A stretch of 64,000 nucleotides of DNA, taken from a phage. The DNA is taken from the sequence record PZ445431.1; one strand, 5' to 3'. Numbering within the stretch: the first letter of the stretch is position 1; the number at the start of each line of letters is the position of its first letter. A program made the position numbers and the translations under genes. Shown here piece after piece: positions 1-64,000 of this stretch. The notes beneath the pieces are model-generated. The model was not told where the DNA came from. It ran no database searches and worked only from the letters and a program-made list of their open reading frames with translations.

Positions 1-419
1 TGAGCGTGAATGATTTCATCACGAGGGATACCAGCACGTTCCAGAAGGTCATCAACGTTAGTAGTGAAGTTCTTCACGCTATCCGCACCATAACGCTGGA
101 ACCATTCTGCAATTCGCAGATGGGCAATGTTAGGCTCAACAGTCTGTAATTCCTGACGACGCATGTTGTAGAACTCATGAGTCTTGAGATACAGATCGTT
201 ACCATCTTTATCAATGCCAGGGAAACGAGCACTGAAGTAGTTAGGATCATCTTCACCACAGAAGCGACGGAAGCCAGCTTCAAAGTTAGGCAAGCTACAT
301 ACTTCCTCTAGATCGTACTCATCCCACAAGGATTTCCCACTAGCAGTATCAGTACGGAAAGCACGAACACCACTATCTACACTCAAACCTGCACCACTAA
401 CAACGATTAGTCTACGCAT
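1..419 (-). CDS. Sir2-like NAD-dependent deacetylase/ADP-ribosyltransferase family protein, partial (C-terminus beyond window start)
   Basis: Minus-strand frame from ATG at 419-417 translates MRRLIVVSGAGLSVDSGVRAFRTD..., i.e. the sirtuin N-terminal GAG[IL]S..SG..FR motif; stop of upstream gene overlaps the ATG (TAATG); not in ORF track because truncated. Confidence 0.55.
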   Translation of the reverse strand, partial: MRRLIVVSGAGLSVDSGVRAFRTDTASGKSLWDEYDLEEVCSLPNFEAGFRRFCGEDDPNYFSARFPGIDKDGNDLYLKTHEFYNMRRQELQTVEPNIAHLRIAEWFQRYGADSVKNFTTNVDDLLERAGIPRDEIIHA

Positions 420-613
420 TATACGATTCCTTGCTTGAATCCTTCGATGATATTTTGGAGCAGAATTGCTTCTTCTGGGCGAACCTTCTCTTGCTTAATA
501 AGCATATCCAAACCAGCAATACAGGTAGCTACTCCAGCATTATACCCAGCATTCCACTGCTCCATGAGCATATTTTCTAAATTACTTTTTAGATTCTGAT
601 TCAAGAAGTCCAT
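419..613 (-). CDS. hypothetical small protein (about 65 aa; ORF track lists longer 419..697 form)
   Basis: GGAGGA RBS immediately upstream of internal ATG at 613; region upstream of 613 better explained by the overlapping 582..785 ORF. Confidence 0.4.
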   Translation of the reverse strand: MDFLNQNLKSNLENMLMEQWNAGYNAGVATCIAGLDMLIKQEKVRPEEAILLQNIIEGFKQGIV

Positions 614-785
614 AAAGTTTTTCCTCCAATTCCATAATACGATTTTCGTAAGAAGCACGCAGCTTCTCGATGGACAAAGCACGAACTGTAACTTCATCTG
701 AATTGATCGCTAGCTGAGCTAGATCTTCTGTTTCCATACGTCCGTTGTAAATTAAGCGATATTTAAGATGTTTTACGTTTTTCAT
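582..785 (-). CDS. hypothetical protein (67 aa)
   Basis: ORF in minus-strand gene string; exact 3' end versus the 419..613 gene unresolved. Confidence 0.4.
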   Translation of the reverse strand: MKNVKHLKYRLIYNGRMETEDLAQLAINSDEVTVRALSIEKLRASYENRIMELEEKLYGLLESESKK

Positions 786-794
786 TCTTGTTCC

Positions 795-1076
795 TTAGTT
801 CTGTACTGTAAATTCATTCTTATCACAGTGAGCATAATAATACCCATACATACGATAAATTTTCACAGCCTTAGTAGACCCCTTCGATTCTTCATAATCA
901 ATCCAGAGCCACTTGTCTTTACCTACATAATGTACCCGAAACTTCTTAACTTTCTTATCATTCCATGTTGCAACAACACGACGATAATCAAATCCGCCCA
1001 ACCAATCTAGAGCCTTACGTTCTTCACTAGGCTCTCCAAGATGGGAAACATCTACTTTTGGAAGCAATTCGCTCAT
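795..1076 (-). CDS. hypothetical protein (93 aa)
   Basis: ORF with GAGGAGA RBS upstream of the ATG. Confidence 0.5.
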   Translation of the reverse strand: MSELLPKVDVSHLGEPSEERKALDWLGGFDYRRVVATWNDKKVKKFRVHYVGKDKWLWIDYEESKGSTKAVKIYRMYGYYYAHCDKNEFTVQN

Positions 1077-1174
1077 AGCTTTCTCCTCTCAAATTTATAA
1101 ATCAATTATACATAAGTTTTAGTTCGAAAGCAAATAAAATAAAAGCCAGGTCGACTAGCAACCTGGCTGATTCA

Positions 1175-3049
1175 TTATTTAGCGCGAATGTCTTGATGTT
1201 TCACTCGACCCATAACCTCATGTTGTTTACCTGGGTTAAACGGACGAGCACCTGGATTTCCAAGATATCCACAAACTCGACGAGTTACCTCAAGAGTCTC
1301 AGGATCATGGTTGCCACAAATAGGGCATTTGAAACCATCCTCAGAAGCTATAGTTTCACCCAAGAACCCACATTCCCCACAAGAGTCTACTGGAGTATTA
1401 ATACCGAAGTAATGAACTTTACTTGCAGCATAGTTAATAACCCATTCCAGTGCATCAGGGAATCGTTTCATATCCGGTAATTCCACATAGGAAATGCACC
1501 CACCAGAAGCAATAGGAGTAAAGTTAGACTCATAATCAAACTTCACATTTGGAGCAACCTTACGTTCTACATCAAGGTGATGGGAATTAGTGTAATATCC
1601 TTTAGCCAGAATATCTTCATGCTCTGGGAAATACTCACGGTCTAGGCGACAGAAGCGATCACATAGAGATTCAGATGGTGTAGCATACAGACTATACCCT
1701 AATTGAGTCTCTTCCTTCTTCTGATCAGCACGATCACGCATGTATTGTAGCACACGTTGAACGAACTTGATACAAGACTCAGACATTGTATCTACATCTT
1801 TACCAAACATGAGTTGCAACATTTCGTGGCAGCCAATATATCCTAGGGATACAGAAGCACGCTTGTAGAAATGATCAAACACATATTCATCTGGCCCCAG
1901 ACGTAATCCAAAGGCTCCTGACGTATAGAGGATGGGCGCAGCTTTAGCTTGAATGTATTTTAAGCGATCAACCCTCCACTCCAATGCTTTTAACGCGGTA
2001 TCCACACGCAGCTCAAGCAGATCGAAGAATAGATCAATATTTCCTTCCGCTTCGATAGCGATTCGAGGAAGGTTTACGGAAACAACGCCTAAGTTGTTAC
2101 GACCAGAAGTTTCACCATCTTCCGCAGCAGCCAGGAATGAACGACAGCCCATAGAGACTTTGTAGTCCCCCGTAACTTCTACAACCTTATCATAACTGAT
2201 GTAGTCAGGATACATACGTTCAGCAGTACATTTCATAGCTAACTTCTTGATATCATAGTTAACATCACCAGGTTTCATGTTTACGCCCTCACGCAAAACA
2301 AATACCAGTTTAGGGAAGATAGCTGTACGTTTATTGATACCCAAACCATCCATACGTACTTCTAGTATTGCTTTCTGTACAAGACGTGCTTCCCAAGAAG
2401 TTCCTAGACCAAAACCAAAGGTAATAAACGGACTTTGACCATTAGAGTTGAACATCGTATTGATTTCATACTCCAGGCCCTGACAGGCATCGTAAACTTC
2501 TTTCTCAGTCATTTCCGTAGCCATTACAGATGCTTTAGCTTCATCCTTAGTCCAACGCTTTGCAAACGCATGATTCTTATCATAAGACTTACGAACATAA
2601 GGAGCCAATACTTCATCTAATCGGTCTACAGAAGTACCCCCATATTGATGTGAACTAACCTGAGTGATAATCTGAGCTGTGATAGCAGCCGCAGTAGTAA
2701 TAGAGTTTGGTGTACTGATTTCAGCATTACCAACCTTCATACCATTCTTCAACATATCTTCCAAAGCAACCAGGCAACAGTTAGTCATACCTAACGCAGC
2801 GTAATCAGCATCATGGAAGTGAATATCACCAATCATGTGAGCATTTCGAATCTGGATTGGCATTTCTTCCAGAATCAGATATTTACTCAATTCCCCTGCA
2901 AGCATATCCCTTTGTGTAGGGAAACGTTCTGAGGGCTTATTGGCATTATTAAACAGCAGCTCTTCATCTGCTGAACCTTCGATAATTTCTTTGCAGTTTC
3001 GAATCAAGGACTGCATTCCTTTATACTTTAGTTCTTCATTGCGATTCAT
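1175..3049 (-). CDS. nrdD: anaerobic ribonucleoside-triphosphate reductase (class III RNR, glycyl-radical enzyme)
   Basis: 624 aa; C-terminal glycyl radical motif RVCGYLG preceded by Cys-rich zinc ribbon (CGECG...CPICG); length and layout typical of NrdD. Confidence 0.9.
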   Translation of the reverse strand: MNRNEELKYKGMQSLIRNCKEIIEGSADEELLFNNANKPSERFPTQRDMLAGELSKYLILEEMPIQIRNAHMIGDIHFHDADYAALGMTNCCLVALEDMLKNGMKVGNAEISTPNSITTAAAITAQIITQVSSHQYGGTSVDRLDEVLAPYVRKSYDKNHAFAKRWTKDEAKASVMATEMTEKEVYDACQGLEYEINTMFNSNGQSPFITFGFGLGTSWEARLVQKAILEVRMDGLGINKRTAIFPKLVFVLREGVNMKPGDVNYDIKKLAMKCTAERMYPDYISYDKVVEVTGDYKVSMGCRSFLAAAEDGETSGRNNLGVVSVNLPRIAIEAEGNIDLFFDLLELRVDTALKALEWRVDRLKYIQAKAAPILYTSGAFGLRLGPDEYVFDHFYKRASVSLGYIGCHEMLQLMFGKDVDTMSESCIKFVQRVLQYMRDRADQKKEETQLGYSLYATPSESLCDRFCRLDREYFPEHEDILAKGYYTNSHHLDVERKVAPNVKFDYESNFTPIASGGCISYVELPDMKRFPDALEWVINYAASKVHYFGINTPVDSCGECGFLGETIASEDGFKCPICGNHDPETLEVTRRVCGYLGNPGARPFNPGKQHEVMGRVKHQDIRAK

Positions 3050-3158
3050 TATACCCTCCTTCTCTAACTAAGACTACTATTATAACTCATTCGAAGGCGG
3101 ATGTCAACAATATTTTACTATAAAGTTCTGTAACATGATCTGAGTCAAAAAATTTTAT

Positions 3159-3187
3159 TTGCCAACCTCTACTAAAAATAGTATAAT
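3159..3187 (+). promoter_or_regulatory. sigma70-type promoter (TTGCCA-N17-TATAAT)
   Basis: -35 at 3159-3164, -10 at 3182-3187. Confidence 0.55.
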
Positions 3188-3299
3188 CACGCATCCGTGT
3201 ACGCGATATAAAATGATTATCTAGTACCATACATCTCCCAATAAAAGCAAGCAAATTTTTTATTTAAATGCAATATCATAGGCTTATTTAAAATTGTAG

Positions 3300-3328
3300 T
3301 TGCTTTCTCCCGTATATATTGGTATAAT
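3300..3328 (+). promoter_or_regulatory. T5-type early promoter (TTGCTT-N17-TATAAT) upstream of phoH
   Basis: -35 at 3300-3305, -10 at 3323-3328. Confidence 0.65.
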
Positions 3329-3401
3329 ATATTTGTAAGTTGATAAACAAGATCTTTTTGTTGATCCTCTGTTAGCGAAGTACACTATAGGAGTGTTATT
3401 T

Positions 3402-4154
3402 ATGGGAAAAGCACGTCAAAAAAGAGAGAACCGCAATGGTTCAAGAAAGCGTGGCAACAAGTATGAGAGTAACGTAATTCAAGCAGATTTCTCTGGTGAT
3501 TACGCCAATCCAGTTGCTAAATCCCTAGTTGGTAAAAACCGTGAGCAAAAATCATATATCAATATGATCAAGAACAACACAGTGACTGTGGGTATTGGTG
3601 AACCAGGTACTGGTAAAACCTTTATTCCGTCCGTTCTTGCAGCTCAGGAACTCGTAGACATTCACTCAGATATTGAGCAAGTGATCCTCGTGCGTCCGAA
3701 CGAACCTCTAGGTAAATCTCTTGGTATGCTCCCAGGTGATCTGGCAGAAAAGCTAGAGCCTTGGTTGGAACCAATAACCGATGGTATGAAATGGGCAATC
3801 GGTGATCACGCCTACAAAGGATATGTCGAACGTCAGAAAATTAAATTCCTGGCTATCGAACATGCCCGTGGCCGAACTTTCAACAACTCCTATGTAATTG
3901 TCGATGAAGCTCAGAATATCTCCGTTGAAGCAATGATCTGTCTCCTGACTCGTGTAGGACAAGATTGTCGTTTAATTATCTGTGGGGATATAGCTCAGAA
4001 AGACATCAAGGGTGATTCAGGTCTAGCACTTCTTATGGAAGTCTATGAGAAGTACGAAAACTCTCCTTTCTCTATGATCGAACTGATCGACAACGTTCGC
4101 TCACCAGAGTCTAAAGCATTCTACGATATCTTTAAGGATATGGGGAAGGTGTAA
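3402..4154 (+). CDS. phoH: PhoH-like ATPase
   Basis: Walker A GEPGTGKTF and VIVDEAQN motif; start moved to ATG 3402 (RBS TAGGAG 9 nt upstream) rather than track start 3393. Confidence 0.85.
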   Translation: MGKARQKRENRNGSRKRGNKYESNVIQADFSGDYANPVAKSLVGKNREQKSYINMIKNNTVTVGIGEPGTGKTFIPSVLAAQELVDIHSDIEQVILVRPNEPLGKSLGMLPGDLAEKLEPWLEPITDGMKWAIGDHAYKGYVERQKIKFLAIEHARGRTFNNSYVIVDEAQNISVEAMICLLTRVGQDCRLIICGDIAQKDIKGDSGLALLMEVYEKYENSPFSMIELIDNVRSPESKAFYDIFKDMGKV

Positions 4155-4155
4155 T

Positions 4156-4398
4156 ATGGGAAACGTCGTACATCTGCACCGCAAAACTAAGATCCACCGT
4201 ACTTCACTGAGCGCTGCTAATATGATTACACGTAAGGAAGGGGAAGAAAGTCCTAAGACTACCCTAGCGTGGAAAATTGTAGCCTCTAATCCAAATCGGC
4301 CTTTCAACTATAATGAACTGAGTACTTCTATAGACATTCTTATGGCTAAGGAAATACAACAGAAACTAACTGATATGACCGATAAACTTAAATGGTAA
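4156..4398 (+). CDS. hypothetical protein (80 aa)
   Basis: ORF tightly coupled to phoH stop; followed by hairpin terminator. Confidence 0.5.
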   Translation: MGNVVHLHRKTKIHRTSLSAANMITRKEGEESPKTTLAWKIVASNPNRPFNYNELSTSIDILMAKEIQQKLTDMTDKLKW

Positions 4399-4405
4399 GA
4401 CAGAC

Positions 4406-4439
4406 GAGCCTGGGTATGAAAATATCCGGGCTCTTTTTA
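4406..4439 (+). terminator. rho-independent terminator candidate
   Basis: GAGCCTGG ... CCGGGCTC stem followed by TTTTTA. Confidence 0.6.
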
Positions 4440-4454
4440 TCTGTAAAATTGTAC

Positions 4455-4483
4455 TTGCAAAATGACCCAAAACAAAGTAGAAT
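4455..4483 (+). promoter_or_regulatory. promoter upstream of nrdA (TTGCAA-N17-TAGAAT)
   Basis: -35 at 4455-4460, -10 at 4478-4483. Confidence 0.55.
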
Positions 4484-4521
4484 ATTTCCTAAATCCTGAT
4501 AACTACAAAAAGGAAAGCCAA

Positions 4522-6855
4522 ATGAGCCATCGTATCGAAAAAGTAATTAAACGTGACGGTACTGTTCAGGACTTTGCTCCTGAAAAACTCAATGATTGGG
4601 CTGCATGGGCATGTAAAGATACTGACGTAAGTTGGTCTGCCGTAGTTATGGCTGCCCTGAAAAATCTACCCAAAGGTGTTGTAGACTCCGATACACTCCA
4701 AGATGTGTTAATTAAAGCCGCTGAAGGTCTTATCAAAGACAACCCAGCATATGATACTGTAGCAAAGGAATTACGTCTTGCGCAGATGCGTAAACGCCTA
4801 TATGATTCTTTTGAACCTCCTTCTCTGCGTTTCTTCCACGATCATATGGTTCGTGTCGGCGCTTGGGAAGACATGAGTGCATGGATTAGCGATGATCAGT
4901 TTGAAGCTCTGAACCAAGTTATTGATCATGATCGTGATCGTTTATTCACCAGTGGTGGACTGAAACAGTTCTTCGACAAGTATTCCCGTCGTAATATTGC
5001 AACTGGTGAAATTTATGAAACCCCGCAGTTTGCCTACATGGGTATGGCAATGGCGATGTTATCTCAACCTAACTGGACAATTCTCGATGCAATCGACCTC
5101 TACAACGCAATGTCACTCCATAAAATCAACGTGCCGACTCCACCTCTCGTGGGTCTTAGGAGCAGCGACCGCGGTTTTGCTTCTTGTTGTCTTGTTGATA
5201 GTACTGATACCCTCGATTCAATCGACACAGCCGAGCACATCGTCTTCAAAATGGTCGCAGCCAGAGCGGGAATCGGGTATCATCTTGAAAGCCGATCAAT
5301 TGCTGATCCGGTGCGAAATGGGGCATTCCCGCATTCCGGAAAACTGCCATATTATCGACACATTGACCGATCAGTAAAAGCTAACACTCAGCAAACCCGT
5401 GGTGGTTCTGCTACTGTGTCTTACCCATACTTCGATCCTGAAATCATTCAGTTGATGCAGGTTAAGCAGCAACGTGCTACAGACGAGAATAAAATCGATA
5501 AGATGGATTACTCTCTGAGCTTTAACAACCTTCTGTTAAAACGTTACCTGAAAAATGAAGATATTACGCTAATGTCCTACTTCTACGCACCAGAAGTTCA
5601 TGAAGCGTTTTATGGCGAAGATGAGGCTAAGTTTGAAGAAATCTACGTGGCAGCGGAGAAACGTGTGGCATCTCTTACAAAGATCGACCACGAAGGAAAA
5701 ACAATTCCAGCAGCTCCTAGAATCTCTGCAAAAGAAATCCTAGATACTTGGTTACGTATCCGTATGGAAACAGGGCGTATGTATGCTCATCACATTGGTG
5801 AATCTAACCGTCATGGTAACTTCCTTGACCCGATTCGTATGACCAACCTTTGTGTTGAAATTACTCAGCCAACCCGTCCATTCCATCACATTACGGAGCT
5901 GTATAAGACCCAAGATCAGTTAGACGATATGCGTCCAGAGGACATTGGTGAAGTATCTCTGTGTAACTTAGGTGGTGTTGTACTAGGTCGCATGGAATCT
6001 CTGGCTGAATGGGAGAAAACTTGCTACATCCTTCTGAAATTCGTTGATACAATCATCGAGATTCAGGATTATCCATTCCCAACCATGGAATACACGGCTA
6101 AGAAACGTCGTAACGTTGGTATTGGTCTGATGAACGCAGCAGGTGCAATGGCAGCAGAAGGTTTGGCTTACGAAGGTGTTGAAGCACGTAACTGGATTCA
6201 CCGTGAAGCTGAAAAGCTGTCCTACTTCCTGCACAAAGCCTCTGTACGTCTGGCCAAAGAACAGGGTGCATGTGACTGGTTTAATCGTACTAAGCCTTCA
6301 CAAGGAACTCTGGTAATCGACACGTATAAGAAAACTGTTGATGAACTGGTAACTGTAGGTCTAGAAATGGATTGGGAATCTCTACGTGCAGATATCCTGA
6401 AATATGGTATGCGTAACTCCGTTCTGACTGCTCAGATGCCGGGTGAAAGTTCCTCTGTACTGCTAGGTGTTACTAACTCTATTGAACCGCCTCGTAAGAT
6501 TGTATCTATCAAGGGTAGTGCAGTGAATAAAGTAATTGCAATTGCTCCAGGTGCAACTGATTGGGATACATTAATGAGCTATAAACTGGCTTATGATGTA
6601 GATCGTATCGAGTGGATCAAATGGGTAGCAACCATGCAGAAATTCTTCAGTCAGTCTATAAGTACGAATATGTACTATGACTACACCAAGTTTGAGAATG
6701 AAATTATTCCTGGCCCAGTAGTAGTTCGTGACTTCATGACTGCTGTTAAGTACGGTTGGAAAACTTTCTACTATGCAAACTTTAACACCGAGAATGGTGG
6801 TGGTGCAGGGGAAGAAACTGCTGCTGGATGCGCATCAGGTGGTTGTAACCTGTAA
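4522..6855 (+). CDS. nrdA: ribonucleoside-diphosphate reductase large subunit (class Ia)
   Basis: ATP-cone N-terminus (VIKRDGTVQDF), about 778 aa from ATG 4522 with AAGGAAAG RBS; track start 4462 lies inside the promoter. Confidence 0.9.
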   Translation: MSHRIEKVIKRDGTVQDFAPEKLNDWAAWACKDTDVSWSAVVMAALKNLPKGVVDSDTLQDVLIKAAEGLIKDNPAYDTVAKELRLAQMRKRLYDSFEPPSLRFFHDHMVRVGAWEDMSAWISDDQFEALNQVIDHDRDRLFTSGGLKQFFDKYSRRNIATGEIYETPQFAYMGMAMAMLSQPNWTILDAIDLYNAMSLHKINVPTPPLVGLRSSDRGFASCCLVDSTDTLDSIDTAEHIVFKMVAARAGIGYHLESRSIADPVRNGAFPHSGKLPYYRHIDRSVKANTQQTRGGSATVSYPYFDPEIIQLMQVKQQRATDENKIDKMDYSLSFNNLLLKRYLKNEDITLMSYFYAPEVHEAFYGEDEAKFEEIYVAAEKRVASLTKIDHEGKTIPAAPRISAKEILDTWLRIRMETGRMYAHHIGESNRHGNFLDPIRMTNLCVEITQPTRPFHHITELYKTQDQLDDMRPEDIGEVSLCNLGGVVLGRMESLAEWEKTCYILLKFVDTIIEIQDYPFPTMEYTAKKRRNVGIGLMNAAGAMAAEGLAYEGVEARNWIHREAEKLSYFLHKASVRLAKEQGACDWFNRTKPSQGTLVIDTYKKTVDELVTVGLEMDWESLRADILKYGMRNSVLTAQMPGESSSVLLGVTNSIEPPRKIVSIKGSAVNKVIAIAPGATDWDTLMSYKLAYDVDRIEWIKWVATMQKFFSQSISTNMYYDYTKFENEIIPGPVVVRDFMTAVKYGWKTFYYANFNTENGGGAGEETAAGCASGGCNL

Positions 6856-6864
6856 TAAAAACAA

Positions 6865-6890
6865 GGAGATCTTCGGGTCTCCTTTTTCTT
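6865..6890 (+). terminator. rho-independent terminator candidate
   Basis: GGAGAT-CTTCGG-GTCTCC hairpin followed by TTTTTCTTT. Confidence 0.6.
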
Positions 6891-6901
6891 TGAAATTTTA
6901 C

Positions 6902-6930
6902 TTGCTAATCGCTACCAGATTTGCTATAAT
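6902..6930 (+). promoter_or_regulatory. promoter (TTGCTA-N17-TATAAT) upstream of HNH/nrdB
   Basis: -35 at 6902-6907, -10 at 6925-6930. Confidence 0.65.
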
Positions 6931-6956
6931 ATCTCCATTAGTTAAGGAGATTAGTT

Positions 6957-7472
6957 TTGATAACACAAGATGAATTAAAAAGGATTCTGGAGTATAATCC
7001 AGATGAAGGAACATTTACTTGGTTAAATAACCAAGAAGTACACAATAAAGTAAGAGGACTACCTGCTGGTTGTTTAAAACCCCACTCAGTAGATCCTAAC
7101 CGAAAAGACTTAGTAATACAAATCAATGGTAAGAAATATCCTGCACAAAATATTGCTTTCCTGTACATGACAGGAAACTTACCTAAAGTTATGGTTGATC
7201 ATATAGATGGAGATTCACTAAACTATAAGTGGACTAATCTAAGAGAAGCAGACTGGCAGTTAAATAGTCAAAATAGAAAAACCAGTAAAAACAATATATT
7301 GGGTACTAAGAATATTCGGAAGAAAGGGTCTGGATTTCAAGTTAGAAAATCCATTAACGGAAAAGAATACGTGAAAACTCTTCCAACTCTCGAAGAGGCG
7401 ATAGAGTATCGAGATTCTTTAATCCTCTCTATAACCAAAGACCCAACACTACTTAGAAACACAGATAAATAG
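6957..7472 (+). CDS. HNH homing endonuclease with AP2-type DNA-binding domain (free-standing, between nrdA and nrdB)
   Basis: N-terminal ELK..LEYNPDEG.F.W motif, DHIDGD...N...NLR HNH core, AP2-like SGFQVRK..NGKEY; TTG start after AAGGAG; paralogous to 28254, 39420, 41576. Confidence 0.8.
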   Translation: MITQDELKRILEYNPDEGTFTWLNNQEVHNKVRGLPAGCLKPHSVDPNRKDLVIQINGKKYPAQNIAFLYMTGNLPKVMVDHIDGDSLNYKWTNLREADWQLNSQNRKTSKNNILGTKNIRKKGSGFQVRKSINGKEYVKTLPTLEEAIEYRDSLILSITKDPTLLRNTDK

Positions 7473-7480
7473 GAGAACTA

Positions 7481-8626
7481 ATGACAACTTTACTTAACTT
7501 AAACTGGGATCATACCAATAAAGATCTATTTCTCGGTGATTCTCTTGGTATTGCAGATTATGTACGAGTAGCTCATCCAGAGCTAGAAAGGCTGGCGTTA
7601 TTAGCTCGCTCTCAATTCTGGACTGAAACTGAAATCAGTCTGGAAGCTGATAAGAAACAATGGCCAAACCTTCCGCGTGATATTCAGGAAATTACTCTCC
7701 TGAACTTAGCATGGCAGACCCAAACAGATTCTTTCATTAGCCGTGCTCCTGAAGCAGCTATTATGCCGCTTGTAAGCCGTCCTGAATTGGAGGGTATGCT
7801 CAAGCAGTGGAGCTACTTCGAAGATCTGCATAGCCGTGCATATAGTAACATTATTCGTAACGTTCTGACTGATCCAGCAGAATTTATTGATTCTGTAACT
7901 AAAAACCAAGAAGCATTTGCACGTATCGCAGATTCTGTTGAACTGTTTGATGAATTGTATCTGTTAGGTCAGTATTTCCTTGCAGTACGTGATCATCGTG
8001 GTGATAATACTTATCCAGAAACTGAGTTCCCTGAAGTTAAACGTGAAACTCAGGCTAAGCTGTTAGATGCTTACTTTGCAATCTACGGTCTGGAAGCAAT
8101 GCAGTTCTACGCATCCTTTGCATGTACCTTTGCTCTAGCAGAGAACGATATTCTGCAAGGTATTGCCAAGAACCTGCAACTAATCGCTAAAGATGAAGCT
8201 CTACATACTCAAATGTCTAAAGCTATCATCCAGATTATGTTCCAGCAGTTTGATAAAGATCTGGTAGACGAAGCATTAGCTAAAGCACCAGCACAACTCC
8301 TAAAAACTCTGAAAACTGAGATTGAATGGGGCCACTTTATCTTTAAAGGCCGCAGTCTGATTGGTTTGAACGCAGAATTGCTTGAAGAATACCTTTACTT
8401 TGTAGGACGTAACGCATTTATGCACATTGGTGTAGAATGGCCAAGCCACTTACCTGTAATTACTAAGAACCCTATTCCGTGGATTATGAACTGGCTGGAT
8501 ACTACTTCCTTACAGCCTGCCCCACAAGAAATCCAGATTGGTGCAGCATATCGTGTGGGTCAGGTAACTGAAACTTCTGCTGATACCCTGAAAGATCTGG
8601 GTAACGAATTTGAGGGCATGTTCTAA
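7481..8626 (+). CDS. nrdB: ribonucleoside-diphosphate reductase small subunit (class Ia)
   Basis: 381 aa, di-iron RNR small-subunit layout, directly downstream of nrdA. Confidence 0.85.
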   Translation: MTTLLNLNWDHTNKDLFLGDSLGIADYVRVAHPELERLALLARSQFWTETEISLEADKKQWPNLPRDIQEITLLNLAWQTQTDSFISRAPEAAIMPLVSRPELEGMLKQWSYFEDLHSRAYSNIIRNVLTDPAEFIDSVTKNQEAFARIADSVELFDELYLLGQYFLAVRDHRGDNTYPETEFPEVKRETQAKLLDAYFAIYGLEAMQFYASFACTFALAENDILQGIAKNLQLIAKDEALHTQMSKAIIQIMFQQFDKDLVDEALAKAPAQLLKTLKTEIEWGHFIFKGRSLIGLNAELLEEYLYFVGRNAFMHIGVEWPSHLPVITKNPIPWIMNWLDTTSLQPAPQEIQIGAAYRVGQVTETSADTLKDLGNEFEGMF

Positions 8627-9156
8627 TGATAGCAGCAATCTATGCAACTGGGCCGAATGGGGAGTTCGGCCTCAATGGTAAGCTCCCCTGGGGTTCTTTC
8701 AAAGAAGAACTAGATATCTTCTATACTACTTTGGATTCTCTAGCACCTGATAATATTATTGTAGGTGCAGGAACTTGGTTAGCCTTCCCTGAGACTCTGC
8801 AAAAAAGAATACTAGGAGATTCTGACCTATTTATTTATGCAAATAGATCACTACCTAACTCTGTAGGATCAGCTACACGCATAAGCAACATTGGATACCG
8901 TCTGCCTGATTTTCTCAAGGAAGAGGTAACTGTAGTATTAGGGGGAGCAACTCTGCTTCTTGAAATGTATGTCAAAAATCATCTAGATATGGCGTATATC
9001 TCTACTATTACTTCAGCCACACCATTATCTGCTGATGTACATCTGCATCATCATATTACTTTAACTAATTCAATGGCAACTAGAATGGACTATGTGGCAG
9101 GACAGAATGCAGATAAAACGCTTTCATTCTTACAAGAATTGGTGATATTTAAATGA
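8626..9156 (+). CDS. frd: dihydrofolate reductase
   Basis: N-terminus [22 protein letters not shown] matches the DHFR signature; sits between nrdB and thymidylate synthase. Confidence 0.75.
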
Positions 9157-10007
9157 AGCAATATATTGAAACTGGAAAACGTATTCTTGAAGAGGGTGTA
9201 TGGGTAACGAATCCTAGAACAGGGGTTCGTTGCCTAACCATTATTGATGCAGACTTTACCTTTAACGTAGGAGCAGGAGAACTGCCGCTAGTAACTACTC
9301 GTAAAGCATTTGCTAAACAAGCAATAATGGAAATGATCGGATATCTCCGTGGGTACGACTCAGCAGCACAATTCCGCGCTATTGGTGTTAATACATGGAA
9401 TGCTAATGCAAATGAAAATATTGCCTGGCTAGGTAATCCATTCCGTAAAGGCGAGGATGATATGGGACGAGTCTATGGTGTTCAAGGACGTCATTGGACT
9501 AATTCTGATGGTATGGTATTTGATCAGTTAGCCAAAGTCTATCATAATTTGAAAAGAGGGATTGACGATCGTGGAGAAATTTTAACTTTTTGGAACCCTG
9601 GGGAATTTCGTAAAGGATGCCTACGTCCGTGTATGCATACCCATCAATTCTCTATTTTAGGTGATACACTATACCTAAACTCTTTCCAGAGGTCTAATGA
9701 TTTCTTGCTGGGCCAAGTATTTAATATGGTGCAATGCTATGCACTTCTAGCTATTATGGCACAGATTACAGGTCTTAAGCCAGGTATTGCTCGTCAAAAG
9801 ATTATTAATCTTCATATCTATGAAGATCAGTATAATGTTCTGATGGAGCACAAGCAATTCGATCGTGAACCTTTTGCACCTCCTACTTTAGAAATCAATC
9901 CAAATATTAGAACTTTGGATGATGTATTAACGTGGGTAAGTAAGGATGATTTTACTGTTCGTGGCTATGAACACCATCCTGCTATTGCATATCCATTTAC
10001 GGTGTAA
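9153..10007 (+). CDS. thyA: thymidylate synthase
   Basis: MKQY start, [14 protein letters not shown] (active-site Cys region), [24 protein letters not shown]; collinear with E. coli ThyA. Confidence 0.9.
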
Positions 10008-10055
10008 CATATATTAATTATACTATTATTTGTCATATTCTTTCTAAAACATTTT

Positions 10056-10364
10056 ATGGCCGATTATCCACTCCAAACACCATATATGCTAAAAAAGACG
10101 CATAAAATAGGGTGGAAACTTCCATTATTAACCCATTCGCTAGTACATGCTGGATTAACATTTGCAATTCTAATCCTATTCACATCACCAGGAATGTCTA
10201 TAGCTTTAGCTATTATGGAATTAATTCTACACTTTATTATAGATTATTGGAAAGCACAACGCTGTAAATACGCTATAAGCGATGCTAAGTTTTGGATAGC
10301 TTTAGGATTTGATCAGTTACTGCATTATCTGACATACGCCCTAATAATCTTGATTATAATCTAA
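10056..10364 (+). CDS. hypothetical membrane protein
   Basis: Highly hydrophobic 102 aa ORF; start may be the internal ATG near 10086. Confidence 0.5.
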   Translation: MADYPLQTPYMLKKTHKIGWKLPLLTHSLVHAGLTFAILILFTSPGMSIALAIMELILHFIIDYWKAQRCKYAISDAKFWIALGFDQLLHYLTYALIILIII

Positions 10365-10368
10365 TTCA

Positions 10369-10394
10369 AATAGCCCTTCGGGGCTATTATATTT
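10369..10394 (+). terminator. rho-independent terminator
   Basis: TAGCCC-TTCG-GGGCTA hairpin followed by T-rich tract. Confidence 0.7.
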
Positions 10395-10403
10395 AAATTT
10401 CAT

Positions 10404-10432
10404 TTGCTTACTGAGTGAAATTCAAATATAAT
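10404..10432 (+). promoter_or_regulatory. T5-type early promoter
   Basis: TTGCTT 10404-10409, TATAAT 10427-10432. Confidence 0.65.
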
Positions 10433-10462
10433 ATACTTCTAATTTGACAGAAGGATTTAATA

Positions 10463-11041
10463 ATGACAGCCATAGTAGCATTTAAATATAAAGATAAAGT
10501 ATACTTAGCCGGTGATCGTATGGGTTCTAATGGCTATACGAAACTGCTGGTTAAAAATCCGAAAGTATTCAAAATCTCTGATGATTTGTGCTTCGGATAC
10601 ACTAGTTCCTTCTACATGGGACAATTACTAGAGCATAGCTTTACTGTACCACCACGTTTAGCAGATATTTCTGATGATAAATATTTATATACGGAAATAG
10701 TACCTAAATTACGTGATATGTTTAACCAGAAAGATTTTGGCGAAAAGAAAAATGAAAAATATGCTGAACCTAATCTGGGACAATTTATTATGCTCTACAA
10801 AGGAAGAATCTTTATTTTCCAATCTAATGCTTCTATTCTAGAAGTTGAATATGCCGGTGTAGGCTGTGGAGGAGAAGATGTACTTTCCAGTATTCGTACA
10901 GGTTTAGCTATTGCGGATTGTCGAGCCACAGATTTAGATGTAGATGATATATTTGAAATCATTGATCTGGCTTTTACGCATTGTGCAGATTATATGTGTG
11001 GTGTATCTTCTCAACATGATATTTTAGTAATTGGAGAATAA
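10463..11041 (+). CDS. putative Ntn-hydrolase, HslV/proteasome-beta-like peptidase
   Basis: N-terminal MTAIVAFKYKDKVYLAGD (Thr2 after Met, as in HslV TTIVSVRR..V.IAGDGQ) and later YAGVGCGGEDV resembling the HslV GSGG motif; similarity judged by eye. Confidence 0.4.
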   Translation: MTAIVAFKYKDKVYLAGDRMGSNGYTKLLVKNPKVFKISDDLCFGYTSSFYMGQLLEHSFTVPPRLADISDDKYLYTEIVPKLRDMFNQKDFGEKKNEKYAEPNLGQFIMLYKGRIFIFQSNASILEVEYAGVGCGGEDVLSSIRTGLAIADCRATDLDVDDIFEIIDLAFTHCADYMCGVSSQHDILVIGE

Positions 11042-11043
11042 AT

Positions 11044-11313
11044 ATGTCTATTCTTTTATCTGCTTTAGAAGCAAAACAAAATACTATTGCTAGCATTAAA
11101 AAGGAAGTAATTGACCTAGAATCACTTATTGCCGTAGAGATTGACAAAGCTATTAAAGATAAAGAATTTAATTGTCACATCCAGGGATTAACTGAATACT
11201 CAGAAAACGCTAGAAATAGCGTCATGCAAAAACTTAGCAAACTAGGTTATGTTGTAGAAGCTAAGTATGAACAGCGTGAAGGTTTTTGGCTTGAAATTGA
11301 TTGGAGCAAATAA
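11044..11313 (+). CDS. hypothetical protein (89 aa)
   Basis: ORF coupled to upstream gene. Confidence 0.5.
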   Translation: MSILLSALEAKQNTIASIKKEVIDLESLIAVEIDKAIKDKEFNCHIQGLTEYSENARNSVMQKLSKLGYVVEAKYEQREGFWLEIDWSK

Positions 11314-11789
11314 TGTCGGTTTTCCACATATATACAGATGGTGCATGTAAAGGCAATCCTGGTTTAGGTGCGTGGGGATTCGTTGTCTATAATGATAATG
11401 ATGATCGTATTGGCTCTAAATCTGGCTTCAGCCCTAAAACTACTAATAACGAAATGGAACTTACTGCAATTGTAGAAGTTCTTCGTTGGTCTACTAAGAA
11501 AGATAATCGTCCAGTAATTATCTACACTGATTCTGCTTACTGCAAAAATGGTATGGAAAGCTGGATGTGGTCTTGGCAGAAGAAAGGCTGGAAGAAGGGA
11601 GATGGTGAAACCCCTCTTAATCTAGAACTCTGGCAAGAAGCATTTAAACTAACCCAACAGTACATTAACTTCCATGATACCAATCCAACCTTTGTTAAGG
11701 TTAAAGGTCACTCAGGTATTCGTGGTAATGAAGAAGTTGATGCTCTATGCAATACTGTAATTACTGAGCAAGAACTTGCTGAGATGTAA
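11301..11789 (+). CDS. rnh: ribonuclease H
   Basis: RNase HI motif HIYTDGACKGNPGLGAWG and downstream catalytic acidic residues; true start probably ATG near 11313. Confidence 0.85.
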   Translation: MEQIMSVFHIYTDGACKGNPGLGAWGFVVYNDNDDRIGSKSGFSPKTTNNEMELTAIVEVLRWSTKKDNRPVIIYTDSAYCKNGMESWMWSWQKKGWKKGDGETPLNLELWQEAFKLTQQYINFHDTNPTFVKVKGHSGIRGNEEVDALCNTVITEQELAEM

Positions 11790-11809
11790 TAAATAAATTA
11801 AAAATTCAC

Positions 11810-11838
11810 TTGCTTAAAGCCCTCGAATTTAGTATAAT
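11810..11838 (+). promoter_or_regulatory. T5-type early promoter
   Basis: AAAATTCACTTGCTTAAAGCC...TAGTATAAT; -35 at 11810, -10 at 11833. Confidence 0.7.
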
Positions 11839-11865
11839 ATTCGTATTGAAAGTGAGGAGGGCTTT

Positions 11866-12144
11866 ATGCGAATTTACAACTCAAATTCATTAGGATTTAA
11901 ACCTTTGAGAAAACGCGCACAATCTCCGCGTCAGATCAGAAAGGCAAATATTGGTGAGCCAGAAACTAGGCTTCCACCACCTCCGGAGCAACGTCTAGTT
12001 TACCTAGATGAAGAGTTAGCCGAAAGGGAACGCAAAGCTCAAGAAGAAATTGAGCGTAAGAAACTGTGTACTGCTCCTGCGTATAACAAGGGTGGTTATC
12101 AATACGTTTCCAGTGAGGAACAAGCTAAGATGATCGGCAGATAA
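11866..12144 (+). CDS. hypothetical protein (92 aa)
   Basis: ORF directly after a consensus early promoter with GAGGAGG RBS. Confidence 0.55.
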   Translation: MRIYNSNSLGFKPLRKRAQSPRQIRKANIGEPETRLPPPPEQRLVYLDEELAERERKAQEEIERKKLCTAPAYNKGGYQYVSSEEQAKMIGR

Positions 12145-12160
12145 TTTTTAAAAAATTCAT

Positions 12161-12189
12161 TTGCTAAACGCTTCAAAATTTAGTATAAT
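12161..12189 (+). promoter_or_regulatory. T5-type early promoter
   Basis: TTGCTA 12161-12166, TATAAT 12184-12189. Confidence 0.7.
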
Positions 12190-12227
12190 ATATCTCATAA
12201 ATTGATCAACAAAAAGGAAAACAAATA

Positions 12228-12743
12228 ATGGCTAAGCAGAAAAACGCAAAAACTCAGGCAGCTCCGGCAGTTAAAACTTTCGCTCAGACCGAAGCCAATC
12301 GTAAGGCTCGTCTGGAACGTCATCTGCGTAAGCATCCTAGCGATGCTCAGGCTCAGACTGCTCTGAAGTCTCCGGTTCCGATTCGTCAGAAGCCGAAGGC
12401 TAAGAACTCCACTCGCGCAACTGCTAAGCAGGTTGTGTTCATCAAGGGTGAAGGTCATAAGTCTGTACCGGTAACTCTGAGCTTTAACGGAGGTGCTGAG
12501 ATGTTCGCCCGCAACGGTATGGCTCTGAAAGATTACGAAAAAGCAGTCAATCAGAAGCGTAAGCCAATGGCTGACGTAATGCGTGAATCCCGTGGACAGT
12601 TTGGCTCCGTTAAACCGAATATCTTCGGGGTAGAGTATAGCCGTGACAACGTTCGCGCTCTGTGCTATGGTATCGGTATTAAGTTTACTGGTGCTTCTGA
12701 TCGTAAATCCACTAAACCTGCTCGTAAGCGTAAAGCGAAGTAA
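12228..12743 (+). CDS. hypothetical basic protein (171 aa), probable highly expressed early protein
   Basis: Lys/Arg-rich; codon choice dominated by CTG/CGT/AAA; consensus promoter upstream and GNRA-loop hairpin terminator downstream. Confidence 0.6.
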   Translation: MAKQKNAKTQAAPAVKTFAQTEANRKARLERHLRKHPSDAQAQTALKSPVPIRQKPKAKNSTRATAKQVVFIKGEGHKSVPVTLSFNGGAEMFARNGMALKDYEKAVNQKRKPMADVMRESRGQFGSVKPNIFGVEYSRDNVRALCYGIGIKFTGASDRKSTKPARKRKAK

Positions 12744-12749
12744 TGATTG

Positions 12750-12767
12750 ATGGGGCGAAAGCCCCAT
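12750..12767 (+). terminator. hairpin terminator with GAAA tetraloop
   Basis: ATGGGGC-GAAA-GCCCCAT perfect 7 bp stem. Confidence 0.6.
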
Positions 12768-12804
12768 ATACTAACTCTTTCTCTGACTAATTAAGGATAT
12801 TTTT

Positions 12805-13020
12805 ATGTTCTCTAAGAAACCACGTTCCGTTACTGAAATCGTTGCTTCCTTTACCACTATTACTGATGAACTTCAAGCTCGTATTGAAGCTGACCAGAAA
12901 ACTGCTGCTGATATTCAGAAACAGCAGGAAGAACTCGCTCTGAAACTGGCTGAAACCAATAAGAGTGAAAAATCTGCTCAAACTATTAAGGAAAATATCC
13001 TTAAACTGCTGGGCAAGTAA
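12805..13020 (+). CDS. hypothetical protein (71 aa)
   Basis: ORF with AAGGA RBS between two GAAA-tetraloop hairpins. Confidence 0.55.
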   Translation: MFSKKPRSVTEIVASFTTITDELQARIEADQKTAADIQKQQEELALKLAETNKSEKSAQTIKENILKLLGK

Positions 13021-13027
13021 TTTAAAT

Positions 13028-13052
13028 CAGGGGGCGAAAGCCCCTCTTATTT
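13028..13052 (+). terminator. hairpin terminator with GAAA tetraloop
   Basis: GGGGGC-GAAA-GCCCC followed by TCTTATTT. Confidence 0.6.
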
Positions 13053-13061
13053 GGAGAAACT

Positions 13062-13274
13062 ATGCGTAACTTCGTTGCAAAGAATGATTTTAACCGTGCT
13101 AGCACTCACAAGTCTGCTAGAGACTACACTCGTCTTTCTAAACATGAGCTTCTAGAAGAAATCATGGAAGAAAACTGGGATGTTAGTGAAAATGGAACAG
13201 ACCTGTTTGAAGAAGGGGAACTTCCTCTGAAAGACCCCAAACAGTGGGAGTCTATTAAAGAGACAGCTCTTTAA
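13062..13274 (+). CDS. hypothetical protein (70 aa)
   Basis: ORF with GGAGAAA RBS. Confidence 0.5.
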   Translation: MRNFVAKNDFNRASTHKSARDYTRLSKHELLEEIMEENWDVSENGTDLFEEGELPLKDPKQWESIKETAL

Positions 13275-13304
13275 TAGTTTTCTACAACAATAAAGGACAT
13301 AATT

Positions 13305-14006
13305 ATGAAATTCAAGCCCTTTGGTATGCTGGACATTGAATCTCTAGGTACTCCAGGAAATTGCGGTACTACTCATATTGCAATGCCTTCTTTCGCTTTT
13401 GTAGCGATGCACGGAATTGATAAAGATCCTGATCTGGTATTCGTTACTCTAGACGTTCAAGATCAGCTTAATGCGGGTGCTAAGGTAACTGCCTCTACTA
13501 TTGCATTCTGGATGGATCAAGCTAAAAACAGTCCATCTGCGCTCCATATTATGGAGGCTCTAAATGGTCGTAATCCTAAACTGATTGCCTTCCGTGATGG
13601 TAAGCATCACTGCACTAATGACGTAGGCTCTAATTATGCTGCCTTCTCTATGGCTCAGAACATTATGGAATTGTCTCTAGGAGATAATGCTCTGTATTAC
13701 GGCAATGGCCCAGAGTTTGATATGACTATCTACTCTGCAAATACGTTCCATGCCGGAACCCATGAAGAAGTAGTTCCGTGGAAATTCTGGAACTTAGGTA
13801 ATGTTCGATCTTTCCGTAATCAATGGATGCAAGCTGGTTATAGTTATAAAGATCTAGAAGCCGAAGGTGCTAGCTGGGCAAAAGCTAAAATGGAAAAGAT
13901 GGATACCATTCGTTATGGAATCTATCCAGTTAAACATGATCCAGCATTCGATGCTTTAGTTGAAAGTTATTGTGTAGCCATCATGATCGAAAAAATCAAA
14001 ATTTGA
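13305..14006 (+). CDS. putative DEDDh-type 3'-5' exonuclease-like protein
   Basis: Exo I-like MLDIESLG near N-terminus and C-terminal H-x4-D (KHDPAFD); weak, motif-only. Confidence 0.35.
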   Translation: MKFKPFGMLDIESLGTPGNCGTTHIAMPSFAFVAMHGIDKDPDLVFVTLDVQDQLNAGAKVTASTIAFWMDQAKNSPSALHIMEALNGRNPKLIAFRDGKHHCTNDVGSNYAAFSMAQNIMELSLGDNALYYGNGPEFDMTIYSANTFHAGTHEEVVPWKFWNLGNVRSFRNQWMQAGYSYKDLEAEGASWAKAKMEKMDTIRYGIYPVKHDPAFDALVESYCVAIMIEKIKI

Positions 14007-14007
14007 T

Positions 14008-14036
14008 TTGCTTTCAGCTCCAAAATTCTGTATAAT
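14008..14036 (+). promoter_or_regulatory. T5-type early promoter
   Basis: TTGCTT 14008-14013, TATAAT 14031-14036, then leader CATAAATTTGAGAGAACAA. Confidence 0.7.
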
Positions 14037-14076
14037 ATATTCATAAATTTGAGAGAACAACAAAAGGAAAATAATT

Positions 14077-14259
14077 ATGCCAGTATCTAAAAACGTCCGT
14101 AAAAATGGTAAAGTAGCAAAACGTAACCTGGGTCTGCGTCGTATGGCTGAGCGTCAGTCCGGCATCCAGAAAATCTTTAATGTACTGAATCGCACCAACC
14201 CGAATATTGATAACAGTTCTGATACTGTTCTGCGCACTCTGCTCGCAATCGGTCTGTAA
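14077..14259 (+). CDS. hypothetical small basic protein (60 aa)
   Basis: ORF downstream of consensus promoter with AAAGGAAA RBS. Confidence 0.5.
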   Translation: MPVSKNVRKNGKVAKRNLGLRRMAERQSGIQKIFNVLNRTNPNIDNSSDTVLRTLLAIGL

Positions 14260-14313
14260 TAGACCGTTTTTAAAACAAGTTCAAATCTCAAACTTCATAT
14301 AAGGAAGCAAATA

Positions 14314-14952
14314 ATGACTACTCGTATCTCTAAAACTCGTGCTCTGGCAACTATCAAGTCTCTGGAAGCTAAAATCCGTAAAGCTACTGAACAACAGCTT
14401 TTGATTGCTGTTGGTGAAGGTAAAGACAAGAATCAAGTTGTCGTTGGTGCTGCAATCGAAGTAGATGCTCTGTCTACTCGTATTAAAACTGATTTCCAGT
14501 CTCTGCTGGATATGATGACCCAGCGTGATCATCTGAAAGCAGCGCTGATCAAGAGCAATGCTGAAACTGTTGTAGAGATCGGTTCCCGCTCTATGACTGT
14601 TGCGGAAGCAATCGAAGCTAAGCGTTCTATGGAACTCAAAGCTCAGTTGCTGGCTAACATGCGTAAGCAGTTCCATGCTGCTACTGTTAAGTTTAACACT
14701 CAAAAGGCTCAGTTTGATGCCAAGTATGAGCGTTTGCAGGATACCATGGCTACCCGTGACAAGAAGACTTCCGAGGATGAAGTTAAGATGCAGCTTAACC
14801 TGCTGGAACTCAAGAACACTCCGTTCCTGATCGATCCGCTGGAGCTGGAAAAGCTGATCAAGCAACACGACGAAGAGTACCAGGACTTTGCAACCAACGT
14901 TGACTTTGTTCTGTCTGAGTCCAACGCCTCTACTTTTATCGAAGTAGAGTAA
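14314..14952 (+). CDS. hypothetical protein (212 aa), coiled-coil-rich, probable highly expressed
   Basis: AAGGAAG RBS, host-like high-expression codon usage; antisense ORF 14281..14868 judged spurious. Confidence 0.6.
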   Translation: MTTRISKTRALATIKSLEAKIRKATEQQLLIAVGEGKDKNQVVVGAAIEVDALSTRIKTDFQSLLDMMTQRDHLKAALIKSNAETVVEIGSRSMTVAEAIEAKRSMELKAQLLANMRKQFHAATVKFNTQKAQFDAKYERLQDTMATRDKKTSEDEVKMQLNLLELKNTPFLIDPLELEKLIKQHDEEYQDFATNVDFVLSESNASTFIEVE

Positions 14953-15336
14953 TAATTTAAAAGACTAGTAAATCGGTAGACGAAAGCCCAAGCATCTTAC
15001 CTCGCAGCAGCGGTTGAAATACGAGGTTAAATAAGACCGCTGACCATACTATAAAGTATAATCTATTGGAGATTATGTTTATTACATCAGACATTTAATC
15101 TGACACGTAAAAACAAAAGGTCGTTGGTAGTACCAACACAACTTCAAAGATCAACGCTCAAGTATGAAAGCTGAAAAGTTAAAAGCACTCAAACTTCTAA
15201 CCTTCTAAAGCTAAAAGATGCAAAGTATTCGTTGATGATTCAAACCCTAGATCAAAGGTACATGGCTCATAAGATATGGCCTGTGGCGCCTCTAGGCTGT
15301 TTATCGGTTTACTAGTCTCTCAATTTAAAAATGTAT

Positions 15337-15365
15337 TTGCTAATTAGTTTAGTTTTCTATATAAT
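15337..15365 (+). promoter_or_regulatory. T5-type early promoter
   Basis: TTGCTA 15337-15342, TATAAT 15360-15365. Confidence 0.65.
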
Positions 15366-15395
15366 ATATTTTTAAATTGATGAGACGAGGCTATT

Positions 15396-15713
15396 ATGAT
15401 TTTTCATATTCTGATTGATGATGTGCGTAACCTTCATGGAATGGACATTATCATTCGAACCCCCGAAGCCGCTGTTGAGTTTCTGAATAAAACCGATACC
15501 ACAGGTCATTTCGTTTATATGGATAACGATCTGGCTGTAGATGGTATGGAAGGTTATCAAATTCTTCGTTTACTCCTAGAATTTGGTCAGAGACCCAAGA
15601 AAGTGGTACTAGTAACCTCGAACCCAGTAGCTAAAGAGACCATGCGTAATGATCTCTTAGACGAAGGGTATCAAGAAAGCCCTAATCGTATTGAGTACGA
15701 TTGGCCGGAGTAA
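15396..15713 (+). CDS. putative stand-alone CheY-like receiver (REC) domain protein
   Basis: ILIDD near N-terminus, YMDNDLAVDGMEGYQIL (acidic pocket/phospho-acceptor region resembling CheY DWNMPNMDG), LVTSN and a following Lys; shorter than canonical REC. Confidence 0.35.
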   Translation: MIFHILIDDVRNLHGMDIIIRTPEAAVEFLNKTDTTGHFVYMDNDLAVDGMEGYQILRLLLEFGQRPKKVVLVTSNPVAKETMRNDLLDEGYQESPNRIEYDWPE

Positions 15714-16168
15714 ATAAAATGAAGGCAGCTTTGCTTTTAATAGCTGCCCTAACCTATAGCTTCAATAGTCATGCGACCTACGACTCAAAGCAGATTGATT
15801 GCATTGCAAAAAATATCTACTTCGAAGCACGAGGTGAGGGCACTAAAGGAATGATCGCAGTTGCACAGGTTACTAAAAACCGTGTTAACTCTGGTACTTT
15901 TCCTAATTCTTACTGTAAAGTAGTATATCAGTCTAACCAGTTCTCTTGGGTGGCCAAGAGACCAAAAGTTGATAAAACCGATGAGGCTTGGCAAGTTGCT
16001 AAGAATTTAGCTAGAGTGATATACTACGTTGATTTACCACAAGATCCAACACATGGAGCGTTATACTTCCATAGTGGTAAAGATAAACCGTACTGGACAA
16101 AGAAGTTTAAGAAAACAACGAAGATTCAAGGCCATACGTTCTACAAGCCTGTGGTTAAGAAAACTTAA
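15701..16168 (+). CDS. secreted SleB-like cell-wall hydrolase (Hydrolase_2 family)
   Basis: Signal peptide MKAALLLIAALTYSFNSHA and the NIYFEARGEG...AVAQVTKNR signature; start probably ATG near 15719. Confidence 0.7.
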   Translation: MAGVNKMKAALLLIAALTYSFNSHATYDSKQIDCIAKNIYFEARGEGTKGMIAVAQVTKNRVNSGTFPNSYCKVVYQSNQFSWVAKRPKVDKTDEAWQVAKNLARVIYYVDLPQDPTHGALYFHSGKDKPYWTKKFKKTTKIQGHTFYKPVVKKT

Positions 16169-16176
16169 AAATTCGA

Positions 16177-16205
16177 TTGCTTAAAGCCTTAAATTTCTGT
16201 ATAAT
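16177..16205 (+). promoter_or_regulatory. T5-type early promoter
   Basis: TTGCTT 16177-16182, TATAAT 16200-16205. Confidence 0.7.
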
Positions 16206-16236
16206 ACTTTCATAAATTAATGAGAGGAAGCGAAAT

Positions 16237-16407
16237 ATGAAATCAGTTGTAATTATTGGTGTTAATACTCGTGGTATCCGTACTACGAAAACAGTTAAAA
16301 CTACTAACGTTGCTGAAATTACTACAAACCCTAAGAAGTTTGATTTCGCTAAAGTCTCGGCAGTTATGACAGAACAATCTTTTAACCAAGCACTGGGAAT
16401 TAAATAA
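16237..16407 (+). CDS. hypothetical small protein (56 aa)
   Basis: Not in ORF track (<60 aa); sits exactly behind the conserved promoter/leader ...AATTAATGAGAGGAAGCGAAATATG and is coupled (TAATG) to the next gene. Confidence 0.5.
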   Translation: MKSVVIIGVNTRGIRTTKTVKTTNVAEITTNPKKFDFAKVSAVMTEQSFNQALGIK

Positions 16408-16850
16408 TGGAAGAGAATATTCTAGATGTTTTGCGTAGGGCTTTGCAGGAATCTAAGGTTGATGGTTCTGATAAAGAAGTAGCTAAAAGCTACCAGACCA
16501 TAATCGGAGATCTTCAGCGTGTTGATAAAGACTTCATTACTTCTGAACAGTTTGTATCTTATATAAAAGCTCAACTGAAAAGCATTAATCAGACGAAAGC
16601 TAAACTTCACGGTCAAGACCTTGATAATTATAGCTTGCAGTCTGCTCAGTATGAGTATATACTGAACAAATGGCTACAACAGTATCTGCCGCCTCAGTTA
16701 TCTGATTCTGAGATTCGCAAATACTTTGCAGAATTAGTTAAGTTGAACCCTGGGATTACAAAAGGTATGCTGATGAAAGCGATTAAGGAAGAGTTTCCTG
16801 GTCGTTACGACGGTGGCATTGCTGCTCAGGTTGCTGGCGAATTTAATTAA
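16407..16850 (+). CDS. GatB/YqeY-domain protein
   Basis: C-terminal GMLMKAIKEEFPGRYDGGIAAQVA resembles YqeY; 147 aa. Confidence 0.6.
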   Translation: MEENILDVLRRALQESKVDGSDKEVAKSYQTIIGDLQRVDKDFITSEQFVSYIKAQLKSINQTKAKLHGQDLDNYSLQSAQYEYILNKWLQQYLPPQLSDSEIRKYFAELVKLNPGITKGMLMKAIKEEFPGRYDGGIAAQVAGEFN

Positions 16851-16858
16851 AAATTGAT

Positions 16859-16887
16859 TTGCTAAACGCCTCAAAATTCTGTATAAT
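16859..16887 (+). promoter_or_regulatory. T5-type early promoter driving an ORF-free segment
   Basis: TTGCTA 16859-16864, TATAAT 16882-16887. Confidence 0.7.
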
Positions 16888-17770
16888 AGATTCATAAATT
16901 AGAGAACAGCGAGCCGATTACGCTGAGTGAGTTTAGTGATTCCTACTAGGATAGCTATTCCACTGAATAGAGTCGGTGAGTTTAGAATGATCACCTGTTA
17001 GAGTTCCGAGTCCAGTCCGGTATATCCGGCCAAGTGACTAGAGTAACGAATATAGGTTCGAGACTTCTTGTAAAACTCGGGAGCTGTCCCGAAATCTCGT
17101 AAACTCTTCTCTAGTTTATGTTAGTGGGGTGTCGAACTGACTTATGTGATAACACTGCCGTCCTAGTATAAACGGTAATATCAAACCGTAACTGGTGGAA
17201 GATGCAGGTTCGAATCCTGCGGTCGGAAAGAATCAGATAACTCGGGCTTATACCGGATAAGCATTCGCTGCTGGAGTACATACTATGACGGTTCAGGAGG
17301 TACGCCACCTGATCAGTATTAGGTTAGAATCGAAACAGCTAAACCACGAGGAAACCTGACGGCCTCAACCAAACTCGGAACTCGGGATCACTGCCTAGTG
17401 TGTGCCCCGTTTAACCTGAGACTAGGCATCCAGCTTCGCATCGAAAATCGGAGGTGCGATTCTAACAGACCGCGTGAATATGAGAGTGGGAAACGCTGAC
17501 ATGAGAGATGTCACTAATGGTGCCCAATAGTACAGGTAATTCGCGATAATTCCTGTTGAGCGGCAGCAGTAGGCTGGGAGTCATGACCTAAGCCTAACCG
17601 AGTTCTTCACATACGGAGAACATAACCACAAAGTCACCCTGACTTAAACTGGAAGATATTGTCTGACGGAAGGGCTGCAGAGCTTAATCTGAGGGGGCTG
17701 ACCCTACCTACCATCGGGTATCTTTAAGAGCTTTTTCGAGAGTTCTTAAAAATACCTAACAAAAGGAATC
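16888..17770 (+). ncRNA. candidate structured non-coding RNA region (no ORF >=60 aa on the sense strand)
   Basis: About 0.88 kb directly downstream of consensus promoter 16859-16887; contains tRNA-like T-arm GCAGGTTCGAATCCTGC (17204-17220) without a pairing acceptor stem and several short hairpins. Confidence 0.35.
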
Positions 17771-17773
17771 AAT

Positions 17774-18283
17774 ATGAATCTAGGAACAACTTGTATCTTT
17801 GATCATCAAGAAATGTGTTGCCCTCGTATTCTGCATATAGCACATTTCTCTGAACGATTGACACTTGATCAAGCTCGCGAGAAAATGAGTGAGATTACAG
17901 GATATAATTTTCGAGAAGGTGAATACTTTAGCGTAGCTTTGGATTACATCGACAATACTCGTCTTTATCACCTAGTTCAGCTTGGTGAAGAAACTGATGA
18001 AGTAAAAATGGCGAAAGATACATTACGTCGTTATCGCCCGCAGATTCTAGAGAGTACACTTCGCGGAGAGCCTAGTGATTACTTCTATATGCGCTGTTAT
18101 GACGCAGATGCACAAGAATACATGGCACATCAACGTTTCTACCACGATATTAAAGAGTTCGTTAATATCAAGTATGACAAGCTATTGATTGACTCTAAAG
18201 CACAACGTGCAGCTAAAAATGCTGAGAAATCTGCTAAAGAAGCTGTTGAAAGTCAAACTAAATTGAATAAAGTCATTAAATGA
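17774..18283 (+). CDS. hypothetical protein (169 aa)
   Basis: ORF with AAAAGGAA RBS. Confidence 0.55.
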   Translation: MNLGTTCIFDHQEMCCPRILHIAHFSERLTLDQAREKMSEITGYNFREGEYFSVALDYIDNTRLYHLVQLGEETDEVKMAKDTLRRYRPQILESTLRGEPSDYFYMRCYDADAQEYMAHQRFYHDIKEFVNIKYDKLLIDSKAQRAAKNAEKSAKEAVESQTKLNKVIK

Positions 18284-18291
18284 TTAACTTT

Positions 18292-18363
18292 CGGGGTGTA
18301 GTCTAAGGGATAGGCAGGAGTCTTCTAAATTCCTTTATGCAGGTTCGAATCCTGTCACCTCGG
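18292..18363 (+). tRNA. tRNA-Arg (anticodon UCU, read by eye)
   Basis: Acceptor CGGGGTG/CACCTCG (one G-U), anticodon arm GGAGT-CTTCTAA-ATTCC, T-arm GCAGG-TTCGAAT-CCTGT, encoded CCA. Confidence 0.55.
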
Positions 18364-18392
18364 CCAATTTTATTAACTGCTAGGAAAATAAA

Positions 18393-18593
18393 GTGAAAAC
18401 ACGATATATAGTAAAAGTAGTAGGTGAACATTCACAAGTAAATACCACCGATGTTACAGCGCTAGCATTTGAAGTAGTCTCCGGTATAGTCATATTTCAT
18501 AACGGAGATATCAAAGCTCCTGAATTTGCTGTGGATGCTAGCCTGTTTATTTCTGCAACTAAAGTAACTGTAGTAGCTAACTCTTCTAAATAA
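18393..18593 (+). CDS. hypothetical protein (66 aa)
   Basis: ORF track only. Confidence 0.4.
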   Translation: MKTRYIVKVVGEHSQVNTTDVTALAFEVVSGIVIFHNGDIKAPEFAVDASLFISATKVTVVANSSK

Positions 18594-18604
18594 TAAGGAA
18601 ATAT

Positions 18605-19549
18605 ATGTTTACTAAAAACACTAAAGAACTGACTTCCGATCAAAAAGTAATTCGTACTATTAAACGTTGGGGCGTTGGTGCTGTAGTTGGTCTTGGCGCT
18701 CTTATTCTGGCTCTCAATTCCTATACAGTTGTTCAGGACGGTACGGTTAAAACTCAGACTTTCCTGGGTAAAGTTAGTCCTAATCCTGTATTGCCGGGGT
18801 TCCATATTGTCAACCCATTCGCCTCTTTTGATACTTTTAGTACGAAAGATATTTCTATGAAACTGGATAAACTTCAGGTTCCTAGCCAGGATAAGTTTAA
18901 GTCCACTGTTGACATTACCGTTATGTTGCAGTTTGATGGTGCTAAAGCTCCTATGAACCGTGTTAACGCAGGTACTCAGGATCAAGCTCTGAACAAGTAC
19001 GTTGAAGAGAAGATGCTATCTACGATTCGTGAGTTTGGTAAGTCTGTACCAAAAGCACAAGATCTGTTCGACGCTAAGATTCAGGCTCAACTGCAAACTG
19101 CTATTCAGCAAGAAGTAGAAGAGTACGCGCGTCCTTATGGTTACACGGTTAAGCAAGTATTCCTTCAGGATATTACTCTGCCACCTGTAATCATGGAACA
19201 GGTACAAAACACAAAAGTTCGTGAAGAACAAGTTAACGCCGCTAAAGCTGAATTGGCTCGTGTTGAACAAGAAGCACAGCAGAAAGTTAAGCAAGCTGAA
19301 GCTGATCGTTCTGCTCGTGAAAACATGGCAGTAGCTAACGAACGTGACGCAGATGCTAAACTGTACGCAGCTAAGAAAGAAGCTGAAGCTAACGCCGCGC
19401 TGCAACGTACCATTACTCCTGAAATGATTCGTTGGAAGCAGCTGGAAGTTGAAATGCTTCGTGCTGAAAAATACCAAGGTGGTGTACCGCAGACTGTTGT
19501 TGGTACTGGCTACGATGGTCAAATGATCATGGATATGCGTAACAAGTAA
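18605..19549 (+). CDS. SPFH/band-7 (prohibitin/HflKC-like) membrane protein
   Basis: N-terminal TM helix, then VVQDGTVK...LPGFHIVNPF SPFH core and long Ala/Glu/Gln-rich coiled-coil tail. Confidence 0.7.
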   Translation: MFTKNTKELTSDQKVIRTIKRWGVGAVVGLGALILALNSYTVVQDGTVKTQTFLGKVSPNPVLPGFHIVNPFASFDTFSTKDISMKLDKLQVPSQDKFKSTVDITVMLQFDGAKAPMNRVNAGTQDQALNKYVEEKMLSTIREFGKSVPKAQDLFDAKIQAQLQTAIQQEVEEYARPYGYTVKQVFLQDITLPPVIMEQVQNTKVREEQVNAAKAELARVEQEAQQKVKQAEADRSARENMAVANERDADAKLYAAKKEAEANAALQRTITPEMIRWKQLEVEMLRAEKYQGGVPQTVVGTGYDGQMIMDMRNK

Positions 19550-19572
19550 TAGTTACACGTAATCTTCGAACC

Positions 19573-19612
19573 AAGCCCGCGTTTCCTCTGAGAGCGCGGG
19601 CTTTTCTGTATT
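19573..19612 (+). terminator. rho-independent terminator
   Basis: AAGCCCGCG ... CGCGGGCTT stem followed by TTCTGTATTT. Confidence 0.7.
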
Positions 19613-19752
19613 TAAGGCAAAAGAAAAGCCCATAAGTTATTCAACTAAGGTCTTTAGTATTTAATTCTTTAGAATCATATACTATTATTTCAGCAACAAC
19701 GTGCTGCCCTTAAGTGCCCTGCGATTTTCCTCTAAAAAGTTAAAAAATTCGA

Positions 19753-19781
19753 TTGCTTGAATGCTAAATTCTCTGTATAAT
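19753..19781 (+). promoter_or_regulatory. T5-type early promoter upstream of nadR-like gene
   Basis: TTGCTT 19753-19758, TATAAT 19776-19781. Confidence 0.7.
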
Positions 19782-19811
19782 ATATTTATAAATTTGAGAG
19801 AGGAATCAAAT

Positions 19812-20867
19812 ATGATTAAGACTGGTCTAGTAATTGGTAAGTTCGCACCATTAACACGTGGTCATATTAACCTAATAAACACAGCAGCAACTATGTGTGA
19901 ACGAGTTATAGTTGTAGTTAGTCATGATAATCGCTGGCTGGATAAACAAAACACACGTGATCAGGAAGTCTTACAGTTAAAGAACCGACTTCGTTGGTTA
20001 GAACAAACTTACGCGGATATTGAGCACATTTCGGTAGAGTACATTATTGAAGATGATATTCCTGAATATCCGAATGGTTGGCCGGAATATGCTAGAATAC
20101 TTAATGAAAATTATGGACATTTGCCTGAGATCACCATTTTCTCTAGCGAACTAGACTATGATGCAGAATATAAGAAATATCTGCCGAAGTTTGGTCATTA
20201 TATTGTAGATTCTGATCGGACTCGTGTTCCAATCTCAGCTACAATGATTCGTAATGATCTTATGAAGTATTGGGAGTTTCTTCCTAGCGTAGTTCGTAAA
20301 GATTACGTGCGTAAGGTTGTAATCATTGGGACTGAAAGCTCGGGAAAGACTACTTTAACAAAATACCTTGCGAAGCTATACAACACTTCGTGGGTAGAAG
20401 AATATGGTCGAACGTATTGTGAAGTTGATCTAGTTGGTAACGAAAATCTGCTTACCAGCGAAGATTATAGTAAAATTGCGTTCAGACACAAAGAGCTAGA
20501 GTTTGAAGCAGAACGTACTGCAAATAAGATCATGTTTGTGGATACAAATGCTTTTATTACTGAGTTCTACCACAGACTTTATGAACATAGTAAGAATCCT
20601 GTGGTTACAGCAATTGCAAAAGAAGAACATTATGATTTAGTAATTGTTCTAGCGCCTACTGTCAAGTGGGTAGATGATGGTTTACGTATTAACTCCGATC
20701 GTTCAATTACTTCTGAACTGTTCGAGCAGATGAAGAAAGAATTTCCAAATCAGTTCCCTGAAGGGCGTACTGTTTACATCGACTCTCCGGACTACAAAGT
20801 TCGTATGGACGAAGCAGTAAACGCAGTAGACTGGCTGATTCATCACTTTAACGTTGGAGAGTTTTAA
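19812..20867 (+). CDS. nadR: NadR-like bifunctional NMN adenylyltransferase / ribosylnicotinamide kinase (no HTH domain)
   Basis: GKFAPLTRGHINLI nucleotidyltransferase motif and VVIIGTESSGKTTLTKYLAKLYNTSWVEEYGR P-loop closely matching NadR; start ATG 19812 after conserved leader GAGAGAGGAATCAAAT. Confidence 0.8.
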   Translation: MIKTGLVIGKFAPLTRGHINLINTAATMCERVIVVVSHDNRWLDKQNTRDQEVLQLKNRLRWLEQTYADIEHISVEYIIEDDIPEYPNGWPEYARILNENYGHLPEITIFSSELDYDAEYKKYLPKFGHYIVDSDRTRVPISATMIRNDLMKYWEFLPSVVRKDYVRKVVIIGTESSGKTTLTKYLAKLYNTSWVEEYGRTYCEVDLVGNENLLTSEDYSKIAFRHKELEFEAERTANKIMFVDTNAFITEFYHRLYEHSKNPVVTAIAKEEHYDLVIVLAPTVKWVDDGLRINSDRSITSELFEQMKKEFPNQFPEGRTVYIDSPDYKVRMDEAVNAVDWLIHHFNVGEF

Positions 20868-20868
20868 T

Positions 20869-21546
20869 ATGACTAACTATCTCGTAAATGACTTTAAAAA
20901 CTGGAAACCTCTGGAATATCTGTGGCTGTTCATAGCGGTTGTCTTCATTAGTTTAGCAAACTATAATGGTACAGCTCTAGATTGGGCTACTGCAATAACC
21001 AATGTGGTTTGTGTTATTCTGGTTGCAAAAGGACGTGTTTCCAACTATATTTGGGGCTTAGTGGGTGTTCTTACATATGGTATTACAGCTTTAAACGCAG
21101 ATCTTTATGGTAACGCTGCACTAAACCTGCTATACTACGTTCCTATGCAGTTTTATGGAATGTACTTATGGCATAAAAATAAGCCAAGTAATCTGCCGGA
21201 TGTTCCAACTAAGGTTCTGACTAAAGCCCAAGCTCTGCTGACTCTAGGGATTCTAGCAGTAGCCACGTTAGGGTATGGTAGTTTCTTAGCTACTACGGCT
21301 GATCCATTTCCAATGTTGGATGCATTTACTGCGGTAGGTAGTGTGATCGCTATGTGGCTTATGGTTAAGCAGTATGCCGAGCAGTGGCTGATCTGGATTG
21401 CTATTAACATTGGTACTGTGTACATTTGGCTTGTAACTGCTCAATCTACAGGTGCATCTTATGCAATCCTAGCAATGTGGCTAGTATTCTTAGGTAACTC
21501 TATTATGGGAGCCTATAAAGGATACTTTGTACGCGTTAACAAATAA
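20869..21546 (+). CDS. pnuC: PnuC-family nicotinamide riboside transporter
   Basis: Multi-TM 226 aa protein with Trp-rich PnuC-like helices, immediately downstream of the nadR-like gene. Confidence 0.7.
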   Translation: MTNYLVNDFKNWKPLEYLWLFIAVVFISLANYNGTALDWATAITNVVCVILVAKGRVSNYIWGLVGVLTYGITALNADLYGNAALNLLYYVPMQFYGMYLWHKNKPSNLPDVPTKVLTKAQALLTLGILAVATLGYGSFLATTADPFPMLDAFTAVGSVIAMWLMVKQYAEQWLIWIAINIGTVYIWLVTAQSTGASYAILAMWLVFLGNSIMGAYKGYFVRVNK

Positions 21547-21553
21547 AGTAGTT

Positions 21554-21580
21554 ATAGCCCTCGCTTAGAGGGCTATTATA
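21554..21580 (+). terminator. rho-independent terminator
   Basis: TAGCCCTC-GCTTA-GAGGGCTA hairpin followed by TTATAC. Confidence 0.6.
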
Positions 21581-21593
21581 CAGAAATTTTCAC

Positions 21594-21622
21594 TTGCTTA
21601 ATATAGAAAATTTCTGTATAAT
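21594..21622 (+). promoter_or_regulatory. T5-type early promoter
   Basis: TTGCTT 21594-21599, TATAAT 21617-21622. Confidence 0.7.
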
Positions 21623-21652
21623 ATATTTATAAATTTGAGAGAGGAATCAAAT

Positions 21653-21949
21653 ATGAAACGCATTGTACTTGCATTGACTCTAGTATCTACTTCTGTATTT
21701 GCTGCTCCACAACAGGAACTTTGTCAAGTTCAAGTTTGTAATAAGCTAGAACGATTTACTCTAGACATTTGGTCACATATTAAAGATAATATGGGTGAAC
21801 AGTGTTTTGATATTGTTCTGCCAAAAGAACAAGCTGTTCCTGGTGCTGTTCTCAGTTCAGAATCACGTTGGTGGCAGGGTTCTTCTATCAATCCAACTAA
21901 GAAGTCAGTGACACGTATCAAACAAGTATATCAGTGCAATGTTCAGTAA
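21653..21949 (+). CDS. secreted small Cys-containing protein
   Basis: Signal peptide MKRIVLALTLVSTSVFA; four Cys; conserved promoter/leader upstream. Confidence 0.6.
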   Translation: MKRIVLALTLVSTSVFAAPQQELCQVQVCNKLERFTLDIWSHIKDNMGEQCFDIVLPKEQAVPGAVLSSESRWWQGSSINPTKKSVTRIKQVYQCNVQ

Positions 21950-21957
21950 AATTTCAC

Positions 21958-21986
21958 TTGCTTAATGCCGAAATTTTCTGTATAAT
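21958..21986 (+). promoter_or_regulatory. T5-type early promoter driving tRNA-Ser/tRNA-CAU
   Basis: TTGCTT 21958-21963, TATAAT 21981-21986; tRNA starts 15 nt downstream. Confidence 0.7.
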
Positions 21987-22000
21987 ATATTCATAATTTC

Positions 22001-22091
22001 GGAAGATTAACCCTAAAGGTAAGGGAGCTGTTTGCTAAACAGCTAGTAGCTGTGGAAACACGGTGTGCCAGTTCGAGTCTGGCATCTTCCT
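22001..22091 (+). tRNA. tRNA-Ser (anticodon GCU), type II
   Basis: Perfect acceptor GGAAGAT/ATCTTCC, anticodon arm GCTGT-TTGCTAA-ACAGC, long variable arm, T-arm GCCAG-TTCGAGT-CTGGC, encoded CCA. Confidence 0.75.
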
Positions 22092-22099
22092 CCAAATTT

Positions 22100-22174
22100 G
22101 GTTCTCAAGCTCATTTGGTATGAGCCGTCGCCTCATAAGCGAAAGGTAGGTAGGTTCGAATCCTCCGGGAGCCA
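22100..22174 (+). tRNA. tRNA with CAU anticodon (Met/fMet or Ile-lysidine)
   Basis: Acceptor GGTTCTC/GGGAGCC (two G-U), anticodon loop CTCATAA, T-loop TTCGAAT, encoded CCA. Confidence 0.6.
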
Positions 22175-22194
22175 CCAATTAACTAGGAGACGAT

Positions 22195-22380
22195 ATGTCT
22201 AAGTTTCAGGAATTGAAGCAGGAACTAGAAGAGTGTGCCTGCCCAAAATGCTTCGGAGCAGGTGAATGGAACGATGCTGAACCTGGTGATACATGGTATA
22301 ATACATACGTTTGTACACATTGTAATGGTTCTGGTATTAATCCTGAATGCGGTATTTCTCTAGGTATTGAGCGAGGCTAA
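22195..22380 (+). CDS. hypothetical Cys-rich (zinc-ribbon-like) small protein
   Basis: CxxC ... CxxC pairs in 61 aa; AGGAG RBS. Confidence 0.5.
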   Translation: MSKFQELKQELEECACPKCFGAGEWNDAEPGDTWYNTYVCTHCNGSGINPECGISLGIERG

Positions 22381-22381
22381 G

Positions 22382-22714
22382 ATGGATATTTACACTACAC
22401 CAGCAGTAAACCTGATTGGCTCTTGCCTTGTGCATTTCCGCTTCTTCCAAACGGATGATAGCAAAGAGGAGTATACCTATCCTCTGATGGATTTTCAGAT
22501 TGAGGACTTCTTCCGTGAAGTGCGTAATATCTCTGAGAACTTCTATTATGGCATGGATAAGGAAGACTTTGACATTGAGTTCCCTATAATCTCTCGTTAT
22601 TTCCTAGAGCAGTCCGACGCTCGGTTTGAGAAGATTGAACACATGGAAGTAGCCTGGGCTATCCAGTTCGAAATTACTGGCTTTGCTCGATACATTCAAG
22701 GTTACGAACTATGA
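22382..22714 (+). CDS. hypothetical protein (about 110 aa)
   Basis: ORF; start moved to internal ATG 22382 to avoid overlap. Confidence 0.5.
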   Translation: MDIYTTPAVNLIGSCLVHFRFFQTDDSKEEYTYPLMDFQIEDFFREVRNISENFYYGMDKEDFDIEFPIISRYFLEQSDARFEKIEHMEVAWAIQFEITGFARYIQGYEL

Positions 22715-22809
22715 AATTAAAAGATTATTATATTGGTTGGTTTGTAGGACTAATAGTAGGATTTTCACTGGGCTACAACTTGTATCAACTGATAAACTGA
22801 TTACATGGG
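22714..22809 (+). CDS. possible small hydrophobic peptide (31 aa)
   Basis: ATGA-coupled to upstream stop; single predicted TM; overlaps the 5' end of the following tRNA by 3 nt. Confidence 0.25.
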
Positions 22810-22880
22810 GGTGTAATCGAATTGGCATAGGTACTGGACTTAAAATTCAGGTTTTGTGGGTTCGAATCCCACCACCCCTA
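22807..22880 (+). tRNA. tRNA, anticodon UAA by eye (Leu-type anticodon on a short-variable-arm body)
   Basis: Acceptor GGGGGTG/CACCCCT, anticodon arm CTGGA-CTTAAAA-TTCAG, T-arm GTGGG-TTCGAAT-CCCAC, A73, encoded CCA. Confidence 0.55.
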
Positions 22881-22898
22881 CCAAATTAAGGAAATAAA

Positions 22899-23021
22899 AT
22901 GAAAGCTATTAAGAAAGCACTGCGTAAATTTATGTATTGTCGTTTTCATAGCATCAAGGCTTCAACTAATGGTACTACTTACGATCGCTATGATCCTAAG
23001 TTTGGCTTACATTCTAAATAA
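22899..23021 (+). CDS. possible small basic protein (40 aa)
   Basis: AAGGAA RBS then ATG; not in track (<60 aa). Confidence 0.3.
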   Translation: MKAIKKALRKFMYCRFHSIKASTNGTTYDRYDPKFGLHSK

Positions 23022-23035
23022 CTGGAGAAAACAAA

Positions 23036-23241
23036 TGGCTAATCCTGAAATTACGGCACAACGCTTTATGCTGAAAGGAATTATTGCTGAAGCAGGCATG
23101 ACAGAAGAAGTTGCAGATTTTCAAAAGCAATTCCTCAATATTCTCACTCAAGCCAAAGAGCTAGGAGAGAAAGAACATGGCGCGGCTATTATGGCAATCA
23201 CATTGGTTGGGCTTGATCTGGCTGAAGAATCAGGAGTTTAA
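23036..23241 (+). CDS. hypothetical protein (68 aa)
   Basis: ATG 23036 after GGAGAA RBS; track form 22969..23241 begins inside the preceding small ORF. Confidence 0.45.
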
Positions 23242-23271
23242 CTCCTCCAAGCAGAAATTTTAAAAATGTAC

Positions 23272-23301
23272 TTGCTTTTTACTTAAGATTTCTGCTATAA
23301 T
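23272..23301 (+). promoter_or_regulatory. T5-type early promoter (N18 spacing)
   Basis: TTGCTT 23272-23277, TATAAT 23296-23301. Confidence 0.6.
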
Positions 23302-23330
23302 AGTTATATAAGTTGATGAGAGGAATCAGA

Positions 23331-23597
23331 ATGTTAAAACGTTTTGCAGCAACTGGTATTGAAAGCTCAGTATGTAAATCCTGGGGTGGTTGGGAAGGTG
23401 AGATCGAGTGGCTTTATTTCTACAATGTAGAACTTCTTCCAGAGATCAAAGCTCAATGTATTGAGGCTGGTATGGCTCCTGATGCTACGGCTGATGTTGA
23501 AATCAGCATGAATAAGCTAGAGGGTCGAGTAGTCACTGTTACTGATGAAGGTGAAGAGGTATTCGAACTTCCATTCACTTTGAAAGTCACTCCTTAA
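23331..23597 (+). CDS. hypothetical protein (88 aa)
   Basis: ATG directly after conserved leader TTGATGAGAGGAATCAGA. Confidence 0.55.
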   Translation: MLKRFAATGIESSVCKSWGGWEGEIEWLYFYNVELLPEIKAQCIEAGMAPDATADVEISMNKLEGRVVTVTDEGEEVFELPFTLKVTP

Positions 23598-23642
23598 TTT
23601 GATTAACTGATACAGCACTGAGCAAGTTCTTTAAAATTTGAC

Positions 23643-23671
23643 TTGCTCAGTCCTTCAAAACTTGATATAAT
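23643..23671 (+). promoter_or_regulatory. T5-type early promoter driving tRNA-Tyr/Glu cluster
   Basis: TTGCTC 23643-23648, TATAAT 23666-23671. Confidence 0.65.
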
Positions 23672-23735
23672 AGTTATCTAATTTGGAAAACATATTTAAA
23701 AGTGTTTAAACTAGTATTTGAATATTTCTAAATAT

Positions 23736-23823
23736 GTTGGATTAGTATCGTAGAGGTAGCGAAGCAGACTGTAAATCTGCCGACTCGGAAGGGTCTCGGG
23801 TGGTTCGACTCCATCATCCAACA
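23736..23823 (+). tRNA. tRNA-Tyr (anticodon GUA), type II
   Basis: Perfect acceptor GTTGGAT/ATCCAAC, anticodon arm GCAGA-CTGTAAA-TCTGC, long variable arm, encoded CCA. Confidence 0.75.
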
Positions 23824-23833
23824 CCAAATTTAA

Positions 23834-23907
23834 GTCCTGTTAGACAAACTGGTAAAGTCACTACCCTTTCAAGGTAGGATTTGCGGGTTCGATCCCCGCA
23901 CAGGACG
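23834..23907 (+). tRNA. tRNA-Glu (anticodon UUC)
   Basis: Perfect acceptor GTCCTGT/ACAGGAC, anticodon arm CTACC-CTTTCAA-GGTAG, T-arm GCGGG-TTCGATC-CCCGC, encoded CCA. Confidence 0.75.
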
Positions 23908-23917
23908 CCAATTTCTG

Positions 23918-23995
23918 CATTCCTAGAGTGTTACTGGACAGCATGTCGGTCTCCAAAACCGTACGGTCTAGGTTCGAGTCCTAGTAGGTTTGCCA
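23918..23995 (+). tRNA. tRNA-like gene, possibly Trp (CCA anticodon arm CGGT-CTCCAAA-ACCG); acceptor stem not resolved
   Basis: Anticodon arm and T-arm CTAGG-TTCGAGT-CCTAG resemble tRNA-Trp but I could not pair a 5' acceptor strand by eye. Confidence 0.35.
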
Positions 23996-24001
23996 ATATT
24001 T

Positions 24002-24073
24002 GCACCTTTAGCTGAGATGGATTAGCGCTTGCCTGAAGAGCTTGAGAGGTTCGTTCGATACGAACAGGGTGCA
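24002..24073 (+). tRNA. tRNA, anticodon not resolved by eye (possibly CCU)
   Basis: Acceptor GCACCTT/AGGGTGC, T-arm GTTCG-TTCGATA-CGAAC, encoded CCA; anticodon stem has a mismatch. Confidence 0.5.
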
Positions 24074-24087
24074 CCAATTTGAAGGAG

Positions 24088-24366
24088 ATGCTGATGCATC
24101 CTGAAAACTTCTTTATTTACTGTGCGGATAAGTCACTGAAACGCAGAATTAACAAAGTCTATCATTATCGTGCTAGTCAACAGCCTTATGTTTATGCTTT
24201 TGATGGAGATTACATCCCACTAGAACAGTTGGCCTGTGATTACATGGTTTTGAAGAACTTTGACGAGACAAAGATCTCAAGCGTTCATAATCGACAGAAC
24301 CCGTTAACGTGGAAATATAAGAAGAAAAAGAAAGGCATCAAATTCTTAAAAAATGTAGTTGCTTAA
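24088..24366 (+). CDS. hypothetical protein (about 92 aa)
   Basis: GAAGGAG RBS then ATG; 3' end overlaps the next promoter. Confidence 0.5.
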   Translation: MLMHPENFFIYCADKSLKRRINKVYHYRASQQPYVYAFDGDYIPLEQLACDYMVLKNFDETKISSVHNRQNPLTWKYKKKKKGIKFLKNVVA

Positions 24367-24387
24367 CCGCTTAAAGTTCTGTATAAT
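24359..24387 (+). promoter_or_regulatory. T5-type early promoter embedded in the 3' end of a CDS
   Basis: TTGCTT 24359-24364, TATAAT 24382-24387. Confidence 0.65.
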
Positions 24388-24416
24388 TATTACATAAATT
24401 GAACTGGAGAAGCAAC

Positions 24417-24641
24417 ATGACAGAACAAGAATTGAAAGAACGTAAGCTGGTAATGCTTCGCTTACTAAACATTTTCTCTGGTATGGATGGTGGTATTGAC
24501 TTCATTCAACTACGCACTTTTGTAGAAGAAGCAGAAGGCGAGGCTATCACTAGGATTCTTAAACATATGGGTTTGTTACTAGATGCTGCTAATGTGGCTA
24601 CTCAATATAAACTCGAAGATTTACCGGAGCGTGTTAAATGA
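24417..24641 (+). CDS. hypothetical protein (74 aa)
   Basis: ATG after conserved leader; track start 24399 lies inside the leader. Confidence 0.55.
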   Translation: MTEQELKERKLVMLRLLNIFSGMDGGIDFIQLRTFVEEAEGEAITRILKHMGLLLDAANVATQYKLEDLPERVK

Positions 24642-24829
24642 AAATGTTAGTTAAATTTAAGTGTTGTGGTTCTGAACATATTTTCACTCGTTATAGAGAG
24701 TTTAAGATGTGTGAGTGCGGTAAATCAGGCTACGATGCTGGAGATGGCTATTATGCTAGATCTATAGGACATTCTAAAGATCTAGAGTTTACTAATCTCG
24801 AAAAGCAAGATAAATCGACCGTTGGCTGA
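24638..24829 (+). CDS. hypothetical Cys-rich small protein (63 aa)
   Basis: CC...CxC cluster; overlapping ATGA coupling. Confidence 0.5.
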   Translation: MKMLVKFKCCGSEHIFTRYREFKMCECGKSGYDAGDGYYARSIGHSKDLEFTNLEKQDKSTVG

Positions 24830-24888
24830 ATGGCTTAGGCGGAGGCCTGCAAAACCTCCTTATGTGAGTTCGAATCTCATGCGGTCGT
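24816..24888 (+). tRNA. tRNA-Cys (anticodon GCA)
   Basis: Acceptor CGACCGT/GCGGTCG, anticodon arm GAGGC-CTGCAAA-ACCTC with a C-A closing mismatch, T-arm GTGAG-TTCGAAT-CTCAT, encoded CCA. Confidence 0.55.
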
Positions 24889-24898
24889 CCAAATTTTA

Positions 24899-24978
24899 GG
24901 GTCGTTAGCCAAGCGGTTTGGCGGTGGACTGTTAATCCATGTCGAAAGACAACGTAGGTTCGAATCCTACACGGCCCG
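24899..24978 (+). tRNA. tRNA-Asn (anticodon GUU) with unusually long variable region
   Basis: Acceptor GGGTCGT/ACGGCCC, anticodon arm GTGGA-CTGTTAA-TCCAT (close to E. coli tRNA-Asn), extra hairpin GTCGAAAGAC before the T-arm, encoded CCA. Confidence 0.55.
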
Positions 24979-25084
24979 CCATATTCTGTGTAGAGTTAAG
25001 TAAACCGGTAGCCAACCAGCTATCATTGCTGATATCGAATTCAGTCACAGATACCATTTTTCATTAACAACTGAGGAAATAGAT

Positions 25085-25270
25085 ATGACAACTCGTGCAA
25101 TTGCTCGACTAGAAGCTGATCGTGATAATCTGATTAATAATATTAAGGTTCGTGGTAATATTATTAAGGCTCTGAAAGCTGAACTTCTTGAAGAACTTCA
25201 AGGTCAAGTAGAGCGTCGTGAAGCTCTAAAAGAGGTTGAGGAAGCTATCGAAAAACTCAAAACTGAGTAA
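25085..25270 (+). CDS. hypothetical coiled-coil protein (61 aa)
   Basis: GAGGAAA RBS. Confidence 0.5.
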   Translation: MTTRAIARLEADRDNLINNIKVRGNIIKALKAELLEELQGQVERREALKEVEEAIEKLKTE

Positions 25271-25273
25271 ATT

Positions 25274-25855
25274 ATGCACGGAATATCCTTACCCATTCCA
25301 GGGTTTGAGGAGTACTTAGTAAGTTTGGATGGGTTAGTATTTAGTATCAAATCAAACAAAATACTAACCCAAATAACCAGTAATTACGGATACTTATCTA
25401 TACGTCTCCATAAAAATGGTCAACAGAGAAATACCGGTGTACATAGGATTTTAGCATGTGCATTTAAGAAATTACCAAGTCTAGACTCTGAACTAGAAGT
25501 TGACCATATTAACACAGACATTACTTATTGGGGTCTTAATAACTTACAAGTGCTCACAAAAGAGCAGCATCTAGAAAAGACTTTAAAAGATAAAGGATTT
25601 AGTAAACTAAACCATGATAATTGTTGTAAGGATTGTGGTAAAGCTATTTCTTTAAAAGCTGAAAAATGTCAGGAGTGCTCTTCACATAAACCAAAAGATA
25701 TCTCTATAACTAAAGAAATAATCGAGGTTACAGTAAGAGAGCTAGGCTGGTCAGGTGCAGGGAGAAAGTTAAGTTATTCAGATAATGGGTTGCGTAAAAG
25801 ATACACTTCTTTAGGAGGCAATCCTAAAGAACTTAAAAAGTTAAAGGTACTATAG
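25274..25855 (+). CDS. HNH homing endonuclease (NUMOD-type N-terminus)
   Basis: IPGFEEYLVSLDGLVFS N-terminal motif and VDHINTD...NNLQVL HNH core; stop codon lies inside the acceptor stem of the next tRNA. Confidence 0.75.
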   Translation: MHGISLPIPGFEEYLVSLDGLVFSIKSNKILTQITSNYGYLSIRLHKNGQQRNTGVHRILACAFKKLPSLDSELEVDHINTDITYWGLNNLQVLTKEQHLEKTLKDKGFSKLNHDNCCKDCGKAISLKAEKCQECSSHKPKDISITKEIIEVTVRELGWSGAGRKLSYSDNGLRKRYTSLGGNPKELKKLKVL

Positions 25856-25917
25856 TCTAACGGTTAGGATACTCCCCTGTCACGGGAGAGGTAGGGTTTC
25901 GATTACCCTTAGTACCG
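25846..25917 (+). tRNA. tRNA-Asp (anticodon GUC)
   Basis: Perfect acceptor GGTACTA/TAGTACC, anticodon arm CTCCC-CTGTCAC-GGGAG, T-arm AGGGT-TTCGATT-ACCCT, encoded CCA; 5' end overlaps the HNH gene stop. Confidence 0.75.
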
Positions 25918-25926
25918 CCAAATTAT

Positions 25927-26000
25927 ACATCCATAGCTCAATTGGTTAGAGCTACCGCCTCTTAAGCGGTAGGTTCTAGGTTCAAGTCCTTCATTGGAGA
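25927..26000 (+). tRNA. tRNA-Lys-like (anticodon CUU); acceptor/T stems imperfect
   Basis: Canonical D-arm GCTCAATTGGTTAGAGC and anticodon arm ACCGC-CTCTTAA-GCGGT; acceptor pairing poor by eye. Confidence 0.4.
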
Positions 26001-26010
26001 CCAAACAATT

Positions 26011-26084
26011 GCGGGTTAGATCTTTGGTAGAGATCGCTAGTCTCATAAGCTAGAAAGAGGTAGGTTCGATTCCTGCACCCGCTT
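26011..26084 (+). tRNA. tRNA with CAU anticodon (second copy)
   Basis: Acceptor GCGGGTT/CACCCGC region, anticodon arm CTAGT-CTCATAA-GCTAG, T-arm GTAGG-TTCGATT-CCTGC, encoded CCA. Confidence 0.6.
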
Positions 26085-26108
26085 CCAATTTAATAGAAGG
26101 ATTTCGAA

Positions 26109-26273
26109 ATGAAATTATTTCGTTTAAAAGTAAGTGATTTACGTTCTAGCAAAGATCGTAAGAAGTATCCACTAGCCCATTACGGTAAAGATGAAAACGA
26201 AGTGATGGCGGAATTTGGTATTAATCACCCTTACTTAAAAGTTTATTCTATTAAGGAAGTCTATGCTAATTAA
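26109..26273 (+). CDS. hypothetical small protein (54 aa)
   Basis: AAGGA RBS then ATG; not in track (<60 aa). Confidence 0.4.
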   Translation: MKLFRLKVSDLRSSKDRKKYPLAHYGKDENEVMAEFGINHPYLKVYSIKEVYAN

Positions 26274-26736
26274 TAAAGTTTTAGCTGCCTTAAACCTTCC
26301 TGATAACTTCATTATAGATGATAAGCTCATAAGAGCTTATATGAGCAAATATAACGAAATTTCAGGTAAAGAAGGTAAGTTAAAAACTTCAGAGTTTAGA
26401 TTCTGTTATCGAATGGCAGCCTTAAATCTCTTAAAATATAAAAGGGAGCATAAAATACCTATAACGGAAGGTTTTGTATATGTAATTGGTAATCCAGCAT
26501 GGCCAGGCATGTATAAAATAGGTATGACTATAGATGTGAATGAGAGGTTAACAAGTTATCAAACTTATTCACCTAATAGAGACTACAAGCTATACCATTT
26601 CAGATTTTCGTCGGATAAAAGACGTACAGAGAAAGAATTACATAATCTTCTTAAAGATTATAGAGTATCTGGAGAATGGTTTGAAGTACCTGTACTAGAT
26701 GCTTTTAAATTATTAGTAGAAAAATTGGATTGCTAG
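26263..26736 (+). CDS. T5orf172-domain (GIY-YIG-like) protein, putative homing endonuclease
   Basis: GFVYVIGNPAWPGMYKIGMTIDVNERL matches the T5orf172/GIY-YIG-like core; 3' end overlaps the next tRNA acceptor stem. Confidence 0.6.
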   Translation: MLINKVLAALNLPDNFIIDDKLIRAYMSKYNEISGKEGKLKTSEFRFCYRMAALNLLKYKREHKIPITEGFVYVIGNPAWPGMYKIGMTIDVNERLTSYQTYSPNRDYKLYHFRFSSDKRRTEKELHNLLKDYRVSGEWFEVPVLDAFKLLVEKLDC

Positions 26737-26801
26737 CTCAACTGGATAAGAGTAGCGGACCTTTAATCCGTCAGTTCTGGGTTCGAATCCCAGGCAATCC
26801 A
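26727..26801 (+). tRNA. tRNA, anticodon UUU by eye (Lys) with C at position 33
   Basis: Perfect acceptor GGATTGC/GCAATCC, T-arm CTGGG-TTCGAAT-CCCAG, encoded CCA. Confidence 0.55.
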
Positions 26802-26808
26802 CCAAATT

Positions 26809-26879
26809 GCTCGGTTAGTTTAATGGGAGAACCCCGTCTTTACACGGCGGTTGCGATAGTTCGATTCTATCACCGAGTA
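26809..26879 (+). tRNA. tRNA-like gene with apparent 6-nt anticodon loop (anticodon unresolved)
   Basis: Acceptor GCTCGGT/ACCGAGT, perfect T-arm GATAG-TTCGATT-CTATC, encoded CCA; only CCGT/ACGG pairs around loop CTTTAC. Confidence 0.45.
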
Positions 26880-26906
26880 CCACTCAACTAAAATAAGGAA
26901 TTGCAA

Positions 26907-27143
26907 ATGCAATTATCATCTAAAGTTCAAGGTTTCTTCGCACATGCAACAGCAGAATTTGCTATTAGCAAGGGTTGGGATTTTGAGCAAGAACTTTCTG
27001 AGTTCTATAAAGATATAGATATGAATACGCCATACATGGGACTCTCCACTGGTCAAGAGATCACAGAAGGCGATGTGTTCAAGGCAAGTCAAGGTGAGGT
27101 AACACCTAGTTTTGCCGCTTTTTTGGAGTGGCTTCACAATTAA
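26907..27143 (+). CDS. hypothetical protein (78 aa)
   Basis: AAGGAA RBS; second in-frame ATG chosen for spacing. Confidence 0.5.
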   Translation: MQLSSKVQGFFAHATAEFAISKGWDFEQELSEFYKDIDMNTPYMGLSTGQEITEGDVFKASQGEVTPSFAAFLEWLHN

Positions 27144-27252
27144 AGAAGAAGCTCCAGATGATGATGTATTTATGCAAAGCATGCACTCTGGGAGTTCTGA
27201 TATGTTATTTGTTAAAGATGTACGACATATCCAAGAAGTGGTAAAAACGCAG

Positions 27253-27281
27253 TTGCTTAATGCTTAATTTCTTGTTATAAT
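27253..27281 (+). promoter_or_regulatory. T5-type early promoter driving ORF-free/tRNA-like segment
   Basis: TTGCTT 27253-27258, TATAAT 27276-27281. Confidence 0.7.
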
Positions 27282-27284
27282 ATT

Positions 27285-27615
27285 TATATAAATTGATGCG
27301 AAAATAGCTGCCTAGATACCAGGTGTATGACGTCTACACTAGCAGAGCTACCGAAAAAGAGATCCTCAGGATAAACGTCGTAGCAAAATTAGTCTGGTAT
27401 CCATTAATTTAGTTCACTAAGGTATTAGCTCGACCTAGGACTGGCTGCCAAAAAGCACGATCCCTACGATTTGGGAGAAGTTCTAGATTAGTCCACTAGA
27501 TTCAGCGGCAACTGAATAGTGTATCGGGTTTGTGAAGAGCAGCTATTCTCTACTGGCTAATGTCTGAGGTTAGTACGCACACCGAGCTAATAGCCTTAGT
27601 AAACTTAAAGAATTT
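27285..27615 (+). ncRNA. candidate non-coding RNA (ORF-free segment downstream of consensus promoter)
   Basis: About 330 nt with no ORF >=60 aa after promoter 27253-27281; long-range complement GATACCAG (27308) / CTGGTATC (27394) and hairpin ATTCAG-CGGCAA-CTGAAT. Confidence 0.35.
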
Positions 27616-27688
27616 GGGCGAATAGTGTCAGCGGGAGCACACCAGACTTGCAAGTCTGGTAGGGAGGGTTCGAGTCTCTCTTTGTCCA
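27616..27688 (+). tRNA. tRNA-like gene with non-canonical anticodon loop (6 or 8 nt around TTGCAA)
   Basis: Acceptor GGGCGAA/TTTGTCC (two G-U), D-stem GTGT/ACAC, stem CCAGAC/GTCTGG, T-arm GAGGG-TTCGAGT-CTCTC, encoded CCA. Confidence 0.45.
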
Positions 27689-27706
27689 CCAAATTAAAAA
27701 GAATGC

Positions 27707-27780
27707 GCGCGATTGACGGAATAGGTATACGTGTCAGCCTTAGAAGTTGAATTTTGAGGGTTCGAATCCCTTGTCGCGCA
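27707..27780 (+). tRNA. tRNA, anticodon UAG by eye (Leu-type anticodon on a short-variable-arm body)
   Basis: Perfect acceptor GCGCGAT/GTCGCGC, anticodon arm TCAGC-CTTAGAA-GTTGA, T-arm GAGGG-TTCGAAT-CCCTT, A73, encoded CCA. Confidence 0.55.
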
Positions 27781-27908
27781 CCAAATTTGATGGTCAGAGT
27801 AAATTAAACCTACTATCTCGGTTGAGCTGTTTTAATGGATTCGAATCCCAGCGAGGCGTAACTGCCTGGCGTGATAGAGGCATCATTCCACTAACATTGG
27901 AAAAACTA

Positions 27909-28139
27909 ATGAAACGAAAATTAAAAAAGTCTTATATAATTAAGATAAATAAGCTACGAAGTAGGGCAAAAGGATGGCCACTTCGAATATTAATTGCGGA
28001 TAACCATATTAGATACCATGCGGAACAACATCATTACAAACAGTGGGAGTCATACTGTCGCTCAAAAGCAGGTCGTTTAGATGGATCTTATGAGCTTCTA
28101 TTTGGTAAGAAGCCTACTAGATTAGCTTTAGGTAAGTAA
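27909..28139 (+). CDS. hypothetical basic protein (76 aa)
   Basis: Internal ATG of track ORF 27747..28139; the upstream part of that ORF overlaps tRNA-like sequence. Confidence 0.35.
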   Translation: MKRKLKKSYIIKINKLRSRAKGWPLRILIADNHIRYHAEQHHYKQWESYCRSKAGRLDGSYELLFGKKPTRLALGK

Positions 28140-28144
28140 TACTT

Positions 28145-28235
28145 GGAAAAGCAAATAGACTGGCGACTAAACCCGATTGGAAATCGGTTGAGTAATAGCA
28201 ATATTGCCTTATGGGTTCAACTCCCATCTTTTCCG
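28145..28235 (+). tRNA. tRNA-Ser (anticodon GGA), type II
   Basis: Perfect acceptor GGAAAAG/CTTTTCC, anticodon arm CCCGA-TTGGAAA-TCGGT, long variable arm, T-arm ATGGG-TTCAACT-CCCAT, encoded CCA. Confidence 0.7.
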
Positions 28236-28253
28236 CCAAATATTGGAGTATAG

Positions 28254-28769
28254 ATGCTAACACAACAAGAATTAAAATCCGTGTTGTTATATAAACCAGA
28301 TACTGGAGAGTTTTTCTGGAAATATAGATCTGATTTAGATAGTCAATGGAATAGTAAATATGCTGGAACTAGGGCAGGATTTATTAATGAACTAGGCTAT
28401 TGGAAGATAACTCTAGGAAATACTAGCTGGTTAGCACATCGTCTAGCATTCTTATACATGACTGGGGAAATACCAGATCTAATTGACCACAAGGATCAAG
28501 ATAAGTCCAATACTAAATGGGATAACTTACGAATAGCCACTGTATCACAGAATCAGGCTAATGCTAAATTAAGGGTAGATAATACCTCTGGGTACAAAAA
28601 TGTAACTTGGCATAAGCAAAGAAATAAGTGGAAAGTAGAAGTACGTAAAGATGGCAAACTCCATTATGGTGGACTTTTTACAGAACTAGATAAAGCTGTA
28701 AATAAAGCTAATAATCTTAGACGTGAGTTATTCGGGGAATTTGCAGTATATGAAGAGTTTATGGGGTAG
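28254..28769 (+). CDS. HNH homing endonuclease with AP2-type DNA-binding domain
   Basis: Same architecture as 6957..7472 (ELK..LYKPDTG.F.W, IDHKDQDKSNTKWDNLR, AP2-like SGYKNVTWHK); stop lies inside the next tRNA acceptor stem. Confidence 0.8.
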   Translation: MLTQQELKSVLLYKPDTGEFFWKYRSDLDSQWNSKYAGTRAGFINELGYWKITLGNTSWLAHRLAFLYMTGEIPDLIDHKDQDKSNTKWDNLRIATVSQNQANAKLRVDNTSGYKNVTWHKQRNKWKVEVRKDGKLHYGGLFTELDKAVNKANNLRRELFGEFAVYEEFMG

Positions 28770-28856
28770 GTCAATCCAACGGCTGGCGCTGGACTCCGAC
28801 TTGAAATCGGTTGATCGTAGTGATACGGTGTAAGGGTTCGATCCCCTTACCTACCT
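28765..28856 (+). tRNA. tRNA-Ser (anticodon UGA), type II
   Basis: Perfect acceptor GGTAGGT/ACCTACC, anticodon loop CTTGAAA, long variable arm, T-arm AAGGG-TTCGATC-CCCTT, encoded CCA. Confidence 0.7.
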
Positions 28857-28879
28857 CCAATTAACTATAAGGAATCCTT

Positions 28880-29053
28880 ATGAGCAAAACAGCTACTGTA
28901 ACAATGAAGGATGGTACAAAATTTAAAGCATGTCTTCATGAAACAGATAATGGATGGAAGGCTTATTTGCCACACCTAGATTCCACTGGGTATGGAATGA
29001 CCCAACGTGAAGCTATTGTTGATGCTTTAAATGAGGCTTCCGCTGGTTTATAA
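28880..29053 (+). CDS. hypothetical small protein (57 aa)
   Basis: TAAGGAA RBS then ATG; not in track (<60 aa). Confidence 0.4.
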   Translation: MSKTATVTMKDGTKFKACLHETDNGWKAYLPHLDSTGYGMTQREAIVDALNEASAGL

Positions 29054-29060
29054 AAATTCT

Positions 29061-29191
29061 TGGAATATGCCGGAATTGGTAGACGGGACTGCCGAATAGG
29101 TTTACTAGGAACATCCACTCCTAGAAATATACCTTAAAAGCGGTTGAGTTAAATGGTATAACTCATGAAGGTTCAAGTCCTTCTATTCCTT
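29061..29191 (+). tRNA. tRNA-like element of abnormal length (about 131 nt, or 85 nt from alternative 5' end); possible insertion-containing or degenerate tRNA
   Basis: Leu-like D-arm TGCCGGAATTGGTAGACGGG near 5' end, perfect T-arm GAAGG-TTCAAGT-CCTTC at 3' end, acceptor candidates pair 6/7, no encoded CCA. Confidence 0.3.
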
Positions 29192-29312
29192 GATACATCA
29201 ATGGCTCAAAGTGTAACGGTGCTATTTGATGCTCTTGGCAAGACTTCCCCGACATGCGTTCGGGAGTAAGCTGCTAAGACTAGAGTAGAAGAGTTTCAAC
29301 AAGACAACGATA

Positions 29313-29384
29313 GCTCTTAAAGCATTGCTGGCGATGCAGTTGCCTTGTAAGCATCTGAACCGGGTTCGATTCCTAGTGGGAGCA
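29313..29384 (+). tRNA. tRNA-Thr (anticodon UGU)
   Basis: Acceptor GCTCTTA/TGGGAGC (two G-U), D-arm GCAT...ATGC, anticodon arm GTTGC-CTTGTAA-GCATC, T-loop TTCGATT, encoded CCA. Confidence 0.55.
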
Positions 29385-29403
29385 CCAAAATTAAAAAATT
29401 CAT

Positions 29404-29432
29404 TTGCCTTCTCTCTTATTTCTTGTTATTAT
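29404..29432 (+). promoter_or_regulatory. early promoter variant (TTGCCT-N17-TATTAT)
   Basis: -35 at 29404-29409, -10 at 29427-29432. Confidence 0.55.
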
Positions 29433-29462
29433 ATTTATATAAATTAATGAGAGGGAAACCAA

Positions 29463-29756
29463 ATGAAACGTTATCTTTCTGTTATGTTCCAAACTGGTGG
29501 TCAACGCTATACTTATGAATTTCCATCTTCTTGGAAGATCAAAGAAGGTGATCAAGTAGTAGTGTTAACACCGCGTGATGGTTTCAAGGTAGTAACGGTT
29601 AAGCAAGTATTTCCAAAAGATCACGAACCATCTAAGGCTATTCAGTACAAGATGATTCATGGTCTGGTACGAAAAGTACCTAGAACAGAAGTCGAAGTAG
29701 ATAAAACTGGGGAAGCTAAATACCAGTATACCTCTTACTTAGACGAGTTGTTATAA
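29463..29756 (+). CDS. hypothetical protein (97 aa)
   Basis: ATG directly after conserved leader AATTAATGAGAGGGAAACCAA. Confidence 0.55.
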   Translation: MKRYLSVMFQTGGQRYTYEFPSSWKIKEGDQVVVLTPRDGFKVVTVKQVFPKDHEPSKAIQYKMIHGLVRKVPRTEVEVDKTGEAKYQYTSYLDELL

Positions 29757-29962
29757 TGGGAATTACTTTCACAGAAAAGATTATGGGCAATGGTGTTATG
29801 ATCATTACCGCATGGGATGGTAATCAGTGGTGTAGTGTTTCAGGTATTAAGCCTGAAGAACAAACACTAGAAAATATCTCAAAGATTAAGCGAAGAATGG
29901 CAGAACGTGCACGACTTCCAGGTGCGCCTAGAAATGGTAAACGTTCTGCAATTAAATGTTAA
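29756..29962 (+). CDS. hypothetical protein (68 aa)
   Basis: ATAATG-coupled ORF. Confidence 0.5.
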   Translation: MGITFTEKIMGNGVMIITAWDGNQWCSVSGIKPEEQTLENISKIKRRMAERARLPGAPRNGKRSAIKC

Positions 29963-29963
29963 T

Positions 29964-30037
29964 GCTTCGGTAGCTTAGCGATCTAAAGCACTCGGCTGAT
30001 AACCGAGAGATCGGGGGTTTAAATCCCTCCCGGAGTA
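29964..30037 (+). tRNA. tRNA-Ile (anticodon GAU)
   Basis: Acceptor GCTTCGG/CCGGAGT (two G-U), anticodon arm CTCGG-CTGATAA-CCGAG, T-arm GGGGG-TTTAAAT-CCCTC, encoded CCA. Confidence 0.65.
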
Positions 30038-30058
30038 CCAAATTTAGGAAGTAAGACT

Positions 30059-30133
30059 ATGCGTCCAGGAAAGTTTAAAAAAAAAAAAAAGCTAATTGGT
30101 CTAAAGAGTATAAAGAATATTTACTTAGTCTAG
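30059..30133 (+). CDS. possible mini-ORF (24 aa) containing an A14 homopolymer
   Basis: ATG after TAGGAAG; translation MRPGKFKKKKKLIGLKSIKNIYLV; coding status doubtful. Confidence 0.2.
   Translation: MRPGKFKKKKKLIGLKSIKNIYLV
30077..30090. repeat. A14 homopolymeric tract
   Basis: 14 consecutive A between tRNA-Ile and the third CAU tRNA. Confidence 0.95.
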
Positions 30134-30144
30134 TAAAACATAAT

Positions 30145-30217
30145 AGTTAGTTGGCAGAGTGGTTATGCACCTCCTTCATACGGAGCGACTACAGTGGTTC
30201 AAATCCACTACTAACTA
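30145..30217 (+). tRNA. tRNA with CAU anticodon (third copy)
   Basis: Perfect acceptor AGTTAGT/ACTAACT, anticodon loop TTCATAC, T-arm AGTGG-TTCAAAT-CCACT, encoded CCA. Confidence 0.6.
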
Positions 30218-30258
30218 CCATAAAAAAGAGCTAGAGATAGCTAAATATAGGAGCAAGT

Positions 30259-30453
30259 GTGTTAACTGTTAAAATAATGTCTGCAAATGGTGGTGAAGAA
30301 ATTCATGATGGTAATAGCGTAGGATTTAATCCTAAAAATAAGAGTATTCATGTCTCGGGATTAGATCAAGCCATATTCCTAAAAGAGGATGAAGTCGCCT
30401 ACGTTATGAATCAGAACGGTAAAACAGTTTCTGTTTACTACGGTAAGCTGTAA
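30259..30453 (+). CDS. hypothetical protein (64 aa)
   Basis: GTG/ATG start after TAGGAGC. Confidence 0.45.
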   Translation: MLTVKIMSANGGEEIHDGNSVGFNPKNKSIHVSGLDQAIFLKEDEVAYVMNQNGKTVSVYYGKL

Positions 30454-30820
30454 AGAACAGAGGATCAGGTCATTGTACCAGATCCTGCTGAGAAGAGAGT
30501 CCACATTCTATAAATGGCCGGGCGTGACAGCAGGAAGTAGACTGCAACTCCATGCTATCCAGGAGTATAAATGTAGAAGCTAAGACTTTAGATAGCCATT
30601 GTCTTAGCGTGAGCAATCACGTAGTTGCAACAGACCTGGAAGATCGCAACGTTAAAATCAAAGCTCCTGTGCTTATTAAACTGAATGGGACTATCAATCC
30701 ACAAGCCGGACTACGAGCGATTATCGGGTATTCACTTAATAAGCAAGCCTGCCTTCCAGTTTTTATCTTGCTTCTGGGTTAACAAAAAGCTGAGCCAAAT
30801 TCTAACATCAGGGAGATCTA

Positions 30821-31189
30821 ATGAAAGCATATCAAAGTCTTAAGTCTGGCGTAATTAACATTGTTCATAACAATCAGATCATTCAACTATATTCTAAAGA
30901 TGGTGAACTTAAACAGAAAGTTCTAGTCGAAGATCTAGAAGGTATCACACCTCACTTTGACCCTGAGGCCTTTCGCATTGTAGATGTGGAAGTGGTTCCT
31001 CAAGTCGAGGGTGGTCAGCACCTAAATGTCAATGTGTTAAGCCGTGATCAGCTTTTGGATGCACAGAAACATCCTGAAAAATATCCTCAGTTGACCATCC
31101 GTGTCTCTGGCTATGCTGTTCGATTTAACGCATTGACGCGTGAACAACAGAACGACGTTATTAGTCGTACATTTACTCAGGCGATATAA
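30821..31189 (+). CDS. grcA: GrcA/YfiD-like autonomous glycyl-radical cofactor (pyruvate formate-lyase C-terminal domain homologue)
   Basis: C-terminal [60 protein letters not shown] is near-identical to the glycyl-radical domain of E. coli GrcA/PflB (RVSGYAV motif); host-like codon usage. Confidence 0.85.
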
Positions 31190-31270
31190 TGGGGTTTGGA
31201 TACGATTTCTCCCAGCTACGCAAGGTAGTCGAGCAAACTCCATTTATCTCCCAAGTTTTAGGAGAAATGT

Positions 31271-31570
31271 GTGGATCGAGCATTAAGACGCCATCACCGG
31301 CAACGTGTGAAAAACAATCGCAAAAAGTATTGGACAGTCTTCCCACATGAAGAAAGTCCTAAGCGGTTAGGCATTATCACTACCACTCCTTGCATCTGTT
31401 CTTGTTGGATGTGTGGGAATCCTCGCAAATACTATAAGAATAGTAAAGCAGGCATGAAAATCTCGGAGATTAAAAAGATGGATGCAATGATTATGGGCAT
31501 CACCTTTACAGGTGGTATCTCTGATGAATTCGACGGTTTTGTAACTCAGGATATTGTCGAAATTATCTAA
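31271..31570 (+). CDS. hypothetical Cys-rich protein (99 aa)
   Basis: GTG start 8 nt after TAGGAG; CxCxC...C cluster. Confidence 0.45.
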   Translation: MDRALRRHHRQRVKNNRKKYWTVFPHEESPKRLGIITTTPCICSCWMCGNPRKYYKNSKAGMKISEIKKMDAMIMGITFTGGISDEFDGFVTQDIVEII

Positions 31571-31579
31571 TTAATAATA

Positions 31580-31617
31580 AACCCCAGCTATTGAATAGGT
31601 AGTCTGGGGTTTTCTTG
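31580..31617 (+). terminator. rho-independent terminator
   Basis: ACCCCAG ... CTGGGGT stem followed by TTTCTTG. Confidence 0.65.
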
Positions 31618-31634
31618 TATGTAGGATTTTCGAA

Positions 31635-31820
31635 ATGAAAATTTTTAAAGTGAACTATAGCGGCCTGTGGTTAGGTGGTACAGCTATTGTCGTTGCAGAA
31701 ACTGCAGAAGAAGCAATCGAACTGACTAGAAACCATAGAAGTTCTATAGAATTCGAGGATGTGACAGTAGAAGAACTCCCGAGCAGTGGGGTAGTATACA
31801 ACAACAACGGAGATTACTGA
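31635..31820 (+). CDS. hypothetical protein (61 aa)
   Basis: ORF with weak RBS. Confidence 0.4.
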   Translation: MKIFKVNYSGLWLGGTAIVVAETAEEAIELTRNHRSSIEFEDVTVEELPSSGVVYNNNGDY

Positions 31821-31878
31821 TGTTATATTTTGAAGTTCGCCCACATTAAGTTAATTTAAAAGACTTAATGGAGGTAAT

Positions 31879-32274
31879 ATGAGCCGTACATATCGTAAAC
31901 AATCTGGTGATCGTCACTGGCGTGATGCACATCGTTCTACTTATAATTTTCATAGCACTAATATCCGTATTCCGTATACCTACACGGATAGGGATGGTAA
32001 GCAGTGGAAGTATTATCAAGTTCGATCCAATGAAGCATGGGCTAAAACTTGGGATGAAATTGAGAAGGAGATTCAGGAAAATATCATCCGTAACGAGAAG
32101 AAAGATGGGCACTGGTGGGATTCTGTTAGTAGGAATGTTAAGTGGCATTCTAACAAAATGGTTCGTCAGGGAAACCGTCGCGAACTTCATCGTGTGATGA
32201 AAGATCCAGAAAATTACGACTATAATCGCGATCATGATCTGCGTAAGCGTGGGTTATGGTGGTGCTACGACTAA
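31879..32274 (+). CDS. hypothetical basic Trp/His-rich protein (131 aa)
   Basis: GGAGG RBS; antisense ORF 31846..32235 judged spurious. Confidence 0.5.
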   Translation: MSRTYRKQSGDRHWRDAHRSTYNFHSTNIRIPYTYTDRDGKQWKYYQVRSNEAWAKTWDEIEKEIQENIIRNEKKDGHWWDSVSRNVKWHSNKMVRQGNRRELHRVMKDPENYDYNRDHDLRKRGLWWCYD

Positions 32275-32291
32275 TTTCGTAAATAATTCAT

Positions 32292-32320
32292 TTGCTAAAA
32301 CCCTCTCCTTTTGATATAAT
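32292..32320 (+). promoter_or_regulatory. T5-type early promoter
   Basis: TTGCTA 32292-32297, TATAAT 32315-32320. Confidence 0.7.
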
Positions 32321-32350
32321 ATTTATATAAATTGATGAGAGGGCTTTGAA

Positions 32351-32623
32351 ATGAAAGAAGCAGAAATTAATGAAATGGCTAGAATATTCATCGTTTCCTA
32401 TATGCAAGGCAGTTGCAATAGTTTATTCGAGTCTGCTATAGTATTTCAGGAAATGTTAGCCGAGAAAGGCGTACATATGGAAGATACTGAAATTGAAGAT
32501 CTTCTAATGGAAACTTGTAGTAGTGCTGAAGTCTTCCAGTGTGGTAACTGTAATTGGTGGTGTCCAGAGCATGATCGTTCTGAAGAAGGTTCCTACTGTT
32601 CCGATTGTGAAGGAGAAGAATAA
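32351..32623 (+). CDS. hypothetical acidic protein with C-terminal CxxC...CxxC zinc ribbon
   Basis: ATG after conserved leader; QCGNCNWWC...YCSDCEGEE. Confidence 0.55.
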   Translation: MKEAEINEMARIFIVSYMQGSCNSLFESAIVFQEMLAEKGVHMEDTEIEDLLMETCSSAEVFQCGNCNWWCPEHDRSEEGSYCSDCEGEE

Positions 32624-32922
32624 TGAATAAGTTTATTATTGCTCTAGTAATTTCAGCAGTTAGTTTCGGTTCTCTGGCATCTACCAAAGTTTCTATGAAA
32701 AATGGTAATGTTAAAGTTCAGCAGAATGGCATTACCACCGAATATGGTAAAGTACGTGATGTAAAAGAACGTAATGGCAAAGTAGAAATATATACTAATA
32801 AAAACTTCTCTACTCCGGCTGTTACTGTTAGTAAACGTGGTGAAATCACTACTCAACGTACTAATAGTTCTGATTCTTTTACTTGCCGTTATGACTGCGG
32901 CTTTGAAGGTGAAGATGAGTAA
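32623..32922 (+). CDS. secreted protein (signal peptide)
   Basis: MNKFIIALVISAVSFGSLAS signal peptide; ATAATG coupling. Confidence 0.55.
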   Translation: MNKFIIALVISAVSFGSLASTKVSMKNGNVKVQQNGITTEYGKVRDVKERNGKVEIYTNKNFSTPAVTVSKRGEITTQRTNSSDSFTCRYDCGFEGEDE

Positions 32923-33334
32923 TTTAGACCCTAGAATTAAACATGCAGTCGAAGAAATCCAAGATCAGATAGATGAGGACTTCACTGTTTGGTCAAGATT
33001 TGGCAATGGTGAAGGCTGTCAGCTTTATAGCATGAAAATGGGCATCTCGATTGAACTTAGTATCAATCCAGAGGGCAACGTAGAAGCCCAACCCATGTTC
33101 AGTGTTCCAGGCTTCTCTGGATTTGTTATGGGCATGAAACTATGTCTACCAAATAAACATCTTTACCGTGTTATCTGTCAGCTAGAAACAATTAAACATT
33201 TCTTGCCAGAAGATAACATTAATGACTACTATCATGAAGTTGTAGCAGCTTACATGATGAAAGAACGCAAACGTCGGAGAGAAGAACGTGAAAGAGCTAA
33301 ATCTCAACAGTCTAGTACAGATTCCAGCAACTGA
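32915..33334 (+). CDS. hypothetical protein (about 139 aa)
   Basis: Internal ATG 32915 overlapping upstream stop (ATGAGTAA); track start 32837 would overlap 85 nt. Confidence 0.5.
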   Translation: MSNLDPRIKHAVEEIQDQIDEDFTVWSRFGNGEGCQLYSMKMGISIELSINPEGNVEAQPMFSVPGFSGFVMGMKLCLPNKHLYRVICQLETIKHFLPEDNINDYYHEVVAAYMMKERKRRREERERAKSQQSSTDSSN

Positions 33335-33581
33335 TGCTGTACTAGAATATCTTAGAAAGGATCATGTTAAATTCTGGACTGATTATAGCTACGAGCATAA
33401 CTCAGATTTAGCTACTGATTTTGCAAATAAACGAATAGCTGAGTATACAGATCCTAGAGTTAAGAATGGTGTGATTACTTTACCACTTTGGGATGTGATG
33501 GAAAAGTTTGGTAAAGATTTGTGCCCAGGTTGTGTACCATTGTTTGTTACTATTCTAATTGATGAAAAGGATCTTAAATGA
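33288..33581 (+). CDS. hypothetical protein (97 aa)
   Basis: ORF overlapping upstream gene by 47 nt. Confidence 0.45.
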   Translation: MKELNLNSLVQIPATDAVLEYLRKDHVKFWTDYSYEHNSDLATDFANKRIAEYTDPRVKNGVITLPLWDVMEKFGKDLCPGCVPLFVTILIDEKDLK

Positions 33582-33862
33582 TTATCTCTCCATTTGCTTT
33601 GTGGTTTGTTATTGGTGCAGTTGTCGCGATTTACAGCCTGATTGATGATCTGTATATCTCTAAAAATAAAGATGTTATTCTTTATGTTATAAACAAATAT
33701 CGTCCACCAGAATTAGCAGAATTTGACAATGAAAAGATGTTCAAATTCATTATGTCAGGTATGCTTATCATGGACACCTTGTTCGGGCCAGTAGCTACTT
33801 ACTTCTTCTTCCGTAAAACTCGTAAGATGAAAAAGTTTCGCGCTGAAATGCAGAGCAAGTAA
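33578..33862 (+). CDS. hypothetical membrane protein (94 aa)
   Basis: Two hydrophobic helices; ATGA coupling. Confidence 0.5.
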   Translation: MIISPFALWFVIGAVVAIYSLIDDLYISKNKDVILYVINKYRPPELAEFDNEKMFKFIMSGMLIMDTLFGPVATYFFFRKTRKMKKFRAEMQSK

Positions 33863-33979
33863 AGAACTCGCGTAGGACCGAGTTGCGTCACCTGCAACTG
33901 TTACGGATAAGGGAGTCGTGCCCCTTTAGTGCGGTAAGTGGTGAGTTGGTCGCTGACCTCAACTTTAACTGGAGATATC

Positions 33980-34327
33980 ATGAGCTTTATTTTATTCAGT
34001 GTAGCAGCATGGTTTATTATTGGTTTAGGCTATGCTATTGCAGTTATTCGTCATCTGGATGAATATTCTGCTGAATGGTTTATTAAGTACCTACGTTTAG
34101 ACGATCGAGAACACGAGTTCGACAGTGCTGAGGAAAGACAGGCTGTCCAGTCAATGACTCCCAAAGAATGCTTGCTTTACATGCGTGTAATTGGTTTCTT
34201 TGGACTGTTGGTAGTGGGGCCGCTAGGTCTTACTATTGCTCCCTACAAAGAAGTTGTTGACGACATTAAACTATGGAGAACCGCTGGATCGCTACGTCGT
34301 GCTAGAGAATTAAGTAAACAAGAGTGA
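33980..34327 (+). CDS. hypothetical membrane protein (about 115 aa)
   Basis: Start at ATG 33980 after CTGGAGA; two predicted TM segments. Confidence 0.5.
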   Translation: MSFILFSVAAWFIIGLGYAIAVIRHLDEYSAEWFIKYLRLDDREHEFDSAEERQAVQSMTPKECLLYMRVIGFFGLLVVGPLGLTIAPYKEVVDDIKLWRTAGSLRRARELSKQE

Positions 34328-34361
34328 TGATAATCACCTCCTAGCAAGAATAATAATGACA

Positions 34362-34396
34362 AAGCCCAGCCTGCAATTTTGCGACTGGGCTATTTT
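34362..34396 (+). terminator. rho-independent terminator
   Basis: AGCCCAG ... CTGGGCT stem followed by ATTTTTG. Confidence 0.65.
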
Positions 34397-34412
34397 TGTA
34401 ATAAAATTTCAG

Positions 34413-34441
34413 TTGCTCAGATGCCACAAGTATTGTATAAT
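34413..34441 (+). promoter_or_regulatory. T5-type early promoter
   Basis: TTGCTC 34413-34418, TATAAT 34436-34441. Confidence 0.65.
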
Positions 34442-34472
34442 ATGTTTATAGATTGAGGCAAAAGGATAATTT

Positions 34473-35171
34473 ATGAGAATCATTTCAAAGTTCAATGATG
34501 TATACGATTTGCAGAATAGTTTATTTGATCCAGATCGTGTCTGGGAGCGTAAAACTGAAGAGCTGCGAGTAAAAGTAACTGACGATGTAGAAAAGAATAT
34601 CGTTCATAATCGTCAGGTGTTTCGTGAGGGTTCCTTATCCTTCCGTGGTGACTTCGAATACTCAGTAAATCCACTGTTTATTGCAGGCGAAGTTTACTGG
34701 TTACATGAACTGTCCTGCTGGCATCCAGCATTCAGTTTCAAAACGTTCAACATCGATGCTGTGTTCGATAAAATGGAAGAAATGGGATTACATGCCCGTT
34801 CTTACTTACTAGATAAGAATCGTGGTGATGTTCGTGAAACCATGCGAGATATGTTGGTTGAAGCAAAACCTAAAGCAGAACGTATCTTATCTGAACTGCG
34901 CGTACCAATTGCATATGTGAAAGGTATTAAGAAGAACGATAACGATGATGTTCGTAACTTCGTAATTCAGACAAACATTCGTTTCCATCAGTCAGGTATT
35001 CCGTGGCAGGAAATTGAAAGTAACTTATACCGTTTACACCAAGTTCTCGAACAGTATATCTTCGGTGTACTAGGAACTGGTGAGCCTGATATGATTACCG
35101 TATCAGATAAAGACAGGTTAGCAGCACATGGATTTGATACAAAAACTTCTTTCAGGAATATGGCAAGGTAA
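34473..35171 (+). CDS. hypothetical protein (232 aa)
   Basis: ATG after AAAAGGATAA and consensus promoter; no motif recognised. Confidence 0.6.
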   Translation: MRIISKFNDVYDLQNSLFDPDRVWERKTEELRVKVTDDVEKNIVHNRQVFREGSLSFRGDFEYSVNPLFIAGEVYWLHELSCWHPAFSFKTFNIDAVFDKMEEMGLHARSYLLDKNRGDVRETMRDMLVEAKPKAERILSELRVPIAYVKGIKKNDNDDVRNFVIQTNIRFHQSGIPWQEIESNLYRLHQVLEQYIFGVLGTGEPDMITVSDKDRLAAHGFDTKTSFRNMAR

Positions 35172-35577
35172 GTGGTATATCCTGGGAGCTGGTCTTGCGA
35201 TAGGTATCGGATTCGGTGCTTATCACTTAGTTAATAAGGTTGAGACTCTAGCAGGTGATCTTGCAGTTGCGACTAAAAAGATCTCCACTCTAGAGACTTC
35301 TCTTAATAAAGTGAAAACTGAGAGTGAACTTCGTGAGACTCGAATGAACCAGTATTTCACAATGAATAATATTTCGCAAGCAGATCTAGACAAAAAGATT
35401 AAGCAGTTAGATAAAGCTCTTAGTCGTCAAGATGTTATCGCTGCAAAGCCTGGATTGGTAACATTAATTGCTAAAAAGCAGAATAAAGAGTTCGAGGAAA
35501 GATTAGCGTGTTTAACTGGAAACTTGGAGTACTGCTCGCAGCCGCAATCACAATCACAGGCTGTGCAGAAGAAATAA
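35128..35577 (+). CDS. membrane-anchored coiled-coil protein, i-spanin-like
   Basis: N-terminal TM helix (WYILGAGLAIGIGFGAYHLV) then coiled coil; 3' end overlapped by a lipoprotein gene in another frame. Confidence 0.4.
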   Translation: MDLIQKLLSGIWQGKWYILGAGLAIGIGFGAYHLVNKVETLAGDLAVATKKISTLETSLNKVKTESELRETRMNQYFTMNNISQADLDKKIKQLDKALSRQDVIAAKPGLVTLIAKKQNKEFEERLACLTGNLEYCSQPQSQSQAVQKK

Positions 35578-35861
35578 AACCGGAGCCATCCCATGAGTTA
35601 AAGCAAGCTCATATAGATTGGCCTAAAGGACTTCAGCCGTGTAGCTTTGATTTCAAATTCGAAAAGAAATTAGCTACAAATGGTGAAGATGGCGTAGTAG
35701 TTGTTGTACCTTACAAAGATTGGAATGCAAAAGCAAAATGCGAGGAAGCAGTTTACTCTTACATTTCACGACTGACCGGTATGGTTTGCTTCTATCGTCA
35801 AGATTTACAAGAAAAACGTTGCTTAGTTTATTATCCACCCATTACAAATAGGAAAGATTAA
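35508..35861 (+). CDS. lipoprotein, o-spanin-like (embedded/overlapping arrangement)
   Basis: Signal peptide with lipobox LAAAITITGC; overlaps 3' end of preceding membrane protein. Confidence 0.4.
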   Translation: MFNWKLGVLLAAAITITGCAEEIKPEPSHELKQAHIDWPKGLQPCSFDFKFEKKLATNGEDGVVVVVPYKDWNAKAKCEEAVYSYISRLTGMVCFYRQDLQEKRCLVYYPPITNRKD

Positions 35862-36613
35862 TGTCAGTATTAGTCGGTTTACACGGTGAGGCTGGTGCGG
35901 GAAAAGATACCGTTGCAGAATTAATGATTGACTGGTGTAATGACACGTTCCCAACGTGTTTATCCCGTCGTTACAGTTTTGCTAAACCCGTTTACGAACT
36001 TGCATCCGTAATCCTCGGGGTAACTCCAGAGTTTCTGGGAGAGCGCAGGGGGAAAGAGATTGACCAATGGTTTACAGTCACACAATCTCAATTGGAGCGA
36101 GCTAGAGACATATGGTTTAAGTATGGTATCGATAAGTTTGAGGACTTCTCGTACGTTTGGCCTATTTTTGAAGGAAAATACCTTGATCCTCAGCAGTTAA
36201 TTGGGCAAGCTGATGATGCGCTGTATAGCGTGTTTATCTCCCCAAGAAAAATGCTACAGCTTGTAGGTACTGAGTTAGGAAGGCAGCTGGTGCATGAACG
36301 CATTTGGCTCATAATTCTGGAGCAATCCATCGATAAAGACGACCCAGACGTCGCAATCGTTACCGATGTGCGTTTTCCCAATGAGGGAGAGCTAATCATG
36401 GAAACCAATACTCTAGATATGGATTCCATACTTATTAAGGTTGAATCTGGTATTACTAATAAGTATCGCATCGAGACAGATCATCCGTCTGAAAGCGGTA
36501 TTCCTGAAAAATACATTTCTCATAAATTTGAGAATACCTTCAACGGACTTGATGCACTTCGTACCGATGTGTACCACTTCTGTGACTTAGAGCTAGAACC
36601 ACTAGTTGGATAA
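35861..36613 (+). CDS. dnk: deoxynucleoside monophosphate kinase
   Basis: P-loop GLHGEAGAGKDT at N-terminus, 250 aa, matching T5 dNMP kinase size and layout. Confidence 0.7.
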   Translation: MSVLVGLHGEAGAGKDTVAELMIDWCNDTFPTCLSRRYSFAKPVYELASVILGVTPEFLGERRGKEIDQWFTVTQSQLERARDIWFKYGIDKFEDFSYVWPIFEGKYLDPQQLIGQADDALYSVFISPRKMLQLVGTELGRQLVHERIWLIILEQSIDKDDPDVAIVTDVRFPNEGELIMETNTLDMDSILIKVESGITNKYRIETDHPSESGIPEKYISHKFENTFNGLDALRTDVYHFCDLELEPLVG

Positions 36614-36625
36614 TTAAGGATCACT

Positions 36626-37225
36626 ATGACTAACAAGAAAGAAGAAAAGACTAACCTGTTTCACACTGTTCGCCAATCTAATGAGTATACCTTTTTCTTT
36701 GACGAAGAGTTAGGCTCACCGGATGAGTATCGTGATCTATCAATGATACTGATGCAGGCTGGTGAAGATGATGAAATTAATCTGATGATTAATGGGCCTG
36801 GTGGTTACGTTGATACTGCTGCACAGCTATCTAACCTAATAGCTAACTGTCGTGGAACGGTTATTGGGCACCTGCTCGGTCCTAGTGCTTCTGCTTACTG
36901 CACAATCTTCCTATCTTGCCACGGTTGGGTTGTACATCCACATGCTACGCTTATGGGACATACGTTCTCTGGCGGATTCTGCGAGAAAGGTCAAGAAATC
37001 AAGAAAGCCTATGAATCCTACAACCAGTTTGTAGAAGATATGATGCTAGATATTTACTTTCCGTTCTTCTCTGTCGACGAAATCGAGGACATGGTAAAAG
37101 AGAATAAGAATATCTATCTCAACAGCAAAGAAATCAATAAGCGTATTGAAATTTTGGCGAATTATCGTAAAGAGCAGTGTAGTAAAGCTCAAGCCCCACA
37201 TCCAGAAGAACATGGAGAAGTGTAA
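36626..37225 (+). CDS. ClpP-like serine peptidase (S14 family-like)
   Basis: INLMINGPGGYVDTA (ClpP INSPGGVITAG), GPSASAYCTIFL (GQAASMG) and LMGHTFSGG (MIHQPLGG) blocks collinear with ClpP. Confidence 0.55.
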   Translation: MTNKKEEKTNLFHTVRQSNEYTFFFDEELGSPDEYRDLSMILMQAGEDDEINLMINGPGGYVDTAAQLSNLIANCRGTVIGHLLGPSASAYCTIFLSCHGWVVHPHATLMGHTFSGGFCEKGQEIKKAYESYNQFVEDMMLDIYFPFFSVDEIEDMVKENKNIYLNSKEINKRIEILANYRKEQCSKAQAPHPEEHGEV

Positions 37226-37233
37226 GTAGTTTT

Positions 37234-37267
37234 AAGCCAGAGTTTAACGACTCTGGCTTTTCTTTTG
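37234..37267 (+). terminator. rho-independent terminator
   Basis: AAGCCAGAG ... CTCTGGCTT stem followed by TTCTTTTG. Confidence 0.7.
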
Positions 37268-37327
37268 CCTAAAATTCTTCTTGACAACGACAAAAAATTG
37301 TGCTCCAGAAGTGATCTTAAAAAACAC

Positions 37328-37357
37328 ATTGTAATTTTACTCTAGAATTAGTATAAT
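37328..37357 (+). promoter_or_regulatory. candidate promoter upstream of holin (TTGTAA-N18-TATAAT)
   Basis: -10 TATAAT at 37352-37357. Confidence 0.4.
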
Positions 37358-37381
37358 GGTAGTGGTTAGAGGAGGTTACAA

Positions 37382-38038
37382 GTGGAAAAGTTTATACAAC
37401 TATTAACGATACTGCTACAAGAAGCGAAAGATCCAGCTTCACTACTAAAACGTCTGCTAACTATCTTAGTTGCTGTCATTATTTTCTTGTTTGTAAGTAA
37501 CACTAGCGAGGTGATGTCATTTTTAAAGACTTTCTCCACGTCTTCGGTTTTACAGGATGTTCAAACCCAAAGGATAGATAACTTTCCTAATGTAGCACGA
37601 GAAAAGAGTATGGTTCTTTTCTCCCAGACTGGTGCGGATGCCGTTTTTGTAGTAAAGTATAAACCAGATGCTATAAATGATTATTCAAACATTATTGCAT
37701 GGGAAAGCAATGCGCAATTGGATAGGGCTGACTTGGCCGATAAAGCAGTAAATAAGACGTCTGAACTTTATAGACGTCACCTGGAAGGCTTTAACTACGC
37801 TGCGGATTTAAGTGTAAAAGTAAATAAATATACGGGGTCAAATATACCAGCGTTTAAGAACATTACTTTTAATTACGTCTACACTTGTCCATATTTCAAC
37901 CTAAATAATATCTATGCTGGATACATAGGTATTGCATGGAAGGATAAACCCGTAGATACAGCTGATTCGGAACAATTTAATGAGTACTTAGCAAAGCTCT
38001 GTTCCCCACAACGGAGATCATTAGGTAGATCTATATGA
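37382..38038 (+). CDS. holin (T5-type, large)
   Basis: GTG start after AGAGGAGG; N-terminal TM helix; immediately upstream of and overlapping the endolysin gene. Confidence 0.6.
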   Translation: MEKFIQLLTILLQEAKDPASLLKRLLTILVAVIIFLFVSNTSEVMSFLKTFSTSSVLQDVQTQRIDNFPNVAREKSMVLFSQTGADAVFVVKYKPDAINDYSNIIAWESNAQLDRADLADKAVNKTSELYRRHLEGFNYAADLSVKVNKYTGSNIPAFKNITFNYVYTCPYFNLNNIYAGYIGIAWKDKPVDTADSEQFNEYLAKLCSPQRRSLGRSI

Positions 38039-38448
38039 GTTTTAAATTTGGTAAAAATAGCGAAAAACAATTAGCAACTGTTAAGCCCGAGCTACAGAAG
38101 GTAGCTCGTAGGGCTTTAGAATTATCTCCATATGATTTCATAATCGTACAGGGTATTCGTACAGTAGCACAAAGTGCCCAAAACATTGCTAATGGTACTT
38201 CATTTTTGAAAGACCCTAGCAAGAGTAAGCATGTAACTGGAGACGCTATCGATTTTGCACCATATATTAATGGAAAGATTGATTGGAAAGATCTGGAAGC
38301 ATTTTGGGCTGTTAAGAAGGCTTTTGAACAAGCCGGTAAGGAACTTGGTGTCAAACTTCGTTTTGGTGCCGACTGGAATAGTTCTGGTGATTATCATGAT
38401 GAGATCGATCGTGGTACTTACGACGGTGGTCACGTAGAATTAGTCTGA
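38035..38448 (+). CDS. lys: endolysin, L-alanyl-D-glutamate peptidase (M15 family)
   Basis: 137 aa with SKHVTGDAIDF and DGGHVEL zinc-binding motifs; size and motifs match T5 endolysin. Confidence 0.85.
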   Translation: MSFKFGKNSEKQLATVKPELQKVARRALELSPYDFIIVQGIRTVAQSAQNIANGTSFLKDPSKSKHVTGDAIDFAPYINGKIDWKDLEAFWAVKKAFEQAGKELGVKLRFGADWNSSGDYHDEIDRGTYDGGHVELV

Positions 38449-38458
38449 TAATAAATCA

Positions 38459-38482
38459 AGGCGGGGTAATTCCCGCCTTTTA
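38459..38482 (+). terminator. rho-independent terminator
   Basis: GGCGGG-GTAATT-CCCGCC followed by TTTT. Confidence 0.7.
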
Positions 38483-38523
38483 AAGCAAAGGGGGCTTTAA
38501 AAACTTAATGATAGGAGAAAGCC

Positions 38524-38940
38524 ATGTTTGCAGAACTATTCACCATGATATTACTAGGAATATGGAAAATAAGCCTAGTAATTTTCATCTTAATGATAAT
38601 TCTCACTGTTGTCGCACTAGTTACCCAAAATGATACATTAAAGAAAGTCGTTCATGGGCTAGAGTATATAATTATGGGCACATTCGGCGTTTGCAAATGC
38701 AACTGTCAGAGGAATACGAAATATTGTTGGCTTTGGATGGAGTTAGAGAACTGCATCACAGTAGCCCTGGCTGTCTCATTCGGTATGATTCTTATGGCCC
38801 TAACTCTAGCATTGATACCACTAATGTTAGCTGGGGGAGTCACGGCTTATTTCACCCTTTTCTCCCCTATACTTATGTATTCAATATATCCAATAACTAT
38901 GTACTTAGTTAGGAAGAGATTCCCACATCAAGCACACTAA
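38524..38940 (+). CDS. hypothetical polytopic membrane protein (138 aa)
   Basis: Several hydrophobic helices and a CKCNC cluster. Confidence 0.5.
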   Translation: MFAELFTMILLGIWKISLVIFILMIILTVVALVTQNDTLKKVVHGLEYIIMGTFGVCKCNCQRNTKYCWLWMELENCITVALAVSFGMILMALTLALIPLMLAGGVTAYFTLFSPILMYSIYPITMYLVRKRFPHQAH

Positions 38941-38953
38941 TATAAAAAAGTAG

Positions 38954-38982
38954 TTGACTTTCCGCTGAAATTTTTATATAAT
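38954..38982 (+). promoter_or_regulatory. early promoter (TTGACT-N17-TATAAT)
   Basis: -35 at 38954-38959, -10 at 38977-38982. Confidence 0.7.
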
Positions 38983-39015
38983 ATTTGTATAAATTGAATC
39001 AGAGGAGTTTCACAA

Positions 39016-39423
39016 ATGTCAGATCGTTACTATACTCAGATGGCTAACCATTACAATATGGCTCCGTATGAATTGAACATCGCATTACGTGACCTCGATT
39101 CACCAGAGCGTGCAAAACTTGAGAAAAAGGCGGGAATTCGTATGTCTAGCAAGGGCAAGAAACTTACTCGTATTGACTTAAATACCATGTTAATGGAAGA
39201 GCTTGGCGTGAATATTGAAGGTCAGAAGTTGCCTCTCAATGTTCTTGAAACGATGCTGGATAAAGTCAAAAAGAAAACCTATAAGAAAGTACAAGTACCG
39301 GAAGGCAGGCTAAAAGCCCCTTATCAGGCTGCTGTATCTGAGTGCTTAGGTGCTACCTTAGATCTTAGCACTGCAACTGTTAAAGTGATGCGTGCGTTTT
39401 TAGAGGCAGTTAATAAATTGTGA
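39016..39423 (+). CDS. hypothetical protein (135 aa)
   Basis: ATG after conserved leader. Confidence 0.55.
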   Translation: MSDRYYTQMANHYNMAPYELNIALRDLDSPERAKLEKKAGIRMSSKGKKLTRIDLNTMLMEELGVNIEGQKLPLNVLETMLDKVKKKTYKKVQVPEGRLKAPYQAAVSECLGATLDLSTATVKVMRAFLEAVNKL

Positions 39424-39947
39424 TTACCCAAGAAAGATTGAAGGAGCTTCTAGAGTACAATCCAGATACAGGGATATTTATATGGAAGAGCCGAAAGATA
39501 GATAGAAGTGGTTTTAACAAGCAATTCGCAGGAAAAGTTGCTGGCAATCCTCAAAATAACGGTTATATCAATATTACTGTTGATTCCGAAGTTCATGGGG
39601 CACATAGATTAGCTTTTCTTTACATGGAAGGCTATATGCCTGCAAGGGTAGACCACGAAAACATGGTTAGGTCTGATAACAAATGGCTTAACCTACGAGA
39701 AGCTACAGTCTCTCAAAATGGTGCTAATGCGTTAAAGTATTCTAACAATAGTTCTGGATATAAGAACGTATACTGGACAAAGAAAACGTGTAAATGGCAA
39801 GTACAGGTTATGAAAGATGGTAAATCCTACTCGGGAGGATACTTCACAAACCTCAAAGATGCTGTAGAAACTGCCAATGAGTTAAGATTTGAATTATTTG
39901 GGGAATTTGCCCTATATGAACCATTTAAAGGAGATAAACATGAGTAA
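39420..39947 (+). CDS. HNH homing endonuclease with AP2-type DNA-binding domain
   Basis: GTG start; ERLKELLEYNPDTGIFIW, VDHENMVRSDNKWLNLR, AP2-like SGYKNVYWTKK; paralogue of 6957, 28254, 41576. Confidence 0.8.
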   Translation: MITQERLKELLEYNPDTGIFIWKSRKIDRSGFNKQFAGKVAGNPQNNGYINITVDSEVHGAHRLAFLYMEGYMPARVDHENMVRSDNKWLNLREATVSQNGANALKYSNNSSGYKNVYWTKKTCKWQVQVMKDGKSYSGGYFTNLKDAVETANELRFELFGEFALYEPFKGDKHE

Positions 39948-40230
39948 ATTAGTATATCTATTAAAGGGATCTACCTGCAATCCGTGCAAAATGTTCGAGC
40001 CTGTATTCGATAAAGTAGTACAGGACTACAGTCTAGAAGTTCATAAAGAGACTGATAACACAGAACTTATGCAGAAATTTGGCGTTCGTCAGGTTCCTGT
40101 AGTAGTTCTAGCAGATCGTCTCCCTAATGGTCGTGTGGAAGCCAACCACATTCTGATTGGTCGTCAGCTTCGTAAAGAAACTATGCACGATGCAATCAAA
40201 AACTTCCTGGAAGATAATCCAGAAGATTAA
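39940..40230 (+). CDS. thioredoxin/glutaredoxin-like protein
   Basis: CNPC redox motif near N-terminus and thioredoxin-fold-like length (96 aa); start ATG 39940 after AAAGGAGA. Confidence 0.5.
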   Translation: MSKLVYLLKGSTCNPCKMFEPVFDKVVQDYSLEVHKETDNTELMQKFGVRQVPVVVLADRLPNGRVEANHILIGRQLRKETMHDAIKNFLEDNPED

Positions 40231-40238
40231 TAAATCCA

Positions 40239-40268
40239 ACCCAGATCTTAGCTGATCTGGGTTTTTTA
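40239..40268 (+). terminator. rho-independent terminator
   Basis: ACCCAGATC-TTAGCT-GATCTGGGT followed by TTTTTATT. Confidence 0.75.
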
Positions 40269-40272
40269 TTAC

Positions 40273-40301
40273 TTGCTTTCTGCTAAAAATTTTGATATAA
40301 T
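40273..40301 (+). promoter_or_regulatory. T5-type early promoter
   Basis: TTGCTT 40273-40278, TATAAT 40296-40301. Confidence 0.7.
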
Positions 40302-40332
40302 ATATTTATAAATTGATGAGAGGAGTATCACA

Positions 40333-40713
40333 TTGAATTACGCATATCTTATAATACATAACAACGTGGTCTGTGGTACTCGTGCTGTAGAAATGGGAAT
40401 CACAGAAGAAAAATATAAGTCACTACCTGAAAAAGAGCAAGAATATTACGTTGAGCAAGCTGCTTGGGAATATGCTGAAGTTTATCCCGAAGAACGTGAA
40501 GGTCGTGTTACTATTGTTGTTGCTCTGGGGCTGGTGGGCTGTGATACCGAAGTTGATACAGATCTAGAAACACTTGAAGAATGGGAAGAGCTGGATATTG
40601 CAGAGCAAAATGCTATTATCCGTGAATCTTTCTGGGAAGCAGTAGACTGTCACGTTGTCTTTGAGCCAAACGATACAGAAGCTGAAAAACATACTAATTG
40701 GATGACTCGATAA
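40333..40713 (+). CDS. hypothetical acidic protein (126 aa)
   Basis: TTG start after conserved leader GAGAGGAGTATCACA; alternative ATG at about 40393. Confidence 0.45.
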   Translation: MNYAYLIIHNNVVCGTRAVEMGITEEKYKSLPEKEQEYYVEQAAWEYAEVYPEEREGRVTIVVALGLVGCDTEVDTDLETLEEWEELDIAEQNAIIRESFWEAVDCHVVFEPNDTEAEKHTNWMTR

Positions 40714-41576
40714 TGAAAAAAGAATTTAACCTGCATGAAATGTTAGTAGTACCAGACGATGTTAACCTGTTCTTCGTAGGAGATATTCACGGCTGTAATG
40801 ATATGCTGGAAGATGCTCTTAAACTAGCAGGATATAAAGAAAAGCGTGACTATGTTGTCTGTGTTGGCGACTTAATTGACCGTGGCCCGCAGAACTTACA
40901 GGTTCTAGCCAAATTCTTATATAACCCACGTTTCCGTAGCGTTCGTGGCAACCATGATCAGTTTATGATTGCCGGGGATTATGCCAACTGGATGTATAAT
41001 GGTGGAATGTGGGCAATGAATGATCTGGATACCGATACAATTAAAGGTATCGCAGAAGATATGGCAGTTAAAATGCCAGTATTCATGACTGTACTCCATC
41101 GTGGCAAGAAATACGGTATTGTTCATGGTGGAATACCATTCCAGTATAAAGATGCGGGATTCGATGTACATACACCTAATTGGGACGATATTATTGATCA
41201 TATCGCTGCAAGTGAAAATGATCCTAATGATCATCCTAGTTATTACATTGAGCCATATCTATGGGATCGTGATGTAATTCAGGAAATTGGGTTCATCCTA
41301 GCACGTGGAGGAGCTACTCATGAGTACTTCAATCGTTATGCTAGCTTTAAGAATCAGTTAGTAGTTGAAGTACCTCCAGTTAAAGGTGTGGACTATGTAT
41401 TCCATGGGCACACAGGTGTACCATACCCAATCCTGTACCAGAACCGCGTATACCTAGATACTGGCGGTGTGTTCAACGGGAAGTTGACGGTTGCGCAAGT
41501 TAATGATGAAGCCGGTAAGATTATGACATTTACCACAGATAAAAATGATAGCTGTGGTGTACAGAGGATTCTGTAA
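40713..41576 (+). CDS. serine/threonine protein phosphatase (calcineurin-like metallophosphoesterase, lambda-PPase type)
   Basis: GDIHGC, GDLIDRG, GNHD motifs. Confidence 0.8.
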   Translation: MKKEFNLHEMLVVPDDVNLFFVGDIHGCNDMLEDALKLAGYKEKRDYVVCVGDLIDRGPQNLQVLAKFLYNPRFRSVRGNHDQFMIAGDYANWMYNGGMWAMNDLDTDTIKGIAEDMAVKMPVFMTVLHRGKKYGIVHGGIPFQYKDAGFDVHTPNWDDIIDHIAASENDPNDHPSYYIEPYLWDRDVIQEIGFILARGGATHEYFNRYASFKNQLVVEVPPVKGVDYVFHGHTGVPYPILYQNRVYLDTGGVFNGKLTVAQVNDEAGKIMTFTTDKNDSCGVQRIL

Positions 41577-42088
41577 TGGCCGGTATTTCTCAGGAATACC
41601 TGAAGAGTAGACTAACCTATAATCCTGAAACATGGGAGTTTCGGTGGAAGCCTAACCCAAATGCTAGTAAAACATGGAATACTAGGTTTGCTGGTAAAGA
41701 AGCAGGTACTCTAAATAAAACTACCGGATATATCAATTTAACAATTGATGGGGTTAAGCATGGTGCACATAGAATGGCTTTCTTATACATGGAGGGCTAT
41801 TTACCTACTAAAGTGGATCACAAAGATACAATAAGAACAAATAATGCTTGGAGTAACCTTAGGGCTGCTGATAATGCTCAGAATACTTGGAATGCTGGTA
41901 TGAAAAGCTCCAATACTTCAGGATTTAAAGGTGTTTACTTAGATAAGCGTATAAATAAATATGTAGGTAGAGTTCGCTTTAGAGACAAAAGGTTCTCTAC
42001 TAAATATTATGAAAATGCTGAGGATGCAGCTAAAGAGTTGGAAATCCTTAGAGAACAGTTACATAAAGAATTTGCGAGGAATGAATAA
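41576..42088 (+). CDS. HNH homing endonuclease with AP2-type DNA-binding domain
   Basis: Same family as 6957, 28254, 39420; KVDHKDTIRTNNAWSNLR HNH core and AP2-like SGFKGVYLDK. Confidence 0.8.
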   Translation: MAGISQEYLKSRLTYNPETWEFRWKPNPNASKTWNTRFAGKEAGTLNKTTGYINLTIDGVKHGAHRMAFLYMEGYLPTKVDHKDTIRTNNAWSNLRAADNAQNTWNAGMKSSNTSGFKGVYLDKRINKYVGRVRFRDKRFSTKYYENAEDAAKELEILREQLHKEFARNE

Positions 42089-42686
42089 TGCGTGTTAAAT
42101 TCTGGTCGGATTTGCACTTAGACCACCCTGGAACTCTTCGCTTCCGTCCGTGGTTTAAGAATATGAAAGAACATGATGAATATATCCTAGATACTTTGTC
42201 CAAGCACATTGGCAAGCGTACTAAGCTCGTCTTGCTAGGGGATATTGCCGTGGGGCGTGAAGGGTTGGCTAAATTAAAGTCGGTTATCCACAATGTGCCT
42301 AACCAGTTAATCATGGGCAACCACGATGCTGAACGTCAGGGTCTGCATATTAAAGATCTTGTAGACGTTTATGATGATATTCAGGCTCTAGGTAAGCAAA
42401 CAGGTGGTGGCAAGAAGTTTTGGCTGTCACACTGTCACACTGTCCATTGCACGAAGCAGAACTTCGTGGTAAGCTAAACATTCACGGACATGTGCACACC
42501 AATTCTGTGCGCGACCCACGTTATATCAACATCTCTTTTGAGATGAGTAAGACTCCTATTCCTCTAGAAGATATTGTATCTGGCAAGTTCACAAGCTATG
42601 ATAGAGTAGTTAACTGCACTACTGGTGAAGTACTCCAAATCGATGAAGATGTGGCAGCAGTATTGAGGGGAGATATCAATGTTTGA
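42088..42686 (+). pseudogene. calcineurin-like metallophosphoesterase interrupted by a frameshift (8 bp tandem duplication)
   Basis: ORFs 42088..42477 (DLHLDH, GDIAVG, GNHD) and 42420..42686 (HGHVH) are two halves of one phosphoesterase; frames switch at CTGTCACA CTGTCACA (42424-42439); removing one copy restores ...FWLSHCPLHEAELRG... Confidence 0.65.
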
Positions 42687-42780
42687 TTTTGATGGTATGG
42701 CTCGTGAGATATTTATAGCAATAGGGGTAGTAGTTCTTATCTCTTTCTTTACGGGCCTAGGCTTAGGCCTTTTATTTTAA
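42679..42780 (+). CDS. possible small hydrophobic peptide (33 aa)
   Basis: ATG overlapping upstream stop (ATGTTTGA); single TM. Confidence 0.3.
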   Translation: MFDFDGMAREIFIAIGVVVLISFFTGLGLGLLF

Positions 42781-42788
42781 AACTTCAT

Positions 42789-42817
42789 TTGCTAAAATGC
42801 TTAGTTTTCTGTATAAT
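42789..42817 (+). promoter_or_regulatory. T5-type early promoter
   Basis: TTGCTA 42789-42794, TATAAT 42812-42817. Confidence 0.7.
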
Positions 42818-42847
42818 TACTTTATAAATTGATGAGAAGGAATCAAA

Positions 42848-43279
42848 ATGCAAAAGATTGATAAAGCACTTTTAATCGCAACAGCAGATAAGTTTGAGCA
42901 AGTTAAAGCTACTTTTAAGGCAGTCTTTCAGTCCTATGTTCAAGACAAATCGAACCCGATTTCTGAGCGTTTGATGATGTGGGAATGTTTTGCTTGCAAT
43001 GCTCTGCTAATTTCCGATTATAAGGGAGAAGTATCTGAGGAATTGCATGAGATCTTTATTAATGAGGATACTCCACGCTATCAGTTAGTGAACTTCCAAG
43101 ATCTAGCTGAGCAAGTTATTCCTGATGATCTTTGGGACAAGTATTACGGTGATCCTGAAGAAGATGGTATGGAACCTGAGAAGTGCATTGAACTGATCTG
43201 TAAAGATCATCCTGAAATTGCTGAGAAATTTGAGTTGGTATTTGCTTCGGAGTTCTCAGGTTTCGTTAACGATTGGTAA
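42848..43279 (+). CDS. hypothetical acidic protein (143 aa)
   Basis: ATG after conserved leader. Confidence 0.55.
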   Translation: MQKIDKALLIATADKFEQVKATFKAVFQSYVQDKSNPISERLMMWECFACNALLISDYKGEVSEELHEIFINEDTPRYQLVNFQDLAEQVIPDDLWDKYYGDPEEDGMEPEKCIELICKDHPEIAEKFELVFASEFSGFVNDW

Positions 43280-43292
43280 ATAAATAATTTAC

Positions 43293-43321
43293 TTGCTAAA
43301 TGTCCAGAAATCTTATATAAT
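43293..43321 (+). promoter_or_regulatory. T5-type early promoter
   Basis: TTGCTA 43293-43298, TATAAT 43316-43321. Confidence 0.7.
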
Positions 43322-43353
43322 ATATTTATAAATTAATGAGAGAGGAAGTTCAA

Positions 43354-43605
43354 ATGGAAAACATGACTAAAACTGAAATGGCAAACGTATTGGCTATCCT
43401 GCTGGACATGCAAGGGTTTGAAGGTCAGCTCATGAAGATGTCTATTCCGGCAATGAAAAAGATGTACGATTCTCTGAACAAGAATGCTATGGCATTCAAC
43501 CTCGCAAAACAGGAAGCACGTTTTGCGAAAGAGCATCAAGCAACTGCCGAACGTCGTGCAGCATCTTTTGAGCGTGAAGTTAAGCAACTAAAAGGTAAGA
43601 AATAA
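43354..43605 (+). CDS. hypothetical protein (83 aa)
   Basis: ATG after conserved leader; track start 43336 lies in the leader. Confidence 0.55.
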   Translation: MENMTKTEMANVLAILLDMQGFEGQLMKMSIPAMKKMYDSLNKNAMAFNLAKQEARFAKEHQATAERRAASFEREVKQLKGKK

Positions 43606-43979
43606 TGACTAACGGAAAATTCTTACTTGTACTAGGGCTGAATGCCCTAGTTTCCCTGGCTATCACGCTTGGTGTTACCGATTTCACGCTCAACCAGCGT
43701 GAGAAGATGGAGGACTTACCTTTATCCTTCTCAGCGGTTGAATATACTAACCAAGAAGCAGATGTTATACGTTACCAAGCTAACCTAGACGAGGGTCTTT
43801 CGAAGTATTCTGGTGTGGAAGTTTTTGATGCGTATAAACTGAATGATATCGCTGAAGCTAAGCTTCAGATTGAAGAAGGTAAACTCTTCTGTAAAGCAAG
43901 TAACTCATCCCTAGTAAAAATTAAGTTTTATGAAACTATAAGCCCCTACATTAAATGTAGTAATGGAGTAACGGATTAA
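43605..43979 (+). CDS. hypothetical exported/membrane-anchored protein (124 aa)
   Basis: N-terminal hydrophobic signal-like segment; ATAATG coupling. Confidence 0.5.
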   Translation: MTNGKFLLVLGLNALVSLAITLGVTDFTLNQREKMEDLPLSFSAVEYTNQEADVIRYQANLDEGLSKYSGVEVFDAYKLNDIAEAKLQIEEGKLFCKASNSSLVKIKFYETISPYIKCSNGVTD

Positions 43980-44260
43980 TGATTACAGAAATTTTAATTG
44001 GATTGCTGGTTCTCACGACTTTAGCAGCAATTGGCGGAATCATTGGCATTATTAATGCTAATAAAAATATGGATAGGATGCGCCTCACTAATGATGGGCT
44101 AGTTAAACGTCTCGTTGAACAGGAAGAAGATATCGAATTAGCACAAAGACGCTCAGATCTTCTTAAAGAAAAGCTAACGAATATTGAAACTCTTGTTGGT
44201 AACACTAAACTTCCTATTAAAGTCCTGCGCGCTCAGGTAATCACGGAGATTAAGAAATGA
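43979..44260 (+). CDS. hypothetical membrane protein (93 aa)
   Basis: N-terminal TM helix, coupled start. Confidence 0.5.
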   Translation: MITEILIGLLVLTTLAAIGGIIGIINANKNMDRMRLTNDGLVKRLVEQEEDIELAQRRSDLLKEKLTNIETLVGNTKLPIKVLRAQVITEIKK

Positions 44261-44502
44261 TGTTAATTATCTTAGCTTTTTATCTGGTTATTGTTGGTGT
44301 TCTGGTTACTAAGTATCATACCTGGATCCCGAAGAACGTTGCTAAAGTAGCACTGTTTGTTCTGCCAGTTCCTATCATCATCGTTGCAATGCTGTTCACG
44401 ATGTTGGCTGGTAAAGTGACAAAAACCGACGTTAAACGCATTGTAGATGAACTACAGCAATCTTCTGACCTGATCGAGGATATTCTGAAAGATGAAGCTT
44501 AA
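44257..44502 (+). CDS. hypothetical membrane protein (81 aa)
   Basis: Two hydrophobic helices, ATGA coupling. Confidence 0.5.
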   Translation: MMLIILAFYLVIVGVLVTKYHTWIPKNVAKVALFVLPVPIIIVAMLFTMLAGKVTKTDVKRIVDELQQSSDLIEDILKDEA

Positions 44503-44824
44503 TTTTAGTGAATTAACCCTGCTGGACGAGTTTCTAGGTTTTGTTACTGAACGTGGGTTTATTAATGTAGATCCTCAGACACTAGAAGTTCTGCAATCTA
44601 TCCAGAATAAAACTAGAACAGATCTAGAAGACTTATGGCGACCGCTTTCTGAGCTAACTCCTCTTAACATGAAAGTGATTGTTAAAAATATTGAAACTGG
44701 TGAAGAACGCGAAATGGTTCGTAAAGAACTGGCTAATAGTTATTCTCCAGAGTCCTTAGTAATGCATCATGACGATGAACCAGAAACACTTTGGACAGCC
44801 CATTACGTTTGGCGTCTGCCTTGA
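44492..44824 (+). CDS. hypothetical protein (110 aa)
   Basis: Coupled ORF. Confidence 0.5.
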   Translation: MKLNFSELTLLDEFLGFVTERGFINVDPQTLEVLQSIQNKTRTDLEDLWRPLSELTPLNMKVIVKNIETGEEREMVRKELANSYSPESLVMHHDDEPETLWTAHYVWRLP

Positions 44825-44924
44825 TTGATTTAACAACTGTTACGGCAATCCTAGTCTTCGGTTTAGTGGTTGCCGTTTTCATAATAGTTGAGCAGGCCAA
44901 AGTAATACGGAGACTTAAAAATAG

Positions 44925-45125
44925 ATGATTAATTTTTATAACCCTAAATTGCAGAAAGCAACGTGGGATTACTTTATAATTCTACCAGCTTTTATGTTAA
45001 GTTGTGCAATCATTAACATTATGTATCAAGAAGCTGGTTGGACAGTCCAAGATTTCCACATTTCACAAGTTCTTCCTTTCATGTATGAAGGCGTTATCGC
45101 AGCAATAAATGGAGTTTGTAAATGA
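44925..45125 (+). CDS. hypothetical membrane protein (66 aa)
   Basis: Hydrophobic ORF. Confidence 0.45.
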   Translation: MINFYNPKLQKATWDYFIILPAFMLSCAIINIMYQEAGWTVQDFHISQVLPFMYEGVIAAINGVCK

Positions 45126-45589
45126 CAGCACTGCAAAGATTACAGAATTACTGGTTTGATGGCCAATTTAATGATTTATTCATCCAGTTGTTTGTCGAAA
45201 CGAACGGACGTTTTAATTACCGCTTCTTTAATACTTTCCATGAAACGAAGTTCTCGCATACAGAGATTAACGCAGCGATTCAAGATCTCACTGGTTCTAA
45301 GGTAATTCCTTATCGTGATGTAGATTTTGCACCTGACTGTTTTGGTTTTGAACTGTTTAAGAAAGCATATAAGTTCGGTAAGTTCGAAGATGCACGACAT
45401 TGGGTTCATGACTTCTGGTATAATACCGATATCGTCCCTAGCCGTGTACTGATCCTCAACTGGATTGCTAAACAACATCCGCCGAAGGCACAATCGGCAT
45501 TCCTTCCAACTGATACAGGAAATCTTTACCATGACACAAAAGAAAAATCCAGTGCTAGAGCAGATGAAGCAGTTGGAGAAGCAGATTGA
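45122..45589 (+). CDS. hypothetical protein (155 aa)
   Basis: Coupled ORF. Confidence 0.5.
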   Translation: MTALQRLQNYWFDGQFNDLFIQLFVETNGRFNYRFFNTFHETKFSHTEINAAIQDLTGSKVIPYRDVDFAPDCFGFELFKKAYKFGKFEDARHWVHDFWYNTDIVPSRVLILNWIAKQHPPKAQSAFLPTDTGNLYHDTKEKSSARADEAVGEAD

Positions 45590-45914
45590 GGAAGGAAGCG
45601 TTGATGGACAGTCAATTGTCAATCATGCTTTTGATCTTACAGTAGGATGTGCTAATCCGCTGGTGGCAGGTGAAACAGCAGATATTCTTGGGCTTTTAAT
45701 GGCAGTTGGCCAGTTAATCGAGATTACCCAAGAAGAGCTAGACAATGATGAAGAAGTAATTGTTCATGATGTTCTTGGTGCTCTAGATCTGATTGTTAAT
45801 GCTTATGCCTATAAACGCCGCCACTCAATTGATGAATATCGAGTTTCTCGTGAGATTACCGAATCTATTCTGGAAACTGCTGATATGGCCTTAAACGGCA
45901 AGCAACTTCACTAA
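45531..45914 (+). CDS. hypothetical acidic protein (about 127 aa)
   Basis: Internal ATG 45531 of track ORF 45465..45914. Confidence 0.45.
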   Translation: MTQKKNPVLEQMKQLEKQIEEGSVDGQSIVNHAFDLTVGCANPLVAGETADILGLLMAVGQLIEITQEELDNDEEVIVHDVLGALDLIVNAYAYKRRHSIDEYRVSREITESILETADMALNGKQLH

Positions 45915-45968
45915 TCCTAGAGGCCAGGACTTAATTGTTCTGGCCTTTCGTGTATCAAGGAATATAAT

Positions 45969-46166
45969 ATGAAATCACTAGATAATTACTTAAAAGCTAA
46001 ATACAGTCCTATAGAAGATCAATCCGCTGTAACTTGTGAAATAAGTCAAAATAATACATTACGATTAGCTCAAAAAGGTGGAGGAGCATCCGCCAGCATT
46101 ATTTGGCTATCCGAAGAACAAGCAAAAGACTTGTACCATAAGCTAGACAAGTTATTTAATAAGTAA
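45969..46166 (+). CDS. hypothetical protein (65 aa)
   Basis: ORF with AAGGAA RBS. Confidence 0.45.
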   Translation: MKSLDNYLKAKYSPIEDQSAVTCEISQNNTLRLAQKGGGASASIIWLSEEQAKDLYHKLDKLFNK

Positions 46167-46167
46167 T

Positions 46168-46686
46168 ATGAGAGATAAAATAAACGAATTACTTTATGAG
46201 GAAGCATTACAATTCCCCATAAATAGATTCACTAAATCAGATGGATCTATTAATAGAACTAAGCTCAAACAACTTCATCCAGATTTCCAGCAAGATGCAC
46301 TTAATCTAATCTTTATTAGAAGAGCTGTAGAAGCACATGGTAAGTTCTTTGGGTATGAAAGAGTTAAGTATAGAACTATGCAACAGCAAGTTGAGATCTA
46401 TTGTCCAGATCATGATGGTTACTTCTTGCAAACTGCACGGTCTCACTTAGAAGGACATGGTTGCCGATTATGTGCACATAAAGTTGTGACACGCTTAACA
46501 GAATATGGAGTGTACACCGTACCAGCACCTTTCCACAAATTTATAGTTGACGGTGAGCACATAATTTGGTATAATAAAGATCAAAAGTTAAAACAGGAGT
46601 TAAAGAAAGATGGAGTACGTAGTCTGGTCAAACCCCTTAGCTCTACTCTCCCACAAACTGTTCAAGACGACGTGGGGAAAGAATGA
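46168..46686 (+). CDS. putative endonuclease-like protein with His/Cys zinc-binding module (paralogue of 48708..49436)
   Basis: Shares HPDFQQDALNLIFI...YGYERV...QTARSHLEGHGC..CA block with 48708..49436. Confidence 0.5.
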   Translation: MRDKINELLYEEALQFPINRFTKSDGSINRTKLKQLHPDFQQDALNLIFIRRAVEAHGKFFGYERVKYRTMQQQVEIYCPDHDGYFLQTARSHLEGHGCRLCAHKVVTRLTEYGVYTVPAPFHKFIVDGEHIIWYNKDQKLKQELKKDGVRSLVKPLSSTLPQTVQDDVGKE

Positions 46687-46894
46687 GATAATTGTTAACG
46701 AGAGTCCTCTTAATCATCAACATCCTTTAGTCCCAGCTCTCTACAAGATTATTATAAATGGTACAGAATACCTAGTAGATGATTTCGGTAAAGAGTTTGT
46801 ACAAGAAGCCATAGACAACAATAACATTTCTATGGGCGAATTAATTAATAGAGCATCTAATTTTGATAAGAGTTGGATGCTAATCTGGGGTTGA
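46610..46894 (+). CDS. hypothetical protein (94 aa); start uncertain
   Basis: Track ORF overlapping previous gene by 77 nt. Confidence 0.3.
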   Translation: MEYVVWSNPLALLSHKLFKTTWGKNEIIVNESPLNHQHPLVPALYKIIINGTEYLVDDFGKEFVQEAIDNNNISMGELINRASNFDKSWMLIWG

Positions 46895-46895
46895 T

Positions 46896-47060
46896 ATGGA
46901 AACATTACTTCTTGTACTACTAGGCGGTTCACTCTTAACCATTCTAGGCTTGATAATTATATGTAGTCGCCTCAATGTTAAGAATCTAGAATTAGATAGT
47001 GAGAATCAGATTCTTAACCGAGAAATTAAACAACATAATACACAGCTCGTAAGCTGTTAG
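46896..47060 (+). CDS. possible small membrane-anchored protein (54 aa)
   Basis: ATG then hydrophobic N-terminus; not in track. Confidence 0.3.
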   Translation: METLLLVLLGGSLLTILGLIIICSRLNVKNLELDSENQILNREIKQHNTQLVSC

Positions 47061-47079
47061 ATAAACTGGAGAATAGATA

Positions 47080-47685
47080 ATGTTTACACAACAAACCATT
47101 AAAGTAGTTGCAGATCATGAACTCGACACATGGGATTACAGCTTTAAAGATCTGACTGCTACAGTACAGTTTAAATCTATGCAACTGTCGTTTTTGCACA
47201 TTGATCTTCAGGCTTGCAAAGAGTTTCAGGCTAAGCTCATGAATGCTCGTAAGATCTTTGGCACAGCTCGCATCCCGGCTGATAATCTGATTAATGCACT
47301 GATCGATGCAGGATACAAACTCGTGAAGACTGAAGTGAACCGCCCGAGTACTACAACTATTCCTCGTAATGACCCTTGGCATATTACTGCACTAACTAAT
47401 TCTGATAAAAGATTAATGTCGGATATGCACAATGTTCCGTGTGGTGGCGTGGTAAGCAATACGCAATCATATAAATTTGGGGAAACATCTAGCGTAGACG
47501 AGTGGAATAAAGCTGGCGTTGCAATGATGGGCTTTGCAAAAGATCGCGGAGCACAAGAAGACTCCGGAGTTTCTAGGAACTCATATACTATCCGTTTGAG
47601 CAATCCTAGAAAAGAGGGAGAGCTTGAAGAAATGTTAACGAAAGTATTCGAAGCTATTGATGCAGATAAAGCTAGAGGTCGTTAA
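47080..47685 (+). CDS. hypothetical protein (201 aa)
   Basis: ORF track; antisense ORFs judged spurious. Confidence 0.55.
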   Translation: MFTQQTIKVVADHELDTWDYSFKDLTATVQFKSMQLSFLHIDLQACKEFQAKLMNARKIFGTARIPADNLINALIDAGYKLVKTEVNRPSTTTIPRNDPWHITALTNSDKRLMSDMHNVPCGGVVSNTQSYKFGETSSVDEWNKAGVAMMGFAKDRGAQEDSGVSRNSYTIRLSNPRKEGELEEMLTKVFEAIDADKARGR

Positions 47686-47993
47686 TGGATATAATTACTC
47701 AGTTTACTGTAGGCCGCTGTAAGGTGGCCACACTCAATAAACATACAGTCGGAGTTAGTACATTATCTGAAAACGAATATGAACAAAAAGAAGATATGCA
47801 GTATATTCTCTTCATTGGTTCAGATGATATGAAGTTACTTAAAGACCTAGTATTTAAGTTACCTCCAAATATAAAAATAACACCTAGAAATATATCTCAC
47901 TTATCTAAGCAGCTAGGGTTTACGTGGATTAAGTTAGATCCTTCAGTGAAATCAGTAACAAAAACTAAACCAAAACCGGATGATTATATATGA
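47685..47993 (+). CDS. hypothetical protein (102 aa)
   Basis: Coupled ORF. Confidence 0.5.
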   Translation: MDIITQFTVGRCKVATLNKHTVGVSTLSENEYEQKEDMQYILFIGSDDMKLLKDLVFKLPPNIKITPRNISHLSKQLGFTWIKLDPSVKSVTKTKPKPDDYI

Positions 47994-48715
47994 GTATAAA
48001 AAAGAATTTAGCAGAGATTATTAAGTTAGCTAGAGCTTGTAATGGAAAGAATGTTTCCGAACTTAATGAGTTAGAAGCTCATGCAGTAGCATTTTGTGCA
48101 GAGTTTTATCCAGCATATATTAATGCTAGTGGGCAACCTAAATATAATAAAGATGCAGAAGAAGTCACATTAGCCCCTTCATACATTAGCTTACGTCGTC
48201 TAATTCAAACTATTGATCCGACTATTAAAGGATTCTCAGCGGATTCATTCCATGTGTTTGCAGATGTAGAACTTCCACATTTTAAGGAAGCAAATGCAAA
48301 GTCAGCATTAGAATGTTATCCAAATATTTTAATGGTTCCACAAAAGCAATGTAAATACGATCATCTTCCTAGACTTATTAAAAAGGTAGAACCTCCTTAT
48401 TCTTCCTTATCTGAATTAAAGCTAGGGATTGTATCTACTCTTACGCAAGTTCATCTAAGTTTAGTTGATGACAATGTTACTTCTAATCCTATTCTAGATG
48501 CCGCACATTATGAAATTCTACGTGACCCTGAGCAAGCTAGAAAAGTTGCAAAGTCAGTTAAGTTTGATATCTCAACAATTCTTGACATTGAACAAGAAAC
48601 GAGACCTAGAGGAAGTGTGGATTATTCTGCGCTTAATTCTGAAGCATCTTATTTAGCGACATTCCTTTTTATGGCATCGAAAGGAGTTATTCTAAAGGTT
48701 AACAAAGATGGATGA
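47990..48715 (+). CDS. hypothetical protein (241 aa)
   Basis: Coupled ORF. Confidence 0.55.
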   Translation: MSIKKNLAEIIKLARACNGKNVSELNELEAHAVAFCAEFYPAYINASGQPKYNKDAEEVTLAPSYISLRRLIQTIDPTIKGFSADSFHVFADVELPHFKEANAKSALECYPNILMVPQKQCKYDHLPRLIKKVEPPYSSLSELKLGIVSTLTQVHLSLVDDNVTSNPILDAAHYEILRDPEQARKVAKSVKFDISTILDIEQETRPRGSVDYSALNSEASYLATFLFMASKGVILKVNKDG

Positions 48716-49436
48716 TTTACGTAGTGAAATTAATAAAAACCTAAGAGAGGAAGCCAGGAGGTTTCCTCTCAAAAACTTTTTAAAGTCAAACGGTTCTACT
48801 AATATTACAAAGATTAGGCAGCTTCATCCAGACTTCCAACAAGAGGCATTAAATCTTATCTTTATTAAGAAAGCATTGAAAGTCCAAAAGGAAGAGTATG
48901 GGTATGAAAGAGTTAACTATAAAACAGCTACTCAATTAGTAGAGATTTGGTGTTACAAACATCAAGGCTATTTTATGCAAACAGCTAGATCCCATCTAGA
49001 AGGGCACGGTTGTTTACAATGTGCTAGAGAAAGCAATCTCAATACACCTATCGAGAAACCGGAAATAGATGAGGATGTTCAGTTTCCCACCTATCTCTAT
49101 ATCTTCTCTAATAAGGATCAGTCTAGGAAGAAATTAAAGACGAAGATTGGAGTTTCTAGAGAGCCACATCAAAGGTTTAAGAATCTAGAATATGATAAAC
49201 TGCGTGTGCCGGGTTTCGAAGATATGGAAGTATTTGGTATATATCAGTATAAGAAAGGATCTAAAGAACTTGCTTATAAAATGGAACATCAAGCACATAA
49301 ATTTTTCGAGAGCAGATTTGCTAATCATTATAAATTCGATGGAGCAAAAGAGATATTCAACGTTAAGGCTGTGGAGGCAGAAGAATATTTATTAAGTCAA
49401 GGATGCATAAAAATTTACCCAACTCCAAACTCATGA
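48708..49436 (+). CDS. putative GIY-YIG/T5orf172-like endonuclease with His/Cys zinc-binding module (paralogue of 46168..46686)
   Basis: N-terminal block shared with 46168 (HPDFQQEALNLIFI, QTARSHLEGHGCLQCA) plus C-terminal YLYIFSNKDQSRKKLKTKIGVSREPHQRFKNL GIY-YIG-like segment. Confidence 0.5.
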   Translation: MDDLRSEINKNLREEARRFPLKNFLKSNGSTNITKIRQLHPDFQQEALNLIFIKKALKVQKEEYGYERVNYKTATQLVEIWCYKHQGYFMQTARSHLEGHGCLQCARESNLNTPIEKPEIDEDVQFPTYLYIFSNKDQSRKKLKTKIGVSREPHQRFKNLEYDKLRVPGFEDMEVFGIYQYKKGSKELAYKMEHQAHKFFESRFANHYKFDGAKEIFNVKAVEAEEYLLSQGCIKIYPTPNS

Positions 49437-49463
49437 TAAAAATTTAAAAGTAACGAAATCTGC

Positions 49464-49493
49464 TTGACATTCGTGAGAATAATGTGTTATAAT
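49464..49493 (+). promoter_or_regulatory. near-consensus sigma70 promoter (TTGACA-N17/18-TATAAT) with no ORF downstream
   Basis: TTGACA at 49464-49469, TTATAAT at 49487-49493; differs from the TTGCTT early promoter class. Confidence 0.5.
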
Positions 49494-49779
49494 AATCTCA
49501 TAGATTAAAAACATCAACTTGTTTTTACCTCTAGGCCGTAGATTTACATCATTCCTCGTAGGAAAACACTTGATGACGGTTCTGCTTGCAGGTTCTCGTC
49601 AATTGTTCTTCCTCCCCGAGACTCAGGAGGATGTATCAAATCGCGCGCGCCTAGAGGGGCTAACTCTCATGAAATGGGGGTATATTAACTTTTAAATAAC
49701 TAAAAATATTTAAAGGCAATATTTATGTTCAAGATGATACACCTGTTGCCGCTCATCTGCTAGGATGGCACAACACTTT

Positions 49780-49960
49780 CTTCTAGGCTCCTAAGTTTCT
49801 AGGAATAGTTAAGCACTAACTCTAGAGTTTACACTAAACTTTAAATCTGTTTCTCACACATTCTAGGGCAGTTTCTCTCCAACGTTACATATCCTAGGGC
49901 GGTTTCCTATACAGGGCGGTTATAGGGAGGGCGGTTATTTCTAGGAGACATTTTTTGAAA
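49780..49960. repeat. short direct repeats (TTTCTAGG x4-5, GGGCGGTT x3)
   Basis: CTTCTAGG, TTTCTAGG, CTAGGGCGGTT, CAGGGCGGTT, GGGAGGGCGGTT read directly. Confidence 0.8.
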
Positions 49961-49979
49961 ACACATTTCTGGAAATTAC

Positions 49980-50580
49980 TGTCGGATTTGCACATTACAT
50001 TTCTAGAAATTTATGGTCGGATTTGCACATTGATAGGAGTCTCCAAAGTTTTTAGGAACACTGAAAATAGCAGCATTATTTCGGGCCGAAGGCCCATATT
50101 TGCCTGAGTTTTTAGAGCCACAGGAATTTTCACTTGTCAAGCGATTTTGCCCCATTTTGCTAATAAAATTTCGCTTTATCTCCCCTAATCTCAATTCTAG
50201 CCAAAACATCCCGCATTATCCTCAAAAATGCAGCAAACCGGTGCTAAAGCACCATCACCGCTGCTCCTTCCGTAGTTCCTCCCAAAATCTCATCGGATTC
50301 GCACTTCTCCCCAAACTCACACAATCACACACCCTCTCATCGAAGTCACAAAAATCTTGTCGGATTTGCACACCTTAACACTTGTCGGATTTGCACATAC
50401 TCTAGTAAACCCAGCTGGATTGCATCGCAGTTGCGGATTGCTGGAGTTTTTAGGAAAATTCATTGTCGGATTTGCACACTATAAAAATTTTTCGGGTAGG
50501 ATTTGCACATTACCAAAAATTGTCGGATTCGCACATACACGCCAGCACGTAACCCATGGAGCAAATGTCGGATTTGCACA
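49980..50580. repeat. iteron array: about 9 direct copies of TGTCGGATTTGCACA (minor variants)
   Basis: Copies at about 49980, 50016, 50291, 50359, 50383, 50464, 50496, 50521, 50566, all same orientation, irregular spacing. Confidence 0.9.
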
Positions 50581-50599
50581 AAAGCGCAGGGCAATTTGC

Positions 50600-50755
50600 C
50601 CTGCCTGCCGAAATGCGAATGATAATGAGAATGATTCGCATTTGAGAAGTTGAATGCGAATGAGAACAGTTATCATTTGACTACCGGAATACGAATGAGA
50701 ATGATTTGCATTTAGGAAGGGAAACGCTAATAATAATGAGAATGACTCGCATTTA
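50600..50755. repeat. second iteron family AATGAGAATGA(T/C)T(C/T)GCATTT (3 full copies plus partial), each embedding short AATGCGAAT/ATTCGCATT inverted motifs
   Basis: Copies at about 50621, 50693, 50733 plus GCGAATGAGAACAG at 50664. Confidence 0.85.
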
Positions 50756-50786
50756 CAAAGCGAAGTGAGAAACACTGTTATTTAAG

Positions 50787-50856
50787 TTATCCACAGGTTT
50801 ATTAACAGCACGATCTGACTTGACAAAATCCTAGTGATTTTGAGGCGTTATCCACA
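50787..50856 (+). promoter_or_regulatory. two perfect DnaA boxes (TTATCCACA) in direct orientation
   Basis: TTATCCACA at 50787-50795 and 50848-50856. Confidence 0.8.
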
Positions 50857-50894
50857 GACTTATCAACAGGTTATTCTACTGTATATTTATACAG
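50848..50894. repeat. left arm of about 47 bp inverted repeat (partner 54593-54639)
   Basis: TTATCCACAGACTTATCAACAGGTTATTCTACTGTATATTTATACAG versus reverse complement of 54593-54639, about 90% identical. Confidence 0.8.
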
Positions 50895-50926
50895 TATTCC
50901 TGCGTAGTGAATAACTCTAATATAGC

Positions 50927-50957
50927 TCTAAAACGCTCTCAAACGCGTTCTAACGCG
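50927..50957. repeat. direct repeat copy 1 (TCTAAAACGCTCTCAAACGCGTTCTAACGCG); partner at 55019-55050
   Basis: Same orientation, about 27/31 matches to 55019-55050. Confidence 0.8.
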
Positions 50958-51041
50958 TTTATTTTTGGGGGAGGTATTTTAATAAGGGGAAATTTGAGGA
51001 AGGCCAGAAAAGACGGGGCCGATAGTTGCGCCCCGTTATTA

Positions 51042-51236
51042 TTAGTCTGGTAGTCGATGTGTGATCTTTTCGCTTTCGCCGTAGGAGTCTACCAAATGTT
51101 GATAGTAACCATCGTTATCATAAATCACTTTATCATAATCGCCACGCTCCACCGCTTGCCGATTTTCCAGCGTATCAGGCACAAAGAAAGTATCAACGGT
51201 AACAGTAGTTTTAGTTACAACAATTTTATCACTCAT
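51042..51236 (-). CDS. hypothetical protein (64 aa), pre-early-region leftward operon
   Basis: ORF in leftward gene string. Confidence 0.45.
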   Translation of the reverse strand: MSDKIVVTKTTVTVDTFFVPDTLENRQAVERGDYDKVIYDNDGYYQHLVDSYGESEKITHRLPD

Positions 51237-51366
51237 AACGCCATTGCTCCTAGAATGAGAATGATTATCAATATCATTGTGAAGCCATTACCAAATCGTA
51301 AACGCTGGGAATGTTTCCCAGCGGTATTATTAGATTTATGGCTTTGTGTTTTTCGCCACCAGCTAT

Positions 51367-51579
51367 TCACGGTTTTAAATTCTCTATAGTTAATTTTGCG
51401 CGAATAGTGATTCCATATAATTCGCCTCCCTTGTTTCTTACATCAGGTAGCCAGTCCCACAATTCATGGTATCCGCTTAAAATTCCTAGCGATGCAAGAT
51501 TAGCAATAAAACCGGCTATAGTAACCGCTTCCAGTGAAATAGTTACACGATTATTAATAACTAAAGTAAACTTTTTCAT
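51367..51579 (-). CDS. hypothetical protein (70 aa)
   Basis: ATGA-coupled to upstream gene. Confidence 0.5.
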   Translation of the reverse strand: MKKFTLVINNRVTISLEAVTIAGFIANLASLGILSGYHELWDWLPDVRNKGGELYGITIRAKLTIENLKP

Positions 51580-51920
51580 TGCGCCACCTTTCGAAACGCT
51601 GTTTCGATACTTTCAGCGGTTGATTGAATATACGCGCCTTTCATAATTAGACGCTCCGTACATACTTTGCGGAAAATGAAAATGAATTCATTTTCATTTT
51701 CCGCTATTAACGCTTCCCCCATAACCTGAACGTCACAAGACCCAAAAGTTAAAAATTGAAACGCTAGTTCACGGGCGACAACGGCAGAAATTTTATAATG
51801 TGCTTTGCCCTCATAGATATTAACCACGCCTTTATAAACAGGGGAAAGCTGATTTAAATAGTTTGCTAATAATGCCGGACGGCAATTAGTTACAAAGCGA
51901 TTGCCCTCATAAATAACCAT
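51576..51920 (-). CDS. hypothetical protein (114 aa)
   Basis: ORF in leftward gene string. Confidence 0.55.
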   Translation of the reverse strand: MVIYEGNRFVTNCRPALLANYLNQLSPVYKGVVNIYEGKAHYKISAVVARELAFQFLTFGSCDVQVMGEALIAENENEFIFIFRKVCTERLIMKGAYIQSTAESIETAFRKVAQ

Positions 51921-52026
51921 TAAATGATCCTCGCATCACGGATAACCATAATCACTAGCGTGATCAACATTGCAGCACTAGACACGCCACAAACAAAAGT
52001 TAGCATTTTAACAATTGCCCCTTCCA

Positions 52027-52239
52027 TTATAACACCCCACGAAAAGCAGCGTAAAAAGTAGCAAAGTGTTTAACCGTTTCGGCTATCAAATTGCCGCGCT
52101 TGTCAAATTTCTTTTCTGTAACACGGAAAGCGTTTTTGTTGCGTGCTACATATTCTATTTTACAATCTGGACGCTCGAAGGTGTTAACATCCACCAGCTT
52201 AAAACCTTTAGAACGGGCAAGGGAAACATTTTTTAACAT
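52027..52239 (-). CDS. hypothetical basic protein (70 aa)
   Basis: ORF in leftward gene string. Confidence 0.5.
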   Translation of the reverse strand: MLKNVSLARSKGFKLVDVNTFERPDCKIEYVARNKNAFRVTEKKFDKRGNLIAETVKHFATFYAAFRGVL

Positions 52240-52245
52240 TTTTAT

Positions 52246-52395
52246 TCCCCTTTACCAGTCATACAGCCCAACAAGTAAGAAAACCCCGCGATACCTGCTC
52301 CAATAATAACCACGTGAACGCCGAAAGCTATTACAAACAGCGATAAAATAGCGCCCAAGATACTAGCCAGAATAGATCGAAAAATAACCATTTTA
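52246..52395 (-). CDS. possible small membrane protein (49 aa)
   Basis: Minus-strand ATG at 52395 followed by two hydrophobic segments; not in track. Confidence 0.35.
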
Positions 52396-52437
52396 TTAGC
52401 TCCTAGAAATTAGGGGATAATATATCCCCTTTAATAA

Positions 52438-52665
52438 TTACATTAAAACAATTTTTACCGCTTGCTTTTTGGTGCAGTGGTTAGTTTTCAATTCATCCAA
52501 CAAAAAGCCCGCCGTTTGCTGGTCAATCTTGTCATTGTCATAAAGTTCCTGAATGGTAACATAAGTTTTACCTATGCCGAACTCAGAAACCATAACGCTG
52601 ACAATAGCGGGAACGGATACCCATTCCATACCGTTAAAAATTGCAGAAGATGATGAATGTACCAT
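52438..52665 (-). CDS. hypothetical protein (75 aa)
   Basis: ORF in leftward gene string. Confidence 0.5.
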   Translation of the reverse strand: MVHSSSSAIFNGMEWVSVPAIVSVMVSEFGIGKTYVTIQELYDNDKIDQQTAGFLLDELKTNHCTKKQAVKIVLM

Positions 52666-52772
52666 TTTAACGCCTCCTAGAAATCAGGGAAAATTTTCAA
52701 TCCACCGTTTCGGTGTAAAGGCATTATAACAAAAAAGGCCACCATAATAGGCGACCTTTACAAAACTTTACA

Positions 52773-53294
52773 TTAGACTATTTCTAATGCTTCCACACCG
52801 AAACAGCGTTTTAGTTCTTTCTGTAAAACTGCATATTCATCCCAACGGGAATTATCAGGAATATAAACAAGCTGTTTTAATCGATTTGCATATAATAACG
52901 CCTTGTTACCAATTATTTCCGCGCCACCGTGTTTAATAATTAGTTTCATAACGGTATTAATAGGATCGCCGCCATTTACATAAGTACCGGACTTACTCAA
53001 TTGATAATGATAAATACTCGCATATACATTATCATTTTCAATCCATTCCCCTGTTTCTTCATCTTCTTCCCCATCGCTACCGAAACGAGAAGCATTATCA
53101 TATGCGTGTTCGTTTGCGAAAGCGTCCAGATCACAGCCAGCGGGAACAAAATGTTCCTCCGTCCAGCCCTCCCCGCAATAGCCAGTATGACAATCAACTA
53201 AAACGATCATATCGTGCTTAGCTTCATTCACACTTTCTAGTGAAAATCCATACTTGCAAACACTATCACGCTCAATAATTAATTTACTAAACAT
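52773..53294 (-). CDS. hypothetical acidic protein (173 aa)
   Basis: Cys/His cluster (CHTGYCGEGW...GC) followed by strongly acidic tract GSDGEEDEETGEWIEND. Confidence 0.6.
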   Translation of the reverse strand: MFSKLIIERDSVCKYGFSLESVNEAKHDMIVLVDCHTGYCGEGWTEEHFVPAGCDLDAFANEHAYDNASRFGSDGEEDEETGEWIENDNVYASIYHYQLSKSGTYVNGGDPINTVMKLIIKHGGAEIIGNKALLYANRLKQLVYIPDNSRWDEYAVLQKELKRCFGVEALEIV

Positions 53295-53347
53295 AATTAG
53301 TCTCCTAACTAAAAGGGAAAGCGGGGATTATTCCCCACTAGTAATTA

Positions 53348-54343
53348 TTATTCACTTTCGGTGTTAGTGGTAAAGGTAGAAATGTCAATACCTTTTACCA
53401 TTTCGTCGATCATTTCAGCAATATTGAAACTCTGTACCATTTCCAACATTGCCGCTTCCATTGCCGCGCCTGCTACCGCTTTCGCTTTCTGATTAGTCGG
53501 GGCGTACTGGTCAACTGCTACGCTTAACAGGTTAGCGATCACTATACGACCAATCGGCGTATCGATATAACCTTTAATCATAAACGGCGCTTTTTTCGCC
53601 GCTACTTTCGTGATTTGAGTTAATGCAATTTTACCCGCTTCCAGTTTTGCAGCATTTACAACAGCGGATTTATTAGCAGCAACGATAGAAGATACTTTAG
53701 TCATGATATTTCCTTTATTTTCAGTAGTTTGCGCATTTGCGCTTGAAGTTTGAGAGTTTACAGCCTGTTTTGCTACGTTGTCAACTGGTTTTAGTGTAAA
53801 TCCAGCGTTTGCAACGTTTGATTCATTCCCATACTCTAAATAATCGTTAGGGATCAACATGTTACCGCTAGCGCGTTCAAAACACAATACGCCAGTTGTT
53901 TCGATTGCGTCACTATCCGCACGTTTAATGGCGCTTGTCAATTCGCCCCAAATGCTAGACAGTAAATCTTCTACATCTCTGGAATTAATACCATTTACGC
54001 GAGTAGCGAAAACCATTTCTTTTTCTTGTACATTGTAACCACGGGCAATATAGCTTTTTTCGTCGTGACCTACAATGATAAAATCAATATCGCTTCCCCG
54101 CTGATTTCGTATGATGTGATAGTCACGGTTGTAAAGCACTAGAACGCGGCTAGGGTCTAGTAATAGCGTGAAATCATCGACTGAATAATGAGTATCATTA
54201 TTATCTAAAATATCATCGTGAATCTTTTCAACCATTGCCACCGTATGTTGTAGGCTTGCTGGACTTGATCCGTCTAGCAGGTTGCGCAAAATACCCTTAA
54301 TAATAGTGGCGTTTGCTGGTACTGCAATTCTTACAGTAGACAT
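53348..54343 (-). CDS. hypothetical protein (331 aa), first gene of leftward pre-early operon
   Basis: Longest ORF of the block; GGAGAC RBS; Ala/Lys-rich C-terminal half. Confidence 0.6.
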   Translation of the reverse strand: MSTVRIAVPANATIIKGILRNLLDGSSPASLQHTVAMVEKIHDDILDNNDTHYSVDDFTLLLDPSRVLVLYNRDYHIIRNQRGSDIDFIIVGHDEKSYIARGYNVQEKEMVFATRVNGINSRDVEDLLSSIWGELTSAIKRADSDAIETTGVLCFERASGNMLIPNDYLEYGNESNVANAGFTLKPVDNVAKQAVNSQTSSANAQTTENKGNIMTKVSSIVAANKSAVVNAAKLEAGKIALTQITKVAAKKAPFMIKGYIDTPIGRIVIANLLSVAVDQYAPTNQKAKAVAGAAMEAAMLEMVQSFNIAEMIDEMVKGIDISTFTTNTESE

Positions 54344-54592
54344 TTCTTTGTCTCCCTCGTTAATCGGTGAGTGAATGATATAGATAATTGTTCGCTATGG
54401 GCAAGAAAAAAGAAAAGGTTTTTTATTCCTTGCCTAACGCTTGTTTTTATGATACCCGCGTGTTTTCTATTTCTAGCTCTCTGTAAGCGTACACAAGGCT
54501 TTATTATAATAAGGGTAGCAGTGAGAAAACGCCGTGTAGCGTGTTCTAGACCTCTTAAATTTGATTGCGGTTGTTACTGCTACCATTCTACC

Positions 54593-54639
54593 CTGTATAT
54601 TTATACAGTAGGATAACCTGTATATAAGTCTGTGGATAA
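54593..54639. repeat. right arm of about 47 bp inverted repeat (partner 50848-50894), containing a DnaA box
   Basis: CTGTATATTTATACAGTAGGATAACCTGTATATAAGTCTGTGGATAA. Confidence 0.8.
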
Positions 54640-54688
54640 GTCGCCAAATCGTCGCCTATTACGTCAAGTTATTTTGTGCTGTGGATAA
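54631..54688 (-). promoter_or_regulatory. two perfect DnaA boxes (TGTGGATAA on + strand = TTATCCACA on - strand)
   Basis: TGTGGATAA at 54631-54639 and 54680-54688; partial boxes at about 54611 and 54965. Confidence 0.8.
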
Positions 54689-55018
54689 CTTTGGGGATAA
54701 GTTAAATGATAGTGGTTCTCACTTAGCCCGATAGTTTCTCATAGTTATTATTTCTCTTTAATTTATAAGTATATTATATAATATGAAATAGTTAGTTGGC
54801 TAATAGGTTTTTAGAGTATTAATAGTCTGCTAATAATAACGCATGTTACAATCCACCAGCGTGATTATCATCCTAGCGACTATTAGCGTGCTAATGACCT
54901 GATACACGTCCAGACTTATTTGTCAATGAAAAATAATAGCAGAAAATACTTTTTTGAAAAATCAAGTGGATAACTCATTAAATTTCATTTTTGCTTTTTG
55001 TATAAGTTATTAACAGGG

Positions 55019-55050
55019 TCTAAAACGCTCTGTAACGCATTCTAAGCGCC
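55019..55050. repeat. direct repeat copy 2 (TCTAAAACGCTCTGTAACGCATTCTAAGCGCC)
   Basis: Matches 50927-50957 in the same orientation. Confidence 0.8.
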
Positions 55051-55351
55051 TCAAAGGAAAAGATAGGCAATCATAAGGAGTACACCGAGAAAACCTCACC
55101 ACTAGCGAAATAAGTTTTGTCAAGTACCCCAAAGCAGATATAAATGAAAAAATTACTTGCTAAAATGGTTGTTTTGATGTTATTCGCGCGCCCGTTTCAT
55201 TTAATTTTAGGCAGTCGCTGGACGTGGTGCGGTGGCGTTTGTCCTTACGTTTCTTTACAAAAATAAGGTTGCGCCCTTCTCGGTATTCTCCTATTATTTA
55301 TCACGTAGGGCGGCAATGACGAACTACACGGCGGAGAAGTTTACCACCGCG

Positions 55352-55388
55352 CTCTTTAAAAACTAGGGAACATCTTAAAGCCTATCGG
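55352..55388. repeat. left arm of 37 bp near-perfect inverted repeat
   Basis: CTCTTTAAAAACTAGGGAACATCTTAAAGCCTATCGG; reverse complement matches 55795-55831 at 36/37. Confidence 0.9.
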
Positions 55389-55421
55389 CGGTAAACTTAT
55401 ATAATATAAGGAATCGACGAT

Positions 55422-55580
55422 ATGACAACAATATTTAACGATCATCCAGCTACCCACGACACGATCGAAAAAATCGAACAATGGGTAAAGACTGCAAATG
55501 AATACTATGCTAATCATTCGGAAGCGGTAATAATCTGCAATGATGGGAATGGTTTATATGCTTTGGAGGATCTCAAATGA
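55422..55580 (+). CDS. hypothetical small protein (52 aa) inside the IR-flanked cassette
   Basis: ATG after TATATAATATAAGGAATCGACGAT; ATGA-coupled to the next ORF; not in track. Confidence 0.45.
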   Translation: MTTIFNDHPATHDTIEKIEQWVKTANEYYANHSEAVIICNDGNGLYALEDLK

Positions 55581-55786
55581 AACAAACGCTTTTGATCACT
55601 GGCAAGCCTATCAAGTCACTTGATAGCAGAACAAAAAATTTGTTGATAGTAGCGCAAAAATCGGTAAAATACCGATTCAAGCAGTACAAGAAAGGAAGGC
55701 AGCAAGGTCTGGAAATGGTGTGGCGTAATATAATGATTGATTTATATAACTCCCATCAAATCGAAAAAAGTTTAAAAAACGCTTGA
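55577..55786 (+). CDS. hypothetical basic protein (69 aa) inside the IR-flanked cassette
   Basis: ORF track; Lys/Arg-rich. Confidence 0.5.
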   Translation: MKQTLLITGKPIKSLDSRTKNLLIVAQKSVKYRFKQYKKGRQQGLEMVWRNIMIDLYNSHQIEKSLKNA

Positions 55787-55794
55787 TACGCTAG

Positions 55795-55831
55795 CCGATA
55801 GGTTTTAAGATGTTCCCTAGTTTTTAAAGAG
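55795..55831. repeat. right arm of 37 bp near-perfect inverted repeat
   Basis: CCGATAGGTTTTAAGATGTTCCCTAGTTTTTAAAGAG. Confidence 0.9.
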
Positions 55832-56017
55832 CGATAACTTGATAAAATTTGACGGTCGGCACTTACCATAATGTGCCCCGCCCCCTAACTGGGATATAGC
55901 GGCCCGCGTGGAGTTCTTTAAATTTATTATACTGGCGAGCGGATTATAATCTAATAGCGTTTCAACGTATCGAGGCGCTATTGTGGAATAATCCCCCAAT
56001 AAACCGGAGTATTAAAA

Positions 56018-56269
56018 ATGCAAAACGTTATTACCGCGCCGAAAGTAGGTCAATCTGTTTTCATTCCTTTTGTAACTAAAACGGATGAATTAACCGGAAA
56101 AGCCGAACGTATTAAAGGTGTGGCGCTTGATCCTTTCGATAAAATCGAAGCGGTATACGCGGAAACGGAACGGAGTAACAACGGCAAGCCAATTTATAAC
56201 GTTCGCGTTAAATCCGGCGACGTTGTAAAGATCATTCAGAAAGATGATAAATGGCAAGCTATTAGCTAA
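56018..56269 (+). CDS. hypothetical protein (83 aa)
   Basis: ORF with GGAG RBS. Confidence 0.55.
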   Translation: MQNVITAPKVGQSVFIPFVTKTDELTGKAERIKGVALDPFDKIEAVYAETERSNNGKPIYNVRVKSGDVVKIIQKDDKWQAIS

Positions 56270-56368
56270 TTAGTGCTAACTTTATATTCCCCTGAAATAT
56301 GGGGAATATATGGATTAACATTAGTTAATCATAATCCCTTAATTAATAATTGAATGGAGTATTAAATT

Positions 56369-56785
56369 ATGTCTAACGTTAAAACCGAAAAAGCCGCAAA
56401 ATTCGCATGGAATGAAGAAAACACTGAAAAAGCCGTTTCTATGTATTCTGAAATGGTCGCTAAAAGCGGAATTGAATTTGCTAACACTGACGGCTTAAAA
56501 GAAATCGCCGCCGCCGTTGGCGCGGCTTCTCCCGTGTCTGTTCGCTCAAAATTGACCAGCGCAAAAGCCTACCAGAAAAGCGATAAACCTCGCAAAGTTG
56601 GCGGTGGTAGCTCAATCCGTAAAGCTCACTATGTGCGCGTCATTGCTAAACATGCCATTGATAGCGGCATTGTAAAAGACGCCGACGATCTGGCAAGTCT
56701 GGAAAGCGCAAAATTGGAAACGCTGGACGCCGTAGCGCAATTGTTAGGCGTAGCGGAGGAAGTAAAACAGGCCGCAGGCGAATAA
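56369..56785 (+). CDS. hypothetical protein (138 aa)
   Basis: ORF with GGAG RBS. Confidence 0.55.
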   Translation: MSNVKTEKAAKFAWNEENTEKAVSMYSEMVAKSGIEFANTDGLKEIAAAVGAASPVSVRSKLTSAKAYQKSDKPRKVGGGSSIRKAHYVRVIAKHAIDSGIVKDADDLASLESAKLETLDAVAQLLGVAEEVKQAAGE

Positions 56786-56834
56786 ATTTAATCAGTGGGG
56801 AATAATCCCCACTATCCCTTAAAGGAGAATAATT

Positions 56835-57059
56835 TTGATCTTTTATCCTAGCGAAGCGTTTATTTTGGGCTTATTTATAGTTGCCGCCGCTTTTATTCTG
56901 AATTATACGCGGTCAATTCTGGCAATAATCGGAATTAATAACGTTTACGCCGCAAATAATTTCCGCAAAAACGCGAATATTCAAAAATATATGTCAATCA
57001 TCTTTCTTACAATTGGCATTGTATTTGGCTTTTGTTCTAGTTTAACGCCGATTAATTAA
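56835..57059 (+). CDS. hypothetical membrane protein (74 aa)
   Basis: Two hydrophobic helices; AAGGAGAA RBS. Confidence 0.5.
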   Translation: MIFYPSEAFILGLFIVAAAFILNYTRSILAIIGINNVYAANNFRKNANIQKYMSIIFLTIGIVFGFCSSLTPIN

Positions 57060-57171
57060 ATGTTGCAAATTATAACGCCTTTAAAAGTCCTCACTTCAGG
57101 CAAGGCGTTATATTTGGCAATATTGCCAGCTTTAAAATGTTTTAAATCCCTTTAATGGAGTTACTTAACTT

Positions 57172-58836
57172 ATGAATATTTCCGCAGAAAAACAGTCTCA
57201 GATCAATAAACTTGCCGCCGACTTTAATTTCTACGGTAAGCGTTTACGCGCTACCAAACTTGAAGTTTGCGACGATATTTCAAAAGCTGTATATGATACG
57301 CCGAAACATTCAACGGCAATTTGTGACTGGTTGGAAGCAAATAAGCCAGCGAAACCGAAGGCAGCGAAAGCTGTAAAAGCCATTAAAAACGATGATCGCC
57401 CCGAAGCGGCGGGGATCGTTTCTAGCACGGTTGAGCAATGGGAAGTTAAATCCGGTCGCCGTTTTATTCTAACGTCGATTCAAAATAATACTTTCCCGCA
57501 CAAAAACTTTTTGAAAGCGCTTGAGCAATACGCTAGTTATTATGGCGCTGAATTGCTTGTTAGCAAATTCATTTACAACAAAAACGGATTTCAGAATGGG
57601 GAAGGCGGCGAAAAAATCAAATATGATCCCGCATTTGATAAATATATTTGTGAGAAAAACGTATTTTTAAATAATCGCCGCTTTGCTTTCATGGCTGAAA
57701 TTAACGTATTACCAACGGCAGATTATCCGCTTTCAGGATTCGCAGAAACTGCCACCGCTTTAAATATTGAAGGTCTGGCAATTGGTCACGCAAAAATTAC
57801 CGCTGAAAGTGTGCCAGCGTTAAAAGGTGAAGTAGTGCGCCGTATGTACTCCACCGGAACGGCTACGCTTAAAAACTACATTCAGCAGAAAGCAGGTCAA
57901 AAAGCTGAGGCGCTGCATAATTACGGCGCTTTGCTGGTAGAATTTGACGACGACGGCGAATTTTTTGTTCGCCAGCTTGAGACAATGGATGAAAGCGGGA
58001 TGTTTTATGATTTGAATATTTGCGCTATACCAACCGGATGTTTCAAAACATCTGATCATGTTTTAGGTTTGCAATATGGCGATATTCACGCCGAAAAATT
58101 AGATGATGATTGCGCTGTTGCATCATGGGTGGGCGAAAATAGCTTGCTTGATATTCTTAAACCAAAATATCAGTTTATCCATGATGTGCATGATTTTACA
58201 TCGCGTAACCATCATAATCGCGCCTCTGGTGTATTCCTAGCTAAACAGTACGCCGCCGGACGTGATAAAGTTATTGATGATCTTATCGATACTGGACGTG
58301 TATTAGAATCAATGGAGCGCGATTTTTCTCAAACAATCATCGTGGAATCCAATCATGATTTGGCGTTATCCCGTTGGCTTGACGATCGCAACGCTAATAT
58401 TAAAGACGATCCCGCAAACGCCGAACTGTATCACAGCCTAAACGCCGCTATTTATGCAGCTATTGCAAAACAAGATGATACCTTTAACGTATTGGATTAC
58501 GCGCTTAGAAACGTTGCAGGTTGCGAATTTAACGCTATTTTTCTGACTACTGACCAATCTTTCAAGATTGCAGGAATTGAATGCGGCGTACACGGTCACA
58601 ATGGCATTAACGGCAGTCGGGGCAATCCTAAGCAGTTTAAGAAACTTGGACGCCTCAACACTGGCCATACTCACACGGCGAGCATTTACGGTGGCGTGTA
58701 TACCGCTGGCGTTGCTGGTAGTCTCGATATGGGTTACAACGTGGGCGCGTCAAGCTGGACGCAAACGCATTTAATTACCTATGCAAACGGGCAACGTACT
58801 TTGATTGATTTCAAAAACGGTAAATTCTTTGCATAG
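57172..58836 (+). CDS. A1: A1-like pre-early protein (metallophosphoesterase-type)
   Basis: 554 aa with GDIHAE, ESNHD, GVHGHNG, NTGHTHT phosphoesterase-like motifs; size and position next to a dmp-like gene match T5 A1. Confidence 0.6.
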   Translation: MNISAEKQSQINKLAADFNFYGKRLRATKLEVCDDISKAVYDTPKHSTAICDWLEANKPAKPKAAKAVKAIKNDDRPEAAGIVSSTVEQWEVKSGRRFILTSIQNNTFPHKNFLKALEQYASYYGAELLVSKFIYNKNGFQNGEGGEKIKYDPAFDKYICEKNVFLNNRRFAFMAEINVLPTADYPLSGFAETATALNIEGLAIGHAKITAESVPALKGEVVRRMYSTGTATLKNYIQQKAGQKAEALHNYGALLVEFDDDGEFFVRQLETMDESGMFYDLNICAIPTGCFKTSDHVLGLQYGDIHAEKLDDDCAVASWVGENSLLDILKPKYQFIHDVHDFTSRNHHNRASGVFLAKQYAAGRDKVIDDLIDTGRVLESMERDFSQTIIVESNHDLALSRWLDDRNANIKDDPANAELYHSLNAAIYAAIAKQDDTFNVLDYALRNVAGCEFNAIFLTTDQSFKIAGIECGVHGHNGINGSRGNPKQFKKLGRLNTGHTHTASIYGGVYTAGVAGSLDMGYNVGASSWTQTHLITYANGQRTLIDFKNGKFFA

Positions 58837-58888
58837 TTAAATTTAATCGGCGGTTGAAATATACCGCCATTAATAAAAGGTTTATTAA

Positions 58889-59146
58889 ATGAATATTGTA
58901 TTACCTAAAACGCTGGATAAAAAGCAGTATATAACGCCGGATGATATGGAGTGCGGCAAGGTATACCAATTCGATTATATGTTGGCTAGTCCGACAAATA
59001 CAGGTTGTATTATTGCAGTTGATACCCGCGATAATGACGTATTAACGTTTAATGATTATTCTGACTTTATGGAATGGTTAGATGATCAAAGTATCACTAA
59101 TAATGGCGAATTAACGCCCTATCAATTAACGCTCACAATTAAATAG
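58889..59146 (+). CDS. hypothetical acidic protein (85 aa)
   Basis: ORF track. Confidence 0.5.
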   Translation: MNIVLPKTLDKKQYITPDDMECGKVYQFDYMLASPTNTGCIIAVDTRDNDVLTFNDYSDFMEWLDDQSITNNGELTPYQLTLTIK

Positions 59147-59184
59147 TTTAATCCCGTAAATATAAATAATCAGGAGTTATAAAC

Positions 59185-59577
59185 ATGAAACAACAAAATA
59201 TTCCTTTTGACGCTGCAAAATCTTCCATCGTTCTAGTTTATTCTAATGGTGAACGTTATCACGTCGAGGCGGGGCAAGTTAATTTTGATTTGCTGAATTA
59301 TAACGACGCTTTGCAGGTTACTACCTTTGCTTATGATACCGGCAAAGTGGCAAGCCATACGAAAGCAAAAGGCGTTTACGCTGATACTTTGACAGTGCAA
59401 ACAATTATTATTGATGCGCTTAAATCCGGTCTAGCGTTTGCAGTTGTTAAGCCGTGTCCGGTCTGCAATCCAGAAGCTAGCGCGATGGTTTACATTTGCG
59501 CGGGAATCCGTTCTAGTGTATCCGGTGAAGATCTTAGCTTTATTGGTGACGCGCTAGCGTACGGCCTCACTAATTAA
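59185..59577 (+). CDS. hypothetical pre-early protein (130 aa), possible A2 counterpart
   Basis: Position downstream of A1 and size; no motif-level support. Confidence 0.3.
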   Translation: MKQQNIPFDAAKSSIVLVYSNGERYHVEAGQVNFDLLNYNDALQVTTFAYDTGKVASHTKAKGVYADTLTVQTIIIDALKSGLAFAVVKPCPVCNPEASAMVYICAGIRSSVSGEDLSFIGDALAYGLTN

Positions 59578-59665
59578 TAGTTAATTGAACATTGCCAGCT
59601 AATCTAATATAATTAGCTGGCAAGATTGAATTAACCCTAAACCCCTTAAATGGAGAATGTAGCAA

Positions 59666-60400
59666 ATGAATCAAGTTAATATGAATATTACCCGCGCTTT
59701 CCCGCATATTTCCCGCGTTATGATTTGGGATTTAGACGGGACAATCATTAATTCAATGCACCGTGTAGCGCCTTGTTTTGATGATAACGGAAATTTAAAT
59801 TTAAATAAGTATTCCCGCGAAGCCTGCAAACATGATTTAATTATGCAGGATTCTTTATTGCCGTTGGTTGAATATATGCGCCAATGTATGAATGATGCAA
59901 ATACTTTAAATATTATTTGTACCGCGCGCCTTATGTCTAAAAGCGATTACTTTTATTTGCGTAAACAAGGCTTGCGAGGGCGCGGAAATAGCAATATCCG
60001 CGTATTCTCCCGCGATACATTACACAAATACTTTGAAGCGGATAAGGTTAGCGAAATATACCACAGCAAAGACGCTGTATACAAAAGCTATTACTTTGAA
60101 CTATTTAAACAGCTATATCCGAACGCTGATTTTACGATGATTGATGATCATAAAGGCGTATTATCGGCGGCGGCAAGTGCTGGATTTAAAACGTTGGATG
60201 CTCAAGCCGTTAACGATATCCTATCAATCGGCGTAACATTGATCGGTGAAACCTTTATTGATGAATCGCTTGATGATGATAACGATTATCAATTCCTAGC
60301 CGAACGTTTAAAAATGTGTTGGGAAGGTATGACCGAGGAAGAACGCGCGGAATATAGTACCACTCCGCAACAATTCATTGATAAATTAAAAGTTGCCTAA
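59666..60400 (+). CDS. dmp: 5'-deoxyribonucleotidase (HAD-superfamily phosphatase), Dmp-like
   Basis: 244 aa with HAD motif I MIWDLDGTIIN; size and position match T5 dmp. Confidence 0.65.
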   Translation: MNQVNMNITRAFPHISRVMIWDLDGTIINSMHRVAPCFDDNGNLNLNKYSREACKHDLIMQDSLLPLVEYMRQCMNDANTLNIICTARLMSKSDYFYLRKQGLRGRGNSNIRVFSRDTLHKYFEADKVSEIYHSKDAVYKSYYFELFKQLYPNADFTMIDDHKGVLSAAASAGFKTLDAQAVNDILSIGVTLIGETFIDESLDDDNDYQFLAERLKMCWEGMTEEERAEYSTTPQQFIDKLKVA

Positions 60401-60415
60401 CAATTAAAAATAAAA

Positions 60416-60450
60416 TAGTCACACTGTGTAATGATAACATGGTGTGACTA
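60416..60450 (+). other. strong hairpin (9 bp stem) immediately after the dmp-like gene
   Basis: TAGTCACAC ... GTGTGACTA with 17 nt loop; no T tract. Confidence 0.5.
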
Positions 60451-60563
60451 TTAGCTTGCTAAGTACCGGGGCGGTAATGAGACTCATTCTCATCTAGGGA
60501 ACCTCTGGGCACACCTTCATGTGTAATCTTATGAGATTTCGAGAATTGGTAATTAGCGCTAAC

Positions 60564-60809
60564 TTAGGAGGAACACCGGTCTACCGGCTTGTATCCTGAT
60601 TCTGACATACGAAATCTCCTCCGCGATGCCCGAGATCCATCCGACCACTCTCGCTCAAACTCCTCCCGTTTCTCCGCAAACTTCCGCTCCCTTTCCGAAA
60701 GCTCCCGCGATACTCCCGCAATATATTCACGATGCTTATTAATCGCCCCGAGTGTTCCGAAGATTCCCGCAAGCACCCCGATAATGAAGATAGCCACAAA
60801 ACTAAACAT
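60564..60809 (-). CDS. hypothetical membrane-anchored protein (81 aa)
   Basis: N-terminal TM helix then Arg/Glu-rich tail. Confidence 0.45.
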   Translation of the reverse strand: MFSFVAIFIIGVLAGIFGTLGAINKHREYIAGVSRELSERERKFAEKREEFEREWSDGSRASRRRFRMSESGYKPVDRCSS

Positions 60810-60912
60810 TACTTGTCTCCCCGCAGCTTACGTTCGATACGAGCTAAGTGGTTATCTAAGATGCACTGTCCGATAATTACCACAACTAGTAAAGCAATAA
60901 TTACTACTTCCA

Positions 60913-61098
60913 TTATAACCACCCCGCCATAGCTGCTAACCAAAAGAGTACAAAGATAAAGAATAACACAGTCCCGAATCCGAAACTATTTATCCAACTT
61001 TCGTACACTTCCCCGCGTCTGTTCTTTCTTCTGTTGTCGTCTGACATCTCTTTGCTTCTCCTGTAGTCTTGGTATTTGGAATACCCTAGCAATTGCAC
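60913..61098 (-). CDS. hypothetical tail-anchored membrane protein (61 aa)
   Basis: C-terminal TM helix; overlapping alternative ORF 60986..61177 not chosen. Confidence 0.35.
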   Translation of the reverse strand: MQLLGYSKYQDYRRSKEMSDDNRRKNRRGEVYESWINSFGFGTVLFFIFVLFWLAAMAGWL

Positions 61099-61376
61099 GA
61101 ACCATTATGACTGTCCCGATAAGATCCATTACTTCATCAAAGCCGGATTCTTCTAGTAAGAAGGATGTTCCCATCACGTCTTCTATTGTATCTTCTATGA
61201 CGTCTTGAATGATTTCATCAATTGCATCATGTATTGCTTTTTATTCCTGGGATTTATTTCAAAGTTAACAGGTTCCTGAAAGGACTTTTCTTCATCTTGC
61301 ATTGTGTTTGCTACCTGTACCTCATCCCAGAAATAAAAATTTTTGTTTACTTCGAGATCTTTTTACTTTATACTAA

Positions 61377-61643
61377 TTACAAGTGACCAGATTGTTCTAG
61401 TTTAAATTTGCAATCACCATATTTGAGATCAAACTGTGACAAATCCCACCACCCAAACTTAGTGCGTAACTGAGTTTTAGGGAATCGGTAGCCCACAGTA
61501 CGTGCTTCTCGAATATCTAAAGCGTAGTGTTCTTCACCAACATGACCATAAGACTTCACATATGCCTTACAAAATGGCTCGGGAGCTGGCACACAACCCG
61601 TCAACACTACTGCTGCAACTACGATGGCTAGTAACTTTTTCAT
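61377..61643 (-). CDS. llp: lipoprotein, lytic-conversion (Llp-like) candidate
   Basis: Signal peptide with lipobox MKKLLAIVVAAVVLTGC; divergently adjacent to the pb5-like gene, as llp/oad in T5. Confidence 0.65.
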   Translation of the reverse strand: MKKLLAIVVAAVVLTGCVPAPEPFCKAYVKSYGHVGEEHYALDIREARTVGYRFPKTQLRTKFGWWDLSQFDLKYGDCKFKLEQSGHL

Positions 61644-61726
61644 AATCGTTCCTCTGTTTAATTTATAAATATATTATAGCAAAATAGAGGGATCTAAGCA
61701 AATACATTTTTAAAGAAGGAGATTGT

Positions 61727-63508
61727 ATGAGTTTTTTCGCAGGAAAATTTAGTGATGGTAAAACTGTATTATCTCTAAACGCTGCTAATGGTGGTGATAT
61801 AAATCAGCACTACTCTCCAAATACTAATAGTATCTTCCACTCAGATATGCCATTTGTCCTAGTTGATGGGACTTATGAAGCAGCCCTAGGTAACGCAGGT
61901 AATGGATACTTTGTTACTCAGATGCCTTGGGATATTATAAATATTAAATCCAATGATCCGGGTAGAGTTATATTAACTGCTATTGAGATAAACGGTACTC
62001 ATCGTGGATTTCTGAATGGTACTCAATCTCAGGTTGGCCAGTTCTTATCATTCTTTGAAGACCCACCACGTGCTGGTGCTGAATTATCTGTAACATCTGC
62101 TTTTGCGATCGGTGATAGTTTAGCTCATGGTACTTATATCTATAATGGTGGTCTTGGTCATGAGGAATCTATTGCTAGGCAAGGTTCTGGAGGCAGTTTA
62201 CTACAGTCCTCTGGTTTCCAGATCTTTAGACCTGGTGGTGTTTCTGCTGGTGAAGCCATTGCCAGAGCCTGGAGTCTTATGGGTTTTCCAACTGGTGTCT
62301 CTACTGTTCCTTTAGATGGTGGTAACGCAGATTATTGGGAACCTAACTGGCAGGCGCCTATTGGTTCTGCTGGTAGAGGCCATGATTGGTTTTATGTTTG
62401 TAGTTCTAATATTCGTGGCTTCGCAGGTAAAAAAGGCGTACTACCAGATAACGTAAACGTTCTTTACCAATCTCCTGCATACCCAGAAAAAATATATGTT
62501 TGTAGAGGTTCTACTTCTAATATGGCTGCTCAGTCTGCTAGAAAGGTATATGTACAGGACTGGTATAACGTTACGCCAACTAAGGTTATTTGGTATGTGC
62601 TAAATCTGCGCTATTCTAATGGTAGTATGGGAGTTTCTGGTAATCCATTTACCGGTTCAGATATCCTAATATCTCCGTCTAATTTTACTATTAAAGGTGT
62701 TAGCCTACCAAATACAGGCTATAAATTTATTAACCAGAATGCTTTCGGAAACTTAGGCTATCGCCCTGATATGGAGTATGTTGGTAATAACGCTGCGTAT
62801 ACCGGAGTTTTTGGTGATAATACTGCACGATGTGAATTTATCGGCTCTAGTAATGGCGGGTTGTGGTCTCCTGTTAACTATGGGGGTGCAGCTTCTCAAA
62901 TTAGCTTATATAAATTTGGTATAGGTAAACAATGGTATGTAGATACTAATACCAACTCCATTGGTAATGAACATGGACCTGTGTGGAGTCCTAGTACTGT
63001 ACCCCTCAGGTTATTCCCAGGCAACGTTGCAAGTACTTATGTAGGGGACGATATAACTCCATCCTACCCTGGTGCTGGTGACTTCTACACACCTTTGGCC
63101 ACAGTTTGGTTGGGATTACCAAATGCTCACTCTACTGTTATATTAACTACTGAAGTTATTATGGGTAATCTTAATACTGCTGGAATGCCTGTGCGTACTT
63201 ACGGCGGTAGCGCTTGGCAGGTACAAGGTAGACGTCAACAAAGTTATACAGCTGGTGATGGTGTATTCCACCAGATTCTTACTCTGCCACCTGGATATCT
63301 AGTACCTTATCACAGTACAACTTCCTATAGTTATATACAGACTTGGGCTAGTAGGCCTGATGAGTTTGCTTTCCGTAGGAACGGATATATTTATACTATT
63401 AAAAACCTTGGTAATGGCAACGTTGAGTTGGGTGTTATCATTCACGCTGCAGAAGCGGCAGCTGTTTTCTTGCCAAGACTACGTGTAACAGTTCAACGCC
63501 TAACCTAA
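61727..63508 (+). CDS. oad: receptor-binding tail protein, pb5-like
   Basis: 593 aa; N-terminus [41 protein letters not shown] follows the T5 pb5 N-terminal pattern as I recall it; divergent from llp-like gene. Confidence 0.65.
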
Positions 63509-63518
63509 AGGAGGATAT

Positions 63519-64000
63519 ATGGCAAATGATGTATTAGTTCCCGATCTCATGTCTCCCGAAGGCATGGATGTTATTGAAGCCTATTTACAGTGCGGTAGTG
63601 ATGTTCCTGCCGCCGCTCGTAGTCTTGGAATGTCCGAGATTGCATTCCGTGATATAATGAATCGTGGGGAAGTTAAAAACTATCTCAACGATATCTTTAT
63701 GGAAAGTGGCTTCCGTAATCGTGACCGCTTATTCGGAGTTCTTGACGAAGTTATCAAGCGTAAGCTGGAAGAACTTGAAGAAACTGGCATGGGTTCTGAC
63801 CAGGATATCATGGATATTCTCTGGAAGGCGCACAAGATGAAGATGGAAGAAATGAAAATGATGGTAGAACTGGAGAAAGTGAAGGCAGCAGCCCGTACTC
63901 CGGCTAACCAGACTAATATTCAGAATAATATTATTGCTGGAAGTGGTGACGAAAACTATATGAATCTTATTACCGCTCTAGCAGGAGGAGGTAAGAGATA
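63519..64000 (+). CDS. putative terminase small subunit-like protein, partial (3' end beyond window)
   Basis: AGGAGGA RBS; N-terminal helix-turn-helix-like segment ([21 protein letters not shown]) and charged coiled-coil region. Confidence 0.4.

Follow-up and report, generated by a model that had tools for sequence, protein, structure and literature searches.

Long runs of A or T are known to give rise to heterogeneous mRNAs and to be hypermutable during replication, and Baranov et al. (2005, PMC1088944) regard such a run as 'purposeful' only where homologues have retained its length. Transcriptional slippage by the Escherichia coli RNA polymerase requires at least seven T residues, and more if the run consists of A (PMC6260861), and at iterated AAA codons the ribosomes of E. 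coli pause and slide (PMC4363877). The slipperiness of the heptamer A_AAA_AAG is established for dnaX (PMC1851650).

A locus of the type considered here has been described in the curated record of the tRNA region of phage 5 (GenBank accession number AJ604531), in which the homologous stretch lies within a transcription unit bounded by promoter P11 and terminator ter2, which comprises ORF 2.19, ORF 2.19.1, tRNA-Ile, ORF trn 2.20, tRNA-Met and ORF 2.21. ORF trn 2.20 is annotated there with its own ribosome binding site (RBS), and this frame, which includes a run of six A residues (A6), encodes 27 aa (MRPGKFKKANWSKEYKEYLLSLVKHNS). In BF23, JLBYU40 and a small number of further records this frame is listed as coding for a hypothetical protein, and most genome records leave it unannotated. 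The product of the A6 version matches phrog_17200, a family listed as 'unknown function', over positions 1–27, i.e. the whole profile, with an E value of 3.4e-23.

The window, which is the whole 64,000 nt stretch of DNA that was analysed, was found to be 100% identical in this region to Escherichia phage TrudiRoth (GenBank accession number MZ501109.1) over 1601 nt, A tract included. TrudiRoth (Bas30) is a T5-like phage (Demerecviridae, Epseptimavirus) from the BASEL collection, and the short reads of its genome, obtained on an Illumina NextSeq 550, were put together by the Geneious assembler at 50–100x (PMC8594841). ARAGORN identified 21 tRNA genes in the window, which make up the kind of accessory tRNA region that T5-like phages typically have. 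Two of them, tRNA-Ile with anticodon GAT (coordinates 29964–30040; Rfam tRNA score 64.7 bits; identical to the copy in Salmonella phage S113) and tRNA-Met with anticodon CAT (coordinates 30145–30220; 51.5 bits), both located on the + strand like the features between them, form the upstream and downstream boundaries of a spacer of 104 nt in TrudiRoth. Both of these tRNAs are annotated in MZ501109.1, yet no CDS is annotated in the spacer.

The spacer houses an ORF of 24 codons that begins with an ATG at 30059 and ends with a TAG at 30131–30133. It is preceded at a distance of 9 nt by a Shine-Dalgarno-like AGGA (30046–30049), the equivalent position of which is annotated as the ribosome_binding_site of ORF trn 2.20 in AJ604531. 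The codons are ATG CGT CCA GGA AAG TTT, four successive AAA, AAG, CTA and so on up to the TAG, with fourteen consecutive A residues (A14) at 30077–30090, and the translation is a product of 24 aa that includes five consecutive lysines (MRPGKFKKKKKLIGLKSIKNIYLV). Direct reading and translation of the sequence thus bear out what the initial annotation had described, namely an A14 run within a 24 aa, five-lysine ORF between two tRNA genes. An ORF of this size is in itself unremarkable, as 72 ORFs of at least 20 aa overlap the surrounding 4 kb. The next-longest homopolymer in the window is 6 nt, A14 is the sole run of at least 8 nt in the 314 kb of T5-like DNA inspected (the whole TrudiRoth genome included), and runs of at least A14 are expected ~0.019 times per window under a first-order Markov model, which makes the tract a marked statistical outlier.

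The length of the tract was examined in related phages. In Salmonella phage S113, the closest relative, the 257 nt segment made up of tRNA-Ile, spacer and tRNA-Met is identical except for a gap of 8 A, leaving A6, and one substitution. The segment matched 515 phage records, 229 of which span the spacer, and among the 60 top-ranked of the 229 and a sample spread over the ranking, a span of 257 nt was found only in TrudiRoth, with the others spanning 248–250 nt. The sister T5-like phages SuperGirl, DaisyDussoix and HildyBeyeler from the BASEL collection span 249 nt, consistent with A6. A6 together with a 96 nt spacer was present in all 21 IMG/VR contigs (T5 itself among them), which were selected solely on their tRNA flanks and thus without bias on the spacer, and A6 was also present in all seven metagenome contigs and in T5, BF23, phage 5 and S113.

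Overall, A6 was found at 31 of the 36 loci examined, and the comparison of tract lengths that the initial annotation had called for does reveal differences between genomes, with A5, A6, A7 and A14 all occurring. A7 is found in KS_S14, and A5 in Kenya-K15 and in GE_vB_N5, an 'UNVERIFIED' record in which G and C runs in tRNA-Ile are shortened as well. The indel in Eps7 is an additional A following the G. These rare variants represent occasional single-step indels or sequencing errors. None of the intermediate lengths A8–A13 was seen in any relative compared, and the locus had no match in 185,579 genomes of bacteria and archaea that were scanned. On the sequences compared, the family is characterised by A6, and TrudiRoth alone has A14. 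As the long run occurs in one phage only, with A6 in nearly all of the ~229 GenBank records, the 21 IMG/VR contigs and the seven metagenome contigs, the site, judged by the conservation of run length (PMC1088944), is not one of conserved programmed slippage or of phase variation at the level of the family.

The A14 run corresponds to the ancestral A6 (codons Lys7–Lys8) with 8 nt added. As the additional 8 nt shift the frame after Lys8, the TrudiRoth product keeps only residues 1–8 of the family, and it matched phrog_17200 at positions 1–8 only (E value 0.25) rather than over the full length. The ORF at 30059–30133, read by translation and by this match, is a frameshifted allele of the conserved mini-ORF. 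The 24 aa ORF with five lysines therefore reads as originally reported, but it is not a native product, being derived from a conserved 27 aa ORF that has two lysines at this point. The ancestral C-terminal coding part (ANWSKEYKEYLLSLVKHNS followed by TAG; coordinates 30091–30150, + strand) shares 100% nucleotide identity with S113 and is in the -1 frame with respect to the ATG, and it ends in AGT TAG, 6 nt with which tRNA-Met begins. The TrudiRoth frame stops 17 nt before the ancestral stop, 11 nt short of tRNA-Met. The order of features at the locus, tRNA-Ile(GAT), RBS, ATG, ORF and stop overlapping tRNA-Met, is that of the orthologous locus in S113, phage 5, JLBYU40 and others.

When every tract length from 4 to 18 was translated in silico, lengths divisible by 3 (A12, A15) were found to give products of 29–30 aa in which four to five lysines precede the ancestral tail, lengths with a remainder of 1 (A13, A16) to give stubs of 11–12 aa, and those with a remainder of 2 (A14) to give the product of 24 aa. 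Were the true length A15 or A12, the tail would thus be in its original frame, altering the interpretation as a frameshift. From its sequence and coordinates, the end of the run and the following G make up the heptamer A_AAA_AAG (30085–30091, + strand), which is in register with the zero frame of the TrudiRoth ORF and is a predicted dnaX-type -1 slippery sequence. Relatives read TTT AAA AAA GCT at this position, such that the in-frame A_AAA_AAG is absent and no shift is needed. Judging from this alignment, the heptamer is a creation of the expansion, and a -1 slip on it would restore the ancestral frame.

A tblastn search with the 27 aa peptide, covering 50,697 phage records at E <=10, found it in 229 records, in 119 of them with at least 99% identity, and at least 80% of the peptide aligned in one frame in 223 of the 229. 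The same search produced no match outside the T5-like locus or within a longer protein, and the possibility that the mini-ORF is the remnant of a homing-endonuclease gene was dropped, as no longer parent protein was detected. Among 15 haplotypes, the ratio of synonymous to non-synonymous changes was 7:7 in the 27 aa frame, where ~35% synonymous is expected for transitions, and 4:10 and 3:11 in the other two frames, and the common polymorphisms are all at third codon positions of the 27 aa frame. This test leans weakly towards coding and is not significant, and the evidence suggests, but does not establish, that the 27 aa ORF is truly coding. The 5' 28 nt of the ORF are invariant, third codon positions included, in 24 sequences retrieved by tRNA flanks alone, and this may reflect a constraint at the nucleotide level. 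The ancestral stop codon TAG (30148–30150) forms nucleotides 4–6 of tRNA-Met, hence processing by RNase P would strip the stop codon from the spacer RNA.

In many T5-like phages, e.g. Salmonella phage faergetype, a sequence-unrelated tRNA-Ile(GAT) is followed by a spacer of 7 nt without the mini-ORF. The mini-ORF is missing from more than half of the related phages, and the existence of this alternative tRNA-Ile module in many relatives indicates that it is facultative. Two alternative modules were accordingly distinguished 5' of the same tRNA-Met: that found at 29964–30144, which in its usual form consists of this tRNA-Ile(GAT) and the 96 nt mini-ORF spacer, and that of faergetype (333–414 of its segment), which consists of the unrelated tRNA-Ile(GAT) and 7 nt. 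The module breakpoints lie between ...CCAAATT and ATAGTTAGTTGG.

Other features of the tRNA region were also recorded. A promoter scan identified a candidate sigma-70-like promoter (TTGCCT-17-TATTAT with a TG; coordinates 29404–29432, + strand), which by consensus match and annotation transfer is the positional equivalent of P11, annotated just 5' of the homologous ORF trn 2.19 in AJ604531 and heading a mixed mRNA/tRNA unit in the phage 5 record. An ORF of 64 aa with a GTG start at 30259–30453 has a strong match to phrog_3909 (E value 3e-35). S113 (as orf105) and other relatives have this ORF annotated; the TrudiRoth record lacks it and calls an ORF of 76 aa at 30552–30782 instead. A tRNA-Ser(TCA) that overlaps the 3' end of a homing-endonuclease gene in the GenBank record (window coordinates 28765–28859; record coordinates 79735–79829) was reported by neither ARAGORN nor Rfam. 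A tRNA-like match at 29123–29191, which may be a degenerate tRNA, scored 23.9 bits in Rfam and was below the threshold of 29.

At 27616–27691, ARAGORN reported 'tRNA-???' with the four-base anticodon tgca, where GenBank has tRNA-Ala (GCA). Compared with tRNA-Ala from Citrobacter phage CitS1, the gene has an extra G immediately 3' of the anticodon region, giving either an anticodon loop of 8 nt (CTTGCAAG) or a 6 bp stem with a 6 nt loop, and a C-to-T change is found in the T stem too. Either this tRNA gene is in decay or it is a candidate for a frameshift-suppressor-like tRNA, and the extra base in the anticodon loop is another nearby sign of relaxed constraint. A link between the 8 nt loop and the frameshift in the mini-ORF was rejected, as quadruplet decoding gives +1 and restoration of the frame needs -1 or +2.

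The window and MZ501109.1 are not collinear, as 979 nt are missing from the former (junction at 25928–26003; record coordinates 75982–76903). The missing segment, which in the record contains a CDS, tRNA-Gly and two further CDSs, lies between two tRNA-Lys(CTT) paralogues that have a 57 nt identical core in common. The tRNA-Lys at the junction in the window is a chimera with the 5' acceptor strand of copy 1 and the 3' strand of copy 2, and its acceptor stem is unpaired. The difference is due either to a recombination deletion variant or to collapse of the repeat in another assembly. The last 482 nt of the window (63519–64000) are identical to bases 1–482 of the record, in the small terminase gene, and the window therefore represents the genome in circularly rotated form.

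Taken together, it is likely, with a probability of about 0.6, that the tract arose by a lineage-specific expansion through replication slippage, with a length correct to ~±1, in a mini-ORF that is facultative and probably dispensable, and that it is an ordinary mutation, likely neutral, which causes a leaky frameshift. The comparison with relatives shows an expansion that is lineage-specific on present genomes and that frameshifts a conserved micro-ORF, at a site with occasional ±1 variants elsewhere. The pre-existing A6 would have expanded stepwise in the ancestry of TrudiRoth or in the laboratory stock, with each added A predicted to raise the likelihood of the next slippage step. It speaks against a stepwise path that the change from A6 to A14 takes several steps via out-of-frame intermediates; if expansion was stepwise, the phage lineage must have tolerated them, in keeping with an ORF that is dispensable. 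The addition of 8 nt would then have led to the 24 aa peptide with its unrelated tail, while the ancestral tail survived in the -1 frame. A neutral effect or a mild loss of function is probable because the mini-ORF is absent from so many related phages.

T5-like phages transcribe their genes with the host RNA polymerase, and the E. coli enzyme should yield transcripts of mixed A-length from this template. By our comparison, A14 exceeds the requirement for slippage by that polymerase, and ribosomes should likewise slide on the A run. Transcripts with A12 or A15, or a -1 slip, would yield some product in which the ancestral tail follows four to five lysines. Noisy expression is expected because the tract is so long, and the frameshift is predicted to be leaky because the ancestral frame is regained either in an A12/A15 transcript or through a -1 slip on A_AAA_AAG. 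At the DNA level, the tract should be hypermutable and the stock heterogeneous in length. The view that this is a slippage-prone spot is thus a fair one in that both polymerases and ribosomes tend to slip on a run such as A14 (PMC1088944, PMC6260861, PMC4363877) and lengths do vary, but the long tract is present in one phage only.

An artefact of sequencing or assembly was also considered, such that the true phage has A6 or another length and the consensus was over-called, or such that the run is long but is A15 or A12, adding in-frame lysines only. The A14 state is known from a single genome with one deposited record, an exact look-up of the neighbouring 68 aa protein found the GenBank record only and no independent contig, and the assembly was built solely from Illumina short reads. 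Homopolymers this long give length errors of ±1–2 after library PCR, and some of the records with deviant lengths, such as GE_vB_N5, look error-prone. However, Illumina errors seldom add 8 bases, and as no other inflated homopolymer, i.e. no other run of at least 8 nt, is present anywhere in the TrudiRoth genome and the sister BASEL phages from the same pipeline are A6-like, systematic inflation by the method is argued against. The window is evidently also a different assembly from the GenBank record, given the rotation and the missing 979 nt, and A14 is found in both. An artefact therefore appears unlikely, although the length may be wrong by ±1, which would alter the frame. We give somewhat less credence to the proposal that the spacer is untranslated and that the A run acts, if at all, at the level of DNA or RNA, for example by DNA bending or as an A-rich site for RNase E or Hfq through which the tRNA-Ile/tRNA-Met precursor is processed differently. 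A location of the stop inside tRNA-Met, where RNase P would be expected to leave a non-stop fragment, is awkward for a real gene, the ORF is unannotated in most genome records, and the invariance of its 5' end even at third positions hints at a nucleotide-level constraint. Against this, the common polymorphisms all fall on third positions of the 27 aa frame, and no Rfam family was found between the two tRNAs at E <=1, no fold better than shuffled sequence was predicted for either the A14 or the A6 spacer (z about -0.8), and no + strand promoter or terminator was detected in the spacer by a promoter and terminator scan, leaving a non-coding role unsupported. A role of the A run as an UP-element or terminator was dropped on the same scan.

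Selection of the run as a hypermutable or slippage-based switch, tuning a micropeptide through three products of 11–12, 24 and 29–30 aa, is considered very unlikely. It would be consistent with the position of the tract early in an ORF with a predicted RBS, with the defined short products given by all three downstream frames and the intact ancestral tail in the -1 frame, with the existence of A5 and A7 variants elsewhere, and with the resemblance of the in-frame A_AAA_AAG and an upstream AGGA (30067–30070) to the dnaX arrangement. However, tract length is not conserved, with A6 in nearly all homologues, contrary to what is expected of a purposeful run (PMC1088944), and the downstream structure is weak: a predicted hairpin starts ~4 nt past the tract, and the fold of the whole spacer (-12.1 kcal/mol; z -0.78) was equalled in 42 of 200 shuffles. 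The ancestral tail, identical in S113, may be kept simply because the expansion is recent, and the peptide is without known function and absent from many relatives. Slightly more remote is a scheme in which the putative micropeptide ORF, with its stop codon in the acceptor stem of tRNA-Met, is translated so as to couple translation to processing of the tRNA-Ile/tRNA-Met precursor, with A14 serving as a hypermutable 'dimmer' over the three peptides and its length kept where noise or down-tuning would be advantageous on the host.

The biological weight of a neutral slippage expansion is small, and the locus provides a clean example of frameshift by homopolymer expansion in an accessory phage micro-ORF. 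The exact length of the A run is a position worth verifying in the Bas30 reference, and the deposited TrudiRoth genome is without annotation of the conserved mini-ORF. A14 beside the A6 sister allele in S113 offers a handy natural test case for RNA polymerase slippage and ribosome sliding in T5-like infection. The mini-ORF itself, with its stop inside a tRNA and its conservation in ~220 phage records, poses a slightly more interesting question than the A tract.

The TrudiRoth locus shares individual features with several known systems. Like the sites of programmed transcriptional slippage in the A9 runs of IS elements and in Thermus dnaX, it has a run of at least nine A within an ATG-initiated coding frame, and like the -1 site of E. 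coli dnaX it has an exact in-frame A_AAA_AAG, a heptamer of the X_XXY_YYZ type, with an AGGA ~14 nt upstream. Unlike these sites, the length of the run and the heptamer signal are not conserved in relatives, there is no convincing downstream hairpin, and conserved dual products are not known. The contingency tracts of bacterial pathogens are similar in that a long mononucleotide run near the 5' end of an ORF sets the frame by its length, but in the present case the long tract is in one genome only and no link to a surface structure or host interaction is known. A further parallel is provided by pseudo-pseudogenes (PMC1088944) and the similar case of Citrobacter tssM (PMC4256274), in which an out-of-frame allele at a long poly(A) is likewise accompanied by an intact downstream frame, and errors of +1 or -2 in transcript length would restore the TrudiRoth frame. 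Indels in pseudo-pseudogenes are rescued by polymerase infidelity. In TrudiRoth there is no evident selective need for rescue, as the ORF, 27 codons long and without known function, belongs to an accessory region. The run in ORF trn 2.20 of phage 5 and BF23 (GenBank accession numbers AJ604531 and AJ604530; phrog_17200) is A6 rather than A14, and the TrudiRoth product diverges from that of ORF trn 2.20 after residue 8, but the two share the same locus, RBS, ATG and first eight codons, and the nucleotides downstream are 94–100% identical.

Follow-up and report, generated by a model that had tools for sequence, protein, structure and literature searches.

A GrcA-type glycyl-radical protein gene and an upstream candidate structured RNA in the tRNA operon of a T5-like phage

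The stretch of phage DNA analysed here (sequence record PZ445431.1, 64,000 nucleotides, referred to as the window) carries at positions 30454–31189 a region which is 100% identical to Escherichia phage TrudiRoth, an Epseptimavirus. On the + strand the tRNA cluster ends with a tRNA-Met (CAU) gene at 30145–30220. This is followed by ORF64 (30259–30453, +; phrog_3909), a leader of conserved secondary structure at approximately 30458–30797 (+), a short 5' UTR with the Shine-Dalgarno sequence GGGAG (AATTCTAACATCAGGGAGATCTA, 30798–30820, +), and a grcA-like coding sequence at 30821–31189 (+), with a stop codon overlapping the ATG of the small ORF that follows (31189–31350). The short 5' UTR is the ancestral one; in phages without the insert it directly adjoins the CCA end of tRNA-Met, and in T5-type contigs without the leader tRNA-Met is followed by 13–23 nt and then by the ATG of grcA. 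Like the leader, ORF64 is a cassette which may or may not be present between tRNA-Met and grcA. The nearest upstream T5-type early promoter (TTGCCT ... TATTAT ... ATAAATTAATGAGAGGG, 29397–29455, +), recognised by its repeat family D1/D2, and the next one at 32285–32343 bracket a unit consisting of tRNA-Ile, tRNA-Met, ORF64, the leader, and grcA. Neither a T5-type promoter nor a + strand terminator was found within 29900–31900. A promoter or terminator in the leader was rejected as a candidate, the matches being weak (9/12 to the consensus) and occurring at chance rate, with the real T5-type promoters located elsewhere.

The grcA-like reading frame starts with ATG and encodes a cysteine-free protein of 122 aa, for which the ORF list, Pfam, PDB, PHROG, and codon bias all speak. 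Its glycyl-radical domain (residues 62–122, 31004–31189, +) was recognised by Pfam, PDB, and blastn searches. Pfam PF01228 (Gly_radical) matched residues 62–103 with E = 4.1e-18 and 66.3 bits against a gathering cut-off of 22.2, residues 50–121 aligned with E. coli GrcA (PDB 6owr) at E = 2.2e-29, and residues 61–121 aligned with PflB 698–758 at E = 1.6e-26. The motif RVSGYAVRF is present without change at residues 94–102, with the radical glycine G97 encoded by nucleotides 31109–31111. An initial annotation made from the sequence had described a spare glycyl-radical module of the GrcA/Y06I type, and this description is borne out. It had further called the C-terminus almost identical to that of GrcA and PflB, where the similarity holds and the degree does not: identity to GrcA amounts to 55 of 74 residues, and over the common 61 residues 49 (80%) are shared with GrcA and 47 (77%) with PflB.

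PHROG 1209 covers the protein in full length (residues 1–122 on profile positions 1–121, 159.5 bits, E = 7e-47). The best-scoring family is NCBIfam TIGR04365 (spare_glycyl, the GrcA equivalog), which aligns with residues 54–121 alone and yields 118.3 bits, below the trusted cut-off of 170 bits, the N-terminal part being divergent; T4-type GrcA likewise stays under this cut-off with 153.3 bits. Like E. coli GrcA (YfiD) the phage protein is small and cysteine-free and carries in its C-terminal ~70 residues a radical domain of the pyruvate formate-lyase (PFL) type. The N-terminal ~50 residues have no detectable similarity to E. coli GrcA, and the gene is part of a tRNA operon in the genome of a virulent phage. 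It shares with T4 Y06I and the T4-like GrcA proteins the PHROG family, the size of ~120 aa, and the nature of a phage-encoded spare cofactor, and is 59% identical to T4-type GrcA in a MAFFT alignment over most of both proteins. In the radical domain the last ~60 residues of the T4-type proteins are the same as in E. coli GrcA, as compared to ~80% identity for the T5-type, and T4-type grcA lies in the regB/vs region rather than in a tRNA operon. With the C-terminal domain of PflB and TdcE the likeness extends to ~75% nucleotide identity. In contrast to these enzymes the phage protein has neither the catalytic barrel nor the Cys418/Cys419 pair and cannot be a formate acetyltransferase. With its 122 aa it is within the ~80–130 aa of a stand-alone protein lacking the PFL barrel and the catalytic cysteines, and its last ~61 residues alone align with PflB.

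By tblastn 1,584 phage records were found to contain a GrcA homologue, ~420 of them T5-like and more than 1000 T4-like, and many of these carry the annotation "glycyl radical cofactor". Across Tequintavirus and Epseptimavirus the gene keeps its position with 87–100% nucleotide identity and is therefore regarded as an old resident. Among ten phages its variable columns fall on codon positions 1:2:3 in the ratio 14:6:58, a strong third-position bias. Homology, intact motif, purifying selection, and conserved synteny are thus all found in phage GrcA, and on these sequence criteria the 122-aa ORF is a real gene for a GrcA-type autonomous glycyl-radical protein. The labels "pyruvate formate-lyase", "formate acetyltransferase", "ribonucleotide reductase subunit", and "putative DNA polymerase" which it bears in public records are wrong or misleading. 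In itself grcA is ordinary, a phage spare part for the oxygen-sensitive host PFL being already known and annotated. It adds little to what the characterised T4 Y06I and hundreds of annotated T5-like records provide, and reinforces the view that enterobacterial phages invest in the upkeep of host fermentation.

The initial annotation had also read the locus as a recent capture of grcA together with its leader from the E. coli grcA/pflB locus, the leader being a remnant of host flanking DNA. The host-like C-terminal domain and the slightly elevated GC content of the leader agree with this. Comparison of 30454–31189 with host DNA, which had been proposed as a check, speaks against it. In a blastn search (word size 11) of 5,426 complete E. 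coli genomes the only match covered query positions 551–736 (31004–31189), that is 186 bp of coding sequence at ~75% identity to pflB/tdcE, while the leader matched nowhere in these genomes, an outcome which the initial annotation had itself named as one that would refute the capture. High identity reaching into flanking non-coding DNA, which would mark captured host DNA, was not seen. The leader is also confined to T5-like phages, many of which lack it, and grcA is syntenic across the phage family. As for the GC content, an excess does exist but is weak: 43.6% for the leader against a window mean of 39.5% corresponds to ~1.2–1.4 SD (about 1.3 SD), or to the 87th percentile of windows of the same length overall and the 90th locally, and the 3' half of grcA is on a par with 44.1%. 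A recent capture from the host is hence extremely improbable.

A function of the phage protein can be proposed by analogy to E. coli GrcA and T4 Y06I. Early in infection the host sigma-70 RNA polymerase would transcribe grcA within the tRNA operon from the T5-type promoter near 29400. The radical on G97 would be installed by host PflA, a dependence which is assumed since the phage has no annotated activase. The radical protein would then dock on host PFL molecules from which oxygen has cut off the C-terminal radical domain, and would restore in the rescued PflB the conversion of pyruvate into acetyl-CoA plus formate. Fermentative energy and acetyl-CoA supply might in this way be kept up during phage replication under low and fluctuating oxygen. 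The GrcA/PflA mechanism is described in PMC12338860, which also cites the biochemical demonstration that T4 Y06I reconstitutes oxygen-cleaved PFL (Wagner et al. 2001); the T4 protein had been named correctly as a precedent.

The same genome encodes, at 1175–3049 on the − strand, the anaerobic (class III) ribonucleotide reductase NrdD with a glycyl-radical domain of its own (Pfam NRDD, E = 1.3e-172; Gly_radical, E = 9.8e-23). The coexistence of both genes had been pointed out before and is found in T4 as well. Adaptation to anaerobic or micro-oxic infection, which had been deduced from it, is a reasonable interpretation and not a new one. One may ask whether PflB is the partner, or whether the small protein serves as spare radical domain for NrdD or another glycyl-radical enzyme (TdcE, for instance), in line with the "ribonucleotide reductase subunit" label of some GenBank records and with a nucleotide match to tdcE which equals that to pflB. 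The comparison of the sequences makes this very unlikely, as the protein has no significant similarity to the phage NrdD (BLASTP E = 16) including its C-terminus, as against 77–80% identity to the PflB/GrcA domain. A role with TdcE may still apply, TdcE being a paralogue of PflB.

The leader upstream of grcA matched 336 records, all from T5-like phages, among which its presence and absence form a mosaic, most T5-like phages having grcA without it. Its modules are found separately in Eps7, UTK0009, Pantoea phage AAS21, Klebsiella phage Roth50, and Serratia phage Slocum, and stand before unrelated genes in UTK0009, AAS21, and the contig L144. Motif scans of IMG/VR and of metagenomes gained few extra sequences, and a covariance-model search of 393 kb of sequence gave no copies of module B beyond the known ones. 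Some Epseptimaviruses carry the leader as a separate, optional insertion that lies between tRNA-Met and grcA; it does not belong to a captured host locus.

Compensatory changes preserve at least eight helices of the leader, two pseudoknots among them. The hairpin H1 (arms GGAUCAGGU and ACCAGAUCC, 30462–30485, +), with compensatory exchanges of U-A to C-G and of G-C to A-U, lies directly 3' of the tRNA CCA in phages without ORF64. Module A1 (30499–30545, +) consists of a hairpin with a UAUAAAUG loop at 30499–30523 and a GUGAC-GCAG-GAAGUAGA-CUGC hairpin at 30524–30545. Module A2 (30552–30608, +) is an H-type pseudoknot of the helices P (30552–59/30591–99) and Q (30579–86/30601–08), with AGGAGUAUAAAUGUAG in a loop; 98% of its cells are paired as compared to 20–38% with a slid partner, and double changes occur in Roth50. 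A second H-type pseudoknot, module A3 (30624–30669, +), is formed by the helices X (30624–28/30646–50) and Y (30636–41/30664–69). Here 88% of cells are paired against 33–45% when slid, and all six sequence versions of helix Y pair. Module B (30671–30744, +) is a bulged helix of 15 bp (30671–86/30730–44) which encloses a hairpin with a CUAUCAA loop (30687–30700) and a second, variable one. It reaches 90–93% paired cells compared to 33–44% for the slid control, values attained by none of 500 shuffles. Changes on both sides affect 14 of the 15 pairs of the helix, 18 pairs with double changes were counted, and at least seven different sequence versions retain the pairing. The 3' module (30744–30797, +) comprises CAAG/CUUG and CCAG/CUGG pairings at 30744–30777 and the invariant AAAAAGCUGAGCCA at 30784–30797. 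The element thus ends with CCA followed by AAUU, a boundary (CCAAATT) common to nine tRNA genes of the window. The invariant AAAAAGCTGAGCCAAATTC is not repeated elsewhere in the window.

Jointly the two pseudoknots and the 5' hairpins are 88–98% paired as compared to 20–45% for slid partners. These figures and those for module B stem from closely related sequences, in part aligned by hand, with statistics that ignore kinship. The distant pseudoknot arms of Slocum and GSW6 could not be aligned by MAFFT, so that these helices were scored on hand alignments. The strand was called mainly from gene orientation, G-U versus A-C pairs in the hand alignments being only 13 versus 7. Compensatory changes exceed the controls. 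Thermodynamic stability does not exceed that of shuffled sequences: the minimum free energy of the whole leader (367 nt), calculated with a model which leaves out pseudoknots, gave z = −0.25 for the + strand and z = −1.84 for the − strand.

This unremarkable fold energy, the presence/absence mosaic, the close relatedness of the sequences, and the unpaired positions of the window's own copy (helix Y with two mismatches, helix B with one) would suit a functionless mosaic of cassettes decaying in a recombination-prone tRNA region, with the apparent covariation coming from a few recombinant lineages. It is hard to reconcile with the number of helix versions in module B and helix Y which all keep their pairing, with loops that are conserved while stems vary across phages of Serratia, Klebsiella, and Pantoea, and with the conservation of the A1 hairpin in unrelated prophages. 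Such decay is therefore considered quite improbable. New compensated variants of the leader helices were also found in metagenome contigs.

The leader overlaps an ORF of 76 aa at 30552–30782 (+), which is annotated as a hypothetical protein in TrudiRoth (bas30_0135) and TrudiGerster and belongs to phrog_19031. A protein made from this frame might be the source of the conservation, to which the PHROG family and a single in-frame deletion of 3 nt in GSW6 could be added as support. However, in the same ten phages in which grcA yields its third-position bias the variable columns of ORF76 are spread 8:7:9 over the codon positions. The frame has no Shine-Dalgarno sequence and no Pfam or NCBIfam match, its C-terminus differs in length (58, 62, 76, or 80 aa) and shifts in sequence with the swapping of modules, a deletion in UTK0009 removes its start codon together with the first 24 codons, and paired double substitutions follow helices and not codons. 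ORF76 is probably not a gene, in accordance with the doubt that the initial annotation had cast on it, and conservation through an encoded protein appears highly improbable.

Known RNA families did not account for the leader either. Rfam gave no match at gathering score for 30454–30820 and at E ≤ 10 returned for 30220–30900 nothing except one snoRNA match, which is spurious and does not lie in the leader. The related elements in Slocum, Roth50, AAS21, and UTK0009 were unmatched, and four related phage loci and ten prophage loci contained only tRNAs and unrelated families. Identity with a group I intron, RNase P RNA, tmRNA, tRNA, or the ZTP/pfl motif was rejected as no Rfam covariance model matched, although tmRNA, RNase P RNA, the ZTP riboswitch, and the HK022 put RNA, which are pseudoknotted or have links with tRNAs, pfl genes, or the leaders of phage early operons, share a few short, superficially similar motifs with it. 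The RNase P-like motifs GAGAAGAGAGUCC and GCAACAGA, seen by eye, are without covariance-model support and without consistent long-range pairing. Serial pseudoknots as in tmRNA come without a tRNA-like domain (ARAGORN was negative), CCGGGCGUGAC resembles the 5' part of the ZTP/pfl motif but lacks the 3' CCGCCUGGGC subdomain, and no significant similarity to the PL/PR region of HK022 was detected.

The position of the leader directly 5' of grcA could suggest a cis-acting 5' UTR, be it a riboswitch, a thermosensor, or a stabiliser of the processed mRNA, the more so as H1 would form the new 5' end once the tRNAs have been processed. This is unlikely given that most T5-like phages manage grcA without the leader, that its modules also precede unrelated genes, and that no riboswitch family, the pfl/ZTP motif included, was matched at E ≤ 10.

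The best joint explanation, to which a probability of roughly 0.7 is given, is a phage GrcA for the rescue of PFL and, upstream of it, a separate structured-RNA cassette. The leader is structured and modular; most likely it specifies an RNA which would be made in one transcript with the tRNAs and excised at the tRNA-like CCA|AAUU boundary, and which may have a function of its own. The closest analogy, by description only, is to the species 1 and 2 stable RNAs of T4 (rnaC, rnaD), structured non-tRNA RNAs which lie among the T4 tRNA genes and are co-processed with the tRNAs. The leader differs from them by its larger size (~340 nt), its modular make-up, and its richness in pseudoknots. No paper describing the element was found in the literature on T5 stable RNAs, T5 pseudoknots, and Demerecviridae ncRNA. 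The practical value of these results lies in the correction of misleading grcA labels, in the recognition that the leader ORF probably does not represent a gene, and in a candidate structured RNA for a phage group that ranks among the best studied. The tRNA clusters of T5-like phages currently attract attention since the tRNAs they encode act against tRNA-cleaving defences, and the leader RNA, if real, would bring a new and testable component into their RNA biology.

Tentatively, and with somewhat less than an even chance of being right, the leader may represent an undescribed family of modular, pseudoknot-rich RNAs in the tRNA operons of some T5-like phages of Escherichia, Salmonella, Klebsiella, Serratia, and Pantoea, released by tRNA-type processing at CCA|AAUU, with the A1 hairpin shared with prophages suggesting recognition by one and the same factor of host or phage origin. 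Candidate roles of this hairpin are a boxB-like signal for antitermination or processing, or a decoy for RNA-targeting defence. The 22-nt core of the GUGAC-GAAGUAGA hairpin recurs in enterobacterial prophages, and a GUGAC-stem-GAAGUAGA hairpin is common to the non-coding leader arrays which come after the cI-like repressor in lambdoid prophages of enterobacteria.

The 122 amino acid open reading frame grcA (30821-31189, plus strand, from the ORF list) is clearly homologous to bacterial glycyl radical proteins. Its residues 50-121 match E. coli GrcA (PDB 6owr, E 2e-29), residues 62-103 match Pfam Gly_radical (E 4e-18), and residues 698-758 of PflB are matched with an E value of 1.6e-26. The sequence RVSGYAVRF noted in the initial annotation is present exactly, with G97 as the radical glycine, but the description of the C-terminal domain as almost identical to E. 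coli GrcA/PflB was too strong: 55 of 74 residues agree with GrcA, and over the 61 common residues 49 agree with GrcA and 47 with PflB. Among NCBIfam models the GrcA equivalog TIGR04365 scores highest (118 bits, below the trusted cut-off of 170 bits), the N-terminal 50 or so residues diverge from bacterial GrcA, and phage family PHROG 1209 is matched end to end. In Escherichia phage TrudiRoth the gene is labelled "putative formate acetyltransferase" (bas30_0136), elsewhere "glycyl radical cofactor", "pyruvate formate-lyase", "ribonucleotide reductase subunit" and even "putative DNA polymerase". The predicted protein lacks cysteine and every part of the PFL barrel, which rules it out as a formate acetyltransferase in its own right. 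In the established model (PMC12338860; Wagner 2001), PflA installs the radical on the glycine of GrcA; GrcA then stands in for the C-terminal domain of oxygen-cleaved PflB and hands the radical to Cys419. The glycyl radical domain is kept whole in the phage protein at about 80% identity, so that its most likely function is to act like GrcA on the PflB of the host and possibly on TdcE. Among ten phages the variable columns of the gene fall on codon positions 1:2:3 as 14:6:58, and grcA is under purifying selection. NrdD is encoded in the same genome, as had been noted (1175-3049, minus strand, Pfam NRDD 1.3e-172), adjoining the aerobic NrdA and NrdB genes; no significant similarity of the grcA protein to its C-terminus was found (E=16). 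No activase gene is annotated anywhere in TrudiRoth, and both glycyl radical proteins therefore presumably rely on host activases.

Homologues of the grcA protein were found by tblastn in 1,584 phage records, many annotated as "autonomous glycyl radical cofactor GrcA". About 420 of these, with at least 90% identity, are T5-like, and most of the others, at about 50%, come from T4-like phages or from other large phages of enterobacteria, Aeromonas and Klebsiella. A T4-type GrcA and the window protein are 59% identical in an alignment that spans most of both. The last 60 or so residues of the T4-type protein of Escherichia phage teqhad (contig L140, 1501-1863) are identical to E. coli GrcA, compared with about 80% for the T5-type; the same module has different histories or constraints in the two lineages.

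A recent capture of grcA and its leader (30458-30797) from the host, as first proposed, is contradicted by the sequence comparisons. In a blastn search of 30454-31189 against 5,426 complete E. coli genomes every genome matched, but with query 551-736 alone (window 31004-31189), the radical domain, at about 75% identity to pflB and tdcE; the leader matched nothing. The leader is GC-rich insofar as its 43.6% lies at the 87-90th percentile of same-sized windows, but this equals the 3' half of grcA. In genomes of Tequintavirus and Epseptimavirus the gene follows tRNA-Met at the same position, its nucleotide identity being 87-100%, and it is an old family gene. As originally put, the finding on grcA describes an auxiliary gene that was already known and gives it a mistaken origin.

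Of the whole finding, only the leader merits renewed attention, as a candidate for a new structured RNA. Its matches were restricted to T5-like phages (336 records, 149 with at least 80% coverage), and it is an optional insert. Between tRNA-Met and grcA there are 13 nt in the 121,750 bp T5-type contig L082, 23 nt in contig L091, a second optional cassette (ORF64, 30259-30453 in the window) plus 40 nt in Lindwurm and numerous other phages, the complete leader but no ORF64 in TrudiGerster and GSW6, hairpin H1 and module B only in Eps7, and everything in the window and Sds2. In the two shortest arrangements the start codon lies 13-23 nt past the CCA end of tRNA-Met (L082 1412-1503; L091 1402-1503); tRNA processing would leave a T5-type grcA mRNA with next to no 5' UTR beyond the Shine-Dalgarno sequence. 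Leader modules also occur away from grcA, ahead of other genes in UTK0009, Pantoea phage AAS21 and metagenome contig L144. In Klebsiella phage Roth50 module A2 adjoins a tRNA-Ser-like gene, and in Serratia phage Slocum A1, A3 and B stand in the same order as in the window, followed by a T5-type promoter.

No T5 early-type promoter was found inside the leader, the nearest being at 29397-29455 and 32285-32343, and a consensus scan of 29900-31900 yielded promoter matches at chance level only and no plus strand terminator, so that the leader most likely lies within a polycistronic early transcript of tRNAs and mRNA. Its reading frame had been called doubtful with good reason: variable columns of the 76 aa ORF76 (30552-30782) distribute 8:7:9 over the codon positions, a ribosome-binding site is absent, the C-terminus alters with module swaps, and the start is missing in UTK0009. 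ORF76, listed as a hypothetical protein in TrudiRoth (bas30_0135; PHROG 19031), overlaps two covarying pseudoknots and is probably a mis-annotation propagated into a PHROG family. A perfect Shine-Dalgarno sequence with a start-stop (AGGAGUAUAAAUGUAG, 30566-30581) lies in the loop of pseudoknot A2; Epseptimaviruses conserve it, a few of them with a single base altered, and Roth50 has it unchanged.

The predicted leader helices have variable stems and constant loops. The 15 bp bulged helix of module B (30671-30744) occurs in at least seven sequence versions (window, Eps7/L107, Sds2, TrudiGerster, Pantoea, Slocum, L144), all complementary. With 14 sequences aligned by MAFFT, pairing holds in 89.5% of cells versus 33-42% with slid partners, and 13 pairs carry double changes; these values were reached in none of 500 shuffles, the sequences being related to each other and the control not amounting to a probability. 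A model-fitted alignment of 16 distinct sequences gave double changes in 14 of the 15 helix pairs. On hand alignments, used for all other helices, pairing was 88% versus 33-45% slid for pseudoknot A3 (X 30624-28/30646-50 crossing Y 30636-41/30664-69), 98% versus 20-38% for pseudoknot A2 (P 30552-59/30591-99 crossing Q 30579-86/30601-08), and 97% versus 30-41% for the three 5' hairpins. Helix Y appears as CUGGAA/UUCCAG, CAGGA/UCCUG, CAGGAG/CUCCUG, CGGGA/UCCCG, CCCUAGA/UCUAGGG and CAGGGG/CUCCUG, and double changes in A2 were found in Roth50. In the window itself, helices Y and B contain mismatches. The minimum free energy of the whole region was not better than that of shuffles, a covariance model found no further module B copies in 393 kb of sequence, and no Rfam family corresponds to the leader. 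The 3' end is an invariant AAAAAGCUGAGCCA followed by AAUU; nine of the window's tRNA genes are likewise followed by this CCA|AAUU junction, which suggests that the cassette is processed like a tRNA. The strand of the RNA rests mainly on gene orientation, and the claim is limited to a predicted structured RNA cassette co-transcribed with tRNAs, which may work in trans, serve processing or stability, or be a relic.

The A1 hairpin (30524-30545), GUGAC-stem-GAAGUAGA with the 22 nt core GTGACRGCRGGAAGTAGACYGC, recurs in enterobacterial lambdoid prophages (contig L117, 6255-7010, and about 17 other loci, L112-L131 and L134-L139). The core gave 23 matches in IMG/VR, about 17 of them in contigs of prophage size (16-46 kb) and not in T5-like genomes, and six in species-representative genomes (Citrobacter, Phytobacter, Sodalis, Serratia). 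Its loop GAAGUAGA stays constant and the stem around it covaries (GCAG/CUGC, GCGG/CCGC, GCGG/CUGC). In L117 a PL-like promoter, itself after a cI-like repressor gene, is found about 170 nt upstream of the motif. In the prophages the hairpin stands shortly behind such a gene and promoter and heads an ORF-free array of about 700 nt, made up of tRNA-like modules and hairpins that CACAAC/GUUGUG closes, sometimes with real tRNAs, tRNA-Arg(UCU) or tRNA-Ile, and with a weak DicF-like terminator at the end; no Rfam family was found for this array. HK022 put RNA is not similar. Speculatively, position and shape of A1 are reminiscent of boxB-type hairpins.

The region closes a cluster of 21 tRNAs at about 17.2-30.2 kb (ARAGORN and Rfam), the last being tRNA-Met (30145-30220). 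Window 30200-31600 has 100% identity to TrudiRoth (Bas30, MZ501109; Demerecviridae, Epseptimavirus); 439 records match in all, and many T5-like phages of Salmonella and Escherichia reach 95-99%. TrudiRoth is not colinear throughout (window ~26000-26100 versus MZ501109 76000-77060), with about 979 bp extra between positions adjoining in the window (tRNA-Gly, small ORFs, a second tRNA-Lys/tRNA-fMet pair), so that the window is a close relative or a variant assembly. The gene annotated as tRNA-Ala (27616-27691) has a 4 nt anticodon (tgca) according to ARAGORN, which misses a borderline Rfam match at 17157-17228 (29.3 bits); for tRNA-Ser (TCA), annotated in TrudiRoth (~28765-28859), neither program detects a tRNA in the window. 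A stretch of 14 A (30086-30099) separating the tRNA-Ile and tRNA-Met genes has a counterpart of only 6 A in the related metagenome contig L143, so it is a length-variable homopolymer. Several HNH homing endonuclease genes lie among the tRNA genes (window 28254-28769 and the TrudiRoth tRNA region annotation) and may give rise to the cassette-like mosaicism between tRNA-Met and grcA.

What the first reader, a model, noticed from the sequence alone, without database searches (positions are those of the whole stretch)
35128..35861. Overlapping TM coiled-coil protein plus lipoprotein (spanin-like pair) located away from holin/endolysin
A membrane-anchored coiled-coil protein (35128-35577) is overlapped at its 3' end by a lipoprotein gene with lipobox ITGC (35508-35861), the classic i-spanin/o-spanin architecture. 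Yet holin and endolysin lie 1.5 kb downstream, separated by dNMP kinase and the ClpP-like gene. The lipoprotein is long and Cys-rich for an o-spanin, so another envelope function is possible.
Basis: inference. Interest (0 to 1): 0.4.

Follow-up and report, generated by a model that had tools for sequence, protein, structure and literature searches.

The report
T5-type two-component spanin gene pair
These two overlapping genes are the already annotated spanin pair of a T5-like phage, a variant of the tested phage T4 spanin that breaks the host outer membrane as the last step of lysis, so the finding is real but ordinary.

Summary
Window 35128-35577 (+) encodes a 149-aa protein with one N-terminal membrane helix and a heptad-repeat helix. 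Window 35508-35861 (+) encodes a 117-aa lipoprotein with lipobox ITGC. The two genes share 70 bp.

The window is 100% identical to Escherichia phage TrudiRoth (Bas30, Epseptimavirus, T5-like). That record already annotates these two genes as i-spanin and o-spanin. Kongari et al. 2018 describe this "T5 family" of spanins with a 70-bp overlap.

Both proteins are homologues of T4 PseT.3/PseT.2: same PHROGs, Pfam PF26831 "Phage_T4_Spanin", hhalign 99.7%. The T4 pair complements lambda Rz/Rz1 mutants.

The distance from holin and endolysin is a conserved trait. The order spanins, dNMP kinase, Clp-like protease, holin, endolysin is the same in T5, Sugarland, DU_PP_V and a Proteus phage. T4 spanins are also unlinked from t and e.

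"Long and Cys-rich" is normal for this family. C94 and C105 match the essential T4 cysteines. C45 and C78 are a clade-specific extra pair that co-occurs with a C-x7-C tail on the i-spanin.

A separate Llp-like lipoprotein sits next to the receptor-binding gene, so nothing points to another envelope role. No T5-type spanin has been tested directly.

Verdict: already known, low interest.

The parts
35128..35577 (+). i-spanin gene, 149 aa. Predicted type II inner-membrane protein: short N-terminal cytoplasmic tail, one membrane helix, helical periplasmic domain.
   Evidence: ORF. Annotated 'i-spanin' bas30_0148. PHROG 739, E 3e-38. BLASTP to a T4-like PseT.3: 29% identity, E 7e-7.
35176..35232 (+). 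Membrane helix of the i-spanin, residues 17-35 (YILGAGLAIGIGFGAYHLV).
   Evidence: Best 19-residue Kyte-Doolittle window, mean 1.55.
35215..35331 (+). Heptad-repeat (coiled-coil-like) helix of the i-spanin, residues about 30-68.
   Evidence: 8 of 8 a/d positions are hydrophobic in every 28-residue window starting at residues 30-38. T4 PseT.3 is likewise reported to have coiled-coil propensity only in its first periplasmic helix.
35431..35460 (+). Conserved motif D-V-I-A-A-K-P-G-L-V, residues 102-111, shared with T4 PseT.3 (DVVARKPGLV).
   Evidence: K107 is invariant and L110 is in 54 of 58 sequences. Alignments.
35509..35535 (+). C-terminal C-L-T-G-x4-C motif of the i-spanin (C128...C136). It lies inside the overlap and is absent from T4-type i-spanins.
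   Evidence: 20 of 58 family members have it. The other 38 have no periplasmic Cys and no counterpart of the segment that carries C136 (Glu in 37 at the C128 position).
35508..35577 (+). 70-bp overlap. It encodes i-spanin residues 128-149 plus the stop codon, and o-spanin residues 1-23 in the +2 frame.
   Evidence: Kongari 2018 reports the same 70-bp overlap for T5. Only 4% nucleotide divergence from T5 here.
35494..35499 (+). Shine-Dalgarno-like GAGGAA ahead of the o-spanin GTG start.
   Evidence: Sequence. A ribosome-binding site is annotated at the equivalent place in phage Seafire.
35508..35861 (+). o-spanin gene, 117-aa precursor. Predicted outer-membrane lipoprotein with a 99-aa mature form.
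   Evidence: ORF. Annotated 'o-spanin' bas30_0149. PHROG 812, E 7e-30. hhalign of T5-type against T4-type PseT.2 profiles: 99.7%, E 1.4e-25. Homologues carry Pfam PF26831 Phage_T4_Spanin.
35553..35564 (+). Lipobox I-T-G-C (residues 16-19). Cys19 is the predicted lipid-modified first residue of the mature protein. The +2 residue is Ala.
   Evidence: Cys19 is invariant in 63 of 63 sequences, and the +2 residue is never Asp.
35640..35741 (+). Span from the Cys45 codon (35640-35642) to the Cys78 codon (35739-35741): the clade-specific extra cysteine pair.
   Evidence: The two cysteines co-occur in 8 of 8 sequences. In the other 55 they are replaced by Y/W/H and W/E/Q. Both are invariant in 21 T5-type sequences.
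35787..35822 (+). Span from the Cys94 codon (35787-35789) to the Cys105 codon (35820-35822): equivalents of T4 PseT.2 C87 and C98 within the motif C-F-Y-R-x-D-L-x-E-x-R-C.
   Evidence: Invariant in 63 of 63 sequences. They align to C87 and C98, which are essential in T4 (Kongari 2018).
35861..37225 (+). Context: dNMP kinase gene (35861-36613; its ATG overlaps the o-spanin TAA as TAATG) and Clp-like protease gene (36626-37225). These separate the spanins from the holin gene.
37234..37259 (+). Terminator-like hairpin (11 pairs followed by a T-run) directly after the Clp-like gene.
   Evidence: A terminator is annotated at the same place in Sugarland.
37329..37357 (+). Promoter-like site TTGTAA-17-TATAAT ahead of the holin gene.
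   Evidence: A putative promoter is annotated at the same place in T5. The overall number of consensus hits does not exceed the shuffled expectation.
37382..38448 (+). Context: T-type holin gene (37382-38038) and M15-type peptidase endolysin gene (38035-38448).
   Evidence: Pfam Phage_holin_T, E 8e-111, and Peptidase_M15_4. PHROG 860 and 465.

Best explanation
This is the two-component spanin of a T5-like phage, Escherichia phage TrudiRoth (Bas30) or a near-identical isolate.

The mechanism below is inferred from the lambda and T4 paradigms.
- The i-spanin is anchored in the inner membrane by its N-terminal helix. It extends a helical, partly coiled-coil domain into the periplasm.
- The o-spanin is made with a type II signal peptide, lipid-modified at Cys19, cleaved, and sorted to the inner leaflet of the outer membrane. 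Sorting there is expected because the +2 residue is Ala, not Asp.
- The C-terminal parts of the two proteins bind each other, so the complex spans the periplasm threaded through the peptidoglycan mesh.
- The complex is harmless until the T-type holin releases the endolysin and the wall is degraded. It then fuses or disrupts the outer membrane and completes lysis.
- Disulfide bonds made by the host Dsb system stabilise the complex. C94 and C105 are the counterparts of the two cysteines that are essential in T4 PseT.2.

The pair is a T5-type elaboration of the T4 PseT.3/PseT.2 spanin.
- The i-spanin carries an extra C-terminal C-x7-C tail. In T5 and its close relatives this tail has grown 70 bp into the o-spanin gene.
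- The o-spanin carries an extra cysteine pair, C45 and C78.

The spanin genes sit with dnk and a Clp-like protease gene, upstream of a terminator-like hairpin. The holin and endolysin genes follow a promoter-like site of their own.

Shown here: sequence features, homology, conservation and gene order. Inferred: localisation, complex formation, disulfide pattern and lytic function.
For: - Identity and prior annotation. The region is 100% identical to MZ501109.1, where the genes are annotated i-spanin and o-spanin. Those annotations were made with the SpaninDataBase (Maffei 2021, PMC8594841).
- Family assignment. PHROG 739 (E 3e-38) and PHROG 812 (E 7e-30) are both 'Rz-like spanin'. [quoted passage not shown]
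- Homology to T4. BLASTP to the T4-like pair gives E 7e-7 and 6e-8. A profile-profile comparison of the o-spanins gives 99.7% probability, E 1.4e-25, over the full length. All homologues carry Pfam PF26831 'Phage_T4_Spanin'.
- Experimental anchor. T4 PseT.3/PseT.2 complement lambda RzamRz1am, and PseT.2 C87 and C98 are essential (Kongari 2018, PMC6139136). The T5 family with a 70-bp overlap is described in the same paper.
- Sequence features. Membrane helix, heptads, lipobox and +2 Ala are present. Cys19, Cys94 and Cys105 are invariant in 63 sequences, and the +2 residue is never Asp.
- Structure. The AlphaFold2 model of the o-spanin (mean pLDDT 78.6) shows a beta hairpin at 50-66 and a helix at 69-96. 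This resembles the beta-alpha organisation reported for PseT.2. Its structural neighbours among viral models include annotated o-spanins and a PseT.2; several top hits are unnamed.
- Purifying selection acts on both frames, and divergence is reduced in the overlap.
- Gene order is conserved across Demerecviridae.
Against: - I found no experiment on a T5-type spanin in the literature searched. Function rests on homology at about 20-30% identity to the tested T4 pair.
- The local Pfam and NCBIfam libraries gave no significant hit. There is no solved structure by sequence or fold search.
- The i-spanin model was unusable (pLDDT 49), so the coiled coil rests on a simple heptad count.
- The i-o interaction and the disulfide pattern were not modelled.
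- The promoter and terminator matches are consensus hits only. Their total number is no higher than in shuffled sequence.
Confidence: 0.93

Rival explanations
1. The lipoprotein has a different or additional envelope role, such as receptor blocking or superinfection exclusion like T5 Llp or Cor. On this view the membrane protein upstream is only coincidentally adjacent.
For: The mature protein is fairly large (99 aa) and folded: a beta hairpin plus a helix with pLDDT around 90 over residues 40-110. It has four cysteines and is not next to the holin and endolysin genes. No T5-type spanin has been tested.
Against: - Its only family matches are spanins.
- It is a full-length homologue of the tested T4 o-spanin.
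- It is always paired with the i-spanin homologue across divergent phages.
- The window has a separate small lipoprotein with lipobox LTGC, annotated 'superinfection exclusion protein'. It lies divergently beside the receptor-binding protein gene, which is the position Llp-type genes occupy in T5 (my recollection, not checked here).
Confidence: 0.03
2. The pair is a conserved but non-essential or inactive relic, and outer-membrane disruption in T5-like phages is done by something else.
For: I found no direct experiment. The genes may form a unit separate from holin and endolysin, going by a terminator-like hairpin and a promoter-like site between them.
Against: - Both frames are under purifying selection.
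- The lipobox and cysteines are invariant across 63 diverse sequences.
- The pair is retained in every Demerecviridae locus examined and in metagenomic relatives.
- In my recollection, spanins of other phages are also made well before lysis and stay inert until the wall is degraded, so co-transcription with holin and endolysin would not be required.
Confidence: 0.03

Closest known systems
Phage T5 spanin pair T5p044/T5p043: the 'T5 family' of overlapped two-component spanins (Kongari et al. 2018, PMC6139136), which includes EPS7, the name-giving phage of the genus Epseptimavirus
   Same: - The overlap is the same 70 bp.
- The o-spanin is 89.7% identical and the i-spanin 86% identical.
- The lipobox (ITGC), all six periplasmic cysteines, and the flanking dnk, Clp-like, holin and endolysin genes are the same.
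   Different: - The cytoplasmic N-terminal tail of the i-spanin differs.
- T5 has an HNH endonuclease gene (T5p045) inserted just upstream.
- The o-spanin start codon is GTG here and ATG in T5.
[quoted passage not shown]
   Same: - Both proteins are homologous over their full length.
- The KPGLV motif in the i-spanin is shared.
- The C-x10-C pair in the o-spanin equals the essential C87 and C98.
- The o-spanin has a beta-alpha fold.
- The genes are unlinked from holin and endolysin.
- Both phage groups use a T-type holin.
   Different: - In T4-type phages the genes are separated or share only 4 bp.
- The T4 i-spanin has no cysteine and lacks the segment carrying the second cysteine.
- The T4 o-spanin has an aromatic residue in place of C45, and mostly Trp in place of C78.
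Lambda Rz/Rz1 (the embedded two-component spanin)
   Same: The logic is the same: an inner-membrane type II protein with coiled-coil character plus an outer-membrane lipoprotein, with periplasmic cysteines. T4-family spanins can replace Rz/Rz1.
   Different: - No detectable sequence similarity was seen; Pfam gave no Rz or Rz1 hit.
- Rz1 is reported as unstructured and is wholly embedded in Rz.
- Here the o-spanin is a folded 99-aa domain and only 70 bp are shared.
T5 Llp-type lytic-conversion lipoprotein
   Same: It is also a small phage-encoded outer-membrane lipoprotein with cysteines.
   Different: Llp blocks the phage's receptor. By my recollection its gene lies next to the receptor-binding protein gene. 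This window has its own candidate of that kind at 61377-61643 on the minus strand. The o-spanin showed only spanin family matches.

Membership tests
Two-component spanin (i-spanin plus o-spanin) | The i-spanin is an inner-membrane protein with a single N-terminal membrane helix and a periplasmic C-terminal domain. | tested here: met
   There is one hydrophobic helix at residues 17-35. The orientation is inferred from homology to PseT.3 and from the C-terminal cysteines; it was not measured.
Two-component spanin (i-spanin plus o-spanin) | The periplasmic domain of the i-spanin is largely helical with coiled-coil propensity. | tested here: inconclusive
   A simple heptad count is perfect over residues 30-68. 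No dedicated coiled-coil predictor was available. The AlphaFold2 monomer model is helical but of low confidence, pLDDT 49.
Two-component spanin (i-spanin plus o-spanin) | The o-spanin has a type II signal peptide with a lipobox [LVI][ASTVI][GAS]C. | tested here: met
   ITGC with Cys19. The Cys is invariant in 63 of 63 sequences and Gly18 is in 61 of 63. The consensus is as quoted in Kongari 2018.
Two-component spanin (i-spanin plus o-spanin) | The lipoprotein is sorted to the outer membrane. | not testable with these tools
   By the +2 sequence rule it qualifies: the +2 residue is Ala here and never Asp across the family. Localisation itself needs membrane fractionation.
Two-component spanin (i-spanin plus o-spanin) | The two genes are adjacent, in an embedded, overlapped or separated arrangement. 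| tested here: met
   Overlapped by 70 bp.
Two-component spanin (i-spanin plus o-spanin) | Periplasmic cysteines are available for disulfide-linked complexes. | tested here: met
   Two in the i-spanin and four in the o-spanin. The actual bonding pattern was not determined.
Two-component spanin (i-spanin plus o-spanin) | The pair is required for outer-membrane disruption, shown by a spherical-cell phenotype or by complementation of lambda RzamRz1am. | not testable with these tools
   Shown for the homologous T4 pair only (Kongari 2018). I found no experiment on a T5-type pair.
T5 spanin family (Kongari 2018; at least 40% identity over the periplasmic domain) | Sequence identity to the T5 i- and o-spanins above the family threshold, with the overlapped architecture. 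| tested here: met
   86% and 89.7% identity to T5 over the full-length proteins. Both have a 70-bp overlap.
T4 PseT.3/PseT.2 superfamily (PHROG 739 and 812; Pfam PF26831) | Significant profile match of both proteins. | tested here: met
   PF26831 is precomputed on all o-spanin homologues but is not in the local Pfam copy.
T4 PseT.3/PseT.2 superfamily (PHROG 739 and 812; Pfam PF26831) | The two C-terminal o-spanin cysteines equivalent to the essential C87 and C98. | tested here: met
   C94 and C105 are invariant in 63 of 63 sequences and align to C87 and C98.
T4 PseT.3/PseT.2 family in the narrow sense (Kongari 2018) | Separated genes, a cysteine-free i-spanin, and a two-cysteine o-spanin. | tested here: not met
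   Here there is a 70-bp overlap, C-x7-C in the i-spanin, and four cysteines in the o-spanin. It is therefore filed under the T5 family, not the narrow T4 family.
Llp/Cor-type receptor-blocking lipoprotein | The gene is adjacent to the receptor-binding protein gene, with homology to such proteins. | tested here: not met
   The receptor-binding protein gene is about 26 kb away, at 61727-63508, with its own neighbouring lipoprotein gene. The only family matches are spanins.

The most novel reading that the evidence does not exclude
The T5-type spanin may use a disulfide architecture that differs from both lambda and T4.

In all 7 paired loci that have the four-cysteine o-spanin, the i-spanin also has the C-terminal C-L-T-G-x4-C tail. 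In all 3 paired loci with the two-cysteine o-spanin, the i-spanin has no cysteine at all.

The coupled gain could mean a covalent heterotypic i-spanin to o-spanin link. The spanin disulfide bonds characterised so far, in lambda and T4, are homotypic. Alternatively it could mean a second, i-spanin-based homodimer lock.

Against the more exciting version:
- C45 and C78 are replaced together, by an aromatic residue (Y/W/H) and by Trp (or E/Q), in T4-type proteins. That pattern looks like an internal contact turned into an intramolecular disulfide.
- The four-cysteine clade may be monophyletic. In that case the co-occurrence would be one evolutionary event rather than repeated coupling.
Probability: 0.12. 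Interest if true: 0.35.

Novelty: already known. Interest (0 to 1): 0.08.

Why it matters
It matters little beyond correct annotation. The pair completes the lysis gene set of this phage: T-type holin, peptidase endolysin and spanin.

It also shows that lysis genes of large virulent phages need not be clustered, which is already appreciated for T4 and T5.

The only mildly useful by-product is the link between the untested T5-type spanins and the tested T4 pair. With it comes a clade-specific, apparently coupled addition of cysteines to both subunits. That could guide disulfide-mapping experiments on spanin complexes.

Tried and rejected
- Local Pfam-A and NCBIfam scans of both proteins found nothing significant. 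The relevant Pfam family, PF26831, appears only as a precomputed label on homologues.
- Sequence search of the PDB and fold search of the PDB with the o-spanin model gave no meaningful match.
- The single-sequence word-indexed protein search gave only 5 close relatives. An alignment query that included T4-type sequences was needed to reach 64.
- The exhaustive phmmer search of 1.8 billion cluster representatives gave only 19 hits at E up to 1e-3 for the single sequence. These served to confirm the cysteine pattern.
- The AlphaFold2 model of the i-spanin monomer had pLDDT 49 and was discarded.
- Model coordinates are not exposed to scripts. The C45-C78 distance could therefore not be measured, and the intramolecular-disulfide idea rests on covariation only.
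- Llp-like function was considered and rejected.
- The promoter and terminator scan did not exceed the shuffled expectation overall. Only the two sites that coincide with features annotated in T5 and Sugarland are reported, and only as consensus matches.
- Literature searches found no functional test of a T5-type spanin.
Full report
**1. What is in the sequence**

The first ORF is 35128-35577 (ATG start, 149 aa).
- It has one strongly hydrophobic stretch, residues 17-35, YILGAGLAIGIGFGAYHLV.
- This is followed by a polar sequence whose residues 30-68 keep an unbroken a/d heptad pattern.
- The protein ends in ...ERLACLTGNLEYCSQPQSQSQAVQKK.

The second ORF is 35508-35861 (GTG start, GAGGAA 9 nt upstream, 117 aa).
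- It begins MFNWKLGVLLAAAITITGC/AEE..., a signal peptide with lipobox ITGC.
- This fits the consensus [LVI][ASTVI][GAS]C quoted by Kongari et al..
- Ala follows the lipid-modified Cys19.
- The mature protein would be 99 aa, with cysteines at 45, 78, 94 and 105.

The two ORFs share 70 bp, with the second in the +2 frame. Its TAA overlaps the ATG of the next gene as TAATG.

**2. The ORFs are real genes**

I compared the window with phage T5.
- In the non-overlapping parts, codons with synonymous-only changes outnumber non-synonymous ones: 27 to 10 for the o-spanin frame and 20 to 8 for the i-spanin frame.
- The overlap has only 3 differences in about 70 nt (4%), against 9-17% elsewhere.

This is the pattern expected for two translated frames. 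Both proteins are also recognisably conserved in much more distant phages.

**3. Where the window comes from, and what is already annotated**

Window 34400-38500 is 100% identical to Escherichia phage TrudiRoth (Bas30; MZ501109.1 and NC_105117.1; Demerecviridae, Markadamsvirinae, Epseptimavirus).
- In that record the two ORFs are bas30_0148 'i-spanin' and bas30_0149 'o-spanin'.
- The BASEL collection paper states that spanins were annotated with the SpaninDataBase (PMC8594841).
- Many close relatives carry 'Rz-like spanin', 'i-spanin' or 'o-spanin' labels at the same place.
- Kongari et al. 2018 (PMC6139136) explicitly describe a 'T5 family' of two-component spanins. It includes EPS7, T5, DT57C and others, and they report that the T5 genes overlap by 70 bp, the same number found here.

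The finding is therefore already known at the level of this exact locus.

**4. Family relationships**

- PHROG scans place the two proteins in phrog_739 (E 3e-38) and phrog_812 (E 7e-30), both 'Rz-like spanin'.
- T4-type PseT.3 and PseT.2, taken from a Tequatrovirus and from Edwardsiella phage PEi26, fall in the same two PHROGs at E 1e-35 to 1e-43. So does the pair of Vibrio phage Dax, at E 2e-22 and 2e-24.
- Direct BLASTP of the window proteins against the T4-like pair gives 29% identity, with E 6e-8 for the o-spanin and 7e-7 for the i-spanin.
- tblastn hits between T5-like and T4-like o-spanins are reciprocal.
- A profile-profile comparison of 21 T5-type against 31 T4-type o-spanins gives 99.7% probability, E 1.4e-25, over 98 aligned columns.
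- All 64 database homologues of the o-spanin carry Pfam PF26831, named 'Phage_T4_Spanin'. This family is missing from the local Pfam copy, which explains the empty Pfam scan.

Kongari et al. kept the T5 and T4 families apart because their threshold was 40% identity. PHROGs and Pfam merge them.

The link matters because the T4 pair is experimentally validated. It complements lambda RzamRz1am, and PseT.2 C87 and C98 are both essential.

**5. Conserved features**

o-spanin, 63 sequences:
- Cys19, Cys94 and Cys105 are invariant.
- Cys94 and Cys105 align with T4 C87 and C98 in the motif C-(F/Y)-Y-R-x-(D/E)-L-x-E-x-(R/K)-C.
- The residue after the lipid-modified Cys is A, S, T, V, G or N, and never Asp.

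i-spanin, 58 sequences:
- K107 is invariant.
- The motif D-(V/I)-(V/I)-A-x-K-P-G-L-V is shared with T4 PseT.3.

Structure:
- The AlphaFold2 model of the o-spanin (63-sequence alignment, mean pLDDT 78.6, about 90 over residues 40-110) has a beta hairpin at 50-66 followed by a long helix at 69-96. This resembles the beta-alpha-beta organisation reported for PseT.2.
- It has no counterpart in the PDB.
- Among predicted viral structures, the named neighbours with E up to 1e-3 are an uncharacterised Salmonella phage protein, the Providencia phage PR1 o-spanin, Shigella phage Sf25 'Rz1' and Acinetobacter phage 133 PseT.2. Five others carry no name in the tables at hand.
- The i-spanin monomer model was of too low confidence to use.

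**6.

(a) Distance from holin and endolysin.
- The order hypothetical gene, i-spanin, o-spanin, dnk, Clp-like protease, holin, endolysin is identical in T5 (T5p046...T5p039, with an HNH endonuclease inserted before the i-spanin) and in Klebsiella phage Sugarland. From the i-spanin gene onward it is also the same in Pectobacterium phage DU_PP_V and Proteus phage VTCCBPA139.
- In T4 the spanin genes are also not near t and e.
- In the window, a terminator-like hairpin (37234-37259) follows the Clp-like gene, and a near-consensus promoter-like site (37329-37357) precedes the holin gene. These coincide with a terminator annotated in Sugarland and a putative promoter annotated in T5.
- This suggests two transcription units. 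The matches are consensus hits only.
- Making spanins ahead of lysis is not a problem in the accepted model, because the complex is inert until the wall is degraded. This rests on my knowledge of the lambda system, not on anything tested here.

(b) Length and cysteines.
- Mature o-spanins of this superfamily are 81-99 aa in the loci examined.
- Four periplasmic cysteines is the known maximum for o-spanins and occurs in 35 of 526 catalogued systems.
- The extra pair, C45 and C78, is clade-specific. The two co-occur in 8 of 8 sequences, and in the other 55 they are replaced by Y/W/H and W/E/Q. Both are invariant in 21 T5-type sequences, including cluster representatives from the exhaustive search.
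- The joint replacement of C45 by an aromatic residue and of C78 mostly by Trp suggests the two positions touch in the fold, and that C45-C78 is an intramolecular disulfide. This is an inference; I could not measure the distance in the model.

**7. A small extra: coupled change in the i-spanin**

- T4-type and Vibrio T5-like i-spanins end at ...E-(L/A)-T-x and have no cysteine. T5-type i-spanins continue with C-L-T-G-x4-C (20 of 58 sequences).
- In the ten loci where both genes could be read together, the C-x7-C tail and the four-cysteine o-spanin always go together.
  - Seven loci have both: the window, T5, Sugarland, DU_PP_V, the Proteus phage, and two metagenomic contigs, L011 and L013.
  - Three loci have neither: Vibrio phage Dax, a T4-like phage and PEi26.
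- In T5 and its close relatives the tail, plus a variable stretch (SQPQSQSQAVQKK), runs 70 bp into the o-spanin gene. As a result the i-spanin CLTGN codons and the o-spanin MFNWK codons are the same nucleotides.
- The N-W-K/R start of the o-spanin is conserved where the overlap is long (34-88 bp). It is absent in L011 and L013, where the overlap is only 10-13 bp.
- This fits the view that the overlapped architecture arose by C-terminal extension of the i-spanin.
- The co-occurrence may reflect a single ancestral event, so it is weak evidence for functional coupling.

**8. Alternative function**

The window carries a separate 88-aa lipoprotein (MKKLLAIVVAAVVLTGC...) at 61377-61643 on the minus strand.
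- It is annotated 'superinfection exclusion protein'.
- It lies divergently next to the receptor-binding tail tip protein gene at 61727-63508.
- By my recollection this is the position Llp occupies in T5. quotes Llp's receptor-blocking function (Decker 1994) but not its position.

Nothing in the o-spanin points to such a role.

**9. Verdict**

The supposed oddities are family traits. The locus is already annotated and the family already described.

What remains untested anywhere, as far as the searched literature shows, is direct function and the disulfide pattern of a T5-type spanin.

Noticed in passing
window about 25934-25990: The window lacks 979 bp that are present in GenBank MZ501109.1. 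The missing piece lies between two direct copies of a tRNA-Lys gene (locus L010 927-1003 and 1906-1982). It holds three small hypothetical genes (bas30_0112, bas30_0114, bas30_0115), a tRNA-Gly and one tRNA-Lys copy. The window is otherwise 100% identical over the parts compared. It therefore looks like a repeat-mediated deletion variant or an assembly difference.
   Followed up: partly
window 63519-64000: The window runs 482 bases past the end of the linear GenBank record. An ORF starts at about 63521 ([15 protein letters not shown]...). The window's source therefore seems to be a circularly joined or differently permuted copy of the genome. A relative's record lists 'putative terminase small subunit' among its features under the match.
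   Followed up: partly
window 61377-61643 (-) and 61727-63508 (+): There is a small lipoprotein gene (88 aa, lipobox LTGC, annotated 'superinfection exclusion protein'). It lies divergently beside the receptor-binding tail tip protein gene, an Llp-like arrangement. It has no Pfam match.
   Followed up: partly
window 36626-37225; loci L012 848-1468 and L013 3979-4728: A Clp-like protease gene closely follows the spanin pair. This holds in all Demerecviridae loci examined except Vibrio phage Dax, and in two metagenomic contigs that lack the dNMP kinase gene between them. The spanin to Clp-like protease linkage is thus more conserved than the spanin to holin linkage. Its meaning is unknown.
   Followed up: partly
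window 34473-35171 (+): A conserved 232-aa protein of unknown function (PHROG 4243, no Pfam match) overlaps the i-spanin start by 44 bp. In T5 an HNH endonuclease gene (T5p045) is inserted between this gene and the i-spanin, and the i-spanin's cytoplasmic N-terminal tail is different there.
   Followed up: partly
window about 40713-41576 and 42088-42477 (+): Two separate genes are annotated 'serine/threonine phosphatase' (bas30_0159 and bas30_0160), with an unannotated gap of about 510 bp between them. This could be a split or interrupted gene.
   Followed up: no
window 38458-38479 (-): A GC-rich terminator-like hairpin (8 pairs, 6 of them G-C) lies just after the endolysin gene. It was scored on the minus strand, and its palindromic stem could act in both directions.
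   Followed up: no
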